Assembly: GCA_050331735.1 (NCBI GenBank)
Contig: JBHJGN010000019.1
Span: 90,603-154,602, forward strand
Direction: 5' to 3'
DNA from: Cyanophyceae cyanobacterium
Lineage (GTDB): Bacteria; Cyanobacteriota; Cyanobacteriia; Cyanobacteriales; JBHJGN01
Length of the DNA: 64,000 nucleotides
Shown here: positions 1 to 64,000 of the stretch, in pieces
Position numbering within the stretch: the first letter of the stretch is position 1
How the letters are laid out: every line of letters starts with the position of its first letter
Made by a program: the position numbers and the translations under genes
Notes under the pieces: generated by a model
Seen by the model: the letters and a program-made list of their open reading frames with translations, nothing else
Database searches by the model: none
Told to the model about the DNA's origin: nothing

Positions 1-391
1 CATTCGTCTTCTTGAGGAGCAGCTTGTCGTTGACCGACATAAGCAAAAAGTGGGCGAAATTATTGTTCGTAAAGTCGTAGAAACACGCCTGGTAGAAGTA
101 CCAGTTCGTAGTGAAAAGCTAATCGTGGAGCAGCTTGGTCCTGAAAATAGGCAGCTTGCTGAAATTAAACTTGGGGAAGGCACGATTTCTGGAGTGGAAG
201 ACTCTAGGACAGCGGCCCGCGACCGCGTCAGCGGTGATTTTTTTTCGCTAGAAGCAGCTAGTAATCTCCTACGAGCGATCGCCACCCAAAGAAGGCATGG
301 ATGCAAACGGGTGCGGATTGAGCTCGTGCTTGACGACGAACACCGTCAGCCAGAATACCAGGAAATGTTCGATCGCTGCACGAAAAGGTAA
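1..391 (+). CDS. DUF2382 (YsnF/AvaK) domain protein, 5' end outside window
   Basis: Frame open from base 2: IRLLEEQLVVDRHKQKVGEIIVRKVVETRLVEVPVRSEKLIVEQ, typical of DUF2382. Confidence 0.8.
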   Translation, partial: IRLLEEQLVVDRHKQKVGEIIVRKVVETRLVEVPVRSEKLIVEQLGPENRQLAEIKLGEGTISGVEDSRTAARDRVSGDFFSLEAASNLLRAIATQRRHGCKRVRIELVLDDEHRQPEYQEMFDRCTKR

Positions 392-629
392 TAATATTAT
401 CTCTGGACAGTCAAGCGATAGATGCGGTGTCGGGAAAATACTTCCTATCGGAACGGGGAAAGGGGAAAGGTTTCAGCTCTTTTGTGTTTGTGTAGCATCA
501 CCATTGAGAAATGGTATGAGGAAAAGCCGCTTTCGGGGTGGGAAAAGGAAAAAGCCCATGAATGATACAGCTTGTTCCTTAACACTGTGTTCTAGATCCT
601 CCCGCACCGGGCAGTTTTCTCCTTCCCCG

Positions 630-1958
630 TTACTGAAATCCTTTTGCTTTCTTCTTTTTCTTGCCTTTCGACTTTGATTTATGGACTTGGGCTACCGCTG
701 CTTCAAACAGATTATGTAGATGGAGCGGTACGCTAGCCGTTTCTGGCAGTTCTGGCTCACTGGGTTTTCCGTATTCCAGCAGCAGAGGCTCCAAGTCTCG
801 CTCTAGGCTAAATTCAGGACGAGCTAACGTTGTTTGTAAGGCTCGCTCTAGGGCATCGTGGTACGACTCCTTGAGCTGTTGCCAGATATAAAAATTGATC
901 GTTGGGTCTTGTAGATACTTGCGCACCAAGTCAGGATTAATCGGCTGACTATCGTCTTTAGCGGTCAGCGTCGATACAAACTGGGCATAGGTAGGAATAA
1001 ACATCTGTCCCCAGCGCGGGTGAGAGAAGGAGGTCACGTGCTCAGCGTTTTTGATCTCGGGCGGGAGATCAATTTTAGGAGTGACCATTGGTGAAGATAA
1101 AGCCCCTTCAACGGCCTGAGCGACGGTATCAGAGCTTTCTCCCGATTCAGCCGCAGCGGCGGTGGTCAATTCTTCGGCGTCAACTCCCGCCTCCTGCGCT
1201 ACCTCTTGAAGAGATTTAGAACCATCGATCCCCGCGGCAGCAAGACGCTTATGGCTCATAATCTGCTGTAGTTCTGCTAGCTGTTTATTCAATTCGTATC
1301 CAGAAAGCGTCAGGCGATCGCTCCCAAAAAAATCGACAAACTCTTGATGAAACTGCGCCACCGAATCCCAGGCCTGCTCCAGCAGTTCAGGTGCATCGCT
1401 ATAGAGTTGCCCCCGGTAGTTCTCCTTAAATTCCCCAATAGCCACGGCTAACTTAGGTTTACCTAATTTCCCCTTCAAAATACACGGACTAAACATCCAC
1501 TCGCTCTCCGAAATTGGGGTCATCCTCGTCAGAATAATTTCCCCGCTTCCTAGTCTCTTCAGCTCATCTTCAGGAATATTGTCAGCAAAAGCAGTGTAGC
1601 GTTTGGCAGTCAGCCAGTTCATCAGCGTAAACCCTTGAGGGAGGGTTTCAACAATTTCAAACAACCCCGTGAAGCTGCGCTGCCAGTCGTTGAGAAGAGT
1701 ACGCGCTGCTGCGGTAAGTTTAGCTTGTTCGCTATATAGCTCAACAGGCGTTCTGTCTCCCACCTGCCCTTGAGTTAAAAAGGTATCAACAACGATGCTT
1801 TGAATTTTAGAGTCGTAGCGATCGCAGTTCGCGTATTCTGCGACAAAGGTTTCAAGGGCAACGGCTATCTCTCCTTCTGCATTGTAAACCCAGTCGATCA
1901 AATCCTGTTTAAGTGCTTGTGCCTGTTCTATCGTCACAGTTATTATTGAATAAGCCAA
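630..1958 (-). CDS. Hypothetical protein with Lys-rich C-terminal tail
   Basis: 442-aa ORF ending KSKGKKKKKAKGFQ; no recognisable catalytic motif; start uncertain. Confidence 0.7.
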   Translation of the reverse strand: MAYSIITVTIEQAQALKQDLIDWVYNAEGEIAVALETFVAEYANCDRYDSKIQSIVVDTFLTQGQVGDRTPVELYSEQAKLTAAARTLLNDWQRSFTGLFEIVETLPQGFTLMNWLTAKRYTAFADNIPEDELKRLGSGEIILTRMTPISESEWMFSPCILKGKLGKPKLAVAIGEFKENYRGQLYSDAPELLEQAWDSVAQFHQEFVDFFGSDRLTLSGYELNKQLAELQQIMSHKRLAAAGIDGSKSLQEVAQEAGVDAEELTTAAAAESGESSDTVAQAVEGALSSPMVTPKIDLPPEIKNAEHVTSFSHPRWGQMFIPTYAQFVSTLTAKDDSQPINPDLVRKYLQDPTINFYIWQQLKESYHDALERALQTTLARPEFSLERDLEPLLLEYGKPSEPELPETASVPLHLHNLFEAAVAQVHKSKSKGKKKKKAKGFQ

Positions 1959-2019
1959 CCCTTCTAGATTAACGAGAAGAGAGCAAAATCAGACGATCTT
2001 TAAGCCCTGTGCAAGCTGT

Positions 2020-2280
2020 TCAATTAAACCCTTTCCCCTTTCCCCTCTTCCCCTTCCCCACCGCCCCGCGACTATGATTTAATTCCATCGGTACGTCTGC
2101 TAACGCTTCATCCGGCAAAACGTAAGAAGAGGCAATCAGCTTCTCGTCCCAGTCCACAATCTCCGGGTAGCGAATCCCTGGTAATATTTGTACTGCAAAG
2201 ATCTCCTGCACCGCTTCCTCAAACCTCAGAAAAGCCACTGTTTGACCCGTTTGCAAATTAACAACCCATACGCCACTTCT
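2020..2280 (-). pseudogene. TIGR03032 (DUF4915) family protein, C-terminal remnant
   Basis: SGVWVVNLQTGQTVAFLRFEEAVQEIFAVQILPGIRYPE matches the family C-terminus; N-terminal part missing. Confidence 0.75.
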
Positions 2281-3190
2281 GGCAACCAAGACGGGGGGAT
2301 TCTTGCTTCCGCTAGTGGATACGGAAGGCTAAATGCGACAATAAACCAGCAGCACCATCACAGGGAACCAGGCACAGGAAGGAGGCGGCATTCTTAATGA
2401 ATCTGCTTCGGTTACTGTTGAAAATAGCGAAATTTCAGACAACGAAGCCGAGCGAGGCGGCGGTATCTTTAGCGAGGGCATCGTCGTGCGCGCGAGCATA
2501 TTCTATGCTGCCGAAAAAGGTGAAATAACAGTAGAAAACAGCACGATTTCTGGAAATACAGCCAATGACGTCGGTGGCGGGGTCTATAACGACGATGGCT
2601 TTTTAGAACTGAATAACAGCACAGTTTCTGGGAATACAGCAGATAATGGCGGCAGCGGCATTGTTACCTTGAGTTCAACAATTACCATATCTTATGGTGG
2701 TGGCAGCTATTATTACGTCCTGTACCCCGGTGGAACGGAAATTCGCAATACAATTATTGCTGCCAATGATAACAATACAGATGTTGAGGGCGATGTAGAA
2801 GGTCGCTTTAACCTCGTTTGTTGAGGGCGATGTAGAAGGTCGCTTTAACCTCGTTGGTAATGGAGACGGAGTGGCAAGCTTTGTTGATGGAGAAAACGGT
2901 AATATTGTCGGCACGTCAGCTAAGACCCGCTCCTCGGTCCCCTACAGGATAACGGTGGTCCGACCCGAACTCAGGCTCTCCTGCTCGGCAGTCCAGCCTT
3001 CAATACCGGAGATCCTAACTTTACGCCGCCGCCCTTTACCGACCAGCGAGGCTTTGAGCGGGTACTTTTCGAGCGTGTTGATATGGGAGCGGTAGAAGCA
3101 GTGCCTGGACCGGAAGCAACTCTGGGATGGATACTAGGACTAGTCGCTCTCGGGGCTGCCCGTCACTACAGGCGGCGAAGCTCGCATTAA
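2278..3190 (+). pseudogene. Beta-helix / choice-of-anchor Q surface protein with PEP-CTERM-like tail; 5'-truncated and frameshifted
   Basis: NSTISGN/GGGI repeats, [29 protein letters not shown], then [30 protein letters not shown](3190), spread over several frames. Confidence 0.85.
2782..2855 (+). repeat. Exact 37-bp tandem duplication
   Basis: tgttgagggcgatgtagaaggtcgctttaacctcgtt at 2782-2818 and 2819-2855. Confidence 0.95.
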
Positions 3191-3324
3191 AAGAAATAGA
3201 GGTAACAGCGCTTGGACAATCAGCAGGCTTAGATGTGTTTGATTACATCTAGAGGGGGAGAATGCTGCTGGCGTTCTCCAAATACAGTAGTAAGGTGAAG
3301 CCCAAAACTTACAGAAAACACACC

Positions 3325-4836
3325 ATGAGTCTCATTGCTGCTAAACCTGTTTCTTACTGGATCGACTCAACTCCAGAAGCCGAATTTCCTTCACTGACTC
3401 ACAATGTTTTAGTCGATGTCGCCATTGTGGGTGCCGGAATTGCTGGTCTTACTGCCGCCACCCTACTGAAGCGAGCGGGTAAAACTGTTGCCGTGGTCGA
3501 ATCGAAGCAGATTTCGACCGGAGTCAGCGGTCATACGACGGCAAAAGTAACCTCCCTACATCAGCTCATTTACGCCGATCTGACGAAAGAAATCGGCGAG
3601 GAGAAAACCCGGCTCTATGCCGAGTCTAACCAGGCGGCAGTGGAGCGCGTCGCTCAGTTTATCAAAGAAGAGCAGATCGACTGCGATTTTAGCCGCAGAA
3701 GCACCTACACCTACGCGCGATCGCAACAGCAGCTAAGCCAGGTGGAAGCGGAAGTAGAAGCGGCCCTGAAAGCAGGACTGCCGGCTTCTTTGGTGAACGA
3801 TACCTCTTTACCATTCCCCGTTGCTGGGGCCATTAAAGTTGACAATCAAGTGCAGTTCCACTCGCGCAAGTATCTTCTGCACCTCGCCAAGAGTCTTCCC
3901 GGTAACGGCAGCTATGTGTTTGAAAATACTAGAGTTGAGTCGGTAGAAGAAGGAGACCCCTGTCAGGTGATCACTCAGCGAGGAGTCGTAGAAGCTCAAG
4001 ATGTCCTAATTACCACCAACTTGCCGATTCTCGATCAAGGACTGTTCTTTGCCAAGACCTATCCCAAGCGTTCCTACATCATTGGGGCTCCTATTGACCC
4101 GGCTAAAGCGCCAGAAGGAATGTTTATCGGCACCGGAGAAAACTACCACTCGATTCGTACCACTCCTTACGAAAATGGCTTGCTGTTGCTGGTCGGCGGC
4201 GGCGGACATAAAGTCGGGACAGTCACGAACACCGAGGAAAAATATCAGCAGCTCGAAGAATTTGCGCGATCGCACTTTGATATCGATACGATTGACTACC
4301 GCTGGTCTACCCAAGATATGGTCTCGTTCGACAAGCTGCCCTACATTGGTAAGCTGACTCCTCTTAATAATCATCTCTACGTCGCCACTGGCTTCAGTCT
4401 GTGGGGAATGAGCAAAGGCACTCTCTCAGGAATGCTGCTTAGCGATCTCGTCCTCGGTAAAAACAATCCTTGGTCCGATCTTTACGATGCCACTCGCGCG
4501 ACCCCGTTTATTTCCCAACAGTCAATCCAGGAAAACTTAGATGTCGGGCGGCATTGGGTCGGCGATCGCCTCAAGGGGTTAACGGCATCGGTGTCTGATG
4601 TGAACAACGGTGAGGGCAAGCTGATTACCGTTAACGGCGAGAAAGTAGCAGCCTACCGAGATCAGCAGGGTAAACTACACGCGGTTTCCGCCGTTTGTTC
4701 CCATTTAGCCTGTATTGTTGACTGGAATAGCGCTGAAAAGAGTTGGGACTGCCCCTGTCACGGAGCACGCTTCACCTACGATGGCGAAGTATTGCGCGGT
4801 CCGGCGGTGAAAGACTTAGACAAATATAACCTGTAG
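3325..4836 (+). CDS. FAD-dependent oxidoreductase with C-terminal Rieske domain (YhfW-like)
   Basis: GAGIAG dinucleotide motif, SGHTTAK, Rieske CSHLAC...WDCPCHGARF. Confidence 0.92.
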   Translation: MSLIAAKPVSYWIDSTPEAEFPSLTHNVLVDVAIVGAGIAGLTAATLLKRAGKTVAVVESKQISTGVSGHTTAKVTSLHQLIYADLTKEIGEEKTRLYAESNQAAVERVAQFIKEEQIDCDFSRRSTYTYARSQQQLSQVEAEVEAALKAGLPASLVNDTSLPFPVAGAIKVDNQVQFHSRKYLLHLAKSLPGNGSYVFENTRVESVEEGDPCQVITQRGVVEAQDVLITTNLPILDQGLFFAKTYPKRSYIIGAPIDPAKAPEGMFIGTGENYHSIRTTPYENGLLLLVGGGGHKVGTVTNTEEKYQQLEEFARSHFDIDTIDYRWSTQDMVSFDKLPYIGKLTPLNNHLYVATGFSLWGMSKGTLSGMLLSDLVLGKNNPWSDLYDATRATPFISQQSIQENLDVGRHWVGDRLKGLTASVSDVNNGEGKLITVNGEKVAAYRDQQGKLHAVSAVCSHLACIVDWNSAEKSWDCPCHGARFTYDGEVLRGPAVKDLDKYNL

Positions 4837-5102
4837 ATCAACTGAGGGGAAAGGAAGAAGCGGTGCGGCTCTGCGCCTCGAAGGGGTACTTTCAGAAAAG
4901 CTTCGCTAACGGCATCCTCCTGGACGCAATCACGGGGCTTCCAAAGTATCGCTAGTTGTGCGGAGGTTGCCTTCGCAAAGATTTGGCGGCGGAACAAGTC
5001 GGAACTCGGTTTCGGCAGTGCACTTTCCCGCCGTACGACGGCGGGAAACGGCGACCGCAGCACTAGGGCGGGCGGCTGCATTCCGAACACAATAGCTACG
5101 TC

Positions 5103-5253
5103 ATACCAATTAGAAAAAGTCATGAGAGACTTGATCCGTTGGGAAAAAGGGGAAAGGGTCAGGGGGAAAGGTAAACACAGCAAGCCTTTCCCTTTTAAGA
5201 GCCAACTCTTTGTTAGTTAGGAGAACTATCTCACTACTTTCGGTCAATGGTAT
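5103..5253 (+). mobile_element. ~150-bp MITE-like element, copy 1
   Basis: Imperfect 27-bp terminal inverted repeats starting ATACCA; gap-free similarity (110/140 by manual count) to the reverse complement of 63861-64000. Confidence 0.7.
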
Positions 5254-5336
5254 CAATTAGATTAGCGGGATGAGCTTTGCTCCGAGCAGCCGCCGTAACC
5301 GCTTTAGCCACTACCATCTGACCGCGTTTGCTACTG

Positions 5337-6878
5337 CTAACTTCGGCTATAGCAGGAGGTAATTGCCGCCAAAACGGCTAGAACAATAGTTAGCCAGTCT
5401 CCCCATCTGACGTATAAAGTCTGCGTCTGTCTTCGGTAAATTGTGCCTGCGTAGACTTCGTAGGTATTAATATCAGAAATCCATACTGTTCTTCCATGAG
5501 GATCGACAACGCCAGAATAGCCAGTGTTGGTCGCTCGTGCTGCCCAGCGGTCGGTTTCAATAGCTCGCATTACGTCTTGGGCGTGGTGTTGGGCAGGCAT
5601 GGTGCTGCTGTAATGAGCATTGTTGGAGGCGGTGAGAATCAATTCACCTCCCTGGGCCGCCTGCCTGCGGAAGTGGCGAGCGTAAGTAGAATCGTAGCAG
5701 ATACCAACGATCGCTCGACCGAACGGAGTAGCGAGTACCTGGTCTGGAGATCCGGCAATCTGATGCTCGTCGAGAGGGGATAAGCGCTCGATGATTCCCC
5801 CAAGAACGGATTCAAACGGTACGTACTCGCCGACAGGCACTAAATTAACCTTGTCGTAACGGCTAAAAATGCCGTCCTCGGTCATGGTAAAAAGACTGTT
5901 GGTGTAGCCGCGTTGATGATGGCCAAACGTTCCTACCCAAGCCACAACGCCTTGCTCTCGAATCGCCTGTACCAGAGTGCTATTCATCAATTTGTCTTGA
6001 AAGAACGGGAGCGCTCCTTCCGGGGTTAACACCGCTTCCACTCCTGCCTCTACTAATTGCTGATAGCCTCTTGTATATCCTGTTAGGGCGCGACGTAACC
6101 CTGGGGCAGAGAGCTTGATGACGTTCGGAATATTTCCCTGAATAATGCCAACCTTTAGCGCCGCTGCTTGTGGATCTGCCAGTGGGCGAGCATACATTCC
6201 CCAGCCAATTAAATGCAGGCCCAGAAAAACAATTAGAGGAAGGACAAGGAGAACTGGTTTTTGCTGACGGCTGCTTCTGATGGCGATGATGCCTTCGGCT
6301 ATTAAACCATTAACGGCCACAAGTGCCGCTGTTACTGTTGTCGGTCCTGACAGTTTGCCAAGCTGAAGAATCGCCAGATTGTACGGGCTTTGAGTATAAG
6401 ATAAAGAACTCCACCACAGCGGTCCGGCACTCCAAATCGCTTCTAAAACACACCAACAGGCAACGCCGAAGAGAACGCGGCTCAGGCTGGGCAAGAATTT
6501 TTGTCGAGATGATGCTGAGAGTAGCATCATTCCCGCTGACCAAAGCGCCACTAAAGCAGCTCCCCAGAAAGTAATAAATAGCCAGCAGGCGATCGCAATC
6601 AGTAAACTACTCAACCAAGGCACTCCCATCCAGGTCATCGGATGAACGCCGGTAATCCAAAACAGGGCCAAGCCGTGATAGCCGACTCCCCAGGCAGTTG
6701 CCCACAGCAGTTTGCTCTTAATACTTGGTTTAGCTAAAGCGAGTAACATCCACAGCGGCGCTAACCCCACCCAGGCAAGCAGATAGCTATTAATCGGTGC
6801 CGTGGCACACCCCGTTACGATGCCGCTGAACAGAGCTATTAGAGGAATGACCGTATTTTTACGCAGAGATTTCAGCAA
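5337..6878 (-). CDS. lnt: Apolipoprotein N-acyltransferase
   Basis: Multi-TM N-terminus; IQGNIP, PEGA, YDKVNLVPVGEYVP, ICYDS, ATNTGYSG motifs. Confidence 0.95.
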   Translation of the reverse strand: MLKSLRKNTVIPLIALFSGIVTGCATAPINSYLLAWVGLAPLWMLLALAKPSIKSKLLWATAWGVGYHGLALFWITGVHPMTWMGVPWLSSLLIAIACWLFITFWGAALVALWSAGMMLLSASSRQKFLPSLSRVLFGVACWCVLEAIWSAGPLWWSSLSYTQSPYNLAILQLGKLSGPTTVTAALVAVNGLIAEGIIAIRSSRQQKPVLLVLPLIVFLGLHLIGWGMYARPLADPQAAALKVGIIQGNIPNVIKLSAPGLRRALTGYTRGYQQLVEAGVEAVLTPEGALPFFQDKLMNSTLVQAIREQGVVAWVGTFGHHQRGYTNSLFTMTEDGIFSRYDKVNLVPVGEYVPFESVLGGIIERLSPLDEHQIAGSPDQVLATPFGRAIVGICYDSTYARHFRRQAAQGGELILTASNNAHYSSTMPAQHHAQDVMRAIETDRWAARATNTGYSGVVDPHGRTVWISDINTYEVYAGTIYRRQTQTLYVRWGDWLTIVLAVLAAITSCYSRS

Positions 6879-6884
6879 TTTGAA

Positions 6885-7361
6885 TTAATGAGGCAGAAAA
6901 TCTAGGTCGAGAACTTGTTCAGGCGTGAAAGGCGACTGCTCAGGAAAAGATTTCAGCGCTAAGCGAGTTTCGATGGCGGCTCGTCTTCTAGCCCGTTGAT
7001 AGAGAGCCTCAAAGTTTTCGTTATAAAAGCGCTTTAAGCTAGGACTCTCTTGAAAATCAACTTCTAAACGCTCTCTGTGCTCGTTGATGGAGGAGAGCCA
7101 GCTATTGCTTCTTTTGTCTGACTGATATTTCCATTTAAGAAGACGAAGCAAGACGATTTTGGCGTTATTCAAGAGCGCCTTTTTCTCGCTTCTGCCCAAC
7201 GCTTCAATTTCCTCAATCAGATTGTCCCAGTCTACAGTATCAAAATCTTTGGCCTTTAATTGTTGGGCTGTCTGCTGTATCCATAGCCAAAAATCAGTAT
7301 CGTAGAGATTTTTTAAAGTTGAGCGATCGCTGCTCTTCTCCAGAAATCTAAAATCTTTCAA
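6885..7361 (-). CDS. DUF29 domain protein
   Basis: LYDTDFWLW...DWDNLIEEIEALGRSEK...SPSLK...FPEQSPF. Confidence 0.9.
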   Translation of the reverse strand: MKDFRFLEKSSDRSTLKNLYDTDFWLWIQQTAQQLKAKDFDTVDWDNLIEEIEALGRSEKKALLNNAKIVLLRLLKWKYQSDKRSNSWLSSINEHRERLEVDFQESPSLKRFYNENFEALYQRARRRAAIETRLALKSFPEQSPFTPEQVLDLDFLPH

Positions 7362-7459
7362 GGGTATTCTCCTATTTCCTCCCGTCGAAGAAAAATAATG
7401 CTCGGGAAGAGTCTTGTCAGCATGATATCTTCATAGTATCTCAGAGCAATTTAACAATC

Positions 7460-8040
7460 AGCGGCGTTGCATATATAGAGAGATGAGTATAGAAGAAAGT
7501 CGATGAAATGTCCAGAATACCGCTCCCAGCATATCCGCAAAAACGGCAAGAACAAAGGCAAGCAAAACTATATTTGTGTAGCTTGTAGACGTCAATTGAT
7601 CACTGACTACAAAGCCCACAAAGGTTACTCAGACGAGTTTAAGCGAGAAGGTCTCAAGCTGTATGTCAACGGCATGGGTTTGCGAGCGATTGAGAGAGTC
7701 AAAGGAGTGCATCATACAACGGTAATTACTGGGGTAAAGCAAATTGGAGAACTCTTGCCGGATACCTACGATCTGGAGACGACGCCCCAAGTCGGAGAAT
7801 TAAATGAGTTGGAAACGTTAGTCGGCATAAAAAAAACAAATTTGGCTGTGGACGGCAGTAGATCACTTGGTTCGCGGAATTGTCGGTTGGTCTCTAGGCG
7901 ACCGGAGAGCCGAAGCTTTTCGACCCTTAGGGAATTTGGGATGCCAATGGCAATGCTATTTCTATGTCACTAATGGCGCTCAAGTCTACCAACGTTTTAT
8001 TGCTGATGGCGACCCGATTATGAGTAAAACCGACGACCCA
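7460..8040 (+). mobile_element. IS1-family transposase remnant (insA/insB), degenerate and 3'-truncated
   Basis: InsA MKCPE..RKNGK..GKQNYICVAC, GLRAIERVKGVHHTTVI; A8C run at 7829-7837; InsB IWLWTAVD, GDRRAE, FYVTNG, truncated after MSKT; DELET and TDG acidic residues changed to N. Confidence 0.85.
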
Positions 8041-8067
8041 CCTCGAAAATACCTGAAGAAGGCATCT

Positions 8068-8673
8068 ATGAGCTATTTAAAGTTACACACATCTCTTTTC
8101 GTGACGGCGCTTGTTGTTCTCGCACCGACAGCAGCAGTCGCCCAGAGCGATATTCGTACAGAGCGGGTTCAGTTTGAGCCGGGCGCAAGCAGTGCCGTCA
8201 TCGAGGACTCTATCACTGGCTACGAGATCGTAGACTATGTTCTCAACGCCAGAGAAGGACAGTATGCGAACGTTAGCATGGCAACCGACAATAGCGTTAA
8301 TTACTTCAACATCCTGAGACCGGGTGAAAACGCAGTGGCCATGTTCAACAGCTCTACGGGCGTGAATCAGTACGAGGGGATTCTTCCTGAGAGCGGCGAC
8401 TACAAGATTCGGGTCTACATGATGCGGAGCGCCGCACGCCGGAACGAGGTAGCCAACTACCGCCTCGAAATGATTATTACAAATCCTGGGGGCAGTGTCT
8501 CCGATAGTGATGCCTCAGTTGAGGGAACTAACAATAATGCAATGGGCAACGTTTCCTGTACAATGTCTGAGGGACAGCCGACTGGTTCTGACCCCTTCGG
8601 TGTCACTCGTGAGGAAAACGGGACGGGCATCTTTACAGACATTAGGTTCGATCGTCTCGCTCGGCGGTGGTAG
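8068..8673 (+). CDS. Secreted PliG-like (g-type lysozyme inhibitor fold) protein; C-terminus probably truncated
   Basis: Signal peptide (AAVA|Q), RVQFEPGASSAVIEDSITGYEIVDYVLNAREGQ...LPESGDYKIRVYMMRSAARR; the ORF-track start at 7867 is read-through from IS1. Confidence 0.65.
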   Translation: MSYLKLHTSLFVTALVVLAPTAAVAQSDIRTERVQFEPGASSAVIEDSITGYEIVDYVLNAREGQYANVSMATDNSVNYFNILRPGENAVAMFNSSTGVNQYEGILPESGDYKIRVYMMRSAARRNEVANYRLEMIITNPGGSVSDSDASVEGTNNNAMGNVSCTMSEGQPTGSDPFGVTREENGTGIFTDIRFDRLARRW

Positions 8674-8719
8674 TGATGCTTTGGGGAGAGATCGCGGTAA
8701 TCTCAGAAAACCGCTTGAA

Positions 8720-9163
8720 GTCAGCACTCGCGGCATTGCGAAAGGGCGAGGTGTGGCACTGTTATCGACTTTGGGAGTCTGTAGCGGCTACGCCGTTCAT
8801 ACAGCGTTAGCCGTGTAGGTTTATCAGCCCTACTGCAAGCATCTGCAACTGCCTTTGAGATCGTCCGCTATGCTGGTGCAGGTTATCTCGTCTATTTGGG
8901 GATGCGGACTCTATTGAGCAAAGAGTCTTCAATACCAGCAAACCGTGAAGCAAGAACGTAGGACGTGTTCCCTTACAAATGCTGGTTTACGGGCTATCTT
9001 TTACAGCTTTGTGCCTACTAATTTATGGAACAATTGGATATTTTGCGGGGGATTGGGAAACCGCCTGATTCAGCAACCGCGAATTGCTGATTTTATGAAG
9101 TGGTTTTCCGGCAGTGTTTTAATTGGATTAGGGTTAAAAATGGCAATTCCAGAGCGCCAGTAG
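8720..9163 (+). pseudogene. LysE/RhtB family translocator remnant
   Basis: STRGIAKGRGVALLSTLGVCSGYAVHTALAV-stop-GLSALLQASATAFEIVRYAGAGYLVYLG, then KWFSGSVLIGLGLKMA; internal stop and deletions. Confidence 0.8.
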
Positions 9164-9246
9164 TGAAAATGCATCACAAGGCGATCGCCAACGCTGAAAT
9201 AGATAACGACACGCTACCCAGATTTCACAAGTAACTTCAACTGGAA

Positions 9247-9708
9247 ATGGATACCGCCAAGCTATATGAAACTGATTTTTATCAGTGGACGCAGGAAACC
9301 TCGCGAGCCATTCAAGAACGAGATATCGAACACCTAGATTGGGAAAATTTAGCGGAGGAGATAGAAGCATTGGGTAGAGCAGAAAAAAGAGCCGTTAACA
9401 GCTTTACTACCCAATTACTCATTCACTTACTCTATCTTCAATTTTGGACGTGGCGGAGAGACTATTACATCAAGGGGTGGGAGAGCGACATTGATACGTT
9501 TCGTCTTCAGCTCATAGACCTTCTAGAGTCGAAAGTACTTTATAACTACTTTACTACTGAACTGAACGCCAACTACAGAAAAGCGATCCGATTAGCTGCC
9601 GGAAAGTATCAAAAAGAACGGTTAGTTGGGCCAAATTTTCCAGAACAATGTCCGTACACGGTAGAACAACTGCTAGCTCTAGAGTACTTTCCACGCCTCG
9701 AGAATTGA
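9247..9708 (+). CDS. DUF29 domain protein
   Basis: LYETDFYQW...LDWENLAEEIEALGRAEK...FPEQCPYT. Confidence 0.9.
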   Translation: MDTAKLYETDFYQWTQETSRAIQERDIEHLDWENLAEEIEALGRAEKRAVNSFTTQLLIHLLYLQFWTWRRDYYIKGWESDIDTFRLQLIDLLESKVLYNYFTTELNANYRKAIRLAAGKYQKERLVGPNFPEQCPYTVEQLLALEYFPRLEN

Positions 9709-9740
9709 GGGGCGATCGCTTGTTTAAGTGCGATCGCCCC
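9709..9740. terminator. Hairpin between convergent genes, stem built from two HIP1 sites
   Basis: ggggcgatcgc-N10-gcgatcgcccc. Confidence 0.55.
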
Positions 9741-9759
9741 CTTGCTAACAGGAGAAAAT

Positions 9760-10353
9760 CTAATCGTTAATAAACTTGAGCAGCGCTTGCTCAAGTTCTT
9801 CTGGGGAACCGATACTAGTAGCAGGCGTAGTATCAACAATGTCAAACTGTGCTCCTAGCCCTTGCAGTTCGTCATCGAGGAACTGAAGAAAAGACGTAGC
9901 GTTCGGATCGTCGCCAATCTGGAAAAAGCCGATCGCTAGATCCTCATCCTTTTTAATCTTGCGGCTAGCTTCAATAATCACTTCTGCCACCGCTTTTTTG
10001 TTGTCAGGCTGACCATCGGTAATGACAATCACTGTTCGAGGAACTTCTGGCATAAAATTAGCCAGAGCTGTCTTAATCGCTCCATCCATATTCGTCGTTC
10101 CCCACGCCTTGATGTTAGTCACCACTTCACTAACGTTGGCGGGGGTAACGTTGCCGTGATCTGTAACCTTAGAGCCAAACGTAATCAGGTTAATGCCATC
10201 GGGATCGAGCTGACTAACGGCATCAGCGATCGCAATCGTAATTTCCTTGACGCGATCGAGTCGAGACACGCCCACGTTGTCCTCGTTCGTCATGGAGGTG
10301 CTGACATCAAGTAGCAAATAGTAATCGCGGGTAAGAGAGTCAGTGTTTACCAT
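9760..10353 (-). CDS. Stand-alone VWA domain protein
   Basis: MIDAS DVSTS, GTTNM, VITDGQP, FLQFLDDEL. Confidence 0.88.
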   Translation of the reverse strand: MVNTDSLTRDYYLLLDVSTSMTNEDNVGVSRLDRVKEITIAIADAVSQLDPDGINLITFGSKVTDHGNVTPANVSEVVTNIKAWGTTNMDGAIKTALANFMPEVPRTVIVITDGQPDNKKAVAEVIIEASRKIKKDEDLAIGFFQIGDDPNATSFLQFLDDELQGLGAQFDIVDTTPATSIGSPEELEQALLKFIND

Positions 10354-10588
10354 AGTTGTCCTTGTATGAAACGCTGCAATCAAGTAGGTCAAGCCCCCTT
10401 GATCGACCTGCCACTCAGTCTAGCCTTGGCTCAAACAGAACCGCAATGACCACAATCTGTCAAATCAGTAGACCAAGACTGGCGCTGGATAGGTGACGAT
10501 TGAGGTCGTTGATGGTTAATTGTTGATAGTTGGTAGGAACAATCAGCCATTAACCACTCACAATCAACGTAATTAATAATCAACAAGC

Positions 10589-11605
10589 ATGAAATACAAA
10601 CTACTCGGCAACAGCGGCCTGAGAGTATCAGAACTTTGCTTAGGAACCCGCACCTTTGGTAATCGCAGTTCTTTGGGCGCAGAAGATGCAGAAAGCCGCC
10701 AGATTTTTGAGGCGTTCATGGAAGCTGGCGGCAACTTTATCGATACCGCCAATGCCTATGGCGAAGGGAACAGCGAAAAGCTGGTCGGAGAATTTGTGCG
10801 GGCAGAACGTGATCGCTTCGTCATCGCTACCAAGTATTCGTTTGCTCTGCGACAAGGCGATCCTAACGCCGGAGGAAATCACCGCAAGAGTTTGCGATCT
10901 GCTGTCGAGGGCAGCCTTGAGCGCATCAATACCGACTATATTGATCTACTGTGGCTCCATGCCTGGGACTCACTGACTCCCATTGAAGAAGTGATGCGCT
11001 CTTTAGATGACATGGTGCGTTCAGGAAAAGTACTGTACCTCGGCATTTCCGATTCCCCTGCTTGGATAGCAGCCCAAGCTAATACCCTTGCCCGCTGTTA
11101 CGGCTGGACCCCGTTTGTCGCGCTTCAGGGAGAGTATAGCTTGGTCGAGCGATCGCTGGAGCGAGAGCTGCTGCCAATGGCGCGAGCTTTCGATTTGGCC
11201 GTTTTAACCTGGAGTCCTTTGGGGAGTGGTGTTCTCACAGGAAAATATAACAGCGACAGCCCAGATTCCGGACGCTACTCGGAAAGTTCTGAGATTCCTC
11301 CTCGTCAGCTAGAAATTGCCTCAGTGGTGGTAAAAATTGCTGAAGAACTAGGGAAAGCTCCCTCCCAGGTGGCGCTGGCGTGGCTTCGGGCTCAGCCGGG
11401 CGTAATTATTCCCCTCATCGGGGCGCGTAAAGCCTACCAGGTGCAAGAAAACTTAGGCTGTGTCGATGTGGCTCTCAGCCATGACCATCTCCAGCGACTC
11501 GAACAGGTGAGCCAGATTGAACTGGGCTTTCCCCACGATTTTCTTGCTTTAAACGGCATTAAAAAGCTACTGACGGGCGATACTTTTGATAACTTGATTG
11601 TTTAG
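10589..11605 (+). CDS. Aldo/keto reductase
   Basis: LGNSGLRVSELCLGT, FIDTANAY, IATKY, DYIDLLWLH, WSPLG. Confidence 0.95.
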   Translation: MKYKLLGNSGLRVSELCLGTRTFGNRSSLGAEDAESRQIFEAFMEAGGNFIDTANAYGEGNSEKLVGEFVRAERDRFVIATKYSFALRQGDPNAGGNHRKSLRSAVEGSLERINTDYIDLLWLHAWDSLTPIEEVMRSLDDMVRSGKVLYLGISDSPAWIAAQANTLARCYGWTPFVALQGEYSLVERSLERELLPMARAFDLAVLTWSPLGSGVLTGKYNSDSPDSGRYSESSEIPPRQLEIASVVVKIAEELGKAPSQVALAWLRAQPGVIIPLIGARKAYQVQENLGCVDVALSHDHLQRLEQVSQIELGFPHDFLALNGIKKLLTGDTFDNLIV

Positions 11606-11883
11606 GGAGGCTAGATTGTACTTCGTCAATCAGGTCTGCTGAGTCGCTCAATCGGTAAGCTGAATCCCTGACGTGCCGTGCTGAAAACTCCTCACCAAAC
11701 ATAGATTCTCTCTCAAAAAACTCGTTTGGCCGAGTTTGTCTGGTTAGCGGCGGTTTTAAACCGCTGCTATTCTGAGCTTATTATTCTCTTAACTTCCCAG
11801 TATTAATCTAAGCCTTGAATGGGCCTTCTATTCGGACAAAAAATAGAAAGCTGATTTGATGACCCTTGAGCAAAGAGAATCCT

Positions 11884-14421
11884 ATGAGCGCTACAGATAC
11901 AGCGTGGCAAACGGCACCTTTAGAAGTAGAAGATGATCGCACCGGAGTCAGCATCATCACCCTGAGAAGAGCGTTGGCAGATAACCTTTTCTACCTTCAG
12001 GGAAAATTTCCAGCGATCGCCACTCTCAATGATTACTACTTAGCCCTCGCCTACACGGTGCGTGATCGCCTCCTCCACCGCTGGATTAACACCTCGCGGA
12101 CCTACCTCAACAAGAACGTAAGAGTGGTGTGCTACTTATCCGCCGAATATTTGGTGGGACCGCATTTAGTCAGAAACCTGATCAATTTAGATATCTACGA
12201 TCGAGTGCGCCAAGCGGTTGAAGCCGCCGGACTCGATTTCCCGACTCTGGCTGAAATTGAAGAAGAACCGGGTTTGGGGAACGGCGGATTGGGTCGCCTC
12301 GCCGCCTGCTACCTAGAATCTTTATCCACTCTAGAAATTCCGGCGATTGGGTACGGCATCCGGTATGAATTTGGCATTTTCGATCAAGAAATTCGCGACG
12401 GCTGGCAGGTTGAAATTACTGATAAATGGCTTCAATTCGGCAATCCCTGGGAAATTCCTCGCCCAGAGTATAGCGTTGGGGTCAAATTTGGCGGTTATAC
12501 CGAACCGTATACCGACGCACAGGGCAACTACCGGGTGCGCTGGATTCCCCATACCCTTGCTAAGGGAATTCCTTACGATACACCGATTCCGGGATACAAG
12601 GTCAATACCGCGAATACTCTTCGTCTTTGGAAAGCTGAAGCCCCTGAATCTTTTGATCTTCAGGCATTTAACGTCGGAGATTACTACGGGGCGGTAAACG
12701 AGAAGGTGGTATCGGAAAACCTCACCAAAGTGCTGTATCCTAACGACGAACTGCTCCAGGGAAAAGAACTGCGTTTAGGACAACAGTACTTCTTTGTTTC
12801 CTGTGCTCTCCAAGATGCCATTCGCATTCACACCCTGGACGGAGATGGCTTGAACAATTTTCACGAAAAATTTACCTTTCAGCTCAACGATACCCATCCC
12901 TCGGTGAGCGTGTCTGAACTGATGCGGCTGTTAGTAGACGAGCATCACCTAGACTGGGAGCAGGCGTGGCACATCACTCAGAATACCTTTGCCTTCACCA
13001 ACCATACTCTCTTGCCCGAGGCTTTAGAAAAGTGGTCCCTGAAACTGTTTGGGAATCTCCTCCCGAGGCACTTAGAAATCATTTATGAAATCAACCATCG
13101 CTTTCTCAATCGGGTCCGCACGAAATATCACGGAGACCCGGAGAAGGTGTCGCGGCTGTCGCTGATCGATGAAGATGGAGAAAGATACCTGCGGATGGCC
13201 CATCTTGCCTGTGTGGGCAGCTATGCTATCAACGGAGTTTCTCAACTGCACACAGACCTCCTCAAACAAGATGTGCTCAAGGATTTCTACGAACTGACCC
13301 CGAAGAAATTCAGCAATAAAACCAACGGCGTGACACCGCGCCGCTGGATGGTGATGAGCAATCCCAAACTCGCCAACCTGATTACCCAGAAGATCGGCGA
13401 TCGCTGGATTAAACATCTGCAAGACCTGAAACATCTAGAAGATTTCGTTGATGATGGCGCGTTTCGCCAGGAATGGCAGCAAGTGAAACGGTCCGTCAAG
13501 GACGACCTCAGTGACTATGTTCGGCAGCGTGTTGGTCTTCAGGTCAACCCAGACTCGCTGTTCGATATTCAGGTGAAGCGCATCCACGAGTATAAGCGCC
13601 AGCACCTCAACGTTCTCTATATTGTTACTCTCTACAATCGCCTCAAGCGCAACCAGAACCTGGAAATTGCTCCTCGCACCTTTCTGTTTGGGGGCAAGGC
13701 GGCTCCCGGCTACTATAGGGCCAAACTGATTATCAAGCTGATTAACTCCGTGGCGGATGTTGTCAATAGCGACCCGGACGTTAGCGATCGCCTCAAAGTC
13801 GTCTTTCTTCCAGACTACAACGTTAAGCTAGGTCAGCGAGTGTATCCGGCTGCCGATCTTTCTGAGCAAGTTTCGATGGCTGGCAAAGAAGCCTCGGGTA
13901 CTGGCAACATGAAATTTGCCCTCAATGGGGCGTTGACTATCGGCACTTTAGATGGAGCCAACGTCGAGATCCGAGAAGCCGTCGGGGCAGAAAACTTTTT
14001 CCTGTTTGGCTTAACGGCTCAAGAAGTCACTCAGCGCAAAGCGCAAGGCTATACTCCCCGAGATTACTATCACGCCAATGCTGAACTGCGAGAAACGCTC
14101 GACCTGATTCGGTCTGGGTTTTTCTCCGGCGGCGATGCAGACTTATTCAAACCGCTGGTGGATTCCCTCCTCGACCGCGACGAATATATGCTGCTGGCCG
14201 ACTATCAATCTTACCTAGACAGTCAAGAACGGGTTAATCAAGCTTATCGCGACCACGAAAACTGGACGCGGATGTCCATTTTGACAGTAGCGCGGATGGG
14301 CGGTTTTTCCGCTGACCGCGCTATTCGAGAATACTGCCAAGATATTTGGAAGGTTGATTCTGTGCCGATTGAGCTGGAGGAGTATGTCCAGAAGGATGCT
14401 GGCTTAAAGGTAGACCAATAG
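11884..14421 (+). CDS. glgP: Glycogen/starch phosphorylase
   Basis: GLGNGGLGRLAAC, QLNDTHP, KRIHEYKRQ, EASGTGNMK (PLP lysine). Confidence 0.97.
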   Translation: MSATDTAWQTAPLEVEDDRTGVSIITLRRALADNLFYLQGKFPAIATLNDYYLALAYTVRDRLLHRWINTSRTYLNKNVRVVCYLSAEYLVGPHLVRNLINLDIYDRVRQAVEAAGLDFPTLAEIEEEPGLGNGGLGRLAACYLESLSTLEIPAIGYGIRYEFGIFDQEIRDGWQVEITDKWLQFGNPWEIPRPEYSVGVKFGGYTEPYTDAQGNYRVRWIPHTLAKGIPYDTPIPGYKVNTANTLRLWKAEAPESFDLQAFNVGDYYGAVNEKVVSENLTKVLYPNDELLQGKELRLGQQYFFVSCALQDAIRIHTLDGDGLNNFHEKFTFQLNDTHPSVSVSELMRLLVDEHHLDWEQAWHITQNTFAFTNHTLLPEALEKWSLKLFGNLLPRHLEIIYEINHRFLNRVRTKYHGDPEKVSRLSLIDEDGERYLRMAHLACVGSYAINGVSQLHTDLLKQDVLKDFYELTPKKFSNKTNGVTPRRWMVMSNPKLANLITQKIGDRWIKHLQDLKHLEDFVDDGAFRQEWQQVKRSVKDDLSDYVRQRVGLQVNPDSLFDIQVKRIHEYKRQHLNVLYIVTLYNRLKRNQNLEIAPRTFLFGGKAAPGYYRAKLIIKLINSVADVVNSDPDVSDRLKVVFLPDYNVKLGQRVYPAADLSEQVSMAGKEASGTGNMKFALNGALTIGTLDGANVEIREAVGAENFFLFGLTAQEVTQRKAQGYTPRDYYHANAELRETLDLIRSGFFSGGDADLFKPLVDSLLDRDEYMLLADYQSYLDSQERVNQAYRDHENWTRMSILTVARMGGFSADRAIREYCQDIWKVDSVPIELEEYVQKDAGLKVDQ

Positions 14422-14512
14422 TCCGGAGGACGACAGATTTACCAATAGTCGATATCTCTCTATTCTCCTTGCTAGGCTAGAAGAAACGCATTGATAGATT
14501 TTGAGGAGAACC

Positions 14513-14740
14513 ATGCCACATACCATCGTTACCGAAACCTGCGAAGGAGTCGCAGATTGTGTTGATGCTTGCCCAGTTGCCTGTATTCATCCTGGCCCGG
14601 GTAAAAATATAAAGGGAATGGACTGGTACTGGATTGATTTTGCCACCTGCATAGATTGCGGCATTTGTCTACAGGTTTGCCCGGTTGAAGGCGCAATTGT
14701 TGCTGAAGAACGTCCTGAACTGCAAAAAACACCACAATAG
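14513..14740 (+). CDS. Small dicluster ferredoxin ([3Fe-4S]/[4Fe-4S] type)
   Basis: CEGVADCVDACP and CIDCGICLQVCP; GAGGAG RBS. Confidence 0.92.
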   Translation: MPHTIVTETCEGVADCVDACPVACIHPGPGKNIKGMDWYWIDFATCIDCGICLQVCPVEGAIVAEERPELQKTPQ

Positions 14741-14745
14741 TCTAA

Positions 14746-15030
14746 GCGCCTGCGGCGCGGGAGAAGGGAAAATAGTTCCTCCGGAACGGGGAAAGGGAAA
14801 AGGGGAAGGGGGAAAGGAAATCATTGATCAGTTTCGTCCTTTATTGATCTTCTTGTCCTCGTTACCAAAAAAAGACGGGCATTTTGCCCGCTTCGATTGC
14901 TGATTCTAGCCAAAGAAGTCCCCCCTTTCCCCTTTTCCCGTCTCGAAGAGACAAATTCCCCTTTCCCCTTTTCCCGTCTCGAAGAGACAAATTCCCCTTT
15001 CCCCGTCCCGGAGGGACAAGTCATTCCCCC
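14746..15030. repeat. G-rich/C-rich intergenic repeat cluster with 13-bp micro-hairpins, including a 36-bp tandem unit
   Basis: gcgcc-tgc-ggcgc, gttcc-tcc-ggaac, 2x gtctc-gaa-gagac (14940, 14976), gtccc-gga-gggac (15005) in ggggaaa/tttcccc runs. Confidence 0.85.
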
Positions 15031-15102
15031 GTCGCTGAGCGACTTTTATCGGTAGAATTGCTATGATTTTGATCTTATTAGTTAATCCCTTATTTGCTGC
15101 CA

Positions 15103-15840
15103 ATGACCAATTTGCTAGAAGTTAACGATGTTTATGCAGGGTATATTCAGGATTTAAATATTCTGCAAGGGATTAATTTTAGAATCTCTTCTGGAGAGCT
15201 AGTCACGGTCATTGGTCCGAATGGGGCTGGTAAATCGACCCTTGCTAAGGCTATTTTTGGTTTACTCAAGCCAAACCAGGGCAAGATTACGTTTAAAGGG
15301 AAAGATATTACCGGATTAAAGTCCGACCAGATTGTGCGTCGGGGCATGTGCTACGTTCCCCAAATTTCTAACGTCTTTCCCACCTTATCGGTAGAAGAAA
15401 ACCTAGAAATGGGGGCTTTCATCAGTAGCGATCCTCTCAAGCCCCTCAAAGGCTCAATTTTCGAGATGTTTCCTGCTCTAGCCGACCGCCGTCGCCAACG
15501 GGCCGGCACTCTTTCTGGAGGAGAACGACAAATGTTAGCGATGGGGCGAGCGTTAATGCTCGATCCAGACCTGCTGATTTTGGACGAACCCTCGGCAGCT
15601 TTATCGCCTATGCTCGTTAACACAGTCTTTGAGCGGATTCAAACCATTAATCAAACCGGCAAAGCCATTATCCTCGTTGAGCAAAATGCTAAAAAGGCGC
15701 TGATGATGGCGCATCGAGGCTACGTATTAGAAAATGGACGCGATCGCTTTGAAGGCCCTGGTCAAGAGTTGTTAAACGACCCCAAGGTAGGAGAGCTATA
15801 TCTGGGGGCTGCCTTTGAATCCGCGACTCAGGAAGACTAA
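15103..15840 (+). CDS. natE: Branched-chain/neutral amino acid ABC transporter ATP-binding subunit (LivF/NatE type)
   Basis: GPNGAGKS, LSGGERQMLAMGRALM, LILDEPS, VEQNA. Confidence 0.85.
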   Translation: MTNLLEVNDVYAGYIQDLNILQGINFRISSGELVTVIGPNGAGKSTLAKAIFGLLKPNQGKITFKGKDITGLKSDQIVRRGMCYVPQISNVFPTLSVEENLEMGAFISSDPLKPLKGSIFEMFPALADRRRQRAGTLSGGERQMLAMGRALMLDPDLLILDEPSAALSPMLVNTVFERIQTINQTGKAIILVEQNAKKALMMAHRGYVLENGRDRFEGPGQELLNDPKVGELYLGAAFESATQED

Positions 15841-16181
15841 CCGAGAGGCAAAGGGTAAGTCGCTCCGCGACGGGGAAAGGGAAAGGGGAAAAGGAGAAAG
15901 GGGATTTAATTGCTTCGTGTTTACGCTCAGGCTATGCACATTACTCAAACAAACAGAGGCTAATATTAAAACCACATCCCTAGCTAGCTTGTGAATTTTA
16001 AATAGGTATTAATATTAAATCTGTCTAAATAGCCATAATTAGGACATCAGGTTCAACTAAAAGTTAGTAATTAGTCGCGATTCAGTCAAGACATCCCACT
16101 AACCACTAACTCAACGTTCCCTCTCAAATAACAACTCATCAAGCGGTAATATAATTCCTCAACTCTTTATCTGTCAGGACA

Positions 16182-16544
16182 ATGAAAATTACTCAATGTC
16201 TTCATACAGCGCTTCTTGTTTCTGATTTAGACAAAGCCGAGCAGTTTTATAGCCAGACTTTGGGGCTCCCTAAAGTAGATCGCTCCCTCAATTATCCCGG
16301 CGCTTGGTATCAGATTGGGGAGCATCAGCTTCATCTGATGGTTCATCCCAATTTCAAAACAGAGCCACACAATCAAGAAAAGAGGGGGCGTAATCCTCAC
16401 GTGGCCTTTGCCGTCGATAATTTAGATGAAGCCAAACAGCGTCTCCTCTCTGGAGGATACGGTCTTCAGATGAGTTCCTCCGGTCGCGCGGCTTTGTTTA
16501 CTCAAGACCCGGACGGCAATATTATCGAAATTAGCCAGATATAA
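16182..16544 (+). CDS. VOC/glyoxalase family protein
   Basis: HTALLVSDL..A..FY, HVAFAV, DPDGNIIE. Confidence 0.9.
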   Translation: MKITQCLHTALLVSDLDKAEQFYSQTLGLPKVDRSLNYPGAWYQIGEHQLHLMVHPNFKTEPHNQEKRGRNPHVAFAVDNLDEAKQRLLSGGYGLQMSSSGRAALFTQDPDGNIIEISQI

Positions 16545-16727
16545 GTGGCTGGGTAGAATTGATTCTAGATGGAATAGTGGCCAAGAGCTATTAGCTTTCC
16601 CCGCTTGTCTCCGTTTTCAAACGACTCCTTAAAACCTCGGAATTCGCACTCTAGGAAAAGGTTAAACAGCAGGGAACTATCCTCAAAATTTCTCCTTTTC
16701 CCCACGCCTACAGCATTCCCCGTTTCT

Positions 16728-18035
16728 ATGATTTATGCTTATTTGTACAGCGAGCCACTGTTAGACTCTCTGCCTGATTTGGCAGATTGGATGTCAGCAG
16801 CGAACAAGGTGTATCATGATTTGGGTGAGCGAGAACAGTGGGGGCAGCTTTTAGCAGATTGTCAAATCGATCCTCCAGCTCGCTTGCTGCTCCGCAGTCT
16901 AGACGAACTCGGAGATACTCCAGCAGAGGTCAGCGATCGCCTCGCCCAGATTGAAGCGCTTGGCATCGACGTGCTGGCTACTGAGCAACCCTACCGTTCT
17001 GCTCAACTCAATGCCGCTAGCCCCACCGAGATGAGAGCGCAGTTGGCTAGCTTGCTTCAGGAAGTCCAGCAGCATCAACAGCGTCGTCTGCTGCGCCAAG
17101 GTCACGCCCGCAACCGCCTCAACTTTCTGCCGCCGCCGGGGAAAGCGCCCTACGGCTATCGTCGCGGCAAAGACCGCTACGTTATTGACCGCAGTACCGC
17201 TCCGGTGGTCAAAGATTTTTTTGAGCATTTTCTGCTCTACGGCTCTTTACGAGGAGCGGTTCGCTATCTAGAGAAACGCTACGGCAAGAAAATTGCGGTT
17301 TCGACAGGTCGCCGCTGGTTAACCAACCCAGTTTATCGAGGGAATTTGGTGTACCGCAACGGAGACGTGATTGCCGATACCCACGCTCCCATTCTCCCTA
17401 AAGACGAAGCAGCGCAAGTGGATCGCCTGCTGCGACGCAACAGCCGTCTCCCGACGCGAACCGCCAGCGCTCCTCGTTCGCTGGCCGGATTGGTGGTTTG
17501 CCAGAAGTGTCAGACGAGGATGAAGATTACTCGCGTCACAGCTAGAGGTAAACCGAAAGAGTATCTGTATCTGCGCCCGATTCACTGCCCGCGACAGCGC
17601 CGGTGTCAGGCGATTCCCTACTCAGAAGTGCTGCAACAGACTATTAAGAAGATTTGCCAAGAGCTACCGCGCTCCGTTGCCCGGTTAGATATCGGCAAAG
17701 TAGGGAAAGCCAAGGAGCAAATCCTGGCTCAGATCGAGCAAAAACGAGCCGCAAGCGAGCAGCTATCAGAATTAATTGCGCAGGGGATTCTCGACCCTGA
17801 AACCGCCACCCTCCGCCGCTATAAGCTCCGGACAGAAATGGCTCAGCTTCAGTCCCAGAGTGCCCAACTGCCTCCGGAGAATTTAAGAGCGATCGCGCAA
17901 ACTGTTTCTTTTCCTCAATTCTGGCTCGACCTCTCCGAGGCGGAACGACGATTCTACTTTCGGGAGTTCATTCGGCAAATCGCTATCGTCCGTACTGATA
18001 CAGACTGGCATTTAGCACTGGTGTTCATTTTCTGA
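16728..18035 (+). CDS. Large serine recombinase family protein (resolvase-like N-terminus, recombinase domain, Zn ribbon)
   Basis: GKAPYGYRRG, LTNPVYRG, THAPIL, LAGLVVCQKC, C-terminal coiled coil. Confidence 0.85.
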   Translation: MIYAYLYSEPLLDSLPDLADWMSAANKVYHDLGEREQWGQLLADCQIDPPARLLLRSLDELGDTPAEVSDRLAQIEALGIDVLATEQPYRSAQLNAASPTEMRAQLASLLQEVQQHQQRRLLRQGHARNRLNFLPPPGKAPYGYRRGKDRYVIDRSTAPVVKDFFEHFLLYGSLRGAVRYLEKRYGKKIAVSTGRRWLTNPVYRGNLVYRNGDVIADTHAPILPKDEAAQVDRLLRRNSRLPTRTASAPRSLAGLVVCQKCQTRMKITRVTARGKPKEYLYLRPIHCPRQRRCQAIPYSEVLQQTIKKICQELPRSVARLDIGKVGKAKEQILAQIEQKRAASEQLSELIAQGILDPETATLRRYKLRTEMAQLQSQSAQLPPENLRAIAQTVSFPQFWLDLSEAERRFYFREFIRQIAIVRTDTDWHLALVFIF

Positions 18036-19613
18036 TCAAACAACGTCAGAACTCGCGGCAGAAACGGGAGCGATCGCTGATTCCAGCAGCGACTCACTTC
18101 CCGTCCACGACTCTGCCTGCAAGCTCGACCGCCCACTATTTTCTATAAAGCTCAGCCGTCCTCGCTCATCCCCGTCGAGGGTAAAATCCCCCCCCACAAT
18201 GGCATCTTCGTCGCCATCTCCATCTACATCAGCAAAGCTGGGAGCCGCATAGAAGCCCACATCAACGGACCGAAACGGATTGCCGCTAATCACTTCGGTA
18301 AATGTACCGCCGTTGTTGCGATAGTAGCGAGTGCGTCCAAACACTTCCCCAATCAGCGCATCTTCATCGCCGTCTCCGTCTACATCGCCAAAAGCAGGGA
18401 CGCTGAAGTAACCAACATCCACGCCGTTGAGGGGATTGAAAGTGCCGCGTCTAGGCACAAACCGCCCGTTTTCGTTACGGTAGTAGGCGACCGTCCCGTC
18501 CGCCAGCCCTAAGAACGCATCGATGTCGCCGTCTCCATCAACGTTGGCAAAGGTAATATTGCTGTAGCTGCCGGTATCGACGCTGCTAAAAGGGTTGTTG
18601 CCTCCGGATTTTTCTACAAACCCATCCTCGTCATTGTTGCGATAGAAACCGATGGTGCCGTCGAACTCACCGACGAACAAATCAGCATCTCCATCGCCCT
18701 CAAAATCTACCAGATGGGGAGTACTCACGAAGCCAACATCAATTTCTTCAAAGGGGTTGCGATCATCGGTAATGCTCACAAAACTGTTATTCTCGTTGCG
18801 GTAATAAAACAGTTCGCCATTGATTTCGCCGACAACCGCATCCAAATCCCCATCATCATCGAGGTCAGCAAAGGCCGGAACGGGACTAGAACTAATTTGC
18901 AATCCAGCTAAGGGAATGCTGGCTTCAAGACTAGATGACCGCGCCCGGGTCGTGTTCAGAATTTGGGCATTCAGCGGCGAGGGGAACTGCCTCGTTCCAG
19001 GAGGCAGGGCAGCATTCATTAAGTCATTGGGAACTGAGGCCGCGTCAATATGACTTAAGTCATTGGTGAGGGGGGCGGTAAAGTCATTCCCAACAAATAC
19101 CGGATCGCTGTCAGCGTTGCGAACGTATTGATCGAACTCAGCATAGCCGCCGATAAATCCTGCCAGATGTCCAATTTCGTGTAGAACAGTCGTGAGCAGA
19201 TCGTATCTGCCATAGGCTTCTGAATTGACAGTGGCTAGAGCAGATTGAGAAGTAAGACGGCCAAATTCGGAGCGCTCTTCAGGAGTCGGATCAACAAACC
19301 AGCCAGTGCCGTTAGCGTTATCATCAACAATGATAGTACCGCCGTTAAGTTCGCCTTCCCCGTCAATCGTCACCAGCGCTTCAGCGAGCGTTCCCACAGG
19401 AAGATCTTCAATCTCGTAGTCAATATCTAGGGAAATTTGCGGATTGAGAAGCTCGTTCCAGATATCTAAGGCCGCATCTCCGATGCGCTCAATGGCTGAC
19501 TCGGTTAAATTATGGCTGTTATTGCTCATCAGTGACTGATAGATAGCTGTCGCTTCTGCGGACAACGCAGACAAAAAACGATGCTGTCTGCTTCTAGGAC
19601 GGCTATCCTTCAT
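18036..19613 (-). CDS. FG-GAP/VCBS repeat protein with N-terminal HExxH zinc-metalloprotease-like domain
   Basis: DLLTTVLHEIGHLAG; repeated P.F.D.DGDGD.D..G blades. Confidence 0.8.
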   Translation of the reverse strand: MKDSRPRSRQHRFLSALSAEATAIYQSLMSNNSHNLTESAIERIGDAALDIWNELLNPQISLDIDYEIEDLPVGTLAEALVTIDGEGELNGGTIIVDDNANGTGWFVDPTPEERSEFGRLTSQSALATVNSEAYGRYDLLTTVLHEIGHLAGFIGGYAEFDQYVRNADSDPVFVGNDFTAPLTNDLSHIDAASVPNDLMNAALPPGTRQFPSPLNAQILNTTRARSSSLEASIPLAGLQISSSPVPAFADLDDDGDLDAVVGEINGELFYYRNENNSFVSITDDRNPFEEIDVGFVSTPHLVDFEGDGDADLFVGEFDGTIGFYRNNDEDGFVEKSGGNNPFSSVDTGSYSNITFANVDGDGDIDAFLGLADGTVAYYRNENGRFVPRRGTFNPLNGVDVGYFSVPAFGDVDGDGDEDALIGEVFGRTRYYRNNGGTFTEVISGNPFRSVDVGFYAAPSFADVDGDGDEDAIVGGDFTLDGDERGRLSFIENSGRSSLQAESWTGSESLLESAIAPVSAASSDVV

Positions 19614-19661
19614 AAAGTGTTTAGAGTGATACTACGTTTTGACCGTAGTGATGTATCAATA

Positions 19662-20147
19662 CTAACCGTTTTCCTTAAAACCGAAGTCGAGAATCAGAGT
19701 TGGGGCCAAACAGCGCTCAGCAAAAGGAGATTGGGACGACATAGAGAATAACCGTTCCAGAAAAAAATCTCTCGTTGCTGGCTTTAGCCATCCCTTCATC
19801 ACGGCTAAAACCCCAAAGCGAATTGGCTGGTCCTGTTGTTCTTGCACAATGGTGTTGACTTGATCCTCAGTGAGTAAAGCTGCCTGCTGCCAGTAGAAGC
19901 CAATGGGATACCGGGTAGAAGTATTCAAGAATAAAGCCCATTGCTCAACAAAAAAGTCCGCCGTTTTCTGTTTTAGCCAACCCCGCAGGGACAAGATTTC
20001 TCCGAGGTTGAGGTCGCGGTACTGAAGCTGGTCTCGCAGCGCGACATCGATTTGTGCTGCCGACACTAAACCAGCCTGCTGCAACACCTCACCGAGGGGC
20101 TCGACTGTAGCGGACATTTTAGTGTGAATCATCGGTGGATACGGCAT
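19662..20147 (-). CDS. Hypothetical protein with two MshEN-like repeats
   Basis: PLGEVLQQAGLVSAAQIDVAL..Q..LGEILSLRGWL, repeated as IGFYWQQAALL..RFGVLAVMKGWL. Confidence 0.65.
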   Translation of the reverse strand: MPYPPMIHTKMSATVEPLGEVLQQAGLVSAAQIDVALRDQLQYRDLNLGEILSLRGWLKQKTADFFVEQWALFLNTSTRYPIGFYWQQAALLTEDQVNTIVQEQQDQPIRFGVLAVMKGWLKPATRDFFLERLFSMSSQSPFAERCLAPTLILDFGFKENG

Positions 20148-20460
20148 GAATTTTAGTGGGGAAGGAAACCGAAGGACTGCTAGACTTAAAGTATGAAGAA
20201 AAAACTAGAAAGCTTAAGCCAACACTAGCGAGCACTACTGCTAGCTGGTGAAAATGTCTATCCATAGTTAAGAGCTACCGTTTTGACCTCCAGTGTAGTG
20301 AGAAATGGGGGAGTTTAGGTGAAGCGTTGATAAAGATATCGATAATTTCTGTAAATTCTGGGAAAAACTTTAAAAGCGATGGAAAGGAAAAGGGGAGTTG
20401 AGAGTTTTGAGCCTATTCAAAGAAGTCGCTGAAGTCAGCTTTCGGCTGTTCCTATCAACT

Positions 20461-20643
20461 CTATCTGCCAGCTCTCAAGACTTGTTTAGCGGTTAGCTTC
20501 AACCTTGAGAAGGTCGGAGAAATGATAGGCTGATTGCCTCGAAACTGCTGAATTTTATACTCTCCGTTCATCAGAATACAGATAGAAAGGGTGGGGGATA
20601 TTGGCTTCCCAATGTAGCGAGTAACATCGAGCCCTGCGTAGTC
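20461..20643 (-). pseudogene. Uma2 family endonuclease C-terminal remnant
   Basis: Own translation: DYAGLDVTRYIGKPISPTLSICILMNGEYKIQQFRGNQPIISPTFSRLKLTAKQVLRAGR-stop; no start. Confidence 0.7.
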
Positions 20644-20679
20644 TCCAATTCAATTAGAGACTGCCTATTCAAAAAAAAC

Positions 20680-20941
20680 ATTTACTACAACAATTGCAGG
20701 AATCATTGAAATAGAGAGAACTAAAAATGAGCGCATCATAAATCAAACGGTTGCGGTCGCCAGTATAGTAATTGGGTCTGCCGCTGTAGCTGCTAACGTT
20801 ATTTCCAATTTCGCTGAATCATCAACTTTCACTAATCCTTGGCTGAGTTTTGCGATCGCTTTCTCAACGAGTATTTTCATTGGAGTTATTTTTACTATTT
20901 TGATTTATTGGTTGAGCAGGGCAATATTTTTCAAGAAATAA
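20680..20941 (+). pseudogene. C-terminal two-TM remnant of a membrane protein
   Basis: Own translation: TIAGIIEIERTKNERIINQTVAVASIVIGSAAVAA...FAIAFSTSIFIGVIFTILIYWL-stop; no start. Confidence 0.55.
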
Positions 20942-21088
20942 GGGAACAGATACTGAGCTTACGGGCAATTTATCTACTGGAATAGTTACTCTGTTAATAA
21001 AACGGCGCATAATTGTTGATGAATATCTGTCGGTCTATCGCTCAACTTACTCTTCAAAATAGAAGAGCAAGTGGCTCTATCACCAACC

Positions 21089-21661
21089 ATGAACCAGTCT
21101 CTGCCACCAAGTTTCTTTGCACAACTCTATCAAGACAACCCCGATCCTTGGGGATTTGAAACCAGCGAGTATGAAGCGCAAAAATATGCAGCAACCTTAG
21201 CCGCTCTTCCGAAGCCTCGCTACGCCAGAGCTTTTGAAATTGGCGGCTCGATTGGAGTGCTGACTCAAAAACTAGCTGAACGCTGTGACTCTTTGCTGTC
21301 CGTTGATGTTTGCAAACAGGCGCAGCAACGAGCCGTCGAGCGCTGCCGAGAGCTAGCGCACGTCCGTTTCCAAATTATGCAGGTTCCCCTCGCCTATCCC
21401 GAGGAAACCTTTGACCTCACGCTACTGTCGGAGGTAGGCTACTACCTAAGCTGGAGCGACCTTCAGAAAACTCAGCAGCTAATGATCGAGCATTTAGAGT
21501 CGGGCGGTCATCTCCTGCTCGTTCACTGGACTCCAAAAGCCGCTAGCTATCCCCTCACTGGCGATGAAGTACACGACTCGTTTGAGTCGTTATCGGCACT
21601 AAGGCATCTAGATGGGCGGCGCGACAAGCAGTATCGGCTTGATTTGTTCGAGCGACTCTAG
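21089..21661 (+). CDS. NodS-family SAM-dependent methyltransferase
   Basis: FAQLYQDNPDPWGF..SEYE..KY, FEIGGSIG, LSEVGYY, LVHW, GDEVH. Confidence 0.88.
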   Translation: MNQSLPPSFFAQLYQDNPDPWGFETSEYEAQKYAATLAALPKPRYARAFEIGGSIGVLTQKLAERCDSLLSVDVCKQAQQRAVERCRELAHVRFQIMQVPLAYPEETFDLTLLSEVGYYLSWSDLQKTQQLMIEHLESGGHLLLVHWTPKAASYPLTGDEVHDSFESLSALRHLDGRRDKQYRLDLFERL

Positions 21662-22852
21662 GGAATCGTCAGCCCTTGCTGCCTTAATCAGACGCAGCTC
21701 GGCGATCGCCTCCTGAATGGGAACTAGCGGCCAGTGTTGCAGGTAGTAGTCTCGCTCCGGCTGCTGCTGGGCAATGTGCTCAACGAGCCAACCAAAAGTG
21801 GGAGACTGGGCGATCGCCTCCCGCAGCCAGTCTGTCGTAAGGCTTAACGCCTGAGCTAGAGGAGGGTGAACACTAGTGGTGTCGCGCCGCTGCCAGAGCA
21901 GGCGTAGCTGGCGACGCACCCAGTAGCGAGTTTCGACTAACGCCGCAGACTCCACCAGCATCGGCTGGTGCGCGTGACCCAAGCGGGCTAGCTGCGTCAA
22001 TCGTCCAGCGAGTCCGTCTTGAATCCGCCCCACGACCCGAGCGCTGGTAATCACCTGTACATCGGGGCTATGGCGAAAACGAGCGTCTGCTCGGGTCAAA
22101 GCCTGATAGAAAGCGACATCTTCGGGAGTGCGGACTGACGGTAAGCCGCCAACCTGAGCGTATGTGGCAGCGGTCACGGCTAAGTTAGCGCCAAAGTGTT
22201 GATGGTGGCGGGGTATCGGATCGTAGGGAACGGGGTCGAGAATGGCCTCTAGCTGCGCTACCAGCGAGCGATAGCCAACGTAGCGCAGAAAGTAAAGTCG
22301 GGTCACGCGGTCGAGAGCCGCTCGTTCTCTGGGGTTGGTGAGAATGCGTCCTCCGACGGCATCAGCACCGCGCTGAATCTCTTGGAGAATGGTAGCAATC
22401 CAGGTGGGCGTTACTTGAGTATCGCCATCGGTAGAGGCAATGATCCCCGGTGAATGCTTCTGGGCACGTCCTAATTGGGCCAAGCGGCGATAGGCTTCGT
22501 CCATGAGCCGCTTCCGCACCCAGCCGATGTAGGCATATTCTGCCTCAAGCATAACCTCCACAACGTGCAGGACTAAAGCAGAGCGACGGGCAAAGCGGCG
22601 CGCAATGGCTGCCGAATTGTCCGAGCAGTTGTTCGCTAAAACAATCACTTCGTAGCGATCGCGCTCCACGGAGTTGCCGTCTAAATCTACCTGTTCGGCC
22701 AGAGCGGTGAGAGTGGCTTCGAGGGTTTTGGCTTCATCCCGCACTGGCACAATCACACAAACCTCGCAATTCAGCGCCGGCGGCTGCTCGACCAGCGGGG
22801 GTTCCTTGCCGTTCAGCCGAGCCGCTGCTTCAGAACGAGCAATCTGTAGCAT
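21608..22852 (-). CDS. Glycosyltransferase family 2
   Basis: VIVPVRDE, ANNCSD, STDGD, HFGANLAV, EDVAF, TSAR. Confidence 0.9.
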   Translation of the reverse strand: MLQIARSEAAARLNGKEPPLVEQPPALNCEVCVIVPVRDEAKTLEATLTALAEQVDLDGNSVERDRYEVIVLANNCSDNSAAIARRFARRSALVLHVVEVMLEAEYAYIGWVRKRLMDEAYRRLAQLGRAQKHSPGIIASTDGDTQVTPTWIATILQEIQRGADAVGGRILTNPRERAALDRVTRLYFLRYVGYRSLVAQLEAILDPVPYDPIPRHHQHFGANLAVTAATYAQVGGLPSVRTPEDVAFYQALTRADARFRHSPDVQVITSARVVGRIQDGLAGRLTQLARLGHAHQPMLVESAALVETRYWVRRQLRLLWQRRDTTSVHPPLAQALSLTTDWLREAIAQSPTFGWLVEHIAQQQPERDYYLQHWPLVPIQEAIAELRLIKAARADDSLESLEQIKPILLVAPPI

Positions 22853-23084
22853 ACTGTGGTGCTGTTAAGGGGTAAGTCCCTAACATTGTGTCGGATGAAC
22901 AGTGTGCTTACCTTCCTCACTCGGAGAGATCTGCTGATATGTAGAAAAGTAGATGCGTTTTTTCTGCCTTTTCGCTAAGAATACTATTTAAAGCCCTATT
23001 TCGCCTACCGCACTGACAAACTGATTGGGATCAAGTAGGGCGAAGAGGGTGAAGTTTGCTAACGGCGAGTGGCTAATCGCTGCT

Positions 23085-23309
23085 TCAAGAGCCTGCGGAA
23101 CTAGAGCTAAGCAATTTCTTTAAGCGGAGATAGGCTTCTTCGGGCGTAAGTAGCTCGGTTTCTTCAGTAATGGGAATGAAGAACTGCCAGGAATCGGGAT
23201 AATGGTGAACCGTGAAGCTAGAAATCAGCCCTTGCTTCATGGCTTCTTTGGCCATTCTTTCTGCTTCTTCTGCTAGAGAAATCTCGTCGTGAAAGGAAGG
23301 CTTCGTCAT
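23085..23309 (-). CDS. Small hypothetical protein
   Basis: 74-aa ORF with ATG and AAGGA RBS. Confidence 0.6.
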   Translation of the reverse strand: MTKPSFHDEISLAEEAERMAKEAMKQGLISSFTVHHYPDSWQFFIPITEETELLTPEEAYLRLKKLLSSSSAGS

Positions 23310-23357
23310 CGAGTTGGTCCTTGATTAATCAGTGAACGTCAGCAGAGGCATGAGTAT

Positions 23358-24299
23358 TTACTGAGTGTTGCTAGCAGACAGTAGCGTTTGGAAACTCTGC
23401 CAATCTGGTAAGGATGATTGAGCTCCGCTTTTTGTTACCGCTAGCGCCCCCGCTACTGTTCCCCACTTTACCGCTTCGCGCACCGACTGACCAGAGACTA
23501 AGGCGGCAGCCAAACCACCATTAAAGGCATCCCCCGCCGCAACAGTATCCACCACCTCCACCGCTAAAGCCGGGACGACAAACGCTTCGTGGGGCAGGGA
23601 ACAATAGGCTCCTTGGCTGCCTAGGGTAATCATGACGTGGGTTACTCCCCGCTGATGTAAAACCTGGGCCGCTTGAGCCGCCGTAGCGGGTCCGTCAACG
23701 GGAAAACCCACCAGTTGAGTCGCTTCAACTTCATTGGGGGTAATCAAATCGACGGACTCATAGAGTTCGTTGGGCAGCTCCCTGCAAGCCGGGGCTGGAT
23801 CGAGGATGACGTAGCTTCCGTAACGATGAGCCACCTGTGCCGCCTCCACGACAGCCGTAAGCGGAACGCCCAGCTCCAGCAGCGCCACGCTTTGTTGCCC
23901 CGCCGGAACTTGCCTCAGCAGCTTCTCAAACTGGGCTATGTCCTCCTCATTCACGCAGTTGTTCGCTCCAGCAGCACAGGCGATCGCATTATCTCCCGAG
24001 GCCTCAACCACAATGGTCGCTACTCCTGTATGGATGCTTCTGTTGACGCGCACGGCCTCGGTTCCTACTTGAGCTGCCCGTAACTGCTCGAGCAGCCAGC
24101 CACCAAACTGATCGTTCCCCACCTGAGCGACCAGCTCAACAGGAGTTCCAAGCTGAGCCACCGCAACGGCTTGATTGGCCCCTTTCCCGCCAGCCGCCTT
24201 GAAAAATCGGTTTCCAATAGCCGTTTCCCCTCTTCCGGGCAGGCGCGGCACCTGAACCACCAAATCGATATTGATACTGCCAAGAACAACAACCGACAC
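23358..24299 (-). CDS. rbsK: Ribokinase
   Basis: GSINID, GGKGANQAVA, TPNEVE, DTVAAGDAFNG. Confidence 0.93.
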   Translation of the reverse strand: MSVVVLGSINIDLVVQVPRLPGRGETAIGNRFFKAAGGKGANQAVAVAQLGTPVELVAQVGNDQFGGWLLEQLRAAQVGTEAVRVNRSIHTGVATIVVEASGDNAIACAAGANNCVNEEDIAQFEKLLRQVPAGQQSVALLELGVPLTAVVEAAQVAHRYGSYVILDPAPACRELPNELYESVDLITPNEVEATQLVGFPVDGPATAAQAAQVLHQRGVTHVMITLGSQGAYCSLPHEAFVVPALAVEVVDTVAAGDAFNGGLAAALVSGQSVREAVKWGTVAGALAVTKSGAQSSLPDWQSFQTLLSASNTQ

Positions 24300-24431
24300 T
24301 TGCTTCAGTAACGCCTGCGGCCTGCTAAGAGCACAAACTGAAAATCCCTTTCTGCCCGTAGAAATTGTAACGAATCTTGAGTAGAGTCAGCATAAATGGA
24401 GATGGAATCTGGAGCGGGCCGTCATGAGGTT

Positions 24432-24549
24432 ATACCAAATCCGGTTTAGATAACCCACTTAAACATTAGGCGAGGCAGGAGGCAGGAGGAAGATGGCAGG
24501 AGGGTTTGACAAGGAAGAAGGAAAGAGGTGTGAGATTCCCATTTGGTGT
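24432..24549. mobile_element. Possible MITE-like element with ATACCAAAT ends and internal aggcagg heptamers
   Basis: ataccaaat (24432) ... atttggtgt (24549); internal gaggcag/gaggcag/gaggaag. Confidence 0.4.
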
Positions 24550-24813
24550 TAGTTCGCGTTTCCTCTTGCTCCCAAACTTCTGACCTGAACTGATGACATC
24601 ACTAATTTGGCGGACTTCTTTAGAGCAGCAACCCATGAGATATGTTAATGCTCTGCTACCTCAGACAGAGATAAGTCTTCAAGTCTCTTTCTACAATTTT
24701 GGCACAGGGACTAGCCAAGCTATATTGCTGTTGACAGCAGTAGTAGAATGAGCTTCTAAAACCTTGGTTGCGTTTTTAACTAGTTTTCCTCAGCGCCAAA
24801 TAGTTAGTAGTTC

Positions 24814-26103
24814 ATGAACATTGCTCAATTTGAACGGCACTTTGAAGCCGTCCATCAAGGCTTACAGCTCCTTCACCAGCAGGTAGACGTTCCCTCAAAA
24901 GCATTGCCAGAAGGTCTCTCCGCCCTCTTGGCCACAATTGAGGAACTGCATGTCGCCGTAGAAGAAATTGAGGCGCAAAATCAGGAACTGACGGCGACTC
25001 ATCACGCTTTGATAGAAGAGCACCAGCGCTACCAAGAGTTGTTTGAAGAAGCCCCAGATGGATACTTAGAAACGAATAACCAAGGAACAATCCAGAGAGC
25101 CAATCGGGCGATCGCTACTTTGCTCAATGTTCCCCAGCAGGATTTAATTAGTAAACGGCTGACCGTTTTTGTCTCTTCCGCTGAGCGCCGTGCCTTTAAC
25201 CTCCAGTTATCTGCTTTAAGACAACAGCAGATTTTTGGCTGGGAAGTTAATCTGCAGCCACGAGAAGCTGACCCCATTCCGGTTGAGCTTTCCGTTTCTA
25301 CCAAATACGGTCGGCAACAGATCCAGGGATGGCGATGGATCGTACGGGATCTAACCCAGCGTCGGCAAGCCGAAGCAACTCGGAGGCAGCTAGAAGCCCA
25401 AACCCAGCTTAGTGAGTTTAAAACCAGCTTACTCAATAGTATTTCCCATGAATTTCGGACTCCTCTGAACATCATTTCCATGTCGGTAAGTACCGTCGAG
25501 CGTTTTTTCCCGCTCTTGAAAGAGCAACAGAGGCAAGTGCTTTTTCGCCGGATGCGCATTGCAATAAAGTATATTACTCAGCTCCTCGAAGAAGTAGAAT
25601 TTTTGCATGAAGCCGAGCGTCTGAGCTACTCCTCTGCTACGATTGTTGAACTCGAGCCATTCTGCCACAATTTGATAGCCGACCTTCAAGAACTCTTTGG
25701 CACTAGTCATCGAATTAACCTCGAAGTTTGTAACGGTCGTGCTGTCTGTTTAAACACCAAACTACTTCAGCAGATTTTAAAGAACTTACTGTCCAACTCG
25801 CTGCGTTATTCCCCAGAAGGCAGTTTAATCGTCGTTACCGTCATTTGTGAAGCCGACAGCGTTAAATTTCAGGTTCAGGATCGCGGTATTGGGATTCCCG
25901 AAGAGGACCAAAGCCATATTTTTCAGCCATTCTATCGAGGCCAGAATGCCAACAAGGCACACACGATTTCTGGCACTGGTTTAGGCTTAGCAACTGTCAG
26001 CAAGGCCGTGGAATATAGCGGGGGAGCGATCACGTTTACGAGTGAAGAAGGCTTCGGCTCCACTTTTACCGTTACTCTTCCTCTAAAAATCTCTCTGCCG
26101 TGA
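24814..26103 (+). CDS. PAS-domain sensor histidine kinase
   Basis: PAS (FEEAPDGY), H-box SHEFRTPL, N-box NLLSNSLRYS, DRGIGI, GTGLGL. Confidence 0.93.
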   Translation: MNIAQFERHFEAVHQGLQLLHQQVDVPSKALPEGLSALLATIEELHVAVEEIEAQNQELTATHHALIEEHQRYQELFEEAPDGYLETNNQGTIQRANRAIATLLNVPQQDLISKRLTVFVSSAERRAFNLQLSALRQQQIFGWEVNLQPREADPIPVELSVSTKYGRQQIQGWRWIVRDLTQRRQAEATRRQLEAQTQLSEFKTSLLNSISHEFRTPLNIISMSVSTVERFFPLLKEQQRQVLFRRMRIAIKYITQLLEEVEFLHEAERLSYSSATIVELEPFCHNLIADLQELFGTSHRINLEVCNGRAVCLNTKLLQQILKNLLSNSLRYSPEGSLIVVTVICEADSVKFQVQDRGIGIPEEDQSHIFQPFYRGQNANKAHTISGTGLGLATVSKAVEYSGGAITFTSEEGFGSTFTVTLPLKISLP

Positions 26104-26104
26104 G

Positions 26105-26127
26105 GGAAGATGGCAGAGCCATCTTCC
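26105..26127. terminator. Hairpin between convergent kinase and rpsF
   Basis: ggaagatggc-aga-gccatcttcc. Confidence 0.6.
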
Positions 26128-26133
26128 TTGCTG

Positions 26134-26472
26134 TTAGGATTCTGCTGACACTGGTTCGGCTTCCGGTTCGGCGGTCGTCTCGGGGTCTTTGAGCTTGATC
26201 GTTAAATAGCGAAGAACTTCATCGCTTAGGCGCATGGCTCGCTCTAGAGGAGCAATCTGGCTGCCATCCCCGACGTAGTTAACCTGAATATAAATTCCAT
26301 CCTGATGCTTCTGAATTTCGTAGGCTAGTCGCCGTCGTCGCAGATTTTGGATTTGAATTTCTTGCGCTCCACGCTCGCTTAAGAGCTCTCGATAGCGCTC
26401 GATCTCTTGCTCAACCTGCTCCTCCGTTAAATCGGGGCGCAGAACATACATCATCTCGTAACGTCTACTCAT
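26134..26472 (-). CDS. rpsF: 30S ribosomal protein S6
   Basis: [41 protein letters not shown]. Confidence 0.97.
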
Positions 26473-26711
26473 TGTCTTCTCCTTATGGACAGATTGGCTT
26501 TCCCTTGGCTAGACAAAAAAATCAGGATTTGGTATTTACCAAGTAGGAAAGCAAGGACTTAAAATTGTACACCTAAAAACAGCGATCGGTGACCAGTGAC
26601 CAGTCAAGGTAGCTCAGCAACCGGACACTGACACTCGGTTACTCATCACAGACTAAGTACTGTTTAGAAACACTGATAACTAGTAACTGGTAACTGATTC
26701 CCGATACAATT

Positions 26712-27515
26712 ATGGCGCAGCGCTACGTCCGAGTAAAAACGCTCCAAGGCCCTATTTATTACGGGCTTTTGCAGCTTAATCGCAGTATTGCCGTTTTCGA
26801 TGCCCCGCCTTGGCTGGGCGGGCAACTCACCGAAATCACTCTCGATCCGGACGGCTACGAGCTGCTGTCTCCGTGTGCTCCTTCTAAAATTGTGGCCGTG
26901 GGCAAAAATTATCGCCAACACGCTGCCGAAATGGGAACTCCTGTTCCCACTGAGCCACTGCTGTTTCTCAAGCCTCCAACCACCGTGACGGCCAGTGGAC
27001 AACCCATTTACTATCCCAAGCAGTCTCAACGAGTAGACTACGAAGGGGAGCTGGCGCTGGTGATTGGCGAACGCACTCGCCAATGTACTCTGGAGCAGGC
27101 ACACAACAAGATTTGGGGCTATACCATCGCCAATGACGTCACGGCACGGGATCTGCAAAAGCGAGACAATCAGTGGATCAGAGCCAAGGGCTTTGACAGC
27201 TTTTGTCCGCTTGGTCCGTGGATCGTCCGGGAAATGAGTACTGGGGCTAGGCTACAAACTTTTTTGAACGATGCCGAACGGCCAAATCAATCGGCCTTAA
27301 TTAGCGAGATGGTCTTCTCACCTGCCTTTCTAGTATCCTACGTTTCCGAGATCATGACCCTGATACCGGGCGATGTCATCTTGACAGGAACGCCTCAAGG
27401 AGTGGGACCGCTGCAGGCAGGCGATCACGTACGCATCGCCATTGAAGGCATCGGCGAGCTTGAAAACTATGTCGTGGCTCAAGTCGAACCAGAATTAAGA
27501 GCGATCTCGCCGTGA
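26712..27515 (+). CDS. Fumarylacetoacetate hydrolase family protein
   Basis: KIVAVGKNY, FLKPP, DYEGEL, NDVTARD, KGFDSF, TGTP. Confidence 0.93.
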   Translation: MAQRYVRVKTLQGPIYYGLLQLNRSIAVFDAPPWLGGQLTEITLDPDGYELLSPCAPSKIVAVGKNYRQHAAEMGTPVPTEPLLFLKPPTTVTASGQPIYYPKQSQRVDYEGELALVIGERTRQCTLEQAHNKIWGYTIANDVTARDLQKRDNQWIRAKGFDSFCPLGPWIVREMSTGARLQTFLNDAERPNQSALISEMVFSPAFLVSYVSEIMTLIPGDVILTGTPQGVGPLQAGDHVRIAIEGIGELENYVVAQVEPELRAISP

Positions 27516-27521
27516 GATCGA

Positions 27522-27995
27522 TTAACGAACTTGAGAATAAACCGCCTCAGAAATCGTCGGGATTTCTGCAAAGCGACCGAGGGCTGATTGGATAATGGAA
27601 TAGAAGCACGTCACTAACGTTCCCAAAAAGACAACGTTGTAGAGAGTTTCTGTGAGCAGATTAACGCCAAGCCCCCGCCCTAAAATCTGCAGCAGAAAAT
27701 CGCACAGCACCAGCAAAATGTCAATCAGAATGGCCTGCATGGTGTTGAAGCGAATAAAGTAGCTGATTCTTTCGTTTCTGACGACTGCCAGAAACAGCAC
27801 AAAGAAGATAATAATGCCCGCAAAGGGAAATTGGTAAATAGTAATCAAAGGTGCCAGGGGCACATAAATGATGCCCAAAGCCGGGAACTGCCTCAGCAAA
27901 AATTGGCCGAAAGGCAATACGTAAATCAGCGGTAGCGCATAGACTAGTGCACCGAAGATCCGGTCTTTAACATCCGTAGACCCACGCCAAGTCAT
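27522..27995 (-). CDS. Tic20/Ycf60 family membrane protein
   Basis: MTWRGS, VVRNERISYFIRFNTMQAIL, IPTISEAVYSQV. Confidence 0.9.
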   Translation of the reverse strand: MTWRGSTDVKDRIFGALVYALPLIYVLPFGQFLLRQFPALGIIYVPLAPLITIYQFPFAGIIIFFVLFLAVVRNERISYFIRFNTMQAILIDILLVLCDFLLQILGRGLGVNLLTETLYNVVFLGTLVTCFYSIIQSALGRFAEIPTISEAVYSQVR

Positions 27996-28101
27996 AGTTT
28001 TTCTCCTGCTGTCCTCAAGCCTGTTAAAACCACAATAACGCATTCAGCTCTTGAAGCCTGCCTTCTTCAAGACCGTATTTGCCGTACCTTGAGCTAAGAT
28101 T

Positions 28102-28302
28102 TTAGGATGGCTTAACGTCGGCGATCAAAAAGCCCATCTGACATTCGTATAGGGGCGGTTGTTCTTCAGATTTGCAGAGCTCCTGACCACAGCCTAGCTT
28201 TCCCTGATGCCAGCGCGGATATCCGCGGCGATCGGCGAGTAAGCAGCCTTGACAAATTTGCTGAGGAGAAAGAATTTGTTCTTCTGTCAGAATAACCAGC
28301 AT
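28102..28302 (-). CDS. Small Cys-containing hypothetical protein
   Basis: MLVILTEEQIL..ICQGCLLADRRGYPRW..GC..YECQMGF. Confidence 0.75.
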   Translation of the reverse strand: MLVILTEEQILSPQQICQGCLLADRRGYPRWHQGKLGCGQELCKSEEQPPLYECQMGFLIADVKPS

Positions 28303-28485
28303 GGCATCTTTTTAGGCGGTATCGCGAATGGCTTTTAAATCATTGTAATTAGAGTCGCTGACGCAGACAGATAATTGCTACATAGCTTAACCAAGGAAAA
28401 ATTTAGCTCCAGCCAAAAATATAGGAGAACTCTTGTTAATTAGAATAGATTTGAGAATCTCATGATTAATCATCGAATAATTTAG

Positions 28486-29772
28486 GTGACAAACGTGACC
28501 GAAACTGATTTAATGCTTGCTCAAAGCGATCCAGAAGTTGCAGAAATTCTTCAGCTCGAACTCCAGCGTCAGCGGGATCATCTGGAGCTGATCGCGAGTG
28601 AAAACTTTACTTCGCCTGCGGTGCTGGCAGCACAAGGTTCAACGCTAACCAACAAATACGCCGAAGGATTGCCAGGAAAGCGCTACTATGGCGGCTGTGA
28701 ATTTATCGACCGCGTAGAGAAATTGGCGATCGCTCGCGCTCAAAAGCTGTTTGGAGCGGATTTCGCCAACGTTCAGCCCCATTCTGGTGCTCAGGCTAAC
28801 TTTGCCGTCTTCCTGGCTTTGCTGGAGCCAGGAGACAAAATTATGGGCATGGATTTATCCCACGGCGGACACCTCACTCACGGTTCTCCTGTCAACGTTT
28901 CCGGTAAGTGGTTTAAAACGTGTCACTACGGCGTCAACACCGATGGCTGGCTCGACTACGACCAGATTCGGGAACTGGCGCTTAAAGAGCGACCGAAGCT
29001 GATTATCTGTGGCTATTCGGCGTATCCTCGCGTGATTCACTTCGACAAGTTTCGCGCCATTGCCGACGAGGTGGGGGCTTATTTATTGGCGGACATCGCC
29101 CACATTGCAGGACTGGTGGCCACAGGTCATCATCCAAATCCAGTGCCCGACTGCGATGTGGTCACGACAACTACCCACAAAACCCTGCGCGGTCCCCGAG
29201 GGGGCTTAATTCTCAGTCGAGATACCGAATTGGGTAAAAAGCTCAACAAGAGCGTATTTCCCGGTACTCAGGGGGGACCGCTAGAGCACGTGATTGCGGC
29301 AAAAGCCGTTGCCTTTGGCGAAGCCCTCCAGCCAGAGTTTAAAACCTATTCTGGCAACGTCATTGCCAATGCCCAAGCGTTAGCCAAGGGATTAAGGTCG
29401 CGCGACTTTACCCTCGTTTCCGACGGCACCGACAATCATCTGCTGCTGGTGGATTTACGCTGCATCAGCATGACCGGCAAGCAAGCCGACAAGCTGGTTA
29501 GCGAAGTTAACATTACGGCTAACAAAAATACAGTGCCGTTCGATCCCGAATCTCCCTTTGTCACTAGCGGACTGAGACTCGGTTCGCCAGCGCTGACCAC
29601 CAGAGGAATGGGCCCCGCAGAATTTACCGAAATTGCCAATATCCTCGCTGAGCGCCTGCTGCATCCCGACGATGAAACGGTTAAGCGAGACTGCCTGCAC
29701 CGAGTTCAGTCTTTATGCGATCGCTTTCCCCTCTATCCGCACCTCGGCACTCCTGTGCCAGTGCTGGCATAA
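28486..29772 (+). CDS. glyA: Serine hydroxymethyltransferase
   Basis: [34 protein letters not shown]. Confidence 0.98.
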
Positions 29773-29786
29773 CGAAAGCAAGAAAA

Positions 29787-29912
29787 GCGCCCTAGGCGCG
29801 AGGGAAGGGGGCAAGTTGCTCCGCAACGGGAAAAGGGCAAGGGGGAAGGGGGAAAGGGGGAATAAATTAGCTTGTTCCTTCATTAAGTGTTCTTTCCCCG
29901 TCCCGGAGGGAC
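29787..29912. repeat. G-rich repeat with micro-hairpins; holds one arm of a 61-bp inverted pair
   Basis: gcgcc-cta-ggcgc, gttgc-tcc-gcaac, gtccc-gga-gggac; 29828-29888 matches the reverse complement of 31321-31381. Confidence 0.85.
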
Positions 29913-30191
29913 ATTTCTCTCTGCTTCAGCTCGAAAAATTTTGAGTTCAACTGCCTCATTTTTCGCAACATGGGTTACTCTCTTAATCAGTTACCAGTGA
30001 TTAGTGACTAGTCACCAATTATCGATGCTGAGTGTGAGAGGATAATGCTTAGTCAGTTACCGCTTCCCTGGGTCCAGGGTTACTATCTAATTGGCTCACT
30101 GATCAAGCAGCGCACCAACGATGGACCGCTCTATCACCGATTGTCAGGATCACTGCTCACTGTAAAACGCCGTTATTGACTTTCCTTTCAG

Positions 30192-31238
30192 ATGCCTGTT
30201 GAGCTGTACCATCTGATTGCTTTCTTGGTTTCCGTAACCGTTGTGTTGTGGAGTATTCCAGATGTCAAAAATATTGGTCTGAAATTTGGCATTGTCGATC
30301 AACCAAACATTCGGAAAATCCACAAACAGCCAGTGGTAAGAGTAGGCGGAGTTTCCATCTTTGCCGGAACGCTTGCTGCTTTGCTGATCGTCTGGAGATT
30401 GGGGGGCTTCTCTGTGGTAGCTCCTCATGAAGTCGCAGAAGTTTGGGGAGTTATTTTGGGCGGCATCGCTTTTTTTGCCATTGGTTTCACCGACGACATT
30501 TTTGATTTGAGCGCTCTGTTGCGGCTCGTCATGCAGTTTGCGGTGGCGATCTCCTGCTGGTTTGTTGGAGTCCGCATCGAATTTCTCTCGGTTCCCTTCG
30601 ACGGTCTGATTCAGGTGGGATGGCTGAGTTTACCAATCACGGTGGTTTGGCTGGTGGGCATGGCCAATGCCGTTAACATGATTGATGGCGTAGACGGGTT
30701 AGCGGCTGGAGTCTGTGGCATTGCGGCTGTCGTCATGCTCATTGTCAGCTTATTTATGCATCAGCCTGCTGCTTCTCTAATTGCGGCAGCCCTCGCCGGA
30801 GGGGCACTGGGATTTTTACGCTATAACTTCAATCCGGCGCAAATTTTTATGGGAGATGGGGGAGCCTATTTTATGGGCTTTACGCTGGCTGGAGTTGGCA
30901 TTATTGGCCTAGTTAAAGCTGCCGCCGTCACGGCGGTGTTTCTCCCCTATTTAATCTTGGCAGTGCCCATTTTAGATATCTCCACCGTTGTGATCTCTCG
31001 CCTCCGCAAGGGGCAATCTCCGTTTGCAGCCGATAAAAGCCATCTTCATCATTGGTTGCTCGAGGCAGGCATTTCACAGCGGTTGACGGTGCTGTTTCTC
31101 TACGCCCTTACCCTGTGGGTCGGCAGTTTAGCGCTTGGTTTTTCCAACATTCCTAGCGGCTGGGGATACGCAGTCGGGGCAACAATGCTGCTTGCTTATG
31201 TTGGGTGGCAGGTTTGGCGCAGTACGCGGAGGAAGTAA
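30192..31238 (+). CDS. MraY/WecA family (GT4) undecaprenyl-phosphate GlcNAc-1-P transferase
   Basis: RKIH..P..VGG, GFTDD, NAVNMIDGVDG, IFMGDGG, DKSHLHH. Confidence 0.92.
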   Translation: MPVELYHLIAFLVSVTVVLWSIPDVKNIGLKFGIVDQPNIRKIHKQPVVRVGGVSIFAGTLAALLIVWRLGGFSVVAPHEVAEVWGVILGGIAFFAIGFTDDIFDLSALLRLVMQFAVAISCWFVGVRIEFLSVPFDGLIQVGWLSLPITVVWLVGMANAVNMIDGVDGLAAGVCGIAAVVMLIVSLFMHQPAASLIAAALAGGALGFLRYNFNPAQIFMGDGGAYFMGFTLAGVGIIGLVKAAAVTAVFLPYLILAVPILDISTVVISRLRKGQSPFAADKSHLHHWLLEAGISQRLTVLFLYALTLWVGSLALGFSNIPSGWGYAVGATMLLAYVGWQVWRSTRRK

Positions 31239-31241
31239 GAT

Positions 31242-31400
31242 GTCCCTATGGGACGGGGAAATCGCTTCGCGATGGGGAAAGGGGAAGGGGAACACTGTTC
31301 CTCCAGAACGGGGAAAGACTACTTAATTAAAGAACAAGCTGATTTATTCCCCCTTTCCCCCTTCCCCTTTGCCCTTTTCCCGCGCTGTGGCGCTTCCCCC
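31242..31400. repeat. G-rich/C-rich repeat with micro-hairpins; second arm of the 61-bp inverted pair
   Basis: gtccc-tat-gggac, atcgc-ttc-gcgat, gttcc-tcc-agaac, each followed by ggggaaa. Confidence 0.85.
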
Positions 31401-31444
31401 ATCTACCAACCTGTATAGCAGCTAAACAAGGAAGATTATTAATC

Positions 31445-32695
31445 GTGAGTGCGGAAATTATTTGTGTGGGAACGGAACTGCTGCTGGGCGATATTCTTAA
31501 CACTAACGTGCAGTTTTTGGCGCAGCAGTTGGCGAGCTTGGGGATTCCCCACTACCATCAAAACGTTGTTGGCGATAACGTTGAGCGACTCCGGCAGGTG
31601 ATAGAAATTGCCAGCGGACGGTCTGCGGTCTTGATTTTTACTGGAGGGCTAGGACCGACTCCTGACGACCTCACTACTGAAGTGATTGCCGACTTTTTTC
31701 AGGCTCCTCTTGTGGAAAGAGCGGATATTTTAGAAAACATTGCTCATAAGTTTGTGCTGCGGGGGCTACCGATGCCTGCTAGTAATCGGAAGCAGGCCCT
31801 GCTTCCCCAAGGAGCCGCTGTGTTACCCAATCCGACCGGAACAGCGCCAGGAATGATCTGGCAGCCCCGCGACGGCTTGACGATTCTCACTTTTCCGGGC
31901 GTACCTTCGGAAATGCGGCGCATGTGGCAAGAAACCGCCGTTCCTACGCTTAAAAGTCAAGGCTGGGGGGAAAAAGTCATTTATAGCCGCACACTCAAGT
32001 TTCGCGGCATCGGCGAATCGACATTGGCGGAAAAAGTCGCTCCTTTTTTCGAGTTAACTAATCCAACGGTCGCACCTTACGCCTCACAAGGAGAAGTCAA
32101 GCTGAGAGTATCAGTCCTTGCTGCTAACGAAGCCGAGGCGATCACGCTCATTGAACCCGTTGCCCAACAGCTCCGTAAGCTCGGTGGAGACGACTACTTT
32201 GGAGCCGACGACGATACGCTGGCTTCGGTAGTGGGACAACTTTTGCGGCAGTCTCATCAAACCTTAAGCGTTGCCGAATCTTGTACAGGAGGAGGTATCG
32301 GCGAAATGCTGACGAGAACTCCCGGCAGTTCCGACTATTTCTTAGGCGGGATTATTGCTTACGACAATCGCATTAAACAGAAGCTGTTAGGAGTGAGTGC
32401 TGATGCCCTGACTCGCTTTGGAGCCGTCAGTCCGGCGGTGGCTGAACAGATGGCATTGGGAGTGAAGCAGCAACTGCAAACCGATTGGGGACTGAGCATT
32501 ACTGGGATTGCTGGTCCCGGAGGCGGAACGCCGAGTAAGCCAGTTGGACTGGTTTATATTGGCTTGGCCGCTCCTAACGGTAGTGTAGAGAGCGTTGAGC
32601 ATCGCTTAGGGGAACGGCAGCGAGCAACTATTCGCACCTTCAGCGCCTACAATGCCCTAGAGCTGCTGCGTCGTAAATTGTTAAAAAAAGCTTAA
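31445..32695 (+). CDS. cinA: Competence/damage-inducible protein A (NMN deamidase)
   Basis: VGTELLLG, GGLGPTPDD, AESCTGG, GSSDYF, GIAGPGG. Confidence 0.95.
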   Translation: MSAEIICVGTELLLGDILNTNVQFLAQQLASLGIPHYHQNVVGDNVERLRQVIEIASGRSAVLIFTGGLGPTPDDLTTEVIADFFQAPLVERADILENIAHKFVLRGLPMPASNRKQALLPQGAAVLPNPTGTAPGMIWQPRDGLTILTFPGVPSEMRRMWQETAVPTLKSQGWGEKVIYSRTLKFRGIGESTLAEKVAPFFELTNPTVAPYASQGEVKLRVSVLAANEAEAITLIEPVAQQLRKLGGDDYFGADDDTLASVVGQLLRQSHQTLSVAESCTGGGIGEMLTRTPGSSDYFLGGIIAYDNRIKQKLLGVSADALTRFGAVSPAVAEQMALGVKQQLQTDWGLSITGIAGPGGGTPSKPVGLVYIGLAAPNGSVESVEHRLGERQRATIRTFSAYNALELLRRKLLKKA

Positions 32696-33062
32696 CTCTT
32701 GAGGCGCGGGATTCAAGAAATCTGTTCACTCCTTCGATCTTCCGGCAGTCTTTTTTCGACTAAGATTCTAGATGAGGAGGAGCAGAAAAAAAGACCGCCA
32801 GCAGCCTGGAAGGACTTGCTGACAAGGATTTTGAAGTTCTACTTTGCCCCTTCCCCTGGGGCTTTTCCCTTCTAACTAAAGGACGATGCTCGGATACGGG
32901 ATGTTTGTGCTAAGCTTAATATAAATACATAATCTTCCTAATCTGGTCGATTATCATAAAGAACAAAAAAGCACTCAAGAAAAGCATTTTTTTCACTGAG
33001 GTCTTTTTTAGATTCGCTAAAAAAATACTAGAAAGTACCCTATAGTAGGAGCCGCCTGTTCC

Positions 33063-33200
33063 ATGGATTTAGGAAAAATCGTTGAAAAGCTAAAAGAGTG
33101 GGCCCAGAAACTGATTGAGATTTTGCTAGGACCAGAGGCGGAACCGGAGCAAGAACTCATTCCCATTCCGGTTGACAAGCCCCAGCGCCGTCGCCGTTAG
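33063..33200 (+). CDS. 45-aa small protein missed by the ORF track
   Basis: MDLGKIVEKLKEWAQKLIEILLGPEAEPEQELIPIPVDKPQRRRR; AGGAG RBS; ends 2 bp before aroQ. Confidence 0.75.
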   Translation: MDLGKIVEKLKEWAQKLIEILLGPEAEPEQELIPIPVDKPQRRRR

Positions 33201-33202
33201 TC

Positions 33203-33667
33203 GTGCCCTCTCAGCGGGAGAAGCTCAGGATTCTGGTGCTTCACGGTCCTAATTTAAACCTGTTAGGACGCAGAGAGCCGCAAATTTACGGAACTCTAAC
33301 GCTAGACAACCTTAACCGCCTTCTCAAAGAGGAGGCGGAAATTCTACGAGTGCAAGTTTCCTGCTTGCAGTCTAACCACGAAGGCGCGTTAGTGGATGCT
33401 ATTCATGAATCCCTTGAGCAACACCACGGAATTTTGATCAACGCTGGAGCCTACACTCACACCAGCATTACCCTACGAGATGCCTTGTCGGCTGTCAAAA
33501 TTCCTATCGTTGAGGTGCATTTGAGCAACATTTACCAGCGGGAAGCGTTTCGCCATCATTCCTATATTGCTCCGGTAGCGCTCGGTCAAATTAGCGGTTT
33601 TGGTGCTCGAAGCTACATACTCGGATTGCAGGCTTTGGTTCATTATTTGAGAGAAAAAAGTTCTTAG
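33203..33667 (+). CDS. aroQ: Type II 3-dehydroquinate dehydratase
   Basis: LHGPNLNLLGRREPQIYG, QSNHEG, AYTHTS, EVHLSN, REAFRHHS. Confidence 0.96.
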   Translation: MPSQREKLRILVLHGPNLNLLGRREPQIYGTLTLDNLNRLLKEEAEILRVQVSCLQSNHEGALVDAIHESLEQHHGILINAGAYTHTSITLRDALSAVKIPIVEVHLSNIYQREAFRHHSYIAPVALGQISGFGARSYILGLQALVHYLREKSS

Positions 33668-33684
33668 CCGTTAGCCATTAGCTA

Positions 33685-33978
33685 TTAGTTAGTCAATTTG
33701 TAAAAAGCATCAACCCGGCTAAAAGGTTTCTTGAAGATAATAGCTGTGGGCAGATAGGTAAAGCCAATATCGGCAAGATTGCTGCGTAAAACATCCTCTA
33801 CTTCCTCATAATACTCACACTCAGAAATCGTCACGTCAATTTGGGGAAACGCCTGCCGGAACCGAGCGATAATTCGGGGAAGAATATGAGTATCAACGCT
33901 TCTAAAGCTTGCTACTCTAACCTGTCTTCCCTGTAATCCTCTGGCTGACTGTGCTTTTTTAGCAATGTCTTCAATCAA
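33685..33978 (-). pseudogene. LysR family regulator, internal fragment
   Basis: GLQGRQVRVASFRSVDTHILP..F...FPQI..ADIGF; HTH and most of the effector domain absent. Confidence 0.8.
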
Positions 33979-34356
33979 GCTCAGACAAGAAGTGCCCTAT
34001 TCTTAGGAACGAGCGTAATTTCTCTTGCCGCCGCTGCCTTTGGCTGTACTCAGACCATTGCTATTGTGCTGACGCAGCAGCTTATTCAAGACAAGTACAA
34101 ACAAGAACTGGATAGCCACCAATTAGCGGTTGATCTGGAAAATACGGCGGTGGCTTGGTCTCCGTTAATTCCCTGGAACATTGCCGAGTTAGTGCCTGCG
34201 ACTGTGCTGATGACCGATGCCAGCTATATTTCCTACGCGTTCTATGTATCTTTTCTGCCGCTGTTTAACTGGATTCAGTGCTGTCGAAGTCGGTCTCATC
34301 CAAGGCTAAAGGCTCTCCTTGAGAGAGCGCAATTAGACATTGTTTACCTTTGTTAA
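33976..34356 (+). pseudogene. NhaC-family Na+/H+ antiporter C-terminal remnant
   Basis: LFLGTSVISLAAAAFGCTQTIAIVLT...DLENTAVAWSPLIPWNIA...YISYAFY. Confidence 0.75.
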
Positions 34357-34460
34357 AAGAATTTAACTCTTTTTGGGGGTTTGCTTTAAAAGAAATTGCA
34401 AAGTTTGCCTCAACCTCCCCTCAACAGGTTAATCTCGCAAGCATCGAGAGAGGATGAATT

Positions 34461-36491
34461 ATGAGTCGAATCGAACAATTTCGCAATGTCGCTCTGGTTG
34501 GACCTTATGCGAGCGGCAAAACGACGTTACTAGAGAGCATCTTGTTTGTCACGCAGGCAACGACACGTAAAGGAAGAGTCAAAGACGGCAATACGGTGGG
34601 CGATAGTTCTCCAGAAGCCAGAGCCCGTCAGATGAGCGTAGAAGTTTCGGTTGCCAGCACAGAGTATCAAGGCATTCACTTTACCTTTCTTGACTGTCCT
34701 GGCTCGATTGAGTTTACCCAAGAAACTGCTCACGCGCTCGTCGGGGTCGGAGCCGCCATCGTCGTCTGCGAACCTCTTGTGGAGAAGGTGCTAACGCTGG
34801 CTCCTCTGTTTAAGTTCCTCGATGACTGGCAAATCCCACATCTAGTTTTTATTAACAAAATGGAGCGGGGACAAAGCCACTACACGGAAATACTCCACGC
34901 CCTCAAATCGGTATCGAGCCGTCCCTTAGTTCCCCATCAGTATCCGATTCGCCAGGGACAGAACCTTGTTGGCTACATCGATCTGATCGGCGAACAGGCT
35001 TATCATTACCACCCCGGAAGTCTTGCCGATCCGGTTCCGTTACCAGAAGACCTGCAAGAACAGGAAAAGGCAGCTCGCAACGAAATGCTGGAAACCCTCG
35101 CCGACTTTGACGACCATCTTCTCGAAGAACTCATTGAAGAGATTGAACCGACCCAAGAAGAAATTCTCCAGGATGTGAAAAAAGACCTCAGTGCCGATCT
35201 AATTGTTCCGGTATTTTTTGGGGTGGCTGAGCAAGACGCTGGCGTGCGTCCTCTGCTAGATGCTTTAGTCAAGGAAACTCCGCCCCCAACAACGACAGCC
35301 CAGCGACGAGGACTCACGGTAGCAGCGAACGGAGACACAATCCTACAGGTGCTGAAAACCTACTACACCCTTCAAGGCGGACGACTCTCCTTAGCAAGAG
35401 TGTGGCAAGGGCATCTAAAAGATGGCATGCTCCTCGACGGTGTTCGAGCGAGCGGCATTTATCGCCTGATGGGAGGACAGCAGGAGGCTGTTGCAGAAGC
35501 ATCTGTCGGAGCAATTGTCGCGGTTGGTCGTTTAGAAGGCGTTCAAACCGGGGACACGTTAACCAATTCAGATCAAAAGCAGGATTTACCCAAAGCCGAG
35601 CCACTTCAGCCGGTTTATGCGCTGGCGATCGCCCCCGAAAACCGCCAGGATGAAGTTAAGCTCAGCAGTGCTATGAGCAAACTTATTGAAGAAGATCCCT
35701 CTCTGTACTGGGAGCAGCACGGCGATACTCACGAAGTCATTTTGTGGGGACAGGGAGAAATTCACCTCCAGGTGACGCTGGAGCGGTTGCGCTGCAAGTA
35801 TAACTTACCGATGACGACTCACCGTCCGCAGGTTCCTTACCGGGAGACGATCCGCCACTTTACGGAGTGTCACGGACGCTACAAACATCAATCGGGGGGT
35901 CACGGAGCCTTTGGCGATGTTCATCTCGACATTAAACCGATGGCGCGCGGAGAGGGTTTTCGCTTCTACGAAACGATTGTTGGCGGCGTGGTGCCCAAAC
36001 AGTACATTCCGGGAGTAGAAATGGGAGTGCGAGAGTATCTCGAACGCGGTCCTTTAGGGTTTCCGGTTGTCGATGTCGAGGTCACCCTAACCAATGGCTC
36101 GCACCACTCCGTTGACAGCTCCGAGCAAGCCTTCAAACAAGCTGCCCGCATTGCCATGACGGAAGGAATGCCCCAGTGTCAGCCTGTCTTGCTCGAACCC
36201 ATCCTCTCGATTCAAGTATCGGCTCCGGCGGAGTTTACGTCTAAAGTGCTTCAGCTTGTCAGCGGACGACGAGGACAAATTTTAGGGTACGAAGCCCTCC
36301 CTGACTGGCAAGGCTGGGATCAAATATTGGCCTATTTACCGCAAGCGGAAATGCACAGCTTTATCATTGAGCTGCGGTCTTTAACAATGGGAGTTGGTTT
36401 CTTTAAGTGGCAATATGACCATCTCCAGGAAGTTCCTGAAAAGCTGACAGCAAGAATATTAGCAGCTAACAGCAATGGCAACGGAGCGTGA
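34461..36491 (+). CDS. Elongation factor G paralog (EF-G2/FusB type)
   Basis: GPYASGKTT, DCPGS, NKME, GQGEIHL, YKHQSGGHG, HSVDSSE. Confidence 0.92.
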   Translation: MSRIEQFRNVALVGPYASGKTTLLESILFVTQATTRKGRVKDGNTVGDSSPEARARQMSVEVSVASTEYQGIHFTFLDCPGSIEFTQETAHALVGVGAAIVVCEPLVEKVLTLAPLFKFLDDWQIPHLVFINKMERGQSHYTEILHALKSVSSRPLVPHQYPIRQGQNLVGYIDLIGEQAYHYHPGSLADPVPLPEDLQEQEKAARNEMLETLADFDDHLLEELIEEIEPTQEEILQDVKKDLSADLIVPVFFGVAEQDAGVRPLLDALVKETPPPTTTAQRRGLTVAANGDTILQVLKTYYTLQGGRLSLARVWQGHLKDGMLLDGVRASGIYRLMGGQQEAVAEASVGAIVAVGRLEGVQTGDTLTNSDQKQDLPKAEPLQPVYALAIAPENRQDEVKLSSAMSKLIEEDPSLYWEQHGDTHEVILWGQGEIHLQVTLERLRCKYNLPMTTHRPQVPYRETIRHFTECHGRYKHQSGGHGAFGDVHLDIKPMARGEGFRFYETIVGGVVPKQYIPGVEMGVREYLERGPLGFPVVDVEVTLTNGSHHSVDSSEQAFKQAARIAMTEGMPQCQPVLLEPILSIQVSAPAEFTSKVLQLVSGRRGQILGYEALPDWQGWDQILAYLPQAEMHSFIIELRSLTMGVGFFKWQYDHLQEVPEKLTARILAANSNGNGA

Positions 36492-36597
36492 AGACCGACT
36501 TGAGCAATCGGTTCCTGAGAACCTTAAAGATAAAACTGAGAGCGCAAGGTCGAATCTTCTGTGAGAGGGGGTGGAGCGATAATCCCTCTCTCTTGTT

Positions 36598-36680
36598 GCC
36601 TTGGTACAAAATTTCTTTGGCGGCTATTTCAAGCTCAGTCACCTTTCCTCGAGCATTTCTGCTGATTCGAGCATGAGAAA
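36598..36680 (-). pseudogene. Short relic of a clpP-like gene
   Basis: FSHARISRNARGKVTELEIAAKEILYQ aligns with LPNARI..GNAQGRATDLEIAVQEILSQ of the neighbouring ClpP-like gene. Confidence 0.5.
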
Positions 36681-36760
36681 AACGAGGCACAAGCTGACGA
36701 GTGTTTGGAGCGCTTGGTGTCAGGAGGATAGAATTGTAGCAAGAAGATTGGGAGCCTTGT

Positions 36761-37108
36761 ATGGCAAAGAATCAGTCTCGGGAACAAGAGTGGCAAAGGG
36801 CTGAAGAAACCCGGAGAAGGGCTGAGAGCGAACGAGAAACTCAGGCACGACAGAGACAGTCTGCTGAAGAGGAACGGCAGGTTAGGGAAGAGCAACGGCA
36901 AACTCACGAGAACTGGCGGCAGGAAAGCGAAACAGCAAGGCAAGAAGCCGAAGCCGCGCGAGCAGAAGCTGAAATTGCACGTCAAGAAGCCGAAACTGCA
37001 CGCCAAGAAGCAATAGCAGTACGGCGAATTCAAGAGGAGCAAGAGCAAATTATTGAAGAAATGCAGCAAACTCTCAAAGCCTATGAGACCCAGAAACAAA
37101 AAGATTAG
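36761..37108 (+). CDS. Charged coiled-coil protein (E/R/Q/A-rich)
   Basis: Heptad ARQEAET-type repeats; GGAG RBS. Confidence 0.65.
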   Translation: MAKNQSREQEWQRAEETRRRAESERETQARQRQSAEEERQVREEQRQTHENWRQESETARQEAEAARAEAEIARQEAETARQEAIAVRRIQEEQEQIIEEMQQTLKAYETQKQKD

Positions 37109-37193
37109 AATCAGCGACGCGGCATTCTTGTTGCACTAGAACGATGTTCGCGTTGCCAACACCGTATCTTCGCTCTCGTAGTTTAATAATAAA

Positions 37194-37799
37194 TTAACCT
37201 GATGCAGGAGGTTTAGTAATAATCTGGTCAATTAAACTGTAGGCTTTTGCTTCTTTGGCATTGAGAAAAAACTCTCTTTGCGTGTCGTGTTCGATTAACT
37301 CGACAGAACGACCCGTATTGGCAGCGAATATTCGATTAACTGTTTCTCTTTGAGACAAAATTTCTTGGACGGCTATTTCAAGATCGGTTGCTCTTCCTTG
37401 AGCATTTCCCGCTGGTTGCTGCATCCTGATACGAGCATTCGGCAAAGCATATCTTTTACCCTTGGTTCCCGACGACAGCAACAGTGCTCCTCCTAAAGCC
37501 GCCGCGCCCACACAAACCGTACAAACCTCTGCATGAAGCTGTTGCAGGGTATCGTGAATAGCGATCGCCGCCGCTACTGAACCGCCAGAGCTATTAATGT
37601 ACAAGAAAATATCCCGTTCTGACTCTGCATTGAGAAACAGCAGTTGGGCAATGATTTGATTCGCCGTTGCTTCTGTCAGTTCGCCTCGCAAAAAGACTAT
37701 TCTCTGCTCGAGGAGACGGGAATAAATATCAAAGGCTTGCTCTGTTTTGTTAATTAGTGGAAGATTGATGGGGATATCCGGTTCAAAAGGAGAGTTCAT
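37194..37799 (-). CDS. ClpP-family protein, predicted non-catalytic
   Basis: DIYSRLL..RIVFL, AQLLFL, LYINSSGG; triad positions read L/Q/E instead of S/H/D. Confidence 0.88.
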   Translation of the reverse strand: MNSPFEPDIPINLPLINKTEQAFDIYSRLLEQRIVFLRGELTEATANQIIAQLLFLNAESERDIFLYINSSGGSVAAAIAIHDTLQQLHAEVCTVCVGAAALGGALLLSSGTKGKRYALPNARIRMQQPAGNAQGRATDLEIAVQEILSQRETVNRIFAANTGRSVELIEHDTQREFFLNAKEAKAYSLIDQIITKPPASG

Positions 37800-37863
37800 T
37801 ATGTTTATCTCCGTGCAAATCTAAGTTGGTAACGTTTCAAGTATTTGCTGATCTTCTGGGTGT

Positions 37864-38709
37864 TCAACTGTGCTGTTGACGAGCAAGAGAGTGCTTCACC
37901 TGAGTTACATCTACTTCAGGCATATGTAACTCAACTAATGCTACTGTTTCAGCTATTAATTCTTTAAGCTGGTGAACAGTAGATAAAGGTTCTTGATGAT
38001 AGAGACTTTCAAGCCGTTCATAGAGATTTTGGGGAGCAATATTCATCTGGTCGATGAACTGTTTCATCCGTTTAAACTGAAACGTCGTATAGTACATGCG
38101 ATTTAGTCCCGCTAGAATGCCCAAGATATTTTGTCCGGCTTCTAGGCGTACTTGATGCTGAAAGAGTGTAGTATCTCTGGCAGCGAAGTTTTCCTGTAAA
38201 GCCCACAACGGGAAAAAACTCAAATAATTTTCCACCATTGCCTGTGCCAAAGCGTCTGGATAGTCAGCAATCTGCCTCTTCCATTGGGAAATCAGCGCCT
38301 CGCCGTACAAAGGAATACAGTTAAGCATTCCCGAAAGCGCTTTTTGTAGGGGAGACACGTCCAGTTCTTGAAGGACTGTTCTTATGTCTTGTTCCCAAAA
38401 CGCAATGGTCATGTTGCCGATTTGGAACTCTACACCATCGACAAAATAAAATTCGCCAAAAAAACCATCGCTGCGATCGCCTAAAGTCAATGTTGGTTCA
38501 GAACCAAGATTTTGCTGGCGGGCCAATTGGAGCTTTTCGATAGCAGGCAGTTCATCGTAGTAAATAAACATCTCTACATCCGAATAGCAATCCGCTTGCC
38601 CTTGAGCAACAGAACCCGTCACCATTGCGGCTTTGGCTTCGGGATTAGCAATGTAGGCTTTGACGCTTCGTTGTGCCAAATTAAAAAGGTATTGACTCGC
38701 TTCGTTCAT
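37864..38709 (-). CDS. Pol-beta-like nucleotidyltransferase domain protein (DUF4037-like)
   Basis: TGSVAQGQADCYSDVE motif, helical C-terminal domain; ATGA overlap with upstream gene. Confidence 0.7.
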   Translation of the reverse strand: MNEASQYLFNLAQRSVKAYIANPEAKAAMVTGSVAQGQADCYSDVEMFIYYDELPAIEKLQLARQQNLGSEPTLTLGDRSDGFFGEFYFVDGVEFQIGNMTIAFWEQDIRTVLQELDVSPLQKALSGMLNCIPLYGEALISQWKRQIADYPDALAQAMVENYLSFFPLWALQENFAARDTTLFQHQVRLEAGQNILGILAGLNRMYYTTFQFKRMKQFIDQMNIAPQNLYERLESLYHQEPLSTVHQLKELIAETVALVELHMPEVDVTQVKHSLARQQHS

Positions 38710-39239
38710 GATTTTTTTGGCAGTGTTTCCATTAAGTTGGCAAGGCGATACTCCCACTCCTCTTTTGTGGCTAAATCAATAACACAGTCGTTCGCTGCTT
38801 TTAGTCTGAGCGTATTAATCGAGGGGAGATTAAATGTCAGTGCAGAAGGACTCCAATTAGACTCGTACAGGAACGGATTGCGAATAGCCTCTGGTTCTAG
38901 CTGCTGTCCCTGTAGCGCGACGGCGAAGCCATACTTCTGATGCGTTAACTGTAGCTGCGTTCCGTCCTCTACTGGTGTTAGCGTCCAGATCACCAGCGTC
39001 GTCTCACCCGTCATATCTTGCCAAGTGTAGGCAAGACGTTTGGGAGCAACGAGTTCTACAACCTCGCATTCAATCGCCTCTAGTCCCGGTAAAGAAGGTT
39101 CAAACCTGAATTTATGCCCCAGTTTCGGTTCAAAATCATTCTTCATCATCCAGGTATTTAAAGCGCGGCGATCCACTAACGCACTCCACACCCGCTGCGG
39201 TGGATGAGGATAAAAAACGCTTAGCTTGACTTCTCTCAT
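38706..39239 (-). CDS. SRPBCC/AHSA1 domain protein
   Basis: YPHPPQRVWSAL..WMM..FEPKLGHKFRF..CEVVELVAPKRLAYTW..GTQLQLTH. Confidence 0.9.
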   Translation of the reverse strand: MREVKLSVFYPHPPQRVWSALVDRRALNTWMMKNDFEPKLGHKFRFEPSLPGLEAIECEVVELVAPKRLAYTWQDMTGETTLVIWTLTPVEDGTQLQLTHQKYGFAVALQGQQLEPEAIRNPFLYESNWSPSALTFNLPSINTLRLKAANDCVIDLATKEEWEYRLANLMETLPKKS

Positions 39240-39559
39240 GCATTGTCCTCCAAATAGTCCTCTAGGGCAGCGAGTTTTTCTTGCCAGAACTGCTCGTAGT
39301 GACCCACCCAATCAGACACCTGCTGCAACGGTTCTGAATTGAGCCGATAAAAACGCTGCCGTCCGACTCGCCGCTGCTGGACTAATCCTGCCTCACACAA
39401 CACGCTGAGATGCTGCGATACGGCAGGTAAAGACATTGCAAACGGCACTGCTAGTTGTTTAACAGGCTGTTCTCCCTGACGAAGCTGATCTAAAATGGCT
39501 CGTCGCGTGGGGTCGGCGATCGCCTGAAACACATCGGCGCTGGCAGAAATTCGGCTCAT
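39236..39559 (-). CDS. ArsR/SmtB family transcription regulator
   Basis: FQAIADPTRRAIL, MSLPAVSQHLSVL..AGLV..RVGRQRFY. Confidence 0.93.
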   Translation of the reverse strand: MSRISASADVFQAIADPTRRAILDQLRQGEQPVKQLAVPFAMSLPAVSQHLSVLCEAGLVQQRRVGRQRFYRLNSEPLQQVSDWVGHYEQFWQEKLAALEDYLEDNA

Positions 39560-39569
39560 ACACAAACAA

Positions 39570-39623
39570 TTAAGATTTTCCTTAACTATACTAATAATAG
39601 GTAAGTAATTACTTAAGTGTCAA
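39570..39623 (-). promoter_or_regulatory. Sigma70-type promoter with two TAAG-N6-CTTA operators (putative ArsR autoregulation)
   Basis: Minus-strand TTGACA-N18-TATTAT; perfect palindrome taagtaattactta (39602-39615) in the spacer; second box at 39571-39584. Confidence 0.7.
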
Positions 39624-39671
39624 GGGTAACGGGCAGCGTTCAGGTTGGCTAAAAATTCAATCTGAGTTTTG

Positions 39672-39715
39672 TGTAGCATTTAATACACTTCTCTTTTGGG
39701 AAAAACCTGTACTCT
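39672..39715 (+). promoter_or_regulatory. NtcA-activated promoter
   Basis: tGTAgcatttaaTACa (GTA-N8-TAC at 39673-39686), then TActcT -10 box 23 nt downstream. Confidence 0.8.
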
Positions 39716-39737
39716 GCTACTGTGAATAATTATTTCG

Positions 39738-39845
39738 AGCGCTTCTAGGGTTCCGATTTAAAGCTCCTTTAAATGTCTGGTCCGAGAGAAGCAGGCTATC
39801 TCTTCAAGGAAGATAGCTCCACGGCGGGAAAAAAGCCCGGGAGGA
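39738..39845 (+). ncRNA. Guanidine-I (ykkC-yxkD) riboswitch
   Basis: gcttCTAGGGTTCCG...GGTCCGAGAGaagc, stem gctatct/agatagc, CACGGCGGGA-AAAAGCCCGGGAG; upstream of gdmH. Confidence 0.93.
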
Positions 39846-39885
39846 TTTGATGCTGAAATAGTATCGCTCTTCTTGGGTGTTTTTT
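39835..39885 (+). terminator. Riboswitch expression-platform terminator
   Basis: gcccgggagga can pair (with G-U) with tcttcttgggt, followed by a T6 run. Confidence 0.7.
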
Positions 39886-39911
39886 ATTGATAGGTAAGCG
39901 GAGGAATTTTA

Positions 39912-41105
39912 ATGAGCGGACAACCCCCATTCCAGCCACCCGGTAACAACGGCAATAGCTACGCTAGCGAAGCGCAGCGAGCATTAGAGAGAGAAAGAAA
40001 CCTGCCCATGACCGGGTGGCAACAAGAAGTCGATCAGGGGTTAGAGTACGGTTTAGAAGCCGCTGACAGCATCCGCGATCGCACCATTTCGACGTTTTCG
40101 CGGGGGGAATTACCGCACTACGCGGGTATTAACACCTTTCTCAAAGCTCCCTACATTGAAGATGTTCGCACAGTCGGCAACTACGATGTCGCGATCATCG
40201 GCGTTCCTCATGACTCAGGCACCACCTATCGCCCCGGGACTCGGTTTGGACCGCAAGGTATCCGACAAATTTCAGCGCTGTACACGCCCTATAACTTTGA
40301 ATTTGGCGTAGATTTGCGAGAACAAATTACTCTCTGCGATGTCGGGGATATCTTTACCATTCCCGGCAACAACGAAAAATCCTTCGACCAGATTTCTAAA
40401 GGGATCGCTCACGTTTTTAGTTCTGGCGCTTTTCCGATTATTTTAGGCGGCGACCACTCCATTGGCTTTCCCACCGTTCGCGGCGTTTGTCGCCATCTCG
40501 GGGATAAAAAAGTCGGCATTATTCACTTCGATCGCCATGCGGATACGCAAGAAACTGACTTGGACGAACGGATGCACACCTGTCCCTGGTTTCATGCCAC
40601 CAATATGGAAAATGCCCCGGCGAAAAATTTAGTGCAGATGGGGATTGGCGGCTGGCAAGTGCCGCGTGCGGGGGTTAAAGTTTGCCGAGAACGAGAGACG
40701 GGCATTCTCACCGTCACCGATATTACGGAAATGGGCTTAGACGCGGCGGCGGATTTTGCCATTGAAAGAGCCACAGACGGCACCGACTGCGTTTATATCA
40801 GCTTCGACATCGACTGCATCGATGCAGGCTTTGTCCCCGGTACGGGCTGGCCTGAACCCGGTGGCTTACTGCCCCGCGAGGTTTTGTATCTGCTCAAAAA
40901 GATCGTGCAAAATACCCCTGTTTGCGGCTTAGAAGTGGTTGAGGTTTCTCCCCCCTACGACGTTAGCTCCATGACCGCGCTGATGGCCACTCGCGTGATT
41001 TGCGATACGATGGCGCATCTGGTGCTGTCGGGACAACTGCCGCGATCGCAAACCCCGGCTTACATTCACTCCGAAGCTCAGCAGGTCGATTCTCCGTGGA
41101 ACTAG
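39912..41105 (+). CDS. gdmH: Ni-dependent guanidine hydrolase (ureohydrolase family, Sll1077-type)
   Basis: FSRGELPHYAGINTF, GGDHS, HFDRHAD, MHTCPWF, DIDCID, GTGWPEPGG; riboswitch and hypAB context. Confidence 0.93.
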   Translation: MSGQPPFQPPGNNGNSYASEAQRALERERNLPMTGWQQEVDQGLEYGLEAADSIRDRTISTFSRGELPHYAGINTFLKAPYIEDVRTVGNYDVAIIGVPHDSGTTYRPGTRFGPQGIRQISALYTPYNFEFGVDLREQITLCDVGDIFTIPGNNEKSFDQISKGIAHVFSSGAFPIILGGDHSIGFPTVRGVCRHLGDKKVGIIHFDRHADTQETDLDERMHTCPWFHATNMENAPAKNLVQMGIGGWQVPRAGVKVCRERETGILTVTDITEMGLDAAADFAIERATDGTDCVYISFDIDCIDAGFVPGTGWPEPGGLLPREVLYLLKKIVQNTPVCGLEVVEVSPPYDVSSMTALMATRVICDTMAHLVLSGQLPRSQTPAYIHSEAQQVDSPWN

Positions 41106-41108
41106 GGA

Positions 41109-41265
41109 GCGCCGCAGGCGCAGGGGAAGGAGGAAAGGGAGGGTAGGGAGGGTGATGAAGTTTATCCCTAGCCCTGTGTTCTTTTCCCGTCCCGCCAGGA
41201 ACAGTTTCCCCTTTACCCGTTCCGTAGGAACAATTTCCCCCTTCCCCGTCCCGCCAGGGACAAAC
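41109..41265. repeat. Repeat cluster with micro-hairpins inside the guanidine operon
   Basis: gcgcc-gca-ggcgc, gttcc-gta-ggaac, gtccc-gcca-gggac in purine/pyrimidine runs. Confidence 0.8.
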
Positions 41266-41314
41266 CTCCACAAGCTATCGGCTTACGCAGAACTAGAAGA
41301 GAAAAGGTGTTTCA

Positions 41315-41686
41315 ATGCACGAAACTGATATGACGAAGGCTCTCATTATCACGGTTAGGGATTGGTGGGAGACGCAGCCGGAATCGCCCAAAATTAACAA
41401 GATTCATCTAATTGTGGGGCAGTTTACCTGTGTTGAACCGGTGAGTTTACAGTTTGCTTTTGAGGCTCAAACTCGTGACACCTTTCTAGAAGGAGTTGAA
41501 CTAGCCATTAAAGAAACACCTCTCATTGCTTACTGCCATCGCTGTCAGCAGGAATACAAACCTAAGCTAGGACTGCAATATGCTTGTCCTGAGTGCCAAG
41601 CACCGATGGAAGATATTCGCTCTGGACGAGAATTGAAAATCGACCGTATCGAATATTCAGAGCAAGCAAACTCCATTCACGGATAA
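41315..41686 (+). CDS. hypA: Nickel metallochaperone HypA (GhaA type)
   Basis: MHE N-terminus, CHRC..CPEC, SGRELKI. Confidence 0.93.
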   Translation: MHETDMTKALIITVRDWWETQPESPKINKIHLIVGQFTCVEPVSLQFAFEAQTRDTFLEGVELAIKETPLIAYCHRCQQEYKPKLGLQYACPECQAPMEDIRSGRELKIDRIEYSEQANSIHG

Positions 41687-41696
41687 CTGAAAAACT

Positions 41697-42395
41697 ATGC
41701 ATCAAACATTCGACGCAGCTTTAGAAGTTAATTTACTCCATGCTAATCAGCAGGGCGCAGACCACAATCGAGAACATTTCGATCGCTGGGGGATTACCTG
41801 TCTCAATATTATGAGCAGTCCTGGGGCGGGAAAAACGGTGTTGCTCGAACAAACCCTCAAGGCGCTGACAACAAAGTTTAAGATAGCCGTTATTGAAGGA
41901 GATATGACGACCGAACTGGATGCTGACCGCCTGCGCCAGTATAACGTTCCCGTGATTCCCATCAATACCGGACGTTCCTGCCATCTTGATTCAAAAATGG
42001 TGGCGGGAGGGTTGCATACTCTCGAACAGCACTATCAGCCCCAAGATTTTGATTTAGTATTGGTGGAAAACGTTGGTAATCTTGTTTGTCCTGCGGAATT
42101 TGAGGTGGGAGAACACGCGAAAGTGGCGCTTCTTAGCGTTACAGAAGGAGAAGATAAGCCTTTAAAGTATCCGGTGATGTTTCAAGAAGCAGATTGTTTA
42201 TTAATCACTAAAACTGATTTAGCACCTTATCTAGACATTGATCTAGAAAAGATTAGGGCCAACGTGCGGCAAATGAACCCCCAGGTAGCCATTATTTCTG
42301 TATCCGCTAAGACAGGTGATGGGTTAGAAACGTGGTTCGATTGGATTGGGAACTGTATTCAGCAAAATCGAGCAAAGTTGGCAGCGACGGCTTAA
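41697..42395 (+). CDS. hypB: Nickel-insertion GTPase HypB (GhaB type)
   Basis: [36 protein letters not shown]. Confidence 0.95.
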
Positions 42396-42485
42396 AAATA
42401 GCTGTTATCCATCAGCCTGAGAAATCTAATAGCTAATAGCTAATAGCTATTTCAATATAATATCGGTCTAAAACGAGGAGAAATA

Positions 42486-43973
42486 ATGACTGAAACACTT
42501 TTATTTTGGGGAATTTTACTATTCCTTTTTGCAACCATCGGCATCGGCATTTGGGCAGCTAAGCAAGTCAAAGGGGATAGTGAAAACTACCTCGTCGCCG
42601 GTAGGGGACTAGTTTTACCTCTAGCAGCAGCAACTCTGATGGCCCAATCCGTTGACTCCAACGCGACTTTAGGAAACACGGATTTGTCGGCGGAATTTGG
42701 TTTTTGGGCGGGGGCATCTTTGCCTCTAGGTTTAGCTCTCTGTTTGTTCATGACGGCACTTTTCTTTGCTAAACCAATGAACCGCATGGGACTAATTACC
42801 TTACCGGATTTCTATCGCGTTAAATACAATCGCCTCACTGAAGTCGTGGCATCTGTTCTAATGGTGTTGAGCTTTGCTTTTCTATTGGCTGGAAACATGG
42901 TTGCCGGCGGCTACCTGTTTGAAGCTTTTTTAGGAACGAGCTATACGGCAGGAGTGATGATGCTGGCGATTGTTGTTTTTATCTATACGGCAAGCGGAGG
43001 ACTGTTTGCCGTAGCCTATACGGATGCAATTCAAGTAGCGATCGCCTTTGTTGGTTCGATTAGTCTCTTTGCCTTTATTATCGCCAACTTTGGTTTAACC
43101 ATTCCAGCGGGTACAGGTCCGTTTGCGTTGGCTCAACTCACCGATCCGGCTATGGGAGCAGCGATCAACTGGGCAACACTTTTGGCTTTAGGATTAGGGG
43201 ATATTGTCGCTGTCGATTTTATGGCGCGAGTCTTTGCCGCAGAAAGTCCAGAAACGGCTCAAAGAGCCTGCTTAATTGGCTGTGCAGGGACGATTATCAT
43301 CGGAGTTCCATTTTCCTTGATTGCGCTCTCGGCAAACGACATACTGGCAGCAGCCGGAGTGAGTGCTGATGGACCGATTCTGTTTGCTCTCCTCGGTAGT
43401 GTTGTTCCTCCCATTTTGGCACTACTCGTCATCGTAGCAATCTTATCAGCTTCTCTATCCACCGCCGATGGAGCCATTTTAGGCACATCTTCAGTCATCG
43501 CTCATAACATCATTGGTATTCGTCACGACGACCATACAGCAGGCGGAGACAGACTCCTATTGGTCACCCGCGCTATGGCTTTGGTTATGACGCTGTTTGG
43601 GGTTTTCTTTGCCTTGAGAGTTCCCCAAACCGGAGTGTTACTATTGCTCGCTTTCGATCTGGGGTTTGCCGGATTGCTTGTTCCGCTTGCTGGCGGACTC
43701 TACTGGCCTAAATCGACTTGGCAGGGCGCACTTTCCTGCATCATTTTAGGATCGCTGACGCGATTAGTAATGTTTGTGTTGATGCCAACTATGTTTGGAA
43801 GCGAAAATACGCTGCTGTATATTCCTAACAACTTATTTACAGCAGATTTCGATGGGTTTCCGACCCTGATCAGTCCTCTGGTGGGGTTGGTTGCGTTTAT
43901 CGTCGTGTCTAACATGACGAAGAAAGGAGAAGTGTCAACAGAGGAACGAGAGGCCCAATTATATCGCGGCTGA
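42486..43973 (+). CDS. Sodium:solute symporter (SSS/SLC5), candidate guanidinium importer
   Basis: Many TM helices; YLVAGRGL, TLPDFY, YTASGGLFAVAYTDAIQ, SASLSTAD; GAGGAG RBS. Confidence 0.88.
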   Translation: MTETLLFWGILLFLFATIGIGIWAAKQVKGDSENYLVAGRGLVLPLAAATLMAQSVDSNATLGNTDLSAEFGFWAGASLPLGLALCLFMTALFFAKPMNRMGLITLPDFYRVKYNRLTEVVASVLMVLSFAFLLAGNMVAGGYLFEAFLGTSYTAGVMMLAIVVFIYTASGGLFAVAYTDAIQVAIAFVGSISLFAFIIANFGLTIPAGTGPFALAQLTDPAMGAAINWATLLALGLGDIVAVDFMARVFAAESPETAQRACLIGCAGTIIIGVPFSLIALSANDILAAAGVSADGPILFALLGSVVPPILALLVIVAILSASLSTADGAILGTSSVIAHNIIGIRHDDHTAGGDRLLLVTRAMALVMTLFGVFFALRVPQTGVLLLLAFDLGFAGLLVPLAGGLYWPKSTWQGALSCIILGSLTRLVMFVLMPTMFGSENTLLYIPNNLFTADFDGFPTLISPLVGLVAFIVVSNMTKKGEVSTEEREAQLYRG

Positions 43974-44123
43974 TCGCCGTTGCTCTTGTTGGCGGCTACA
44001 CAGAGGGCTTGGAGAAAGGGCAATACCAATTGAGTAAGGGTAAAGGGAAATTGTTCTTTTCCCTAAACTTAAGCTCAATCTTGGAATTTTTGAGGACGAC
44101 TGCCTCGTTGTTCAAGGTTCAAG

Positions 44124-44483
44124 TTAACGATAGTAAGTCACGCCGCGATATTTTAACTGAATGGGTTGAGCAGGCTTGGCTGTCTTCTGGGCTTTGCTCA
44201 GCGTTAGGTACCAACAGCGCTCAAGTACTTCTAATTCATTCAACAGCAAACAGAAGTTTAAGTATTGGCGCTTGTGACCATACCAAAACGTTACCGGATC
44301 GATCACTGGTTTTGCTTCTGAGCGCTGAAATAGCTGTTTAAGGTACTTAAACAAAGGAAAATGAGGTTTAATCGTCGCCTTGACGTATCCTTGGCAATGC
44401 GCTGGGCGATCGCCTACGGCCACTCCTGATGCCGATTTTGGCTCATCTCCGCTGTACGGTACTCCTCGATAGATGAGTTTCAT
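44124..44483 (-). CDS. DUF4278 domain protein
   Basis: MKLIYRGVPY at the N-terminus, LKYRGVTY at the C-terminus; GGAGG RBS. Confidence 0.85.
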   Translation of the reverse strand: MKLIYRGVPYSGDEPKSASGVAVGDRPAHCQGYVKATIKPHFPLFKYLKQLFQRSEAKPVIDPVTFWYGHKRQYLNFCLLLNELEVLERCWYLTLSKAQKTAKPAQPIQLKYRGVTYYR

Positions 44484-44518
44484 TCGCGCCACCTCCAAAG
44501 ATGCTGCATTAATTGTGA

Positions 44519-44590
44519 GGTGCGTTCCTTCAGGATCGTTAAACTTGTCCCTACTTCCGTCTCCCGGCTAGATATGAAGAGATGAACGGC
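44519..44590 (-). ncRNA. Glutamine riboswitch (glnA motif)
   Basis: Minus strand CGTTCAtctc...gagACGGAAGTAGG...cctGAAGGAACGc, directly 5' of the DUF4278 gene. Confidence 0.88.
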
Positions 44591-44687
44591 TTTTGTGCTA
44601 TATGTTCATGGTAGACAATTTTAAATTGCCCGATATGCTCCATCCGATAGAGATGTTGCCCTTGTTTGAGCAACGGTGTTGCCGAAG

Positions 44688-45431
44688 CTAGGACGATGAC
44701 AGGACGCGCTCCAAAAATGCCGTGATTTCTGCCCAGGCAGTATCCGTAGCCGCAGGATCGTAGCGATAGCCATCATCCCGCATGAAGGTATGGTTGTTTT
44801 CGTAGAGCAGCGACTGGTGGCGCACTCCTGCTTTATCAAAGGCTTGGAGAATTGTTTGCCGACCTTCCGGGGGAACGTGGGGATCGATCGTCCCAAACAG
44901 CGTCAGGACTTCTCCTTTAATTTCACCGACTCGTTCCTTCGTATCCGCAACTCCGCGACCGAGCTTGCCGCTGTGGATGCCGGTCGGATAGCAGCAGACG
45001 GCAGCTTTGACCTGACTTTGTAGCGCCGCTCGTAAGGCTAAATGGCCCCCAATACAAAAGCCCATTGCGCCCAATTTACTAGGTATTACGGTGTTCTCTG
45101 ACTGGAGCCACTCCAGAACCGCCTGAGCATCGGCGTCATATTCAGCGATCGCCGTTCGTCGGGCATCATCGTTGCCGCGCAGCTTTCCGAGATCGGTCGG
45201 TTCGATCGCGGTCCCAATCGGTTCGAGGCGATGAAAGATTTCTGGGGCAGCAACGACGTAGCCGTATCCTGCCAGACGATCGGCCAGCAGCGTGATTGGT
45301 CTGCCTAACTGGTAAATATCCGAATAAAACAGAATGCCAGGGTATTGCCCTGCTGGTTCTGGGGCAGCAACGTAGACACGCATCAGGCTATCGTCTACCG
45401 TCAACCCCAGATTGCGTTTGGTAATCTGCAA
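44688..45431 (-). CDS. Dienelactone hydrolase family protein
   Basis: YSDIYQ, GFCIGG nucleophile elbow, DPHVP, HTFMRDDG. Confidence 0.92.
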   Translation of the reverse strand: MQITKRNLGLTVDDSLMRVYVAAPEPAGQYPGILFYSDIYQLGRPITLLADRLAGYGYVVAAPEIFHRLEPIGTAIEPTDLGKLRGNDDARRTAIAEYDADAQAVLEWLQSENTVIPSKLGAMGFCIGGHLALRAALQSQVKAAVCCYPTGIHSGKLGRGVADTKERVGEIKGEVLTLFGTIDPHVPPEGRQTILQAFDKAGVRHQSLLYENNHTFMRDDGYRYDPAATDTAWAEITAFLERVLSSS

Positions 45432-45553
45432 GGGGCTTACTCCTCAAGATCTGGTGATCGTTCCCTCACAATCTATAGCAGACTGCTCGTTTTGGCAAAG
45501 CCCTATGCCTCAGTTTGTCTCTTGTTATTCCTACCAACGAAAGGACAAATTCT

Positions 45554-46690
45554 CTATTGCTCGAGTTCTTTCAGCAGCTCTTTAGAAATGACTCCATGTA
45601 TTCCTTTGACAATATCTACTACTTGAGACACTTCATAATCGATCGCTGCGCTGCCAAGCAGGAGAGCATCTTGTTTAGTCAAGCCGTACTTGGTTTCGAC
45701 AATTTCCAAAGATTCCCGAACCGCTTTCTTCATGGCCTCATCTAAATCCTCGTCTAAGCCAATGGAGAGCCAAGCTTGGGGCGTTTCTCCCATCGGAGAA
45801 TCGAGCTGCATATCTTTGTGGACAATGAGCTGGAAAGTTGGAGTCAAAGAGCATTCAATGGCCGTCAGCGCCACTTCTCCGTTGCCTTGAGCGCAGTGGG
45901 GGTCGCCGCTGTAAAACAGTGCTCCTGGAACCTGCACCGGGAGATAGAGACTTGATGTTTCAACGAGGTGCTTAATATCGACATTGCCACCGTAGTTTCC
46001 CGGGGGAATAGAGTTGACGGCATCTTCTGGGTCGAAAGGAGCGACCCCCATAATTCCCATAAAGGGATTGAGAGGAATTTCGATGTTTGGGCGATCATTA
46101 GCGGGGCGAAAGATGCCGACGCCTCGCTCGATATCCAACGGAATCACCTTGGTGTAAATTTCGGCATCATTGACGGGATATTCTCCCGGTAAAGCTCCTT
46201 TACTGTGACGATTGGAGATCACGCCGTAGGGAACCCGATACTCAATGTCAAGGGTTTTGACCTCCAGCACATCTCCTGGTTCCGCCCCTTCAACATAGAT
46301 AGGTCCGGTAATGACATGGGGACCGGGTGCCGTTCTTTCAATATTTTGCTTGACGGCAAGCTGATCGCCGAGAATCTCCTCTTCGGCAATGCCAGCCTTC
46401 GTAAAAAACTCCACCGTGTCTCCCTGATCCGGCAAAATTCCCTCATGAGAAACGGTTTCTAAAGTCACAATCGCCCCCGACTCTACCCGCAGAATTGGTT
46501 CGCTGTCGGGCTTAAATAGCTCTCCCCAAATAACGTGATCTGGAGTAGACTGCACCATATAGGTTTCAGTCTGCTCAGATTGCCCCACGACAGGGGAAAA
46601 AGAACCAATAGCCCACAACAGCGTGGCGACTAATACCGTTCCTCCTAGCCACGACCACCGACGAAACCGAAGCATGCGCAAATACTGCAT
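45554..46690 (-). CDS. Acetamidase/formamidase family protein with N-terminal signal peptide
   Basis: HVITGPIYVEGAEPGDVL, GGNVD, GDPHCAQGNGEVALTAIE; basic plus hydrophobic leader. Confidence 0.88.
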   Translation of the reverse strand: MQYLRMLRFRRWSWLGGTVLVATLLWAIGSFSPVVGQSEQTETYMVQSTPDHVIWGELFKPDSEPILRVESGAIVTLETVSHEGILPDQGDTVEFFTKAGIAEEEILGDQLAVKQNIERTAPGPHVITGPIYVEGAEPGDVLEVKTLDIEYRVPYGVISNRHSKGALPGEYPVNDAEIYTKVIPLDIERGVGIFRPANDRPNIEIPLNPFMGIMGVAPFDPEDAVNSIPPGNYGGNVDIKHLVETSSLYLPVQVPGALFYSGDPHCAQGNGEVALTAIECSLTPTFQLIVHKDMQLDSPMGETPQAWLSIGLDEDLDEAMKKAVRESLEIVETKYGLTKQDALLLGSAAIDYEVSQVVDIVKGIHGVISKELLKELEQ

Positions 46691-46765
46691 AGATTAAGCT
46701 TTCTCTACACTCTAATGGTTAGAGAAAAGGGTAGAAGACTGTTGCCGATCGGTTTGTTGTCTAAA

Positions 46766-49700
46766 TCACAATTTCTTAAAAGGTTCTGCGGGTTTCTGCG
46801 GTGGGGAGACAGGCGGTAATATAGGTTGCTTCCTGGAACTTTGACTAGCTAAGTCATGGAGCAGCGTATAGAAACAAGGAATGATGAACAAGGTGAGGAG
46901 GGTTGCTAGGGCTAATCCAGAAAAGACGACAACCCCCAGAGGTTGCAAAAACTCTCCGCCCTGCCCTAAGCCCAAGGCTAGGGGAAACATGCCGACGACC
47001 GTCGTGATGGTGGTCATGAGAATGGGTCGTAGTCTTTGGGGGGCGGCTTGGAGAATAGCCGTTTGGCGATCGACCTGTTGGCGCTCTTGAATTTGATTAG
47101 CTAGCTCTACTAAGATAATCGCGTTATTGACGACGATGCCGACCAGTAAAACGGCTCCAACAATTACCGTTGCCCCAATGGCCGTCTGGGTGAGAAATAG
47201 CCCCCAAATGCCCCCTGCTAAAGCTAAGGGAAGAGTCACCATAATCACGAGCGGATCGATGAGGGAATTGTACTGAACCGCCATCACCACGAACACCAAA
47301 AAGGCAGCCAGCCCGCCCAAAACCGAGAGCGTTGACTGAATTTCTCGATTGCTCTGGGCCGCAGCGCTAGGGAGGCGACTGACTCCCTGGGGTAACTCAA
47401 TCTCTTGAAAAATTTGCTTCAATTCCGCCAGGGCTGCTCCTAAACTAGCTCCTTCAGTGAGGTTACCGGAAATGAGGAAGATCTGACGTTGGTTAATGCG
47501 CTGAATTTCCCCTGGGGCTTGCCCTGCTTCGATACGGGTCACGTCGCCCAGGCGAATGAGGCGATCGCTCTCCTCCACAAATACCGGAATTTGCGCTAGC
47601 TGAGACGGGCGACGAATGGCCTCTTCCTGAAGCTCGACCCGCACATCGACGAGGCGATCGCCCCGCTGGAGTTGAGTAGGAACGGACCCGGCGATCGCTG
47701 TCTCTAAGGTATTGCCAATATCTTGAATGTTTAAGTTAAGGTCAGCCGCCCGTTCTCGGTCGAGGCGAATCTGAATTTCAGACTGACGCGGATCGGCATC
47801 GGGCCGAAAGCTGGCTAGGCTGGCTCGCTGTTCTAGGGTTCGTAACACCTGCTGCCCGGCTCGTTCGAGAGTGGGAGCATCATCTCCTTGAAGAATGATG
47901 TCAACTTCTGCTCCCCGTGCGGGGGAATTGTTGAGAATCAAGCCTCGGACTTCACCCGGACTAAGACGCAGGCGAATATCGACTAGATTGAGCTTGTCAA
48001 ATTCTGCCGAGACCCGCGACACAAAAGCCTCAACGTCTGTATTGGGCTTGAGCATAATCGTGCTCGTGCCCCGCAGGGGGTTTTCGCTGGTGTTGCCGCC
48101 AAAAAGAAAGCCTCCAGAGGTCGTAAACACATACTCCGTCTCCGGCTGCGCGAGCAAAATTTCATCCACTTTGGCCATCACGCGGCGATTGGTCTCCAGC
48201 GGGGTTCCGGGGGGAAATTGAGCAAACAATCTTGCTTGTCCGGTATCAATGCGGGGTAAAATCTCTTGGGGAACTCGACCAACAACGAGCAGACTGCTGC
48301 CGCCGAGCAGTAAAAACGTGCAGGCAATGACCGCAATCCGCCTTTGTAAAACGTGTTTGAGCAGGAAAGCGTAGCGCCCAGTAGCCGCTGCAAATTGACG
48401 ATTGAAAGCCTGCATGAACCCAAAACGCCCAACGGGACTCGTTCTGCGGATCGCCAGCAGCCGCGAAGCGAGCATGGGCACAACGGTAATCGCGATCAAA
48501 ATTGAGGCGGCGATCGCAAAGCTAACGGTCAGCACCAGCTCGTTAAACAGTAGCGCAATAAACCCCCCAATGAGCAAGAACGGCAAAACAGCAACTAAAT
48601 TAGTGCTGGTAGCAGCTACGAGAGCCGATTCCACCTCTTGAGAGCTAGAGATGGAGCGCTGAATGAGCTGCTGGGCATTAAGGCGCGTTTTCGCATCCCG
48701 GCCTGGAGTCATCCCCGCGCTTTCGGCAATATTTTCGAGCATGACAATGGAGTTATCGACCACAATGCCCACGCCAACGGCTAATCCGCCCAGGCTGAAT
48801 ACGTTTAAGGACAGGCCAAACAGCTTCATAAAGATAATTGCCGTTAGAGCAGCCAGCGGAATGGCCAGCACCACAATGGCCGTTTGCCGCAGCGAACCGA
48901 GAAACAGCAGCACCGAGAGCGCCGCTAGGGCAGCGCCCGCTACACCAGCATTGGTCACGTTGGCGATCGCATTGCGAATAAAGATCGATTCATCCAGAGT
49001 CGCCACCAGTTCCATGTCGGCGGGAACTACCCCAGCCTGACGGAGCTGTTCGAGGCGCTGTTTAACGCCCTCAACAACCTCAATCGTATTCGCTTCAGGC
49101 TGCTTTTGAATACTGACTTTCACCGCCGGTTGTCCGTTCAGAAACACAAAAATCCGCTGGTTTGCTTGACCGTCGATGACTTGAGCAAAGTCCCGCAAAT
49201 AGACCCGACGACGTAACGGGAATGAATTGTTTTCCGCGCCTGCTGCCGACTCTACTTCAAAGGAGAGGTCGAGAATTTCCTCGGCATCCTGAAAGCGACC
49301 AACTGCCCGGGTGAGAGGTTCGGCAAGCTCTCCTAAAATTCGCCCGCCAGAAATATCTTGATTGGTTTCTTCTAATTCAGTGAGAACCTCATTTAACCCC
49401 ACCCCCAAAGCTTGCAGGCGACTGAGGTCAATTAACACCCTCACTTCTTCTTCACCCCCTCCCGAAACGTCTACCACAGCCACTCCCTCAACGACTCCCA
49501 GTTCCCGCGCTAATTCCTCATCTGCAAACACGCGCAACTGTAATGGCTCTAAAGAACGAGAGGTCAGCGCCAGTTCGTAAACGGGGAGTTGAGACGGATC
49601 GAACTTAAACAGCCTCGGATCTTCAATGATATCGGGCAGATTCGAGCGCGCTCGATTAAAAGCAGCCGTGGCATCATTTAAAGCCTGGTCAACATCGCCC

Positions 49701-50014
49701 CCCGGTTCAAAATAGAGATCGATGCTGATTCGTCCTTCACGAGTTTGCGAAAAAATTTGGACCACCCCCTCTGTGGCAGCCAGTCCCTCCTCAAGGGGGC
49801 GAGTGATTTCATCAACGGCGACTTCCGGCGATACCCCAGGAGCGCTCAACCGCAAGCCGATACGGGGATAGGTAATCGAGGGGAGCAGGTCTACCTGAAT
49901 GTTAAATAGAAAAAATACTCCAATCACGATCGCCGCGAGAGTAAGCATCAGAGTCCCGATATGCTGGCGAATCGCAACTGCACTGATACTAAATGGGGTC
50001 GTTGGAGGTTTCAT
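46766..50014 (-). CDS. RND efflux permease (AcrB/AcrD/AcrF family)
   Basis: GIVVDNSIVMLEN, GIVVNNAI, RLRPILMTT. Confidence 0.96.
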   Translation of the reverse strand: MKPPTTPFSISAVAIRQHIGTLMLTLAAIVIGVFFLFNIQVDLLPSITYPRIGLRLSAPGVSPEVAVDEITRPLEEGLAATEGVVQIFSQTREGRISIDLYFEPGGDVDQALNDATAAFNRARSNLPDIIEDPRLFKFDPSQLPVYELALTSRSLEPLQLRVFADEELARELGVVEGVAVVDVSGGGEEEVRVLIDLSRLQALGVGLNEVLTELEETNQDISGGRILGELAEPLTRAVGRFQDAEEILDLSFEVESAAGAENNSFPLRRRVYLRDFAQVIDGQANQRIFVFLNGQPAVKVSIQKQPEANTIEVVEGVKQRLEQLRQAGVVPADMELVATLDESIFIRNAIANVTNAGVAGAALAALSVLLFLGSLRQTAIVVLAIPLAALTAIIFMKLFGLSLNVFSLGGLAVGVGIVVDNSIVMLENIAESAGMTPGRDAKTRLNAQQLIQRSISSSQEVESALVAATSTNLVAVLPFLLIGGFIALLFNELVLTVSFAIAASILIAITVVPMLASRLLAIRRTSPVGRFGFMQAFNRQFAAATGRYAFLLKHVLQRRIAVIACTFLLLGGSSLLVVGRVPQEILPRIDTGQARLFAQFPPGTPLETNRRVMAKVDEILLAQPETEYVFTTSGGFLFGGNTSENPLRGTSTIMLKPNTDVEAFVSRVSAEFDKLNLVDIRLRLSPGEVRGLILNNSPARGAEVDIILQGDDAPTLERAGQQVLRTLEQRASLASFRPDADPRQSEIQIRLDRERAADLNLNIQDIGNTLETAIAGSVPTQLQRGDRLVDVRVELQEEAIRRPSQLAQIPVFVEESDRLIRLGDVTRIEAGQAPGEIQRINQRQIFLISGNLTEGASLGAALAELKQIFQEIELPQGVSRLPSAAAQSNREIQSTLSVLGGLAAFLVFVVMAVQYNSLIDPLVIMVTLPLALAGGIWGLFLTQTAIGATVIVGAVLLVGIVVNNAIILVELANQIQERQQVDRQTAILQAAPQRLRPILMTTITTVVGMFPLALGLGQGGEFLQPLGVVVFSGLALATLLTLFIIPCFYTLLHDLASQSSRKQPILPPVSPPQKPAEPFKKL

Positions 50015-50032
50015 CGATCGAGCGTTATCAAC

Positions 50033-51376
50033 TTAAGATTGGGTTTCGGAGATGAAGCTGAGGCGAACTGGCTCACCATCTTGTAATGCACCACTGCTGC
50101 GCACAACAAATTCCTCTCCCGGCTCTAGTCCAGACAGAATTTCTACCCGAGAGTTGGCGCGATCGCCAAGCTCTACCGAACGGGCAATGACGGTCGCTTG
50201 CTCTCCCTGGCGCTGGAGGACAAAGACAGTGCCTTCTGAATCTTGGGTTCCCTCTGACGCGATCTCAACCGCTGTTTCAGGAACGACGATGGCTTGAGCG
50301 TCTGGCTGACCAAAACTGACCCGCGCTAGCAGTCCGCTGCCGATCCGCCGATCGACGTTGGGAATCGTTACCTCCACCGGAATCAAGCGGGCTGTCGCAT
50401 CAGCAGCCAGAGAAATTTGGCTGACTGTTCCAGTTAATAATTGCTCGGGGAAGGCATCTAAGCGAACCTGGGCCGACTGTCCGACCCGCACCTCTGCTAG
50501 CTCTAGTTCTGAAACCTGCACCCGCACCTCAATTTGGCTAAAATCCCCTAGCCGCAGAATTTCACTACCGGGCTGAGCTAAATCTCCTGGTTCTAAAACT
50601 CTCTCTAGCACCGAACCAGTGACGGGAGAAGTGAGCACCGTAAAAGACTGTCTTTGTTGCTCTTGGTTGACCAAAGCTTGCTGGGCGGCAACGCGGCGCT
50701 GGGCAGCGACAACGGCGGCGGAGCGAGTTTGCACTTGCTGCTGGGCAGAGCGCAGGGCTTGTTCGGCTGTTCCTACCGCCGTTGTGGCTAATTCTGCTTC
50801 CTGTTCGGCAACGGCTCCCTGCGCGAAGAGCTGGTTTAGTCTGGCCGCATCAGACTGCGCCTGCTGAAGTTCCAGCCGCGCCTGTTCAACTTGAGCGCGG
50901 GCCTCGTTGACATCTGCCTGGAGGCTAGCAACTTCTGATTGACGGGCAGCCACCTCGGCTTGGGCCTCCGCCACCGCAGCCGTTGAGAGTGAGTCGTCGA
51001 TGCGGGCGAGTACCTGACCTCGCTCGATGCGATCGCCCCCATCAACGGTCACCGCTAGCAATTGTCCTTCAATTTGCGATCGCAGGGAAATCTCCCGCAC
51101 CGGAAACGTCGTGCCAACATACTCCGTCTCTGGCCCCAGCGAGCCTTGGCGAGCAACGGCCACATCAACCGAGGCCGCCGCTGATCGCTCGGACCCTCTT
51201 CCGAGTCGGTCGGCACCGGAGCCTTCGTCCCCTGAACTTTGAGCCTCTCCCGGGGGCAACAGATCGCACCCCGCTGCTAACAGCAGCAATCCCGGTAAAA
51301 TCATCAGCCGCCGTCCCCATGCCAAGTTGAATGGCCCTTTACTAGACTGAGGAGCAAAAAGCCTAAGTAACATCAT
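50033..51376 (-). CDS. RND periplasmic adaptor (MFP) lipoprotein
   Basis: Lipobox LAAGC, lipoyl halves, coiled coil, [11 protein letters not shown]. Confidence 0.93.
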
Positions 51377-51562
51377 TTCAGTGAAATTGAGAAAGGTAGC
51401 AGCGCTTTAAATTGATCGCTAGTTCAAGTCTAAATATTAAAAAATATTAAAGATTCAGTGTAGCAGAAAATATGGGAATGAGCTGTTTTTGATTGACTCA
51501 GTGAGGAGGCGATCGCCGACGCTCGGAAATATGGCCCGACCATTTCACGCATAGGTCGTCGG

Positions 51563-51883
51563 CTACTTGATAGGCTCGCCCCAGTTCTCTTGGTCAATGA
51601 ACTTCACTTTGCCAAACTCTTTATCCTCGACCTGGCCACAGAATAGACATTCTGCGGTTAGCTGTTCGGCTCGATCTTTGACAACAGTTGTAGACAAATC
51701 GACTATTTTGATCCAGCCTTGGTAACTATCAATGGGAGTATTGTCAACGGCCTGAAAGCCATCGGCATCAACATCGTCTGGAGATTGATACCCTGGAGCT
51801 AACGGATACGCGACCATTCCCTCCTCTTGAGACACTAAAACCCAAAGCGTCTTCGATGAATAGTTTTTGACTTGTCCGTTCAT
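51563..51883 (-). CDS. Hypothetical protein
   Basis: 106-aa ORF with ATG; no family recognised. Confidence 0.55.
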   Translation of the reverse strand: MNGQVKNYSSKTLWVLVSQEEGMVAYPLAPGYQSPDDVDADGFQAVDNTPIDSYQGWIKIVDLSTTVVKDRAEQLTAECLFCGQVEDKEFGKVKFIDQENWGEPIK

Positions 51884-51909
51884 TCAAGTACCGCGTGAGC
51901 AAAAATTTC

Positions 51910-52329
51910 ATGTCAACCTTAGCCTTAATATCATTAGTTAGCTACAGTTGTGTCGCATTTGGCTTGATAGTTTTTGGGTTGATTTATTCAACACGAAACC
52001 AATTTATGCCCTATCACAGCAAGGCAATTAGCCTGTCTTGGTCTGAGCTTGAAGAAAATATGCAGGTACTAATTATTGCTTTAATGAGAGCCTCAGGGGG
52101 AGGGTTTTTAGCCACGGGGTTGGCCATGCTGATCTTGCTGATGATTCCTTGGAGGGCTAGAGATACCTGGTCGCTCTATGCCGTTCCGGCGCTCGGTCTT
52201 TGTACTTCGTTGGGAACTCTGTCTGCAACACAATTGGTAAAAACGAGAACCCCAGGAACGCCGCCAGTTTTCCTGAGTTTGATGGCTCTGGGACTGACTT
52301 TAGTCGGGTTCATTTTTTCTCTTGTTTAA
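51910..52329 (+). CDS. Four-TM membrane protein
   Basis: Four hydrophobic segments, FMPYH and TPGTPP motifs. Confidence 0.7.
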   Translation: MSTLALISLVSYSCVAFGLIVFGLIYSTRNQFMPYHSKAISLSWSELEENMQVLIIALMRASGGGFLATGLAMLILLMIPWRARDTWSLYAVPALGLCTSLGTLSATQLVKTRTPGTPPVFLSLMALGLTLVGFIFSLV

Positions 52330-52337
52330 CGCAGGAC

Positions 52338-53486
52338 TTACACTTGAAAGTCGATTAAGCCGACGTCTTCTCCTGCGGCCCAATGAGCAAAGTGCCGCGC
52401 GAGGGGGGGAGCAAAGACTAACGTACTGGTAAATCCAGAAAATAAATGCACTCCGCTAAAGTTGGCGATCGCTCCCACTAACGGACGAGAACGAGGTGCA
52501 AAAGCCACTAGACAGCTCTGAAGAGTTCCTGGTAAATTTGAAAGAGAAGGAAGTATGGTTGCTATTCCTGTACGAATTTTCTCTTCGCAAGCTGCCGCAT
52601 CAATAGCAGCGTGGGGATCGCTCAGCGCTTGACTAATTTGACCCAGACAAAAGGTGCCGTCTACAAACTGAATGGCTCCTGGATCGAGAATAGGCGGAAC
52701 CAGTTCGCGACTAGCAGCATCCCACTCTGATTGGGAGCTAGCCTGTTCTTCTAAGGCAAACCGTTGCAAAACAGCAGGCATGACGAGAGTGCGTAGCTCA
52801 ATTGCTGCTGGAGGAGTCATAATCACCTGTTCGTGGGTAAAGTAAACAGGCACGTCAATTCCTGCGGCCTTTAGTAGGGAGCGGCTTAACCCGCCAGCAC
52901 AGATCGCCGTGTTCGCCGCACAGTAAGACTGACTAGGAGTTCTCACTCCCTGCACTGACTGTCTCTGGTGCAGCAGCTCGACCACTGGCTCAATTTTGAA
53001 TTCCCCACCAGCCCGTTCAAATGCTTGCAGGTAGGCGGCGGTTGTCTTGTGGGCATTAATGTGTCCGTGAGGAAGATGCAGCGCTCCAGCGATCGCTTTG
53101 GGGTTGAGTAAAGGCTCTAGTTCGCAGGCTTCCTTAATATTCAGTAAGCGAGGAGGAATGGCAAACTGCTCATAGCTGTTGGCAACAGCTTGCGGATCGT
53201 CTTCTGTGTTAATTGTCAATAGCAGCTCGAGTTCTCGAAACTCCGTATCTGCTTCCAGTTCTGCCGAGAGCTGACGGTGAAGCTCAATGCCTTCGGCACA
53301 CAACTGGCGACTGAGGGCGGTGGTTCCAGACCAGTAGGCAAGACCCCCGTAGCTATAGAGCGTGGCGTTGTCTGGTTGGACATTCTTTTCCAGCAGCAGC
53401 ACCTGAAACCCTTTTTGAGCTAGCTCATACCCTAAAGCAGCGCCAGTAATCCCGCCACCAACAACAATCCAATCGTAGTGAGTCAT
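52338..53486 (-). CDS. FAD-dependent oxidoreductase (DAO/glycine oxidase-like)
   Basis: VVGGGITG, AT..SYGG, LEPLLN, FSGFTS. Confidence 0.88.
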   Translation of the reverse strand: MTHYDWIVVGGGITGAALGYELAQKGFQVLLLEKNVQPDNATLYSYGGLAYWSGTTALSRQLCAEGIELHRQLSAELEADTEFRELELLLTINTEDDPQAVANSYEQFAIPPRLLNIKEACELEPLLNPKAIAGALHLPHGHINAHKTTAAYLQAFERAGGEFKIEPVVELLHQRQSVQGVRTPSQSYCAANTAICAGGLSRSLLKAAGIDVPVYFTHEQVIMTPPAAIELRTLVMPAVLQRFALEEQASSQSEWDAASRELVPPILDPGAIQFVDGTFCLGQISQALSDPHAAIDAAACEEKIRTGIATILPSLSNLPGTLQSCLVAFAPRSRPLVGAIANFSGVHLFSGFTSTLVFAPPLARHFAHWAAGEDVGLIDFQV

Positions 53487-53764
53487 AGTTTTGCTTGCGA
53501 TTGCTAGCTACATTATGGCCTGATTCAAGCGATGTCCGAGCCTTCACAGCCGTCCACCGTTGCTAGAGTCATGCCGTTTCAGAGTACGACTCCCCGAATA
53601 TAGCCTCAACCATGAGATTCTTACGTTCCTGGTCTAGAACTCAGCATTTCCAGGAGAACAAAATAGCCACCCCGCAAAAAAAATTCCTTTTTTTGCGGAA
53701 TTGAGGCAGGACAAGCTGTAGTTAAAAAAATAACTGCGGAAAAAGTAATTTTTCAGGTTCTCTA

Positions 53765-54691
53765 TTGATGACTAGTCAGCTTTTTACTCGATTTGGTGAT
53801 GCTCACTGCAAGCTGCTTCTCTCCAGCGAACGCCGGTGGCATAGCTTGTGCCTATGGCATCTAGTCTATCCTGCCACTGGTGAATTGTTGGTTCCCAGTC
53901 TGCCTCACTTGAGTATTACCATTGCTCTCAGTACCCCCTGTAACGTCCAACAAAGTTTGCAGGGAACGCTCCGACAAGGACGTTTTCTGCCTGGAGATGT
54001 CATTTTAGTAGGGTCTGGAAAACCGAGTCAGTGGCAATGGCAAGGAGAGGACACTTTTGAAGTGCTTCATCTGTGTTTATCTACCAAAGTGATTGATAAG
54101 GTCATTACGAAGTCCACAGAGACTGACCTCAACCAGGTCAAGATTGTTGACCGATTCATGATTCAGGATGTCTTTATTCGGCAAATAGGTCTGCTAGTGA
54201 AGCAGGAGTTAGAAACTGGCGGGATCGCTGGTTATCTCTATGTAGATGCTTTAGCCTACAGTCTGGCCGTGCATTTATTGCGAGAACACTCAACGCTGAC
54301 TAGAAAAACAGCAAGCGCCAAGAAACTTTCTCAGAATCAGCTAGATCTGGTGTTTGGCCACATAGAAGACAACATTCATCAAAAGCTTTCCCTCGAACAG
54401 TTAGCCAATTCCCTGCGTCTGAAACCCGATCACCTCAGTCAGTTATTTAAGGAATCCACAGGACTCACTCCTTATCAGTATGTGGTAGAAAGGCGTTTAG
54501 ACCGAGCCAAACGGTTGCTGAAGGAGACTAATTTACCGATTTCAGAAGTCGTCAATCGGTCGGGTTTCTCTAGTCACAGTGGCTTGATTAAGGCTTTCCA
54601 TCTGCACTTGGGCATGACGCCGAAGATGTATCGTGCTCATGGGGAAAAATTCAGAAGCAGCAACCAGAAAACCACGAGTAAAAAGGCTTGA
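53765..54691 (+). CDS. AraC family transcription regulator
   Basis: LSLEQLA..HLSQLFKESTGLTPYQY..RLDRAKRLL..GFSSHS..GMTP..YR. Confidence 0.92.
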   Translation: MMTSQLFTRFGDAHCKLLLSSERRWHSLCLWHLVYPATGELLVPSLPHLSITIALSTPCNVQQSLQGTLRQGRFLPGDVILVGSGKPSQWQWQGEDTFEVLHLCLSTKVIDKVITKSTETDLNQVKIVDRFMIQDVFIRQIGLLVKQELETGGIAGYLYVDALAYSLAVHLLREHSTLTRKTASAKKLSQNQLDLVFGHIEDNIHQKLSLEQLANSLRLKPDHLSQLFKESTGLTPYQYVVERRLDRAKRLLKETNLPISEVVNRSGFSSHSGLIKAFHLHLGMTPKMYRAHGEKFRSSNQKTTSKKA

Positions 54692-54692
54692 T

Positions 54693-55592
54693 TCAAGTAA
54701 AAATGCTGAGGTCGAGAGTGAGGGCGAGTTTTTTAAGTAGAAATAAACCGGCAATCGAGTTTCCGGCTTGGTCAAGGGGAGGACTATAACAGGCGATCGC
54801 TCCAGACCGAGGAATAACTGCTAACACTGCGCCGCTGACTCCAGATTTAGTAGGCAGTCCGACTTCGACGGCAAAGCGTCCGGATGCTTGATAGAGTCCG
54901 CAAGTAGTCATCAGGGCTTTGACGGTGCGGCAGTGGGCAGAATATAGAGGAGAAGGACACTGAACCAGCAGCATCCCTAAGCGGGCTAAATCGGCAATGG
55001 TTCCGGAAAGACAGCAAAGCTGATTGTAGGTAGCTAAGGCGCTCGCCGCATCTTGAACATAGCCCGCACTGGCTAGTTCTTGGGCCAGTGCTTGATTGTT
55101 GGGATTCGGAACAGAACGCACCGATGCCAGCATCAAGGAATCTAAATAGAGTTGGCAACCAAAGCCATTGAGCCACTGACAGAGGTGGCGACACCGCGAA
55201 GCCGCATCTTGACCCGGTAGTAAAGCAGCTAGGGCGATCGCCCCACTGTTAATCAGTGGATTTCTCGGTCGTCCGCCGTCGGCTTGCAGTTGTGCTAGAG
55301 AGTTAAAAGGATATTCAGAGGGTTCCATTCCAACTTTGGCAAAAATATCAGTTCCTAATGTCAGTAAACGAAGCAGCAAGAATGGTTTGATGACGCTCAT
55401 CAGGGGAAAGGTCAATGACAAATCTCCTACTGAATGAGACTGTCTAGCCGTCAGCAGGTGCAGAGCAAAACGACGCGGATTAGCCGAGCTGAGTCGAGGA
55501 ATATAATGGGGAAGTTGACCCGTTTGGGCGAGAGTGACTGCTTCAGCAGCCCAGGCATTTAGTTGTGCTGGCTCGATTAATCTTCGCTCCAT
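54693..55592 (-). CDS. glsA: Glutaminase
   Basis: YIPRL, MSVIK (SxxK), VGMEPS, PRNPLINSGAI, PTKSGVSG, SPPLD..GNS. Confidence 0.92.
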   Translation of the reverse strand: MERRLIEPAQLNAWAAEAVTLAQTGQLPHYIPRLSSANPRRFALHLLTARQSHSVGDLSLTFPLMSVIKPFLLLRLLTLGTDIFAKVGMEPSEYPFNSLAQLQADGGRPRNPLINSGAIALAALLPGQDAASRCRHLCQWLNGFGCQLYLDSLMLASVRSVPNPNNQALAQELASAGYVQDAASALATYNQLCCLSGTIADLARLGMLLVQCPSPLYSAHCRTVKALMTTCGLYQASGRFAVEVGLPTKSGVSGAVLAVIPRSGAIACYSPPLDQAGNSIAGLFLLKKLALTLDLSIFT

Positions 55593-55671
55593 AGTCACTG
55601 ATGGTAGTTAGCAGGACGGAGATAACAATGATGACAGCCTCTAGCAATCGTTTTGCCCTCTGTCTGATAGT

Positions 55672-56862
55672 ATGAGCGATCACGTTACTGTAAATACGGC
55701 GTCTTCTCTGCGGTTCAATCTGGGGAAACTCTTCATCTTACAGGCACTTGCGTTTGCTTGGTTTCCGATTCCAACGATTATTCTGTTCTATCAAAGTTAC
55801 GGGCTTTCGTTGGAACAGGCACTGATTCTAAAAACAGTGTTGTCTTTATCAACTCTGGTATGTGAAATTCCTTCTGGATATTTAGCTGATCTCTGCGGGC
55901 GCAAATCTTCTTTAGTGGCTGGAGGAGCAATTTGGACGATTTCATTGCTGCTGTACTGTTTTGGGGGTTCGTTCTCCGTTTTTTTAGCGGCTGAAATGCT
56001 GGCTGGAGTAGCAGCCAGTTTAATTTCTGGAGCCGATACCGCTTTAGCGTTTGATACTCTCCTGCGGCAAGGGCGTGAAGGAGAATATCCTCGCTTTGAA
56101 GGCAGAATGGTGGCAATTGCTGGAGTCACCGAAGCAGTGTGTGGTGTGGTTGGCGGAGTAGTAGCGGCCAACAATCTCGTTTATCCTTTCTATTTGCAAG
56201 CTGCCTGCATTGCTCTATACTGCTTGCTGGCTGCGACCTTGACAGAACCGCCTCGTCATATTTCTCAAAGAATCAAAATCTGGCCAGTTGTCCGCAGCGC
56301 TTTTAGCGAACCTCGTCTCAAATGGTTAATTTTCTTCTCTGCGACGCTCTCGACAGCGACTTTTTTAATCGTGTGGCTCTCTCAGGCTTATTTGGAAGGA
56401 CAAAACTTTCCCGTTGCCAGTTTTGGGCTTGCTTGGGCACTGTTTCATGGCGTGATGAGCTTAGCCGCTATAGGGGCGACGGTAACAACCCTTCGTTTAG
56501 GAGCGCAGCGGTCATTTTTCCTGTTGGTGATTCTGCTAGGGCTTTCCTACATTCTGCTCGGCTTCATTCGCCAGCCGTGGGGAATTGTATTTATAGCGAC
56601 TGTCTACGGAGTCCGAGGGTTAAAGACGCCTCTTCTGCTGAGCTATATTAATCGTCACGCGATGTCTGAAAGTCGAGCCACTGTTCTATCCGTCAATAGC
56701 TTCGTGTTTCGGCTTGGTTTTGCCGTTGCTGGACCAGTCGCAGGATACTTGGCCGATACTTACTCTCTAGACATTACTTTAATGGTATTTGGAACAATTT
56801 TCCTAACTTTGGGAATCTTCTGTGCCGATAAACTGACGTTTCTGCAAGTGTTCTCTGATTGA
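55672..56862 (+). CDS. MFS transporter
   Basis: EIPSGYLADLCGRK, SGADTAL, RATVLS; about 12 TM segments. Confidence 0.9.
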   Translation: MSDHVTVNTASSLRFNLGKLFILQALAFAWFPIPTIILFYQSYGLSLEQALILKTVLSLSTLVCEIPSGYLADLCGRKSSLVAGGAIWTISLLLYCFGGSFSVFLAAEMLAGVAASLISGADTALAFDTLLRQGREGEYPRFEGRMVAIAGVTEAVCGVVGGVVAANNLVYPFYLQAACIALYCLLAATLTEPPRHISQRIKIWPVVRSAFSEPRLKWLIFFSATLSTATFLIVWLSQAYLEGQNFPVASFGLAWALFHGVMSLAAIGATVTTLRLGAQRSFFLLVILLGLSYILLGFIRQPWGIVFIATVYGVRGLKTPLLLSYINRHAMSESRATVLSVNSFVFRLGFAVAGPVAGYLADTYSLDITLMVFGTIFLTLGIFCADKLTFLQVFSD

Positions 56863-57028
56863 TACCAATTTTCGACTGGAACAGTGCAGATTCCCGATGA
56901 CAGATGCTCCAGTGCTGGGAACCGTATCTGGCAACCAGGCGATCGCATCGTGGAACCGCAGGGAGTTTATCAACTGGCTAACGGCAGGCTCTTCATGAGC
57001 CGTCAATGTCTTTGATGCTAGCTCTTGC

Positions 57029-57349
57029 TCATCGTGGGATCGTCCTACCAATAGCGTTAACAGTGCCAACATCATCTTGACGAGAAAACAATAACCACAG
57101 CTTACCGTGTTGGCCACACAAAAATTCCTCAATCCAGTGATTGCGATCTAGATAAGTTCCCTGGCTAGCGAGCGTTTTGGCTTTCTGGCTAGTCATCTGA
57201 CACATTCTCTGAATCATCTCACTATCTGCGTAGCACAAATACTGTTGCGACCCAGTGACTCTCCATAGCCTTTCTTGGCAATAGGGGCAAAAAAACTTTT
57301 GCGGCTTTCTGCGGCTTCCCTGTTTAGGCACAATCTGCTCCTCAAGCAA
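57029..57349 (-). CDS. Hypothetical Zn-ribbon protein, possibly with a degenerate 3' end
   Basis: FCPYCQERLWR...WIEEFLCGQHGKLWL. Confidence 0.55.
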   Translation of the reverse strand: MLEEQIVPKQGSRRKPQKFFCPYCQERLWRVTGSQQYLCYADSEMIQRMCQMTSQKAKTLASQGTYLDRNHWIEEFLCGQHGKLWLLFSRQDDVGTVNAIGRTIPR

Positions 57350-57682
57350 GGATCAATAGCTAACGTTTGCTAAACACTATAGGCAAGAAAGCTTGACAAA
57401 TTGTTTCAGATTCTCACAGCATTTGCTACACGTTTATGCCACCTGCTTTGCATAAAAGTGCAATCCTGATAGTCAGTTGCTCTGAAGTTGCTTTCTAGTA
57501 AGGCATAGACAGATACAAACATCCGGACGAGCTAAAGATTACTTCGATCAGAAATGACATTTCTGACTTCTGCTATGGCTGTGCCGAGGTCTTCATAGGA
57601 TCGTCCTGACTTCTCTCTACTACAATGACCGCGCTTTGCGCTCTCGCCTCCGCGATCGCTTATCCTGGTCGAGGACTGAAGG

Positions 57683-57916
57683 GCGATCGCTCGTTTGGAA
57701 AAGTTTATTATCACTGGAGCAGGAGGTTTACCCATGCGTCCTGGAGATACTTCCCTGTCTTCTTACTCCACCGGGACAGTGCCAACGATTCCCAAGGAGG
57801 CATCCTCTCATCCTGGTATTTTTCGGGCTTGGCAAATAAGCGATCCTGTTGTAGAACCGCAAGGAGTTTATCGATTGCCGAACGGTCAGCTCGTTCTGAG
57901 CCGCCAGTGTTCTTAA
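57683..57916 (+). pseudogene. C-terminal stub of a filamentous-haemagglutinin-like (TpsA) exoprotein
   Basis: KFIITGAGGLPMRPGD..SSYSTGTV..WQISDPVVEPQGVYRLPNGQLVLSRQC, the typical cyanobacterial TpsA tail; directly upstream of TpsB. Confidence 0.75.
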
Positions 57917-58136
57917 ACTCTAGGTAACAAGCGGTGAAGCTAATCAGGAAAGGGATGCCTAGACAACGTTAGCCTATCTTTATGTAGGAACAGTTCGCCG
58001 TTAAAGCTTCTTTTTTAAATCGCCAATTAATCTAAAATTTTTCGACGTATTTCCTTGAAAGCATTCATTTTCATGCTTTTCTAAGATCTTGAGTCGATCA
58101 GGTTTCTGATGACAAGCTTGCTCAAGATTAAGCAGG

Positions 58137-59939
58137 TTGATTTCGTTTCCCATCGTGAAGATTACTGGAGTTGTATTAGTGGGCGTCAAATCAAAAGGAG
58201 TAATCACATCAGTCTTTGGCTTAGCTACTTTACTCTGCATCCCTCTCGGGACAGTCGCGCAGCTTCCCCCCCAAGAAGAACTCCCGCCAGAAGAGCTTCC
58301 CGAGGAGCTGATTATTCCCCCCACTTCCCCAGATCCGATTGAGCCAACCATTCCTCAACCCTCTGCACCGTCTCCTCTCCCTGATGAATTCCCCGAAGCA
58401 ACTCCGGAACCCAATTTACAGTCTCCCTCTCCCTCTCGGGTTCCGGGATGCCCAGCACCGCCCGAGACGAGCGATCGCTTTTTTGTCAGACAAGTCGAGG
58501 TGGTGGGCAATACGGTGTTGCAGACCGAGATTGACCAGTACACCCAGCCGCTCAAGCGCCGCACCGTTACCCTAGAGGATTTACTGTGTCTGCGCTCCAA
58601 AATCACCGAACTCTACATCCAAAATGGCTACGTCACCTCCGGTGCTTTTCTCCCCAATAACCAAGATCTCAGCGACGGAATTGTGCAGATCCAGGTCGTC
58701 GAAGGCGAACTCAATGACATCGAAATTAGCGGCTTGAACCGCCTCCAAACAGGATACGTGCGTTCTCGTCTCCGCCAAGCGACAACAGCTCCCCTGAATC
58801 AGCAACGCTTAGAAGAAGCTCTGCAATTGCTTCAGCTCGATTCCTTAATCGACCAGGTAAACGCCGAATTGACGGTCGGCAGTACGCCGGGGCAAAATAC
58901 GTTACTCATCGATCTCCAAGAAGCCTCGGCCTTCAATGTCGGAGTCGGCAGCGATAACTACCGTTCCCCCAGCATTGGCTCTGCCCAATTAAATGTCCTC
59001 GTTGCTCACGATAATCTGTTGGGGGTTGGCGATCGCCTCAGCGCCCAGTACGGACTCACCGAAGGACTCGACATCTATGATATTGGCTACGCCGTTCCTG
59101 TTAATGCTAACGACGGCACCCTCGGCGTCCGCTACAGCAACAGCGACACCACCATTATTGAAGACGAGTTTGAGGAGTTTGAGATCGAAAGCGAAACCGA
59201 AACCGTTTCCTTTAGCCTCCGTCAGCCAGTGCTGCGATCACCCCAACGAGAACTAGCGCTGGGCTTGACTCTAGATCTGCGTCATCGCCAAACCTTTTTA
59301 CAGGGCGAGCCGTTTTCCTTTGACATTGGCACTGAAGATGGCGAATCGGAGGTGACGGTGCTGCGGTTTTCCCAAGATTGGGTCGAGCGCGGTGCGAGTC
59401 GGGTGCTCGCCGCTCGCTCTCAGTTAAGCTTTGGTCTTGATGCTTTTGGAGCCACTGTCAACGACGTGGGCACCGACGGACGTTTTTTTGCTTGGCAAGG
59501 ACAGTTCCAGTGGGTGCAGCAGTTGTCGTCGAGGACTTTACTCATCACCAGAATTGGCACTCAACTCACGCCCGATTCTTTACTTTCCCTAGAACAGTTC
59601 AGCATTGGAGGAGCCAGCACCGTGCGGGGCTATCGGGAAAATCAGCTCGTCACGGATAACGGCGTTTTGGGGTCGATTGAGCTACGCATTCCGCTCACCG
59701 CCGCTCCGAGCGTACTCCAGCTCACTCCTTTCTTCGACATCGGCACTGGCTGGAATAATCAGGCTCCCGACCCCGAGACAGCAACGCTCGCTAGTTTAGG
59801 ACTCGGCGTCCGCTGGTTGATTACCGATAATTTGGGCGTACGCCTAGATTACGGAATTCCGCTGATTGCTGTTGCTCGTCGAGGAGACTCGCTCCAGGAC
59901 AACGGGTTTCACTTTTCGCTCGACTTCCAGCCATTTTAG
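58137..59939 (+). CDS. ShlB/FhaC/HecB family two-partner secretion transporter (TpsB)
   Basis: Pro-rich linker, POTRA (GYVTSGAF), VRGYRENQ, RLDYGIPL, terminal F. Confidence 0.93.
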   Translation: MISFPIVKITGVVLVGVKSKGVITSVFGLATLLCIPLGTVAQLPPQEELPPEELPEELIIPPTSPDPIEPTIPQPSAPSPLPDEFPEATPEPNLQSPSPSRVPGCPAPPETSDRFFVRQVEVVGNTVLQTEIDQYTQPLKRRTVTLEDLLCLRSKITELYIQNGYVTSGAFLPNNQDLSDGIVQIQVVEGELNDIEISGLNRLQTGYVRSRLRQATTAPLNQQRLEEALQLLQLDSLIDQVNAELTVGSTPGQNTLLIDLQEASAFNVGVGSDNYRSPSIGSAQLNVLVAHDNLLGVGDRLSAQYGLTEGLDIYDIGYAVPVNANDGTLGVRYSNSDTTIIEDEFEEFEIESETETVSFSLRQPVLRSPQRELALGLTLDLRHRQTFLQGEPFSFDIGTEDGESEVTVLRFSQDWVERGASRVLAARSQLSFGLDAFGATVNDVGTDGRFFAWQGQFQWVQQLSSRTLLITRIGTQLTPDSLLSLEQFSIGGASTVRGYRENQLVTDNGVLGSIELRIPLTAAPSVLQLTPFFDIGTGWNNQAPDPETATLASLGLGVRWLITDNLGVRLDYGIPLIAVARRGDSLQDNGFHFSLDFQPF

Positions 59940-60266
59940 GTCAATGTTCGTCCACCGAATGATACTATTTCTCAAGCTCGATGCCACAGGAGTAGGAAGT
60001 TCTCAAATCTTTCCCCTAACTACGCATCTGCAATTTCGCTTTTTGAAATTGAATAGAAAGATTGCCGTTTTGTGCAAAGGCTACGTCTTGTTCTGGTCAT
60101 CTACTTGGCACCCATTATCAATCAGATCCTCTCTTTTCTTCTGTATTCTAGAGCGAGAGCGTTTCATTCCTATCTGTCTAGAACTTCCCAAGCGGAGTTT
60201 CCGATGACACTTGGTTAAACAGGGAAGCTAACGTTCATCAATTTTTGATCCTCTTTTTAACCAGTT

Positions 60267-60965
60267 GTGCGAGGAACTGTGTTGGCACCGATCCTATTGT
60301 TTATCTCTCTCCTGAGTCTAGCCTGGTTGCTCTACTGCCACCTCAAAGCCCAACAAGCTTTGCAGTGGTGGTCTCAAAGACAATCCCTGCTGCTCTTGAA
60401 CGAAGCTGATATCGTCAGAGATAGTCTCCTCCAAGACTCTTTCTCGCTGCGTCGCAGCTTAGAACGATCGCCGGAAGCTTGCCAACAGGGAGTTGAGAAA
60501 CTCGAAGTCTTTCATCGTTCATTGGAGCAATTAAGCGATCGCCTTTCTCCTCCCCATGTGGAGTACAGTCTTCCGCTCGCGATTGAGTGGCTGACTCAAT
60601 CCTGGCAACCGCGCTACCCTCAGCTCAACATCAAGACGCAACTGCCCAGCATTTGGCAAGATACGCCGCCCGAGGGGAATTTGATTATTCTACGGGTTTT
60701 AGATGAACTGCTGCAAATCACAGCCAATTTTTCGGCAGAATCGCTGCAAATCTGCCTCAAACAGCGGGAAATTGAGGAGCTAAACTTTAAGATTTCTTTT
60801 GCTCACAAATCTATGCTGATCGCCTATTCTGATCTAAAGGAATTAAACTATCTGCGTCAAACCTTTCGCTTCCTCACGTCAGGACAGTGCGTTTGGCAAA
60901 GACAGGGACTAACGGGGTCATGGTGTTTCCGTTGGCGATCGCCTAAACATCAAGATGCGACTTAG
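60267..60965 (+). CDS. Membrane-anchored degenerate NarX-type histidine kinase-like protein
   Basis: One TM; EADIVRDSLLQDSF at the H-box position, SLPLAIEWL; no G-boxes. Confidence 0.55.
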   Translation: MRGTVLAPILLFISLLSLAWLLYCHLKAQQALQWWSQRQSLLLLNEADIVRDSLLQDSFSLRRSLERSPEACQQGVEKLEVFHRSLEQLSDRLSPPHVEYSLPLAIEWLTQSWQPRYPQLNIKTQLPSIWQDTPPEGNLIILRVLDELLQITANFSAESLQICLKQREIEELNFKISFAHKSMLIAYSDLKELNYLRQTFRFLTSGQCVWQRQGLTGSWCFRWRSPKHQDAT

Positions 60966-60976
60966 AGGAATAAAGA

Positions 60977-61648
60977 ATGAGCCAAAATTTGTCACAGTTA
61001 CAGCGAATTCTGGTCGTTGACGACCACGAACTGGTTCTAGGAGGAACGATTAATGTCCTCAATCAGGAATATCCAGACGCAGAAATTCTCACGGCTCCAA
61101 CCGCCCAAAGTGCCCAAGAACAGGTGGCACTCTACCAGCCCAAACTCGTCGTGATGGATCTGTCACTTCCCGAGCAGCCAGGAGAGAAAGCTCGCTCTGA
61201 AACAGGGATTCAACTACTCAAGTCTTTAATGGCACAGTATCCCGAACTGAACCTAACCGTACAAAGCAGTTACGTCAAGTCGCTCGTGCGGATTAAGCCC
61301 AGCATTGATGCCCATGAGGGAGGCTTCACGGTCGCCGATAAAGGTCTCTCTAGTCAAGAAATGTTAACCAGGGTGAGCTGGGCCATGCAGGGACTCACTC
61401 ACACCAAAGACCTCAAAAGCATGCAAAGCGGACTGGAGATCAAGCCAGAGTGGCTGGAGTTGCTCGACATGGCTTTTGGGGAAGGATTGCAAGACAAAGA
61501 AATTGCTAAACGGCTCTGCGTAGCCGAACGCACAGTCCGTCACTACTGGACCAAAATCCAGGACGTTTTGGAAGTCTACCCAGAAGACGGCAAGAATATC
61601 CGCATTCAAACCGAGAAGCGAGCCAGAGAAGAAGGATTGATTGATTAA
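60977..61648 (+). CDS. NarL/LuxR-type response regulator
   Basis: VVDDHE, VVMDL, HTH GLQDKEIA..VAERTVRHY. Confidence 0.92.
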   Translation: MSQNLSQLQRILVVDDHELVLGGTINVLNQEYPDAEILTAPTAQSAQEQVALYQPKLVVMDLSLPEQPGEKARSETGIQLLKSLMAQYPELNLTVQSSYVKSLVRIKPSIDAHEGGFTVADKGLSSQEMLTRVSWAMQGLTHTKDLKSMQSGLEIKPEWLELLDMAFGEGLQDKEIAKRLCVAERTVRHYWTKIQDVLEVYPEDGKNIRIQTEKRAREEGLID

Positions 61649-61753
61649 ACTCCTCAATGAAGAAACGTTGTTGATCGATGATTGTTCCTCGAAAAAGTCT
61701 CGACTGAAATTGCTTGTGTTCGCTTGTTTACTGTTGCTAGAAATAGATCGAGG

Positions 61754-63673
61754 ATGAAGGGGTTGGGCCGCTGGAAAAAAATGAAGCGGGAGCTAGCTCT
61801 CTGGCGCGTCGGCATCCTGCCAGGGCTGACGATGATTGGCCTGGTTGTGCTCCTGCGCTTGACTGGATTTCTCCAGTTTCAGGAGTGGCAAGCGCTCGAT
61901 AGCTTTCTGCGGCTGCGTCCCGCCGAGCCCGTTGACGAGCGGGTGGTCATCGTGGGCATGAGCGAAGCCGATTTGGCTAGAGTTGGCTACCCCGTCCCCG
62001 ACCGCGAACTGGCTGCTCTCCTAAGAACTTTGCAGCAGGACCAGCCAAGAGCAATTGGGCTAGATTTAGCGAGGGATCGGGCCCAAGCCGAGCTGGTGGT
62101 CGCTCTCAAGGAAAACCCCACGCAAATTGCGGTAGAAAAGGTGCTGCCGGACCGCATTGCCCCACCGCCGGGATTGCCACTAGAACAGGTTGGTTTTGTC
62201 GATGCCATTACCGATGGCGACAGCCGTCTGAGACGCAGCTTATTGGGAACTCCAACCCAGGTCGAGCCAGACTACAAATTCTCTCTCGTTGTCCGTCTGG
62301 CTCAAGCGTATCTGTCTGCGGAGGGCATTCCGCTCGAAAACGGTCGCCGCGATCCGGAGACGATGCGGTTTGGCGATGTTGAACTGCCGCGCTTTTTCTC
62401 CAATTCTGGAGGATACGTGGGAGCCGATGCCGGGGGAGTGCAGGTTTTGCTCAACTACCGCAGCGGTCGTCAATCTTTTCGGAGGCTGTCCCTGCACGAC
62501 ATTAAAATAGGGAACTTCGAGCCGAGCTGGATTCGAGACCGGATTGTGCTCATTGGCATGACCGCCATCAGCGCTAAAGATATCTTTAATACCTCTGCCA
62601 TTGCTGCGGCTAACCCGGCACCGGGGCAAATGTACGGAGTCGAAATTCAGGCTCATGCCGTCAGCCAGATTCTCAGCGCTGTGCTGGATGGGCGATCGCT
62701 GATGAGCACGTGGTCCGATGGGTGGGAGTATTTATGGATTGTCGGTTGGGGAATTGTCGGTATCGTGATTGCTGGTTTGCCTCTCTCGCCGGTGAAGAAC
62801 CTCTTAGGAGTGGCTCTCGTCACCCTGGGTCTCGTCTTGATTAGTTACGGAGGACTGGCGGGGTGGGGCTGGTGGGTTCCGGTGTTTCCGGCTGCTGTCG
62901 TGTTAGTGCTTAACGGGATAGTTCTAACCTCTTTTTACTACAGCGATCGCGCTTTGCGCTCCCGCCTCCGCGATCGCCAGCAAACCATTGACCGCACCTT
63001 TGATACTATTCATAACGGACCGTTACAAACTCTGAAGTTAACGATCAAAGAGGTCCGTGATCGCCCCGTCTCCTCGGCCCAGTTACTGGTCGGGCTAGAA
63101 AATCTCAACGGCGAACTGCGGGCTGTCTATGAATCCTTGAGACGAGAAACCCTTACTCAAAAGAATTACCTGCATCTAGGAAACGGCACCGAACTCGACC
63201 TCCAGGCTTCTGTCCCCGAACTGCTGTATCAGGTTTACAGCCAAACCCTAGAGCGAGACTTTCCCTGCTTTACAACCCTCAGAGTCAAAATGCCGAGCTT
63301 CGCGGCCATCGACGAGCAACGCTTAGGCATCGAGCAAAAACGCGGATTGGGGCAATTTCTTGAAGAAGCTCTGTGTAACGTGGGTCAGTATGCAACTGGC
63401 GTCACTCGTCTGCAAGTGACCTGTACCCAGAGCGAAGGCTGGTGCGTACTGCGCGTTGAAGATAACGGAGTTGGCCTGAGCGCGTCTTCGGAAGGTCGAG
63501 GCACACAGCAGGCCAAAAACCTGGCCCGCCAACTCGGAGGGAAATTCGAGCGCCAACCGCGATCGCCTAAAGGAACTGTCTGCCAACTTACGTGGCCTGT
63601 TAAAAAAACTTGGCTGGCTCGGTGGCGACGGTCACACAACCAGCTTCCAGTGAGCATCCGGGAGCGAACGTAA
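61754..63673 (+). CDS. CHASE2-domain sensor histidine kinase
   Basis: CHASE2 (PRAIGLD, DSRLRRSLL, GVEIQAH), 3 TMs, IHNGPLQ H-box, EDNGVG, GRGT. Confidence 0.9.
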   Translation: MKGLGRWKKMKRELALWRVGILPGLTMIGLVVLLRLTGFLQFQEWQALDSFLRLRPAEPVDERVVIVGMSEADLARVGYPVPDRELAALLRTLQQDQPRAIGLDLARDRAQAELVVALKENPTQIAVEKVLPDRIAPPPGLPLEQVGFVDAITDGDSRLRRSLLGTPTQVEPDYKFSLVVRLAQAYLSAEGIPLENGRRDPETMRFGDVELPRFFSNSGGYVGADAGGVQVLLNYRSGRQSFRRLSLHDIKIGNFEPSWIRDRIVLIGMTAISAKDIFNTSAIAAANPAPGQMYGVEIQAHAVSQILSAVLDGRSLMSTWSDGWEYLWIVGWGIVGIVIAGLPLSPVKNLLGVALVTLGLVLISYGGLAGWGWWVPVFPAAVVLVLNGIVLTSFYYSDRALRSRLRDRQQTIDRTFDTIHNGPLQTLKLTIKEVRDRPVSSAQLLVGLENLNGELRAVYESLRRETLTQKNYLHLGNGTELDLQASVPELLYQVYSQTLERDFPCFTTLRVKMPSFAAIDEQRLGIEQKRGLGQFLEEALCNVGQYATGVTRLQVTCTQSEGWCVLRVEDNGVGLSASSEGRGTQQAKNLARQLGGKFERQPRSPKGTVCQLTWPVKKTWLARWRRSHNQLPVSIRERT

Positions 63674-63687
63674 GGCTTCGCTCCCGG
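63658..63687 (+). terminator. Hairpin at the end of the CHASE2 kinase gene
   Basis: ccgggagcgaa-N8-ttcgctcccgg. Confidence 0.5.
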
Positions 63688-63857
63688 CTCAAGTTGTTTC
63701 ATTTAAAATAGCCTTACCGAGTATCCGAAAATCCCATCGATTCACACATTAAGTGCCGAGAGCTGCGTTGTACCGGGCGGTGGGCCAAGAGGTACGTCTA
63801 TAACTTGGCGATGGCAACAGCATAAGGCAGCAACTGACTTTTCTGCTTTCAGTCATG

Positions 63858-64000
63858 AAACCATTTACCGAAAGTAGTCAGATAGTTCCTTAAACTCACC
63901 AAGCATTGGAGGTTCAAGGGCAAAGAGCTGCTGTGCTTCCCTTTCCCCTTGACCCCTTCCCCTTTCCCCCAACTCATCAAGTCTCCTATTACTTTTTCTA
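63858..64000 (-). mobile_element. ~150-bp MITE-like element, copy 2 (runs off the window end)
   Basis: Reverse complement aligns without gaps to 5111-5253. Confidence 0.7.

Follow-up and report, generated by a model that had tools for sequence, protein, structure and literature searches.

A predicted ArsR/SRPBCC-controlled stress operon of cyanobacteria with a putative, selectively maintained non-catalytic ClpP1/P2-like subunit

Is a clpP-like gene whose three catalytic residues have all been replaced a decaying protease gene, or does it encode a subunit that is kept by selection? The question arises from a window of 64,000 nucleotides of cyanobacterial DNA (the whole stretch analysed), in which an arsR gene is followed by genes for an SRPBCC (START-fold) protein, a nucleotidyltransferase (NTase)-like protein and a ClpP homologue without its catalytic triad. 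We favour, with a probability of roughly 0.55, a stress operon under ArsR/SRPBCC control whose ClpP1/P2-like product would be a selectively maintained, non-catalytic subunit.

Gene layout, promoter and the regulatory pair

All four open reading frames lie on the minus strand, behind a predicted promoter with two operator-like repeats:

39594..39623, minus strand: sigma-70-type promoter (predicted), TTGACA at 39623-39618, 18-nt spacer, TATTAT at 39599-39594
39602..39616, minus strand: operator-like inverted repeat O1, TTAAG-N6-CTTA, within the -35/-10 spacer
39570..39585, minus strand: operator-like inverted repeat O2, TTAAG-N6-CTTAA, immediately 3' of the -10 box; conserved
39236..39559, minus strand: arsR, ArsR/SmtB-family winged-helix repressor, 107 aa
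38706..39239, minus strand: SRPBCC/AHSA1 (START-like) gene, 177 aa, AHSA1 match
37864..38709, minus strand: NTase-like gene, 281 aa, Pol-beta-type NTase N-terminus, match below cut-off
37800..37863, minus strand: spacer between the NTase-like and clpP-like genes, 64 nt, with a GGAG ribosome-binding site
37194..37799, minus strand: clpP-like gene, 201 aa, CLP_protease match, triad replaced

A preliminary description, made from the DNA alone, had read the first three genes as coupled by ATGA stop/start overlaps and the clpP-like frame as full length with a ribosome-binding site of its own. Both readings hold: the overlaps lie at 39239-39236 (arsR/SRPBCC) and 38709-38706 (SRPBCC/NTase), and GGAG stands 9 nt 5' of the clpP-like ATG in the 64-nt gap. 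We detected no minus-strand terminator-like or promoter-like site in 37800-37863 and no minus-strand terminator-like site across 36900-39950. The RNA of the gap folds weakly (-6.2 kcal/mol, z +1.0) and that 3' of the clpP-like gene no better than shuffles (z -0.45). Among the sequencing runs listed as containing this stretch none is of RNA; the one run is of DNA, from a stromatolite metagenome from which the assembly may have come. We infer that the four genes are co-transcribed; the proposed coupling of clpP with arsR and the SRPBCC gene is plausible, and the arrangement is conserved in other loci.

The promoter matches the consensus at 11 of 12 positions and is the top-scoring site of the region, a consensus match whose start site is unmapped. 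The same layout (TTGACA...TATTAT/TATTCT) stands 5' of arsR in other cyanobacterial loci. Of the 16 other loci compared, 15 have O1 5' of arsR, the exception being L053, and promoter and double operator together are kept in 15 of 16. Searches of the 5.57-Mb genome for the paired O1...O2 pattern and for the -35+O1 pattern each gave a single hit, at this locus, with zero hits for the reversed-pattern control; no double operator turned up elsewhere in the genome. The ArsR protein probably binds O1, and the promoter with its two TTAAG-N6-CTTAA operators would be repressed by the operon's own regulator.

The arsR frame starts at an ATG that gives MSR..., a beginning found in 13 of 17 orthologues (LSR in 2 of 17). 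Its product scores above the curated cut-offs for the winged-helix HTH_5 domain (1.2e-12, 48 bits; Pfam cut-off 22) and for NF033788 (92.7 bits; cut-off 55), which places it in the ArsR/SmtB family. Orthologues are 73-81% identical. The nearest solved chain, 3f6o (1.5e-18), aligns over residues 9-105 including an extended C-terminal helix, which is conserved (about residues 84-105). Sensing motifs in ArsR/SmtB proteins are an alpha3 Cys pair or an alpha5 His/Asp/Glu site. The window protein has a single Cys, where 2 of 17 other aligned sequences have Ser or Thr; metal- and thiol-sensing residues, including any Cys pair, are absent from the alignment with these 17 sequences, and all metal-sensor equivalog models score under their cut-offs. 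We set aside a metal-sensing ArsR.

The SRPBCC protein belongs to its superfamily by an AHSA1 match (PF08327, 5.7e-16, 59.3 bits; cut-off 22.1) that covers only the first ~100 residues; the rest is variable except for a conserved C-terminal W-x-Y-x-L stretch. Its nearest solved chains are Mll2253 (3q63, 7.1e-16), BH1534, BC4709, YndB and, weakly, CalU16 (E 0.003), and its gene directly follows arsR in related loci. When an ArsR dimer was modelled with the SRPBCC protein, the complex scored 0.78 against 0.01 for the best of three controls, with the predicted contact involving the ArsR C-terminal helix, at least 52% of contacts agreeing between runs and a partner pLDDT of at least 62. Of 157 solved complexes 116 score this high, as do 2 of 215 mismatched pairs, counts that hold only roughly here because 14-row custom alignments were used. 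The model supports, short of demonstrating, that the SRPBCC protein docks on this helix. The regulator, which lacks conserved metal/thiol-sensing residues, would then probably sense its signal through the coupled START-fold protein. We know of no described function for arsR-AHSA1/SRPBCC pairs, and our literature search found no paper connecting an ArsR-SRPBCC pair to ClpP.

The ClpP-like protein and its lineage

The last gene of the cluster encodes a member of peptidase family S14 by its Pfam CLP_protease match (PF00574, 3e-65, 220 bits over positions 2-181 of the 182-position profile), and it matches solved ClpP chains at 1.2e-60, many of them with about 50% identity; it falls under the cut-off of all eight NCBIfam ClpP models matched. 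In a HMMER alignment with Staphylococcus aureus ClpP chains, Leu102, Gln127 and Glu176 occupy the Ser98, His123 and Asp172 columns, as had been proposed from the canonical motifs, and a single base separates each codon (TTA, CAG and GAG) from one for Ser, His or Asp, as also noted at the outset. The Ser-His-Asp triad of S14 is absent, and the protein is therefore a non-peptidase homologue, presumably without peptidase activity.

It is very unlikely that the protein is still a hydrolase, acting through an altered site or, in relatives with the residues S-Q-D at the triad columns, through Ser with another base. Such activity would fit the 42 of the best 120 database relatives listed in which Ser and Asp remain and Gln takes the place of His, and the conserved motif RI(R/K)IQQP beside the lost His. 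The window protein, however, has Leu at the nucleophile position, and the next residue is Gly in the column of S. aureus Met99, which we take to be part of the oxyanion hole. Ser has furthermore been lost at least six times in the clade, as would be expected after a loss of catalysis.

Outside the triad, the residues presumed, from the ADEP/ClpX literature, to line the pocket on which the AAA+ partner docks look conserved. The N-terminal loop reads NLPLINKTEQ versus VIETSGRGER in ClpP1/P2, a change that could equally mean that AAA+ coupling is lost.

Where does this protein belong among cyanobacterial Clp proteins? It is 53-55% identical to the ClpP1 and ClpP2 of its own genome, 49% to ClpP3 and 36-44% to two ClpR-like genes. 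An extra stretch after INS.G is the defining mark of ClpR. ClpRa and ClpRb have 9-14 additional residues there, whereas the window protein, ClpP1, ClpP2 and ClpP3 have none, so that the missing insertion reported in the preliminary description is borne out. The N-terminus is of the ClpP1/P2 and not the ClpP3/R type, the clpP-like gene is not adjacent to clpP3, which sits in the clpRa-clpRb-clpP3 cluster of a different contig (C63), and an earlier maximum-likelihood (ML) tree put the protein in a separate clade (98 SH-aLRT). With lower identity, no insertion, another N-terminus, another gene context and a separate place in the ML tree, we set aside membership in ClpR, in line with the original reading. 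An AU test that forced the window protein and its two L-Q-E relatives into one clade with ClpR, represented by this genome's two long-branched ClpR-like rows only, did not reject the constraint (delta lnL 25.2, p 0.117); we suspect that under the constraint it was the long ClpR branches, and not the L-Q-E trio, that changed place.

In an ML tree of 77 rows the protein falls in a paralogue clade of 61 rows (support 100/99), within which are nested a His-less clade (94/87), an x-Q-x clade (23 rows, support 100/98) and, with 100/99, the L-Q-E trio. This placement strongly supports a fourth cyanobacterial ClpP lineage. Basal members (Nostoc) retain S-H-D, and the nested His-less clade shows S-Q-D, A-R-D, A-Q-N, G-A-E and other states. 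Among the best 120 relatives listed, 76 are without the His and 43 have S-H-D; the two nearest, P0002 (86% identical) and P0003 (84%), share L-Q-E with the window protein, and the loss of the triad thus extends to close orthologues. The 77-row tree requires at minimum one change at the His position, six at Ser and six at Asp. By this count the His was apparently lost once, in a nested clade, and Ser and Asp were then eroded repeatedly: the His loss is old and common to a large clade, and only the small subclade of the window has Ser>Leu and Asp>Glu. The triad-less branch appears to be separate from ClpR and so far undescribed. The pseudo-protease had initially been considered independently evolved; a separate, conserved lineage stands, but the loss is not private to this genome.

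Selection and gene content across related loci

If the open frame were a remnant, dN/dS should have been near 1, a possibility left standing at the outset. Nei-Gojobori estimates gave 0.08-0.43 across triad-less groups, on a par with the 0.09-0.32 of intact S-H-D genes; by group, they are 0.13-0.43 for S-Q-D, 0.14-0.24 for A-Q-N/T and 0.08-0.24 for A-R-D. The window gene compared with five S-Q-D genes, the nearest with DNA, yields 0.11-0.14 at dS 1.3-1.65, a saturated range in which the estimate mixes both lineages because the close relatives come without DNA. A single-protein search of genome and metagenome contigs found no close relative with DNA, and the best from an alignment-based search was 71% identical; among the genomes searched, no other belongs to the same family. 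As an indirect measure of selection on the window's own branch, we counted substitutions within the L-Q-E trio: of the 83 columns that the sister clade conserves, 8 carry one, and of the 117 that vary there, 40 do (Fisher p 4.6e-5). Together these figures support purifying selection on the clpP-like gene.

They bear directly on the reading that recent point mutations destroyed the triad of a decaying gene, which we consider improbable. In its favour, each of the three changes is a single nucleotide away from the active codon, the paralogue is patchy, and in-frame stops interrupt 3 of the 27 copies with DNA (L044 and L050, both S-H-D, and a second copy in L053). Against it stand the identical L-Q-E in two relatives, the avoidance of conserved columns, the low dN/dS, the full-length frame with its ribosome-binding site, and a His loss common to 76 of the best 120 relatives listed.

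We then consider gene order. The 18 loci retrieved with the ClpP query (L011-L014 and L040-L053) have arsR (75-81% identical) and the SRPBCC gene directly 5' in 16 cases. The four-gene order itself is not conserved: a full NTase orthologue is found only at one further locus (L048, 58% identical) and fragments at one more (L043). The co-regulated set put forward earlier therefore survives as arsR-SRPBCC-...-clpP, an order that recurs, and fails for the NTase-like gene, which does not.

The product of 37864-38709 scores 20.4 bits with Polbeta (cut-off 26.9) and 19.5 bits with the MntA model (cut-off 60), sequence comparison found no related solved structure, and its nearest Atlas clusters by language-model features are DUF4037/NTP_transf_2 (0.97-0.98), a lead without alignment. 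These matches hint weakly at an NTase. A toxin-antitoxin reading was set aside, the MntA and Rv0910-toxin model matches being far below cut-off.

Of 401 genomes sampled from the phylum, only 10 were found to have the specific arsR, and in only 5 of the other 9 does a clpP paralogue lie within 10 kb; the paralogue is dispensable in many lineages. Accessory genes of related operons encode glutathione S-transferase, metallo-beta-lactamase-fold, alpha/beta-hydrolase, S9/esterase, NAD-dependent epimerase/reductase-like and ChrR-type cupin proteins, which look like detoxification enzymes. The cluster would be one copy of a conserved, patchily distributed cyanobacterial operon whose cargo differs between species.

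This gene content raises a further, rather doubtful interpretation, in which the operon is a xenobiotic-defence island and the dead ClpP a decoy or immunity subunit that soaks up or blunts small molecules acylating or dysregulating ClpP. Mixed rings with dead subunits would carry out less uncontrolled proteolysis, and a subunit without Ser is not acylatable. Among actinomycetes, producers of ClpP-targeting compounds are known that carry extra ClpP copies as self-resistance. The detoxification-like gene set, the apparently conserved docking-pocket positions and the weak similarity of the SRPBCC protein to CalU16, presumably an enediyne self-resistance protein, also fit. However, we found no biosynthetic genes near any locus examined and know of no such compound, a dead subunit could not replace lost proteolysis, and basal clade members retain the triad.

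Proposed role and known counterparts

In the favoured reading of a regulated non-catalytic subunit, the cargo of the operon includes an accessory ClpP of the fourth lineage that is catalytically dead in the window's lineage. Its ancestor would have lost the general-base His to Gln first, with Ser>Leu and Asp>Glu afterwards. Purifying selection would have kept the remainder ClpP-like, including the ClpP1/P2-type N-terminal region and the presumed pocket residues, and for this reason we read the protein as a probable stress-induced, non-catalytic Clp core subunit that acts as ClpR does but is of independent origin. Once induced, it would either co-assemble with active ClpP, entering or stacking onto ClpP1/ClpP2-type rings, or associate with the ClpX of those rings, in each case altering proteolytic capacity or specificity.

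Alternatively, and with little likelihood, the protein may form heptamers or tetradecamers of its own, unmixed with active ClpP, that would associate with ClpX or ClpC and serve as a cap, a sink or a chaperone-like platform. Conservation is strong in the fold-determining regions, with a mean column identity of 78% among 31 clade members, and no triad-intact member of the clade was found in this genome. The column of S. aureus Asp170, which we take to be half of an inter-ring 'oligomerisation sensor', holds Gln in the x-Q-x clade and may therefore alter ring-ring contacts. The present data fail to separate such rings from mixed ones; ClpR, the known inactive ClpP relative, functions in mixed cores (PMC7966870, in the portion drawn on here).

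More tentatively, the lineage could represent, in addition to ClpR, another class of non-catalytic Clp core subunit that evolved independently; it would derive from an accessory ClpP1/P2-like paralogue by a single His loss and be made only on demand: a ligand-binding START-fold partner would hold or release the ArsR C-terminal helix, and an electrophile, oxidant or xenobiotic would thereby trigger remodelling of the ClpXP core. A housekeeping protease would then be tuned inducibly by a pseudo-subunit. ClpR is so far known as a fixed part of the ClpP3/R core; new here is a second triad-less ClpP lineage, apparently conserved under selection across several cyanobacterial families. Triad-intact relatives occur in the same operon type, and the passage from enzyme to pseudo-enzyme is therefore traceable stepwise (His, then Ser and Asp). 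The conserved, apparently inducible promoter therefore makes the operon a testable case of conditional Clp protease remodelling. The predicted ArsR-SRPBCC contact may in addition account for signal sensing by the very common bacterial arsR-AHSA1 pairs. The same two domain families are represented by the solved ArsR-family chains 3f6o and 3f6v and the SRPBCC chains Mll2253 (3q63) and YndB (2kew).

Among known systems, ClpR of cyanobacteria and plastids likewise combines a ClpP fold without the Ser-His-Asp triad with conservation under selection, and the role of a non-catalytic Clp core subunit is probably common to both. To our knowledge ClpR is near-universal in cyanobacteria; the window paralogue, unlike it, is patchy, and lies behind arsR-SRPBCC instead of in a clpR-clpP3 operon. 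ClpR is described as a non-catalytic ClpP homologue of the Clp core, of which cyanobacteria have one (PMC7966870, same portion).

ClpP1 and ClpP2 are the most similar paralogues in the same genome, of the same length, without insertions and with the N-terminal architecture IP....E.AFDIYSRLL..RI.FL in common with the window protein. Their triad is intact where that of the window protein is replaced, and they are encoded in tig-clpP2-clpX or monocistronically, in contrast to a gene in a regulated accessory operon. In Synechococcus elongatus they form a mixed core partnered with ClpX (PMC4673316, as far as the portion used here extends).

Further counterparts are the triad-intact clade members of Nostoc, Brasilonema and Scytonema (arsR-SRPBCC-cupin-clpP), which have the same arsR (75-81% identical), SRPBCC gene, promoter and double operator. 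They keep S-H-D, and their clpP is usually flanked by a ChrR-type cupin gene in front and an epimerase-like gene behind, whereas the window has its NTase-like gene in place of this cargo.

Gene cluster and catalytic residues

The preliminary description proposed an operon of arsR, SRPBCC and nucleotidyltransferase (NTase) genes ending in a ClpP that has lost its triad. We located the genes from the ORF list and the sequence, and the candidate operators from sequence and conservation:

39623-39594, minus strand: best promoter-like site of the region (TTGACA, 18 nt, TATTAT; 11/12 matches)
39616-39602 and 39585-39570, minus strand: inverted repeats, candidate operator sites
39236-39559, minus strand: arsR
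38706-39239, minus strand: SRPBCC/AHSA1 gene
37864-38709, minus strand: NTase-like gene
37194-37799, minus strand: clpP-like gene, 201 aa

For arsR we chose the ATG giving MSR..., the beginning found in 13/17 orthologues (LSR in 2/17). The described ATGA overlaps are present in the sequence, joining the arsR stop to the SRPBCC start (39239-39236) and the SRPBCC stop to the NTase start (38709-38706), as is the ribosome-binding site of the clpP-like gene, a GGAG 9 nt ahead of the ATG inside the 64-nt gap upstream. Pfam matches support CLP_protease (3e-65), AHSA1 (5.7e-16) and HTH_5 (1.2e-12) for the clpP-like, SRPBCC and arsR products. The NTase-like product is only weakly assigned: its Polbeta score of 20.4 bits misses the Pfam cut-off of 26.9, sequence search gave no solved relative, and the closest ESM Atlas clusters are DUF4037/NTP_transf_2 (0.97-0.98). 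Since no minus-strand terminator-like site was seen in 36900-39950, the NTase/clpP-like spacer lacks an RNA fold (z +1.0) and the best promoter-like site lies ahead of arsR, co-transcription of the four genes is plausible. Convergent with the clpP-like gene is a 115-aa ORF (36761-37108, plus strand) of loosely repetitive sequence with hardly any residues other than Glu, Arg, Gln and Ala (…ETARQEAEAARAEAEIARQEAETARQEA…); two genes downstream, a 676-aa ORF (34461-36491, plus strand) resembles, on visual inspection, an elongation-factor-G-type GTPase.

Aligned by HMMER with ClpP chains of S. aureus, the clpP-like product has Leu102, Gln127 and Glu176 in the Ser98, His123 and Asp172 columns (L-Q-E; S-H-D denotes the intact triad). 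The motifs GAAALGG, IRMQQP and QREFF read as first described, and the protein matched 8 NCBIfam ClpP models, in every case scoring under the curated cut-off. Residual catalysis by a protein with these three replacements is, together with gene decay, the reading we rank last. The triad codons TTA, CAG and GAG are each one base off the active codon, so the caveat attached to the original claim was fair and a test with relatives was needed.

The genome represents a metagenome-assembled lineage with no near relatives sequenced; it comprises 5.57 Mb in 99 contigs and is 99.98% complete. Searching the entire assembly with the Pfam family gave nine matches, seven of them representing six ClpP-family genes and two being weak and in longer frames. 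By neighbours and sequence, these genes include, outside the window:

ClpP2-type gene, S-H-D, in the order tig-clpP-clpX
ClpP1-type gene, S-H-D, monocistronic
clpR-like, clpR-like, clpP3 cluster on another contig (C63, locus L003:37-2055)

Identity of the window protein is highest with ClpP2 (55%) and ClpP1 (53%), followed by ClpP3 (49%) and the ClpR-like pair (36-44%); its N-terminus is of the ClpP1/P2 type.

Triad loss and selection in the ClpP lineage

Triad states among the best 120 relatives listed in the database search, the window's own protein counted
S-H-D: 43
S-Q-D: 42
A-R-D: 10
S-E-D: 4
S-R-D: 4
L-Q-E: 3
G-A-E: 3
A-Q-D: 2
G-A-D: 2
Seven further states: 1 each

His is missing in 76 of these 120. 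By source names, the S-Q-D proteins come from Xenococcaceae, Pleurocapsa, Waterburya and Hyella, and the A-R-D and S-R-D forms from Nostocales. Conservation of the triad loss holds among close relatives, as L-Q-E recurs in the nearest two, P0002 (86%) and P0003 (84%), which come from short contigs and were compared as proteins; the Ser and Asp losses specific to the window's lineage are based on three protein sequences.

We built an IQ-TREE phylogeny of 77 rows and 203 columns. Database proteins, the window's own among them, supplied 50 rows, related loci 15, paralogues within the genome 5, and canonical ClpPs from further genomes of the order 7; the remainder of the 120 relatives was omitted to limit the set size. 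The window protein belongs to a 61-row clade (ultrafast bootstrap/SH-aLRT 100/99) separate from ClpP1, ClpP2, ClpP3, the ClpR-like pair and four non-cyanobacterial ClpPs; a sister grouping with ClpP1 has a support of only 42/79. The losses are ordered, with His going first. A grade of S-H-D sequences (Nostoc, Brasilonema, Scytonema, Fischerella) lies at the base of the clade, and the His-less sequences make up a single nested clade (94/87) that includes the 23-row x-Q-x group (100/98) and the L-Q-E trio (100/99). On this tree His needs a minimum of 1 change and Ser and Asp 6 each, a pattern that would be expected if a single loss of the general base inactivated the enzyme, after which the other two residues could drift. 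The separate clade agrees with the proposed distinctness from ClpR, but the best tree joining the L-Q-E trio to the two ClpR-like rows is not rejected by the AU test (delta lnL 25.2, p 0.117; ClpR represented by this genome's two rows alone, on long branches of 1.44 and 0.66), which goes against a clean separation from ClpR.

dN/dS (Nei-Gojobori) for genes with DNA sequence
Window versus five S-Q-D genes: 0.11-0.14 (approximate, as dS of 1.3-1.65 is saturated)
Window versus M-Q-S gene: 0.26
Within S-Q-D: 0.13-0.43
Within A-Q-N/T: 0.14-0.24
Within A-R-D: 0.08-0.24
Among triad-intact S-H-D genes: 0.09-0.32

The triad-less genes are under purifying selection, constrained about as much as intact ones rather than evolving at a ratio near 1. 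For the L-Q-E lineage we used a protein-level proxy: substitutions within the trio fall in 8/83 columns conserved in the sister clade versus 40/117 variable columns (Fisher p 4.6e-5), which argues against neutral decay. Gene decay would agree with the one-base codon changes, and an in-frame stop is present in 3/27 paralogue copies with DNA: the S-H-D paralogues of two Nostoc loci, L044 and L050, and the second copy of Brasilonema L053, where the broken A-R-D copy follows an S-H-D copy. These stops count against a universal importance of the paralogue. The triad-intact L044:5950-6609 and L050:5950-6606 are interrupted at nearly the same N-terminal place (…MIIQ*SERGE…, …MII*QSERGE…), for which decay, a later start and read-through are possible explanations.

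The arsR-SRPBCC core and its predicted promoter

In 16 of 18 cyanobacterial loci retrieved with the ClpP query (L011-L014 and L040-L053), the clpP paralogue is preceded by arsR (75-81% identical) with the SRPBCC gene immediately behind it; arsR was not found at L041 and L051. A complete NTase gene was seen elsewhere only at L048 (58% identity) and fragments of one at L043; the window's four-gene order is consequently not conserved. Many loci have a ChrR-type cupin gene between SRPBCC and clpP, and alpha/beta-hydrolase and NAD-dependent epimerase-like genes also occur. An ArsR protein query (E <= 1e-30) matched 10/401 sampled genomes of the phylum, this one included; of the nine others, seven have SRPBCC after arsR and five have a clpP paralogue no more than 10 kb away (S-H-D 3, A-R-D 1, A-Q-N 1). 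The pair arsR-SRPBCC is the conserved core and clpP a frequent cargo. Within the genome's order, a protein search gave > 58% identity in 4/150 other sampled genomes, all of one family.

Metagenome loci L120-L122 yielded no arsR within the available flank (upstream flank < 500 nt for L120). Metallo-beta-lactamase-fold and glutathione S-transferase genes precede the clpP paralogue in L041, L121 and L122, and an epimerase-like gene follows it in L041 and L121, the latter also with an S9-type hydrolase gene. With L150, these Xenococcaceae and related loci share a recurrent block (metallo-beta-lactamase-fold, glutathione S-transferase, clpP paralogue, S9/alpha-beta hydrolase, NAD-dependent epimerase-like; not all genes per locus), which suggests a detoxification module with a ClpP paralogue built in.

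The predicted arsR promoter comprises TTGACA, a TTAAG-N6-CTTA in the spacer, the -10 box and a second TTAAG-N6-CTTAA. This layout is repeated upstream of arsR in 15 of 16 other loci (L011-L014, L040, L042-L050, L052; exception L053), of Nostocales, Pleurocapsales-type and other cyanobacterial origin. Both the paired repeat pattern and the -35 plus first site pattern occur once in the genome, at the window (reversed-pattern control, 0). This arrangement resembles a classical promoter under autoregulation, its two putative operators overlapping the RNA polymerase site, and the double inverted repeat is a candidate operator of this ArsR subfamily.

The window's ArsR has a single Cys, replaced in 2 of 17 other aligned sequences, and no Cys pair was seen. 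The C-terminal helix is invariant in 14 sequences at W84, Y88, E89, F91, W92, L96, L99, Y102, L103 and E104. A predicted complex of an ArsR dimer with SRPBCC scored 0.78 (best of three controls, 0.01); the score mark is reached by 116/157 solved complexes and 2/215 mismatched pairs, counts that hold only roughly because our own 14-row alignments were used. The runs shared at least 52% of contacts, with partner pLDDT of at least 62, and confident contacts link ArsR residues 88-107 with SRPBCC residues 1-31, 81 and 96-100. The model supports docking of the SRPBCC N-terminal sheet region on the conserved ArsR helix (residues 88-107). We know of no solved ArsR-SRPBCC-type complex; if one exists, the predictor's pass may be memory. 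The predicted docking may bear on many bacterial arsR-AHSA1 gene pairs.

Proposed mechanism and comparison with ClpR

In the mechanism we propose, ArsR would repress the operon at the two putative operators, and SRPBCC, made in step with ArsR via the ATGA overlap, would hold the regulator's C-terminal helix and relay a small-molecule or stress signal to it. Given the detoxification-like cargo of related operons, the inducing stress may be an electrophile, oxidant or xenobiotic. The ClpP-like protein, once made, would act as a non-catalytic subunit. The S. aureus docking pocket for AAA+ IGF/LGF loops, which we take to consist of L24, L49, F50, Y61, Y63, I91, I93, F113, L115 and M190, aligns with L, L, F, F, Y, V, V, Y, L and I in the window protein, identical or conservative throughout. 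Throughout the x-Q-x clade, Gln occupies the column of S. aureus Asp170, presumably part of the inter-ring sensor, and ring-to-ring contacts may therefore be altered. The arrangement we favour most has the protein in mixed or stacked rings together with ClpP1/P2 and ClpX; a decoy role against ClpP-directed compounds and a cap standing on its own come next.

Full-text literature searches, with subscription journals outside their coverage, found neither a description of this inactive ClpP lineage nor a link between ArsR plus SRPBCC and ClpP. The name 'ClpP4' in cyanobacterial papers is used for ClpR. Passages of a cyanobacterial/plastid Clp review state one ClpR for cyanobacteria and name no further inactive subunit (PMC7966870), whereas this genome has two tandem ClpR-like genes, whose triad-less products (227 aa, G-N-T; 218 aa, G-T-T) are 48% identical to each other. 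From sequence, we infer that the window protein works like ClpR, although it differs in three respects: the insertion after INS.G, present in both ClpR-like proteins of the genome, is absent, as the preliminary description stated; the gene lies outside the ClpR operon type; and the N-terminus is not that of ClpR.

Follow-up and report, generated by a model that had tools for sequence, protein, structure and literature searches.

What does a sodium:solute symporter (SSS) carry when its gene closes an operon for guanidine breakdown? The question arises in a 64,000-nucleotide stretch of a Cyanophyceae cyanobacterium genome (hereafter, the window), in which a first-pass annotation had read an NtcA box, a guanidine-I riboswitch with terminator, gdmH, hypA, hypB, and an SSS gene, and had proposed that the last encodes a Na+-coupled guanidinium importer. 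All of these elements were found where that annotation had placed them, on the + strand (Table 1), and our comparisons favor, at a probability of roughly 70%, the reading that the SSS protein is a secondary-active guanidinium importer, most likely coupled to Na+. The literature that we searched contained no SSS protein tied to guanidine, and the annotation had remarked that this substrate is not known to be demonstrated for the family.

Table 1. Features of the guanidine locus, in window positions
Feature	Position	Strand	Basis or remark
NtcA-type box GTAgcatttaaTAC	39673-39686	+	sequence reading
-10-like hexamer TACTCT (TAN3T)	39710-39715	+	23 nt downstream of NtcA box
Guanidine-I riboswitch aptamer	39734-39845	+	Rfam RF00442
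Intrinsic terminator, expression platform	39828-39885	+	hairpin + U6, overlaps aptamer 3' strand
gdmH, Ni-dependent guanidine hydrolase, 397 aa	39912-41105	+	7esr/7oi1, PF00491
hypA-type nickel chaperone	41315-41686	+	PF01155; TIGR00100 116.8 bits, above cut-off
hypB-type nickel GTPase	41697-42395	+	TIGR00073 314.7 bits, above cut-off
hypB-SSS spacer, 90 nt	42396-42485	+	three TAATAGC repeats, TATAAT, GAGGAG
SSS-family transporter, 495 aa, proposed Na+:guanidinium symporter	42486-43973	+	PF00474

The gdmH product matches the solved Synechocystis enzyme (PDB 7esr/7oi1) with 783 bits (E 5e-235), contains the PGTGW signature, and also matches PF00491. In the naming of PMC12704784, the hypA-type and hypB-type genes are ghaA and ghaB, respectively. 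The window's genome also encodes a urease alpha subunit, so that the guanidine pathway is complete.

The control region is likewise recognizable. The first-pass annotation began at 39672, which is the T immediately 5' of GTAgcatttaaTAC. A GTAN8TAC motif lies within 150 nt upstream of 30 of 33 intact riboswitches of relatives, compared with a background of 1.8% (161 of 9101 150-nt windows), and in 25 of the 33 the distance is 48-64 nt, the window's own being 61 nt. We infer that the box and the TACTCT hexamer form a promoter. The aptamer covers the full length of RF00442 with 89.1 bits (gathering score 63; E 1.2e-14), and the genome contains no second copy. The 5' arm of the terminator is the aptamer's 3' GCCCGGGAG; its fold of -26.7 kcal/mol (z -3.4) was equalled by none of 200 shuffles, and a terminator scan also listed it. 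Under nitrogen limitation, NtcA would start transcription, and aptamer-bound guanidine would keep the GCCCGGGAG strand in P3, so that no terminator would form and polymerase would read through gdmH, hypA, hypB, and the SSS gene. A single NtcA-activated, guanidine-riboswitch-gated transcript would thus supply GdmH, its nickel chaperones, and the transporter.

In the spacer behind hypB, scanning revealed neither a + strand terminator nor an NtcA box. The strong ribosome-binding site noted in the first pass is present (GAGGAG, 42475-42480, 5 nt before the ATG). Of 30 operon loci, 29 have a corresponding spacer of 35-258 nt (median 91); an NtcA box occurs in none of these 29 and a T5 run in only one. 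These observations are consistent with co-transcription. Since the window's spacer also contains a perfect TATAAT, the SSS gene may possess a separate promoter of its own.

The first-pass annotation had suggested a neighborhood survey of this SSS clade, and the outcome is favorable in two phyla. Using the SSS protein as the query, we retrieved 80 loci, 64 of them cyanobacterial (65-86% identity). More than half of the latter (34/64) are part of a gdmH/hyp operon or adjoin one: gdmH (80-91% identity) is present in 32, with the one-strand order gdmH...hypA-hypB-SSS in 29 of these and a divergent gdmH in 3, and in 2 further loci hypB stands at the contig edge directly 5' of the SSS gene. The only families that recur next to the SSS gene across cyanobacterial loci are gdmH, hypA, and hypB; the other recurrent neighbors are a lineage-specific DUF4278 gene (13 loci) and a haloarchaeal regulator (9 loci). 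In addition, 5 loci without gdmH have an Rfam-scored Guanidine-I riboswitch (77-89 bits) 96-350 nt 5' of the SSS start, 4 more have a decayed copy there (27-48 bits with a model built in this study), and one genome (G264) has two riboswitches, one before the SSS gene and one before gdmH. Marine or hypersaline names occur in the record titles of many bearers, cyanobacterial and haloarchaeal, which fits the first-pass suggestion that such an importer would suit a saline habitat.

Homologues without a link to guanidine genes, which the annotation had named as a refuting case, do occur and form a minority: among the cyanobacterial loci that could be assessed, 13 of 58 lack gdmH, hyp genes, and a riboswitch in their vicinity. 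Of the 10 unlinked genomes checked, 4 (those of L035, L052, L063, and L070) yielded no gdmH (E<=1e-60), RF00442, or DUF1989, and the orthologue therefore persists in them without a known guanidine-degrading enzyme, although three of the four assemblies are metagenome-derived.

Outside the cyanobacteria, 8 of 301 Actinomycetota genomes contain an orthologue, and in 7 of these it either follows riboswitch-gdmH or has its own Guanidine-I. Five loci (L014 and L102-L105) read Guanidine-I, gdmH, SSS gene, with urease genes next in L014, L102, L103, and L105. In L107 and L108, Guanidine-I lies directly 5' of the SSS gene, and a divergent Guanidine-III precedes gdmH; L106 has no guanidine link at the locus. 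The 14 haloarchaeal orthologues (55-60% identical) are devoid of a riboswitch, and 12 of them are paired with a ureohydrolase that has Glu at the guanidinase signature Trp, so that part of the clade may carry a substituted guanidine.

A phylogenetic profile points in the same direction. Among 401 sampled cyanobacterial genomes, gdmH occurs in 55 and the SSS gene in 9, and all 9 SSS-positive genomes are also gdmH-positive (hypergeometric p = 7e-8 by genome and 2e-4 by genus, both overstated because kin are not independent). This co-occurrence bears on the idea that the transporter is an unrelated neighbor with no guanidine role, as its generic public names ('sodium:solute symporter family protein' or 'Na+/proline symporter') and the 13 unlinked cyanobacterial loci might suggest. 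We strongly disfavor that idea, given also that Actinomycetota and several families of cyanobacteria show the same gene order, that some SSS copies have riboswitches of their own, and that the protein scores 108 bits against the PutP model TIGR02121, whose cut-off is 515.5.

Among gdmH genomes, those with the SSS gene and those with the ABC binding protein GimA form largely complementary sets. A GimA-like protein is encoded in 44 of 54 other gdmH genomes, and of the 10 without one, 6 are SSS-positive (SSS versus GimA table: 2, 6; 42, 4; Fisher p = 2e-4). The replacement is not strict, since three loci (L039, L043, and L055) contain both GimAB-like genes and the SSS gene, and elsewhere in the window's genome there is an orphan gene for a GimA-like binding protein, whose product shares 65% identity with its gdmH-linked counterpart in L043. 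No permease adjoins that orphan gene, and no close GimB was found in the genome (best match 31%). The first-pass description of a symporter "instead of" an ABC importer thus applies to the locus, where no ABC transporter gene follows the SSS gene and the next gene is convergent, and only in part to the genome.

The SSS protein itself aligns with all 406 positions of PF00474 (1-406, E 4.5e-32) and falls under the curated cut-off of TIGR00813 (111.8 versus 184 bits). Its nearest solved sequence is the Na+/Cl-/choline carrier CHT1 (E 1e-18; overall identity about 21-23%), which also occupies Foldseek ranks 1-7 (TM 0.70-0.78) and itself belongs to the SSS family and carries a small organic cation. 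Relative to CHT1/SLC5A7 and the bacterial sfCHT (PDB 8j74, 9bfi, and 9rws; PMC11589582; bioRxiv 10.1101/2025.09.30.678764), the Na2 ligands A343, S346, and S347 are kept as A322, S325, and T326, the Na3 aspartates D188/D349 correspond to D180/D328, and the vestibule acid E73 and D411 correspond to D66 and D391. By contrast, the aromatic cage (W62, Y67, Y91, W141, W254, W406) is replaced by S55, A60, L83, L133, A242, and L386, the chloride loop VGGGY by VDSNA, and Na3 S350 by G329. D57 falls in the TM1 break, the site of that loop. D57, N59, N64, D66, N137, D244, and D391 are invariant in a 76-sequence alignment and unchanged in 7 Actinomycetota sequences added later, and the genome's own SSS paralogue lacks these Asp/Asn residues at the five positions that align. 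The residues at the substrate site are acidic or polar and clade-specific, with the Na2 site kept and the choline cage lost.

Residue conservation makes Na+ the most likely coupling ion. It is quite unlikely that guanidinium is imported on protons or membrane potential alone, as could be argued from the Na3 residues D180 and D328, which vary in most Actinomycetota members, and from the fact that membrane potential by itself could drive a cation substrate; the Na2 ligands, which match Na+-binding residues of the CHT1 structure, are invariant in all 83 aligned clade sequences (the 76 plus the 7), and the common marine or hypersaline names of bearers also speak against it.

We also consider it unlikely that another nitrogen compound is carried, such as urea (the GdmH product), methylguanidine, agmatine, or another guanidino compound. 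The SSS family does include the urea carrier DUR3 (PDB 9j7c, 9x5u, and 9vim), which shares the fold and has a small nitrogen substrate chemically near guanidine. That substrate is neutral, however, whereas the invariant carboxylates D57, D244, and D391 fit a cation, and the structural match is much weaker than that to CHT1 (Foldseek ranks 35-38, TM 0.57-0.66), with no DUR3 sequence match at E<=0.001. L063 and L070 have a UT urea transporter next to the SSS gene, and L041 has UreE there; a neighboring UT would make a second urea carrier redundant. The four gdmH-less genomes and the non-guanidinase ureohydrolases of haloarchaea favor another substrate; against it stand the Guanidine-I elements that immediately precede the SSS gene at 5 loci in cyanobacteria and 2 in Actinomycetota, a riboswitch class for which PMC11410670 reports that other guanidino metabolites are not recognized, and the complementarity to GimA, for which guanidine binding at 97 nM is given in PMC12704784.

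Gdx/SugE proteins are four-helix SMR dimers that act as proton antiporters and export guanidinium. They share guanidine riboswitch control with the SSS gene and are guanidinium-specific, but they have an unrelated fold and move guanidinium in the opposite direction. That the SSS protein is a riboswitch-induced safety valve of this kind is very improbable, even though transporters controlled by guanidine riboswitches are mostly exporters (PMC12186494) and paired SMR genes adjoin the SSS gene in L052 and L070. The characterized SSS proteins matched (CHT1, SGLT, NIS, SiaT, and DUR3) are uptake carriers, cation export would be opposed by the inward Na+ gradient and the negative inside potential, the SSS gene is found behind NtcA boxes and in assimilation operons together with gdmH and urease, and in the profile it replaces an importer rather than an exporter.

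Import by a single polypeptide has a predicted parallel: as described in PMC11410670, comammox Nitrospira have an APC-superfamily permease behind Guanidine-I, for which guanidine import is predicted. Both are ATP-independent carriers in a riboswitch-guanidinase operon; the permease is encoded first in its operon, which has no nickel chaperones, whereas the window's protein matches only PF00474 and keeps a sodium site. The equivalent Synechocystis sp. PCC 6803 locus, gdmH-ghaA-ghaB-gimABC (sll1077-sll1082; PMC12704784), shares NtcA control, Guanidine-I, GdmH, and two HypA/HypB-type nickel chaperones, encoded in the same order and followed at the 3' end by a transporter. There, the transporter is an ATP-driven three-part ABC system whose genes have their own NtcA promoter, whereas here it is one SSS polypeptide encoded 90 nt after hypB with no NtcA box, and of GimABC the window's genome has only the orphan GimA-like binding protein.

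The importer reading is well supported by comparison, through synteny, the riboswitch links, the phylogenetic profile, and the complementarity to GimA, with Na+ coupling predicted from the Na2 site. The symporter would concentrate guanidinium, which GdmH would convert to urea and ammonium for subsequent breakdown by the genome's urease, and it would fill the role of Synechocystis GimABC in the genomes that carry it. On comparative-genomic grounds, the SSS protein would represent a hitherto undescribed kind of guanidine importer, one that would largely replace the ABC importer where it is carried.

The first-pass annotation had described a guanidine operon that ends in a sodium:solute symporter (SSS) gene rather than in an ABC importer, and each of its elements, namely the NtcA box, the Guanidine-I riboswitch with its terminator, gdmH, hypA, hypB and the SSS gene, was found, all on the forward strand. 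NtcA-activated promoters carry a GTAN8TAC box ~22 nt ahead of a TAN3T -10 element. Here, the box is followed after 23 nt by the hexamer TACTCT, a spacing that makes this a predicted NtcA-activated promoter. Indeed, GTAN8TAC is present within 150 nt upstream of the intact riboswitch in 30 of 33 related loci, as compared with 1.8% of all 150-nt intervals in the same loci, and it lies 48 to 64 nt upstream in 25 of those relatives (61 nt in the window). The aptamer is well above the RF00442 gathering score of 63 bits and is the sole copy in the 5.57-Mb genome to which the window belongs. Its 3' strand, GCCCGGGAG, also serves as the 5' arm of a terminator hairpin (-26.7 kcal/mol, z -3.4) that is followed by U6, which identifies an expression platform competing with the aptamer. 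A strand shared by aptamer and terminator is the usual design of an ON switch; the Guanidine-I element has this layout, and guanidine binding would be predicted to allow read-through into the operon.

The gdmH product aligns its segment pgtgwpepgg with 7esr, the solved Synechocystis guanidine hydrolase, and keeps the signature Trp (W305 in Synechocystis) that PMC11410670 gives as the mark of a guanidinase. It is adjoined by genes for HypA- and HypB-type nickel chaperones, both of which score above their NCBIfam cut-offs. No ABC transporter gene follows the SSS gene at the window locus, where the next gene is convergent. The operon is a member of the known cyanobacterial NtcA/Guanidine-I/gdmH/hyp system. 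The 209-nt gdmH-hypA spacer holds a direct repeat whose two copies are 59 nt apart and which was not found elsewhere in the window. In related loci, genes for a class-I methyltransferase and for a glutathione S-transferase are repeated neighbours, each in 8 loci (L003, L008, L018, L020, L023, L028, L030, L051 and others), mostly inside an enlarged gdmH-hypA gap, with the L028 methyltransferase lying beyond hypA. Just downstream of the operon are genes for a dienelactone hydrolase and an acetamidase/formamidase-family protein, as well as an open reading frame of the DUF4278 type behind a glutamine riboswitch, which we take to be, probably, of the glutamine-synthetase-inactivating-factor type. 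A homologue of this reading frame neighbours the SSS gene in 13 loci, and the glutamine riboswitch was scored in 6 of them.

Features of the window and of loci with SSS orthologues (L-numbers); positions without a prefix are those of the window, and L087 and G000 denote its own genome
Feature	Location	Strand	Remarks
NtcA-type box GTAgcatttaaTAC	39673-39686	+	GTAN8TAC
-10-like hexamer TACTCT	39710-39715	+	TAN3T
Guanidine-I aptamer (RF00442)	39734-39845	+	Rfam, 89.1 bits, model positions 1-107
gdmH	39912-41105	+	783 bits to 7esr/7oi1; PGTGW present
17-nt direct repeat CCGTCCCGCCAGGRACA	41187-41203 and 41246-41262		gdmH-hypA spacer
SSS gene	42486-43973	+	495 aa
Glutamine riboswitch and DUF4278 ORF	44124-44590	-	RF01739, 49.2 bits; 124 aa; convergent with SSS gene
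Dienelactone hydrolase	44688-45431	-	
Acetamidase/formamidase-family protein	45554-46690	-	N-terminal hydrophobic leader
Orphan GimA-like protein	L087:5865-6899 = G000:C56:12864-13898	-	SsuA family; contig other than that of the window
Decayed Guanidine-I before SSS	L009:9786-9884		
Decayed Guanidine-I before SSS	L010:2654-2761		
Decayed Guanidine-I before SSS	L041:9728-9848		
Decayed Guanidine-I before SSS	L044:1617-1712		
Two tandem SMR genes	L052:9102-9941	-	divergent from SSS
Two tandem SMR genes	L070:9032-9813	-	divergent from SSS
gdmH homologue in two reading frames	L014:7656-8707		frameshift or assembly error
Divergent Guanidine-I/Guanidine-III pair	L107:8186-11106		~120 nt apart
Divergent Guanidine-I/Guanidine-III pair	L108:8031-10899		~120 nt apart
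SSS, MazE/AbrB + PhoU regulator, PGTGE ureohydrolase	L071:10001-14205		haloarchaeal trio

The hypB-SSS spacer measures 90 nt, with GAGGAG 5 nt ahead of the SSS start codon (ATG). The terminator scan returned no forward-strand terminator in this spacer, and the hairpin there does not reach significance (z -1.22). In the related operons the spacer spans 35 to 258 nt and is almost without T-runs in 29 of 30. A separate NtcA promoter before the SSS gene was considered and rejected, GTAN8TAC being absent from the window spacer and from the spacers of 29 of 30 relatives; a TATAAT in the window spacer makes a weak internal promoter possible. From this arrangement, the SSS gene would be read from the same transcript as gdmH, hypA and hypB.

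The SSS protein matches PF00474 (TC 2.A.21) over the full profile (positions 1-406 of 406; 111.9 bits, cut-off 22.8; E 4.5e-32) and reaches 111.8 bits with TIGR00813, under its curated 184. An AlphaFold2 model (pLDDT 81.4, pTM 0.83) adopts the LeuT-type fold, and the first 34 Foldseek matches listed for it are without exception SSS carriers (CHT1, SGLT1/2, NIS, SiaT, vSGLT and SMCT1). DUR3 urea carriers appear at ranks 35 to 38 and are absent from the sequence matches, in a comparison by fold and sequence. By both sequence and predicted fold, CHT1 and sfCHT, which carry choline, have the closest solved structures. The CHT1 sites described in PMC11589582 were transferred to the SSS protein through a phmmer alignment. 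The Na2 ligands on TM1/TM8 (CHT1 A343/S346/S347) correspond to A322/S325/T326 and are invariant in the clade. The Na3 aspartates D180 and D328 are kept in all cyanobacterial, Polyangiaceae and haloarchaeal rows inspected, and at least one of the two is replaced in 7 of 8 Actinomycetota orthologues (D180 to S/A, D328 to T/N).

A role as a CHT1-type choline transporter was considered and rejected: all six aromatic cage positions are small or aliphatic, and the chloride loop VGGGY, as published for CHT1, reads VDSNA. Nor does the protein qualify as a PutP Na+/proline symporter, with 108 bits to TIGR02121 (cut-off 515.5) and 64.8 to NF011948 (cut-off 955); among the 120 closest proteins listed, the 37 that are named all bear generic names ("Na+/proline symporter," "sodium:solute symporter"). 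Seven polar residues (D57, N59, N64, D66, N137, D244, and D391) are invariant in an alignment of 76 sequences and in seven added Actinomycetota sequences, and a distant SSS paralogue in the same genome as the window differs at all five alignable positions of this set. A carboxylate at the position of the CHT1 anion, together with a pocket free of aromatics, would suit a small, planar, hydrogen-bonding cation.

The substrate proposed in the first-pass annotation carried the expectation that this SSS clade lies beside guanidine genes, and we surveyed the best 80 of 208 relatives: 64 from cyanobacteria (65-86% identity), 14 from haloarchaea (55-60%) and one each from an Actinomycetota and a Polyangiaceae metagenome-assembled genome (MAG). 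The cyanobacterial loci were classed by tblastn, Rfam and a purpose-built covariance model, the latter run over all 80 loci. This analysis uncovered gdmH in 32 of the 64, in the order gdmH...hypA-hypB-SSS on one strand in 29 and divergent in 3. Five more loci have an intact Guanidine-I riboswitch of their own directly ahead of the SSS gene, without gdmH (L004, L012, L038, L046, and L067; Rfam 77-89 bits). The remaining loci comprise 4 with a decayed riboswitch, under the Rfam threshold, at the same place, 2 with hypB directly ahead of SSS at a contig edge, 2 with remnants of hyp genes, 6 that were not assessable (<400 nt of upstream sequence), and 13 with no link. The decayed copies have lost their P1/P1a stems or are mutated at core positions, which suggests repeated loss of riboswitch control before SSS. 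In an unsupervised clustering of 969 neighbouring open reading frames, no families other than gdmH, hypA and hypB recurred across cyanobacterial loci. In a quick tree, the cases with a riboswitch directly ahead of SSS are dispersed over four separate positions, and the operon form extends across several families.

Homologues unlinked to guanidine genes, which would speak against the proposal, exist in 13 cyanobacterial loci and do not make up the majority. Among 10 genomes of such loci that we checked, six have gdmH elsewhere and four lack gdmH, Guanidine-I and DUF1989. An alternative guanidine pathway in these four was considered and rejected, as neither DUF1989, the carboxyguanidine deiminase family, nor RF00442 was detected (0 of 4 each). 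The SSS proteins of three of the four (L052, L063, and L070) form one clade, and their genes adjoin a pair of SMR genes or a gene for a urea transporter; neither gdmH nor RF00442 was found in these three genomes. The best NCBIfam family of the tandem SMR genes is SugE in 3 of 4, all under the cut-off. A UT urea-transporter protein, belonging to one cluster, is encoded upstream of SSS in L063 and L070, and the L070 copy, the sole one scanned, is EF-hand-fused.

In Actinomycetota, a search of 301 sampled genomes identified an SSS orthologue in 8, of which 5 (including the L014 MAG) have the order Guanidine-I, gdmH (with the Trp) and SSS, followed by urease genes in four of the five (L014, L102, L103, and L105). 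In 2 of the 8 (L107 and L108), a Guanidine-I riboswitch lies directly ahead of SSS and a divergent Guanidine-III riboswitch ahead of gdmH, two riboswitch classes for one ligand, one per gene. This pairing is the strongest single evidence that the transporter handles guanidine. The remaining orthologue shows no link within 8 kb. The gdmH homologue of L014 is split over two reading frames.

In an evenly drawn set of 401 cyanobacterial genomes, 55 carry gdmH; the SSS orthologue occurs in 9 genomes, every one of them also gdmH-positive. The two genes are adjacent in the genome of the window and in four others; they lie on different contigs in three, and the contigs of one are too short. In one of the different-contig cases (genome G264), separate Guanidine-I riboswitches precede SSS and gdmH. 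A GimA-like binding protein occurs in 44 of the 54 other gdmH genomes, mostly next to gdmH, and SSS is found in 6 of the 10 that lack it. Viewed the other way, GimA-like proteins are present in 2 of 8 SSS genomes versus 42 of 46 without SSS (Fisher p = 2e-4, a value that overstates the significance because related genomes are not independent). Three loci host GimAB-like genes together with the SSS gene. The pattern is that of SSS and GimA as alternatives for the same task that overlap in part. The genome of the window also encodes an orphan GimA-like protein, which shares 65% identity with the gdmH-linked protein of locus L043 and is flanked by PBP_like_2, DJ-1/PfpI and metallophosphatase genes; no permease or ATPase gene lies beside it, and the genome holds no close GimB (best match 31%).

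Haloarchaeal orthologues present a different setting. No riboswitch was found at the 14 loci, and in 12 of them a ureohydrolase gene lies ~1.5 kb downstream of SSS, with an AbrB/PhoU-type regulator in between in at least 9. The best PDB match of this ureohydrolase is GdmH (201 bits; guanidinobutyrase, 168). Its role as a guanidinase was considered and rejected: all 12 carry Glu at the position of the signature Trp (PGTGE, not PGTGW), and the enzyme is therefore not assigned to GdmH. The haloarchaeal substrate may be a substituted guanidine. In addition, a urease gene is located at the edge of locus L032.

We conclude that the SSS protein is probably a guanidinium importer, at a probability of roughly 0.7 to 0.8; we are less confident that the import is coupled to Na+. 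A wider reading, doubtful when all of its parts are taken together, would make the SSS clade a cross-domain family of sodium-driven carriers of guanidinium groups. It would supply the missing ATP-independent, Guanidine-I-gated guanidine importer of cyanobacteria and Actinomycetota; marine and halophilic members would keep two sodium sites, most Actinomycetota having lost the second; the haloarchaeal SSS, AbrB/PhoU regulator and GdmH-related ureohydrolase would constitute the first archaeal pathway for guanidino nitrogen; and the D57 carboxylate at the CHT1 chloride position would convert a choline-type site to one for guanidinium.

That bacteria can use guanidine as a source of nitrogen is a recent finding. 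The importers published so far are the ABC system GimABC, shown experimentally (PMC12704784), and an APC permease, predicted (PMC11410670), and the SSS transporter would belong to neither type. GimABC consists of a NitT/TauT-type binding protein, a permease and an ATPase, whereas the SSS protein has PF00474 only; the comammox APC-superfamily permease bears, in PMC11410670, a family name other than that of PF00474. Synechocystis mutants in gimA or gimB fail at guanidine concentrations of 0.1 mM and below, and the same work holds that a further guanidine uptake route must exist (PMC12704784). Our literature search, the scope of which excluded the gene-association lists of Nelson et al. 2017 and Funck et al. 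2022 that could name one, returned no paper linking SSS proteins to guanidine. The word "symporter" is absent from PMC12704784 and its preprint, PMC11410670, PMC12186494, and PMC12623156, as well as from one supplement of PMC12704784 and 12 of the 15 supplements of PMC11410670.

What is new here is a class of uptake protein in a known pathway and a proposed substrate for a well-studied transporter family, a claim directly open to standard uptake assays. If it is true, the names "Na+/proline symporter" and generic "sodium:solute symporter" need correcting, and this single gene could serve as an uptake module in the riboswitch-based expression tools being built in cyanobacteria. A sodium-coupled symporter would then be a third, energetically cheaper route of guanidine uptake, and the SSS/SLC5 family would gain the smallest organic cation as a substrate.
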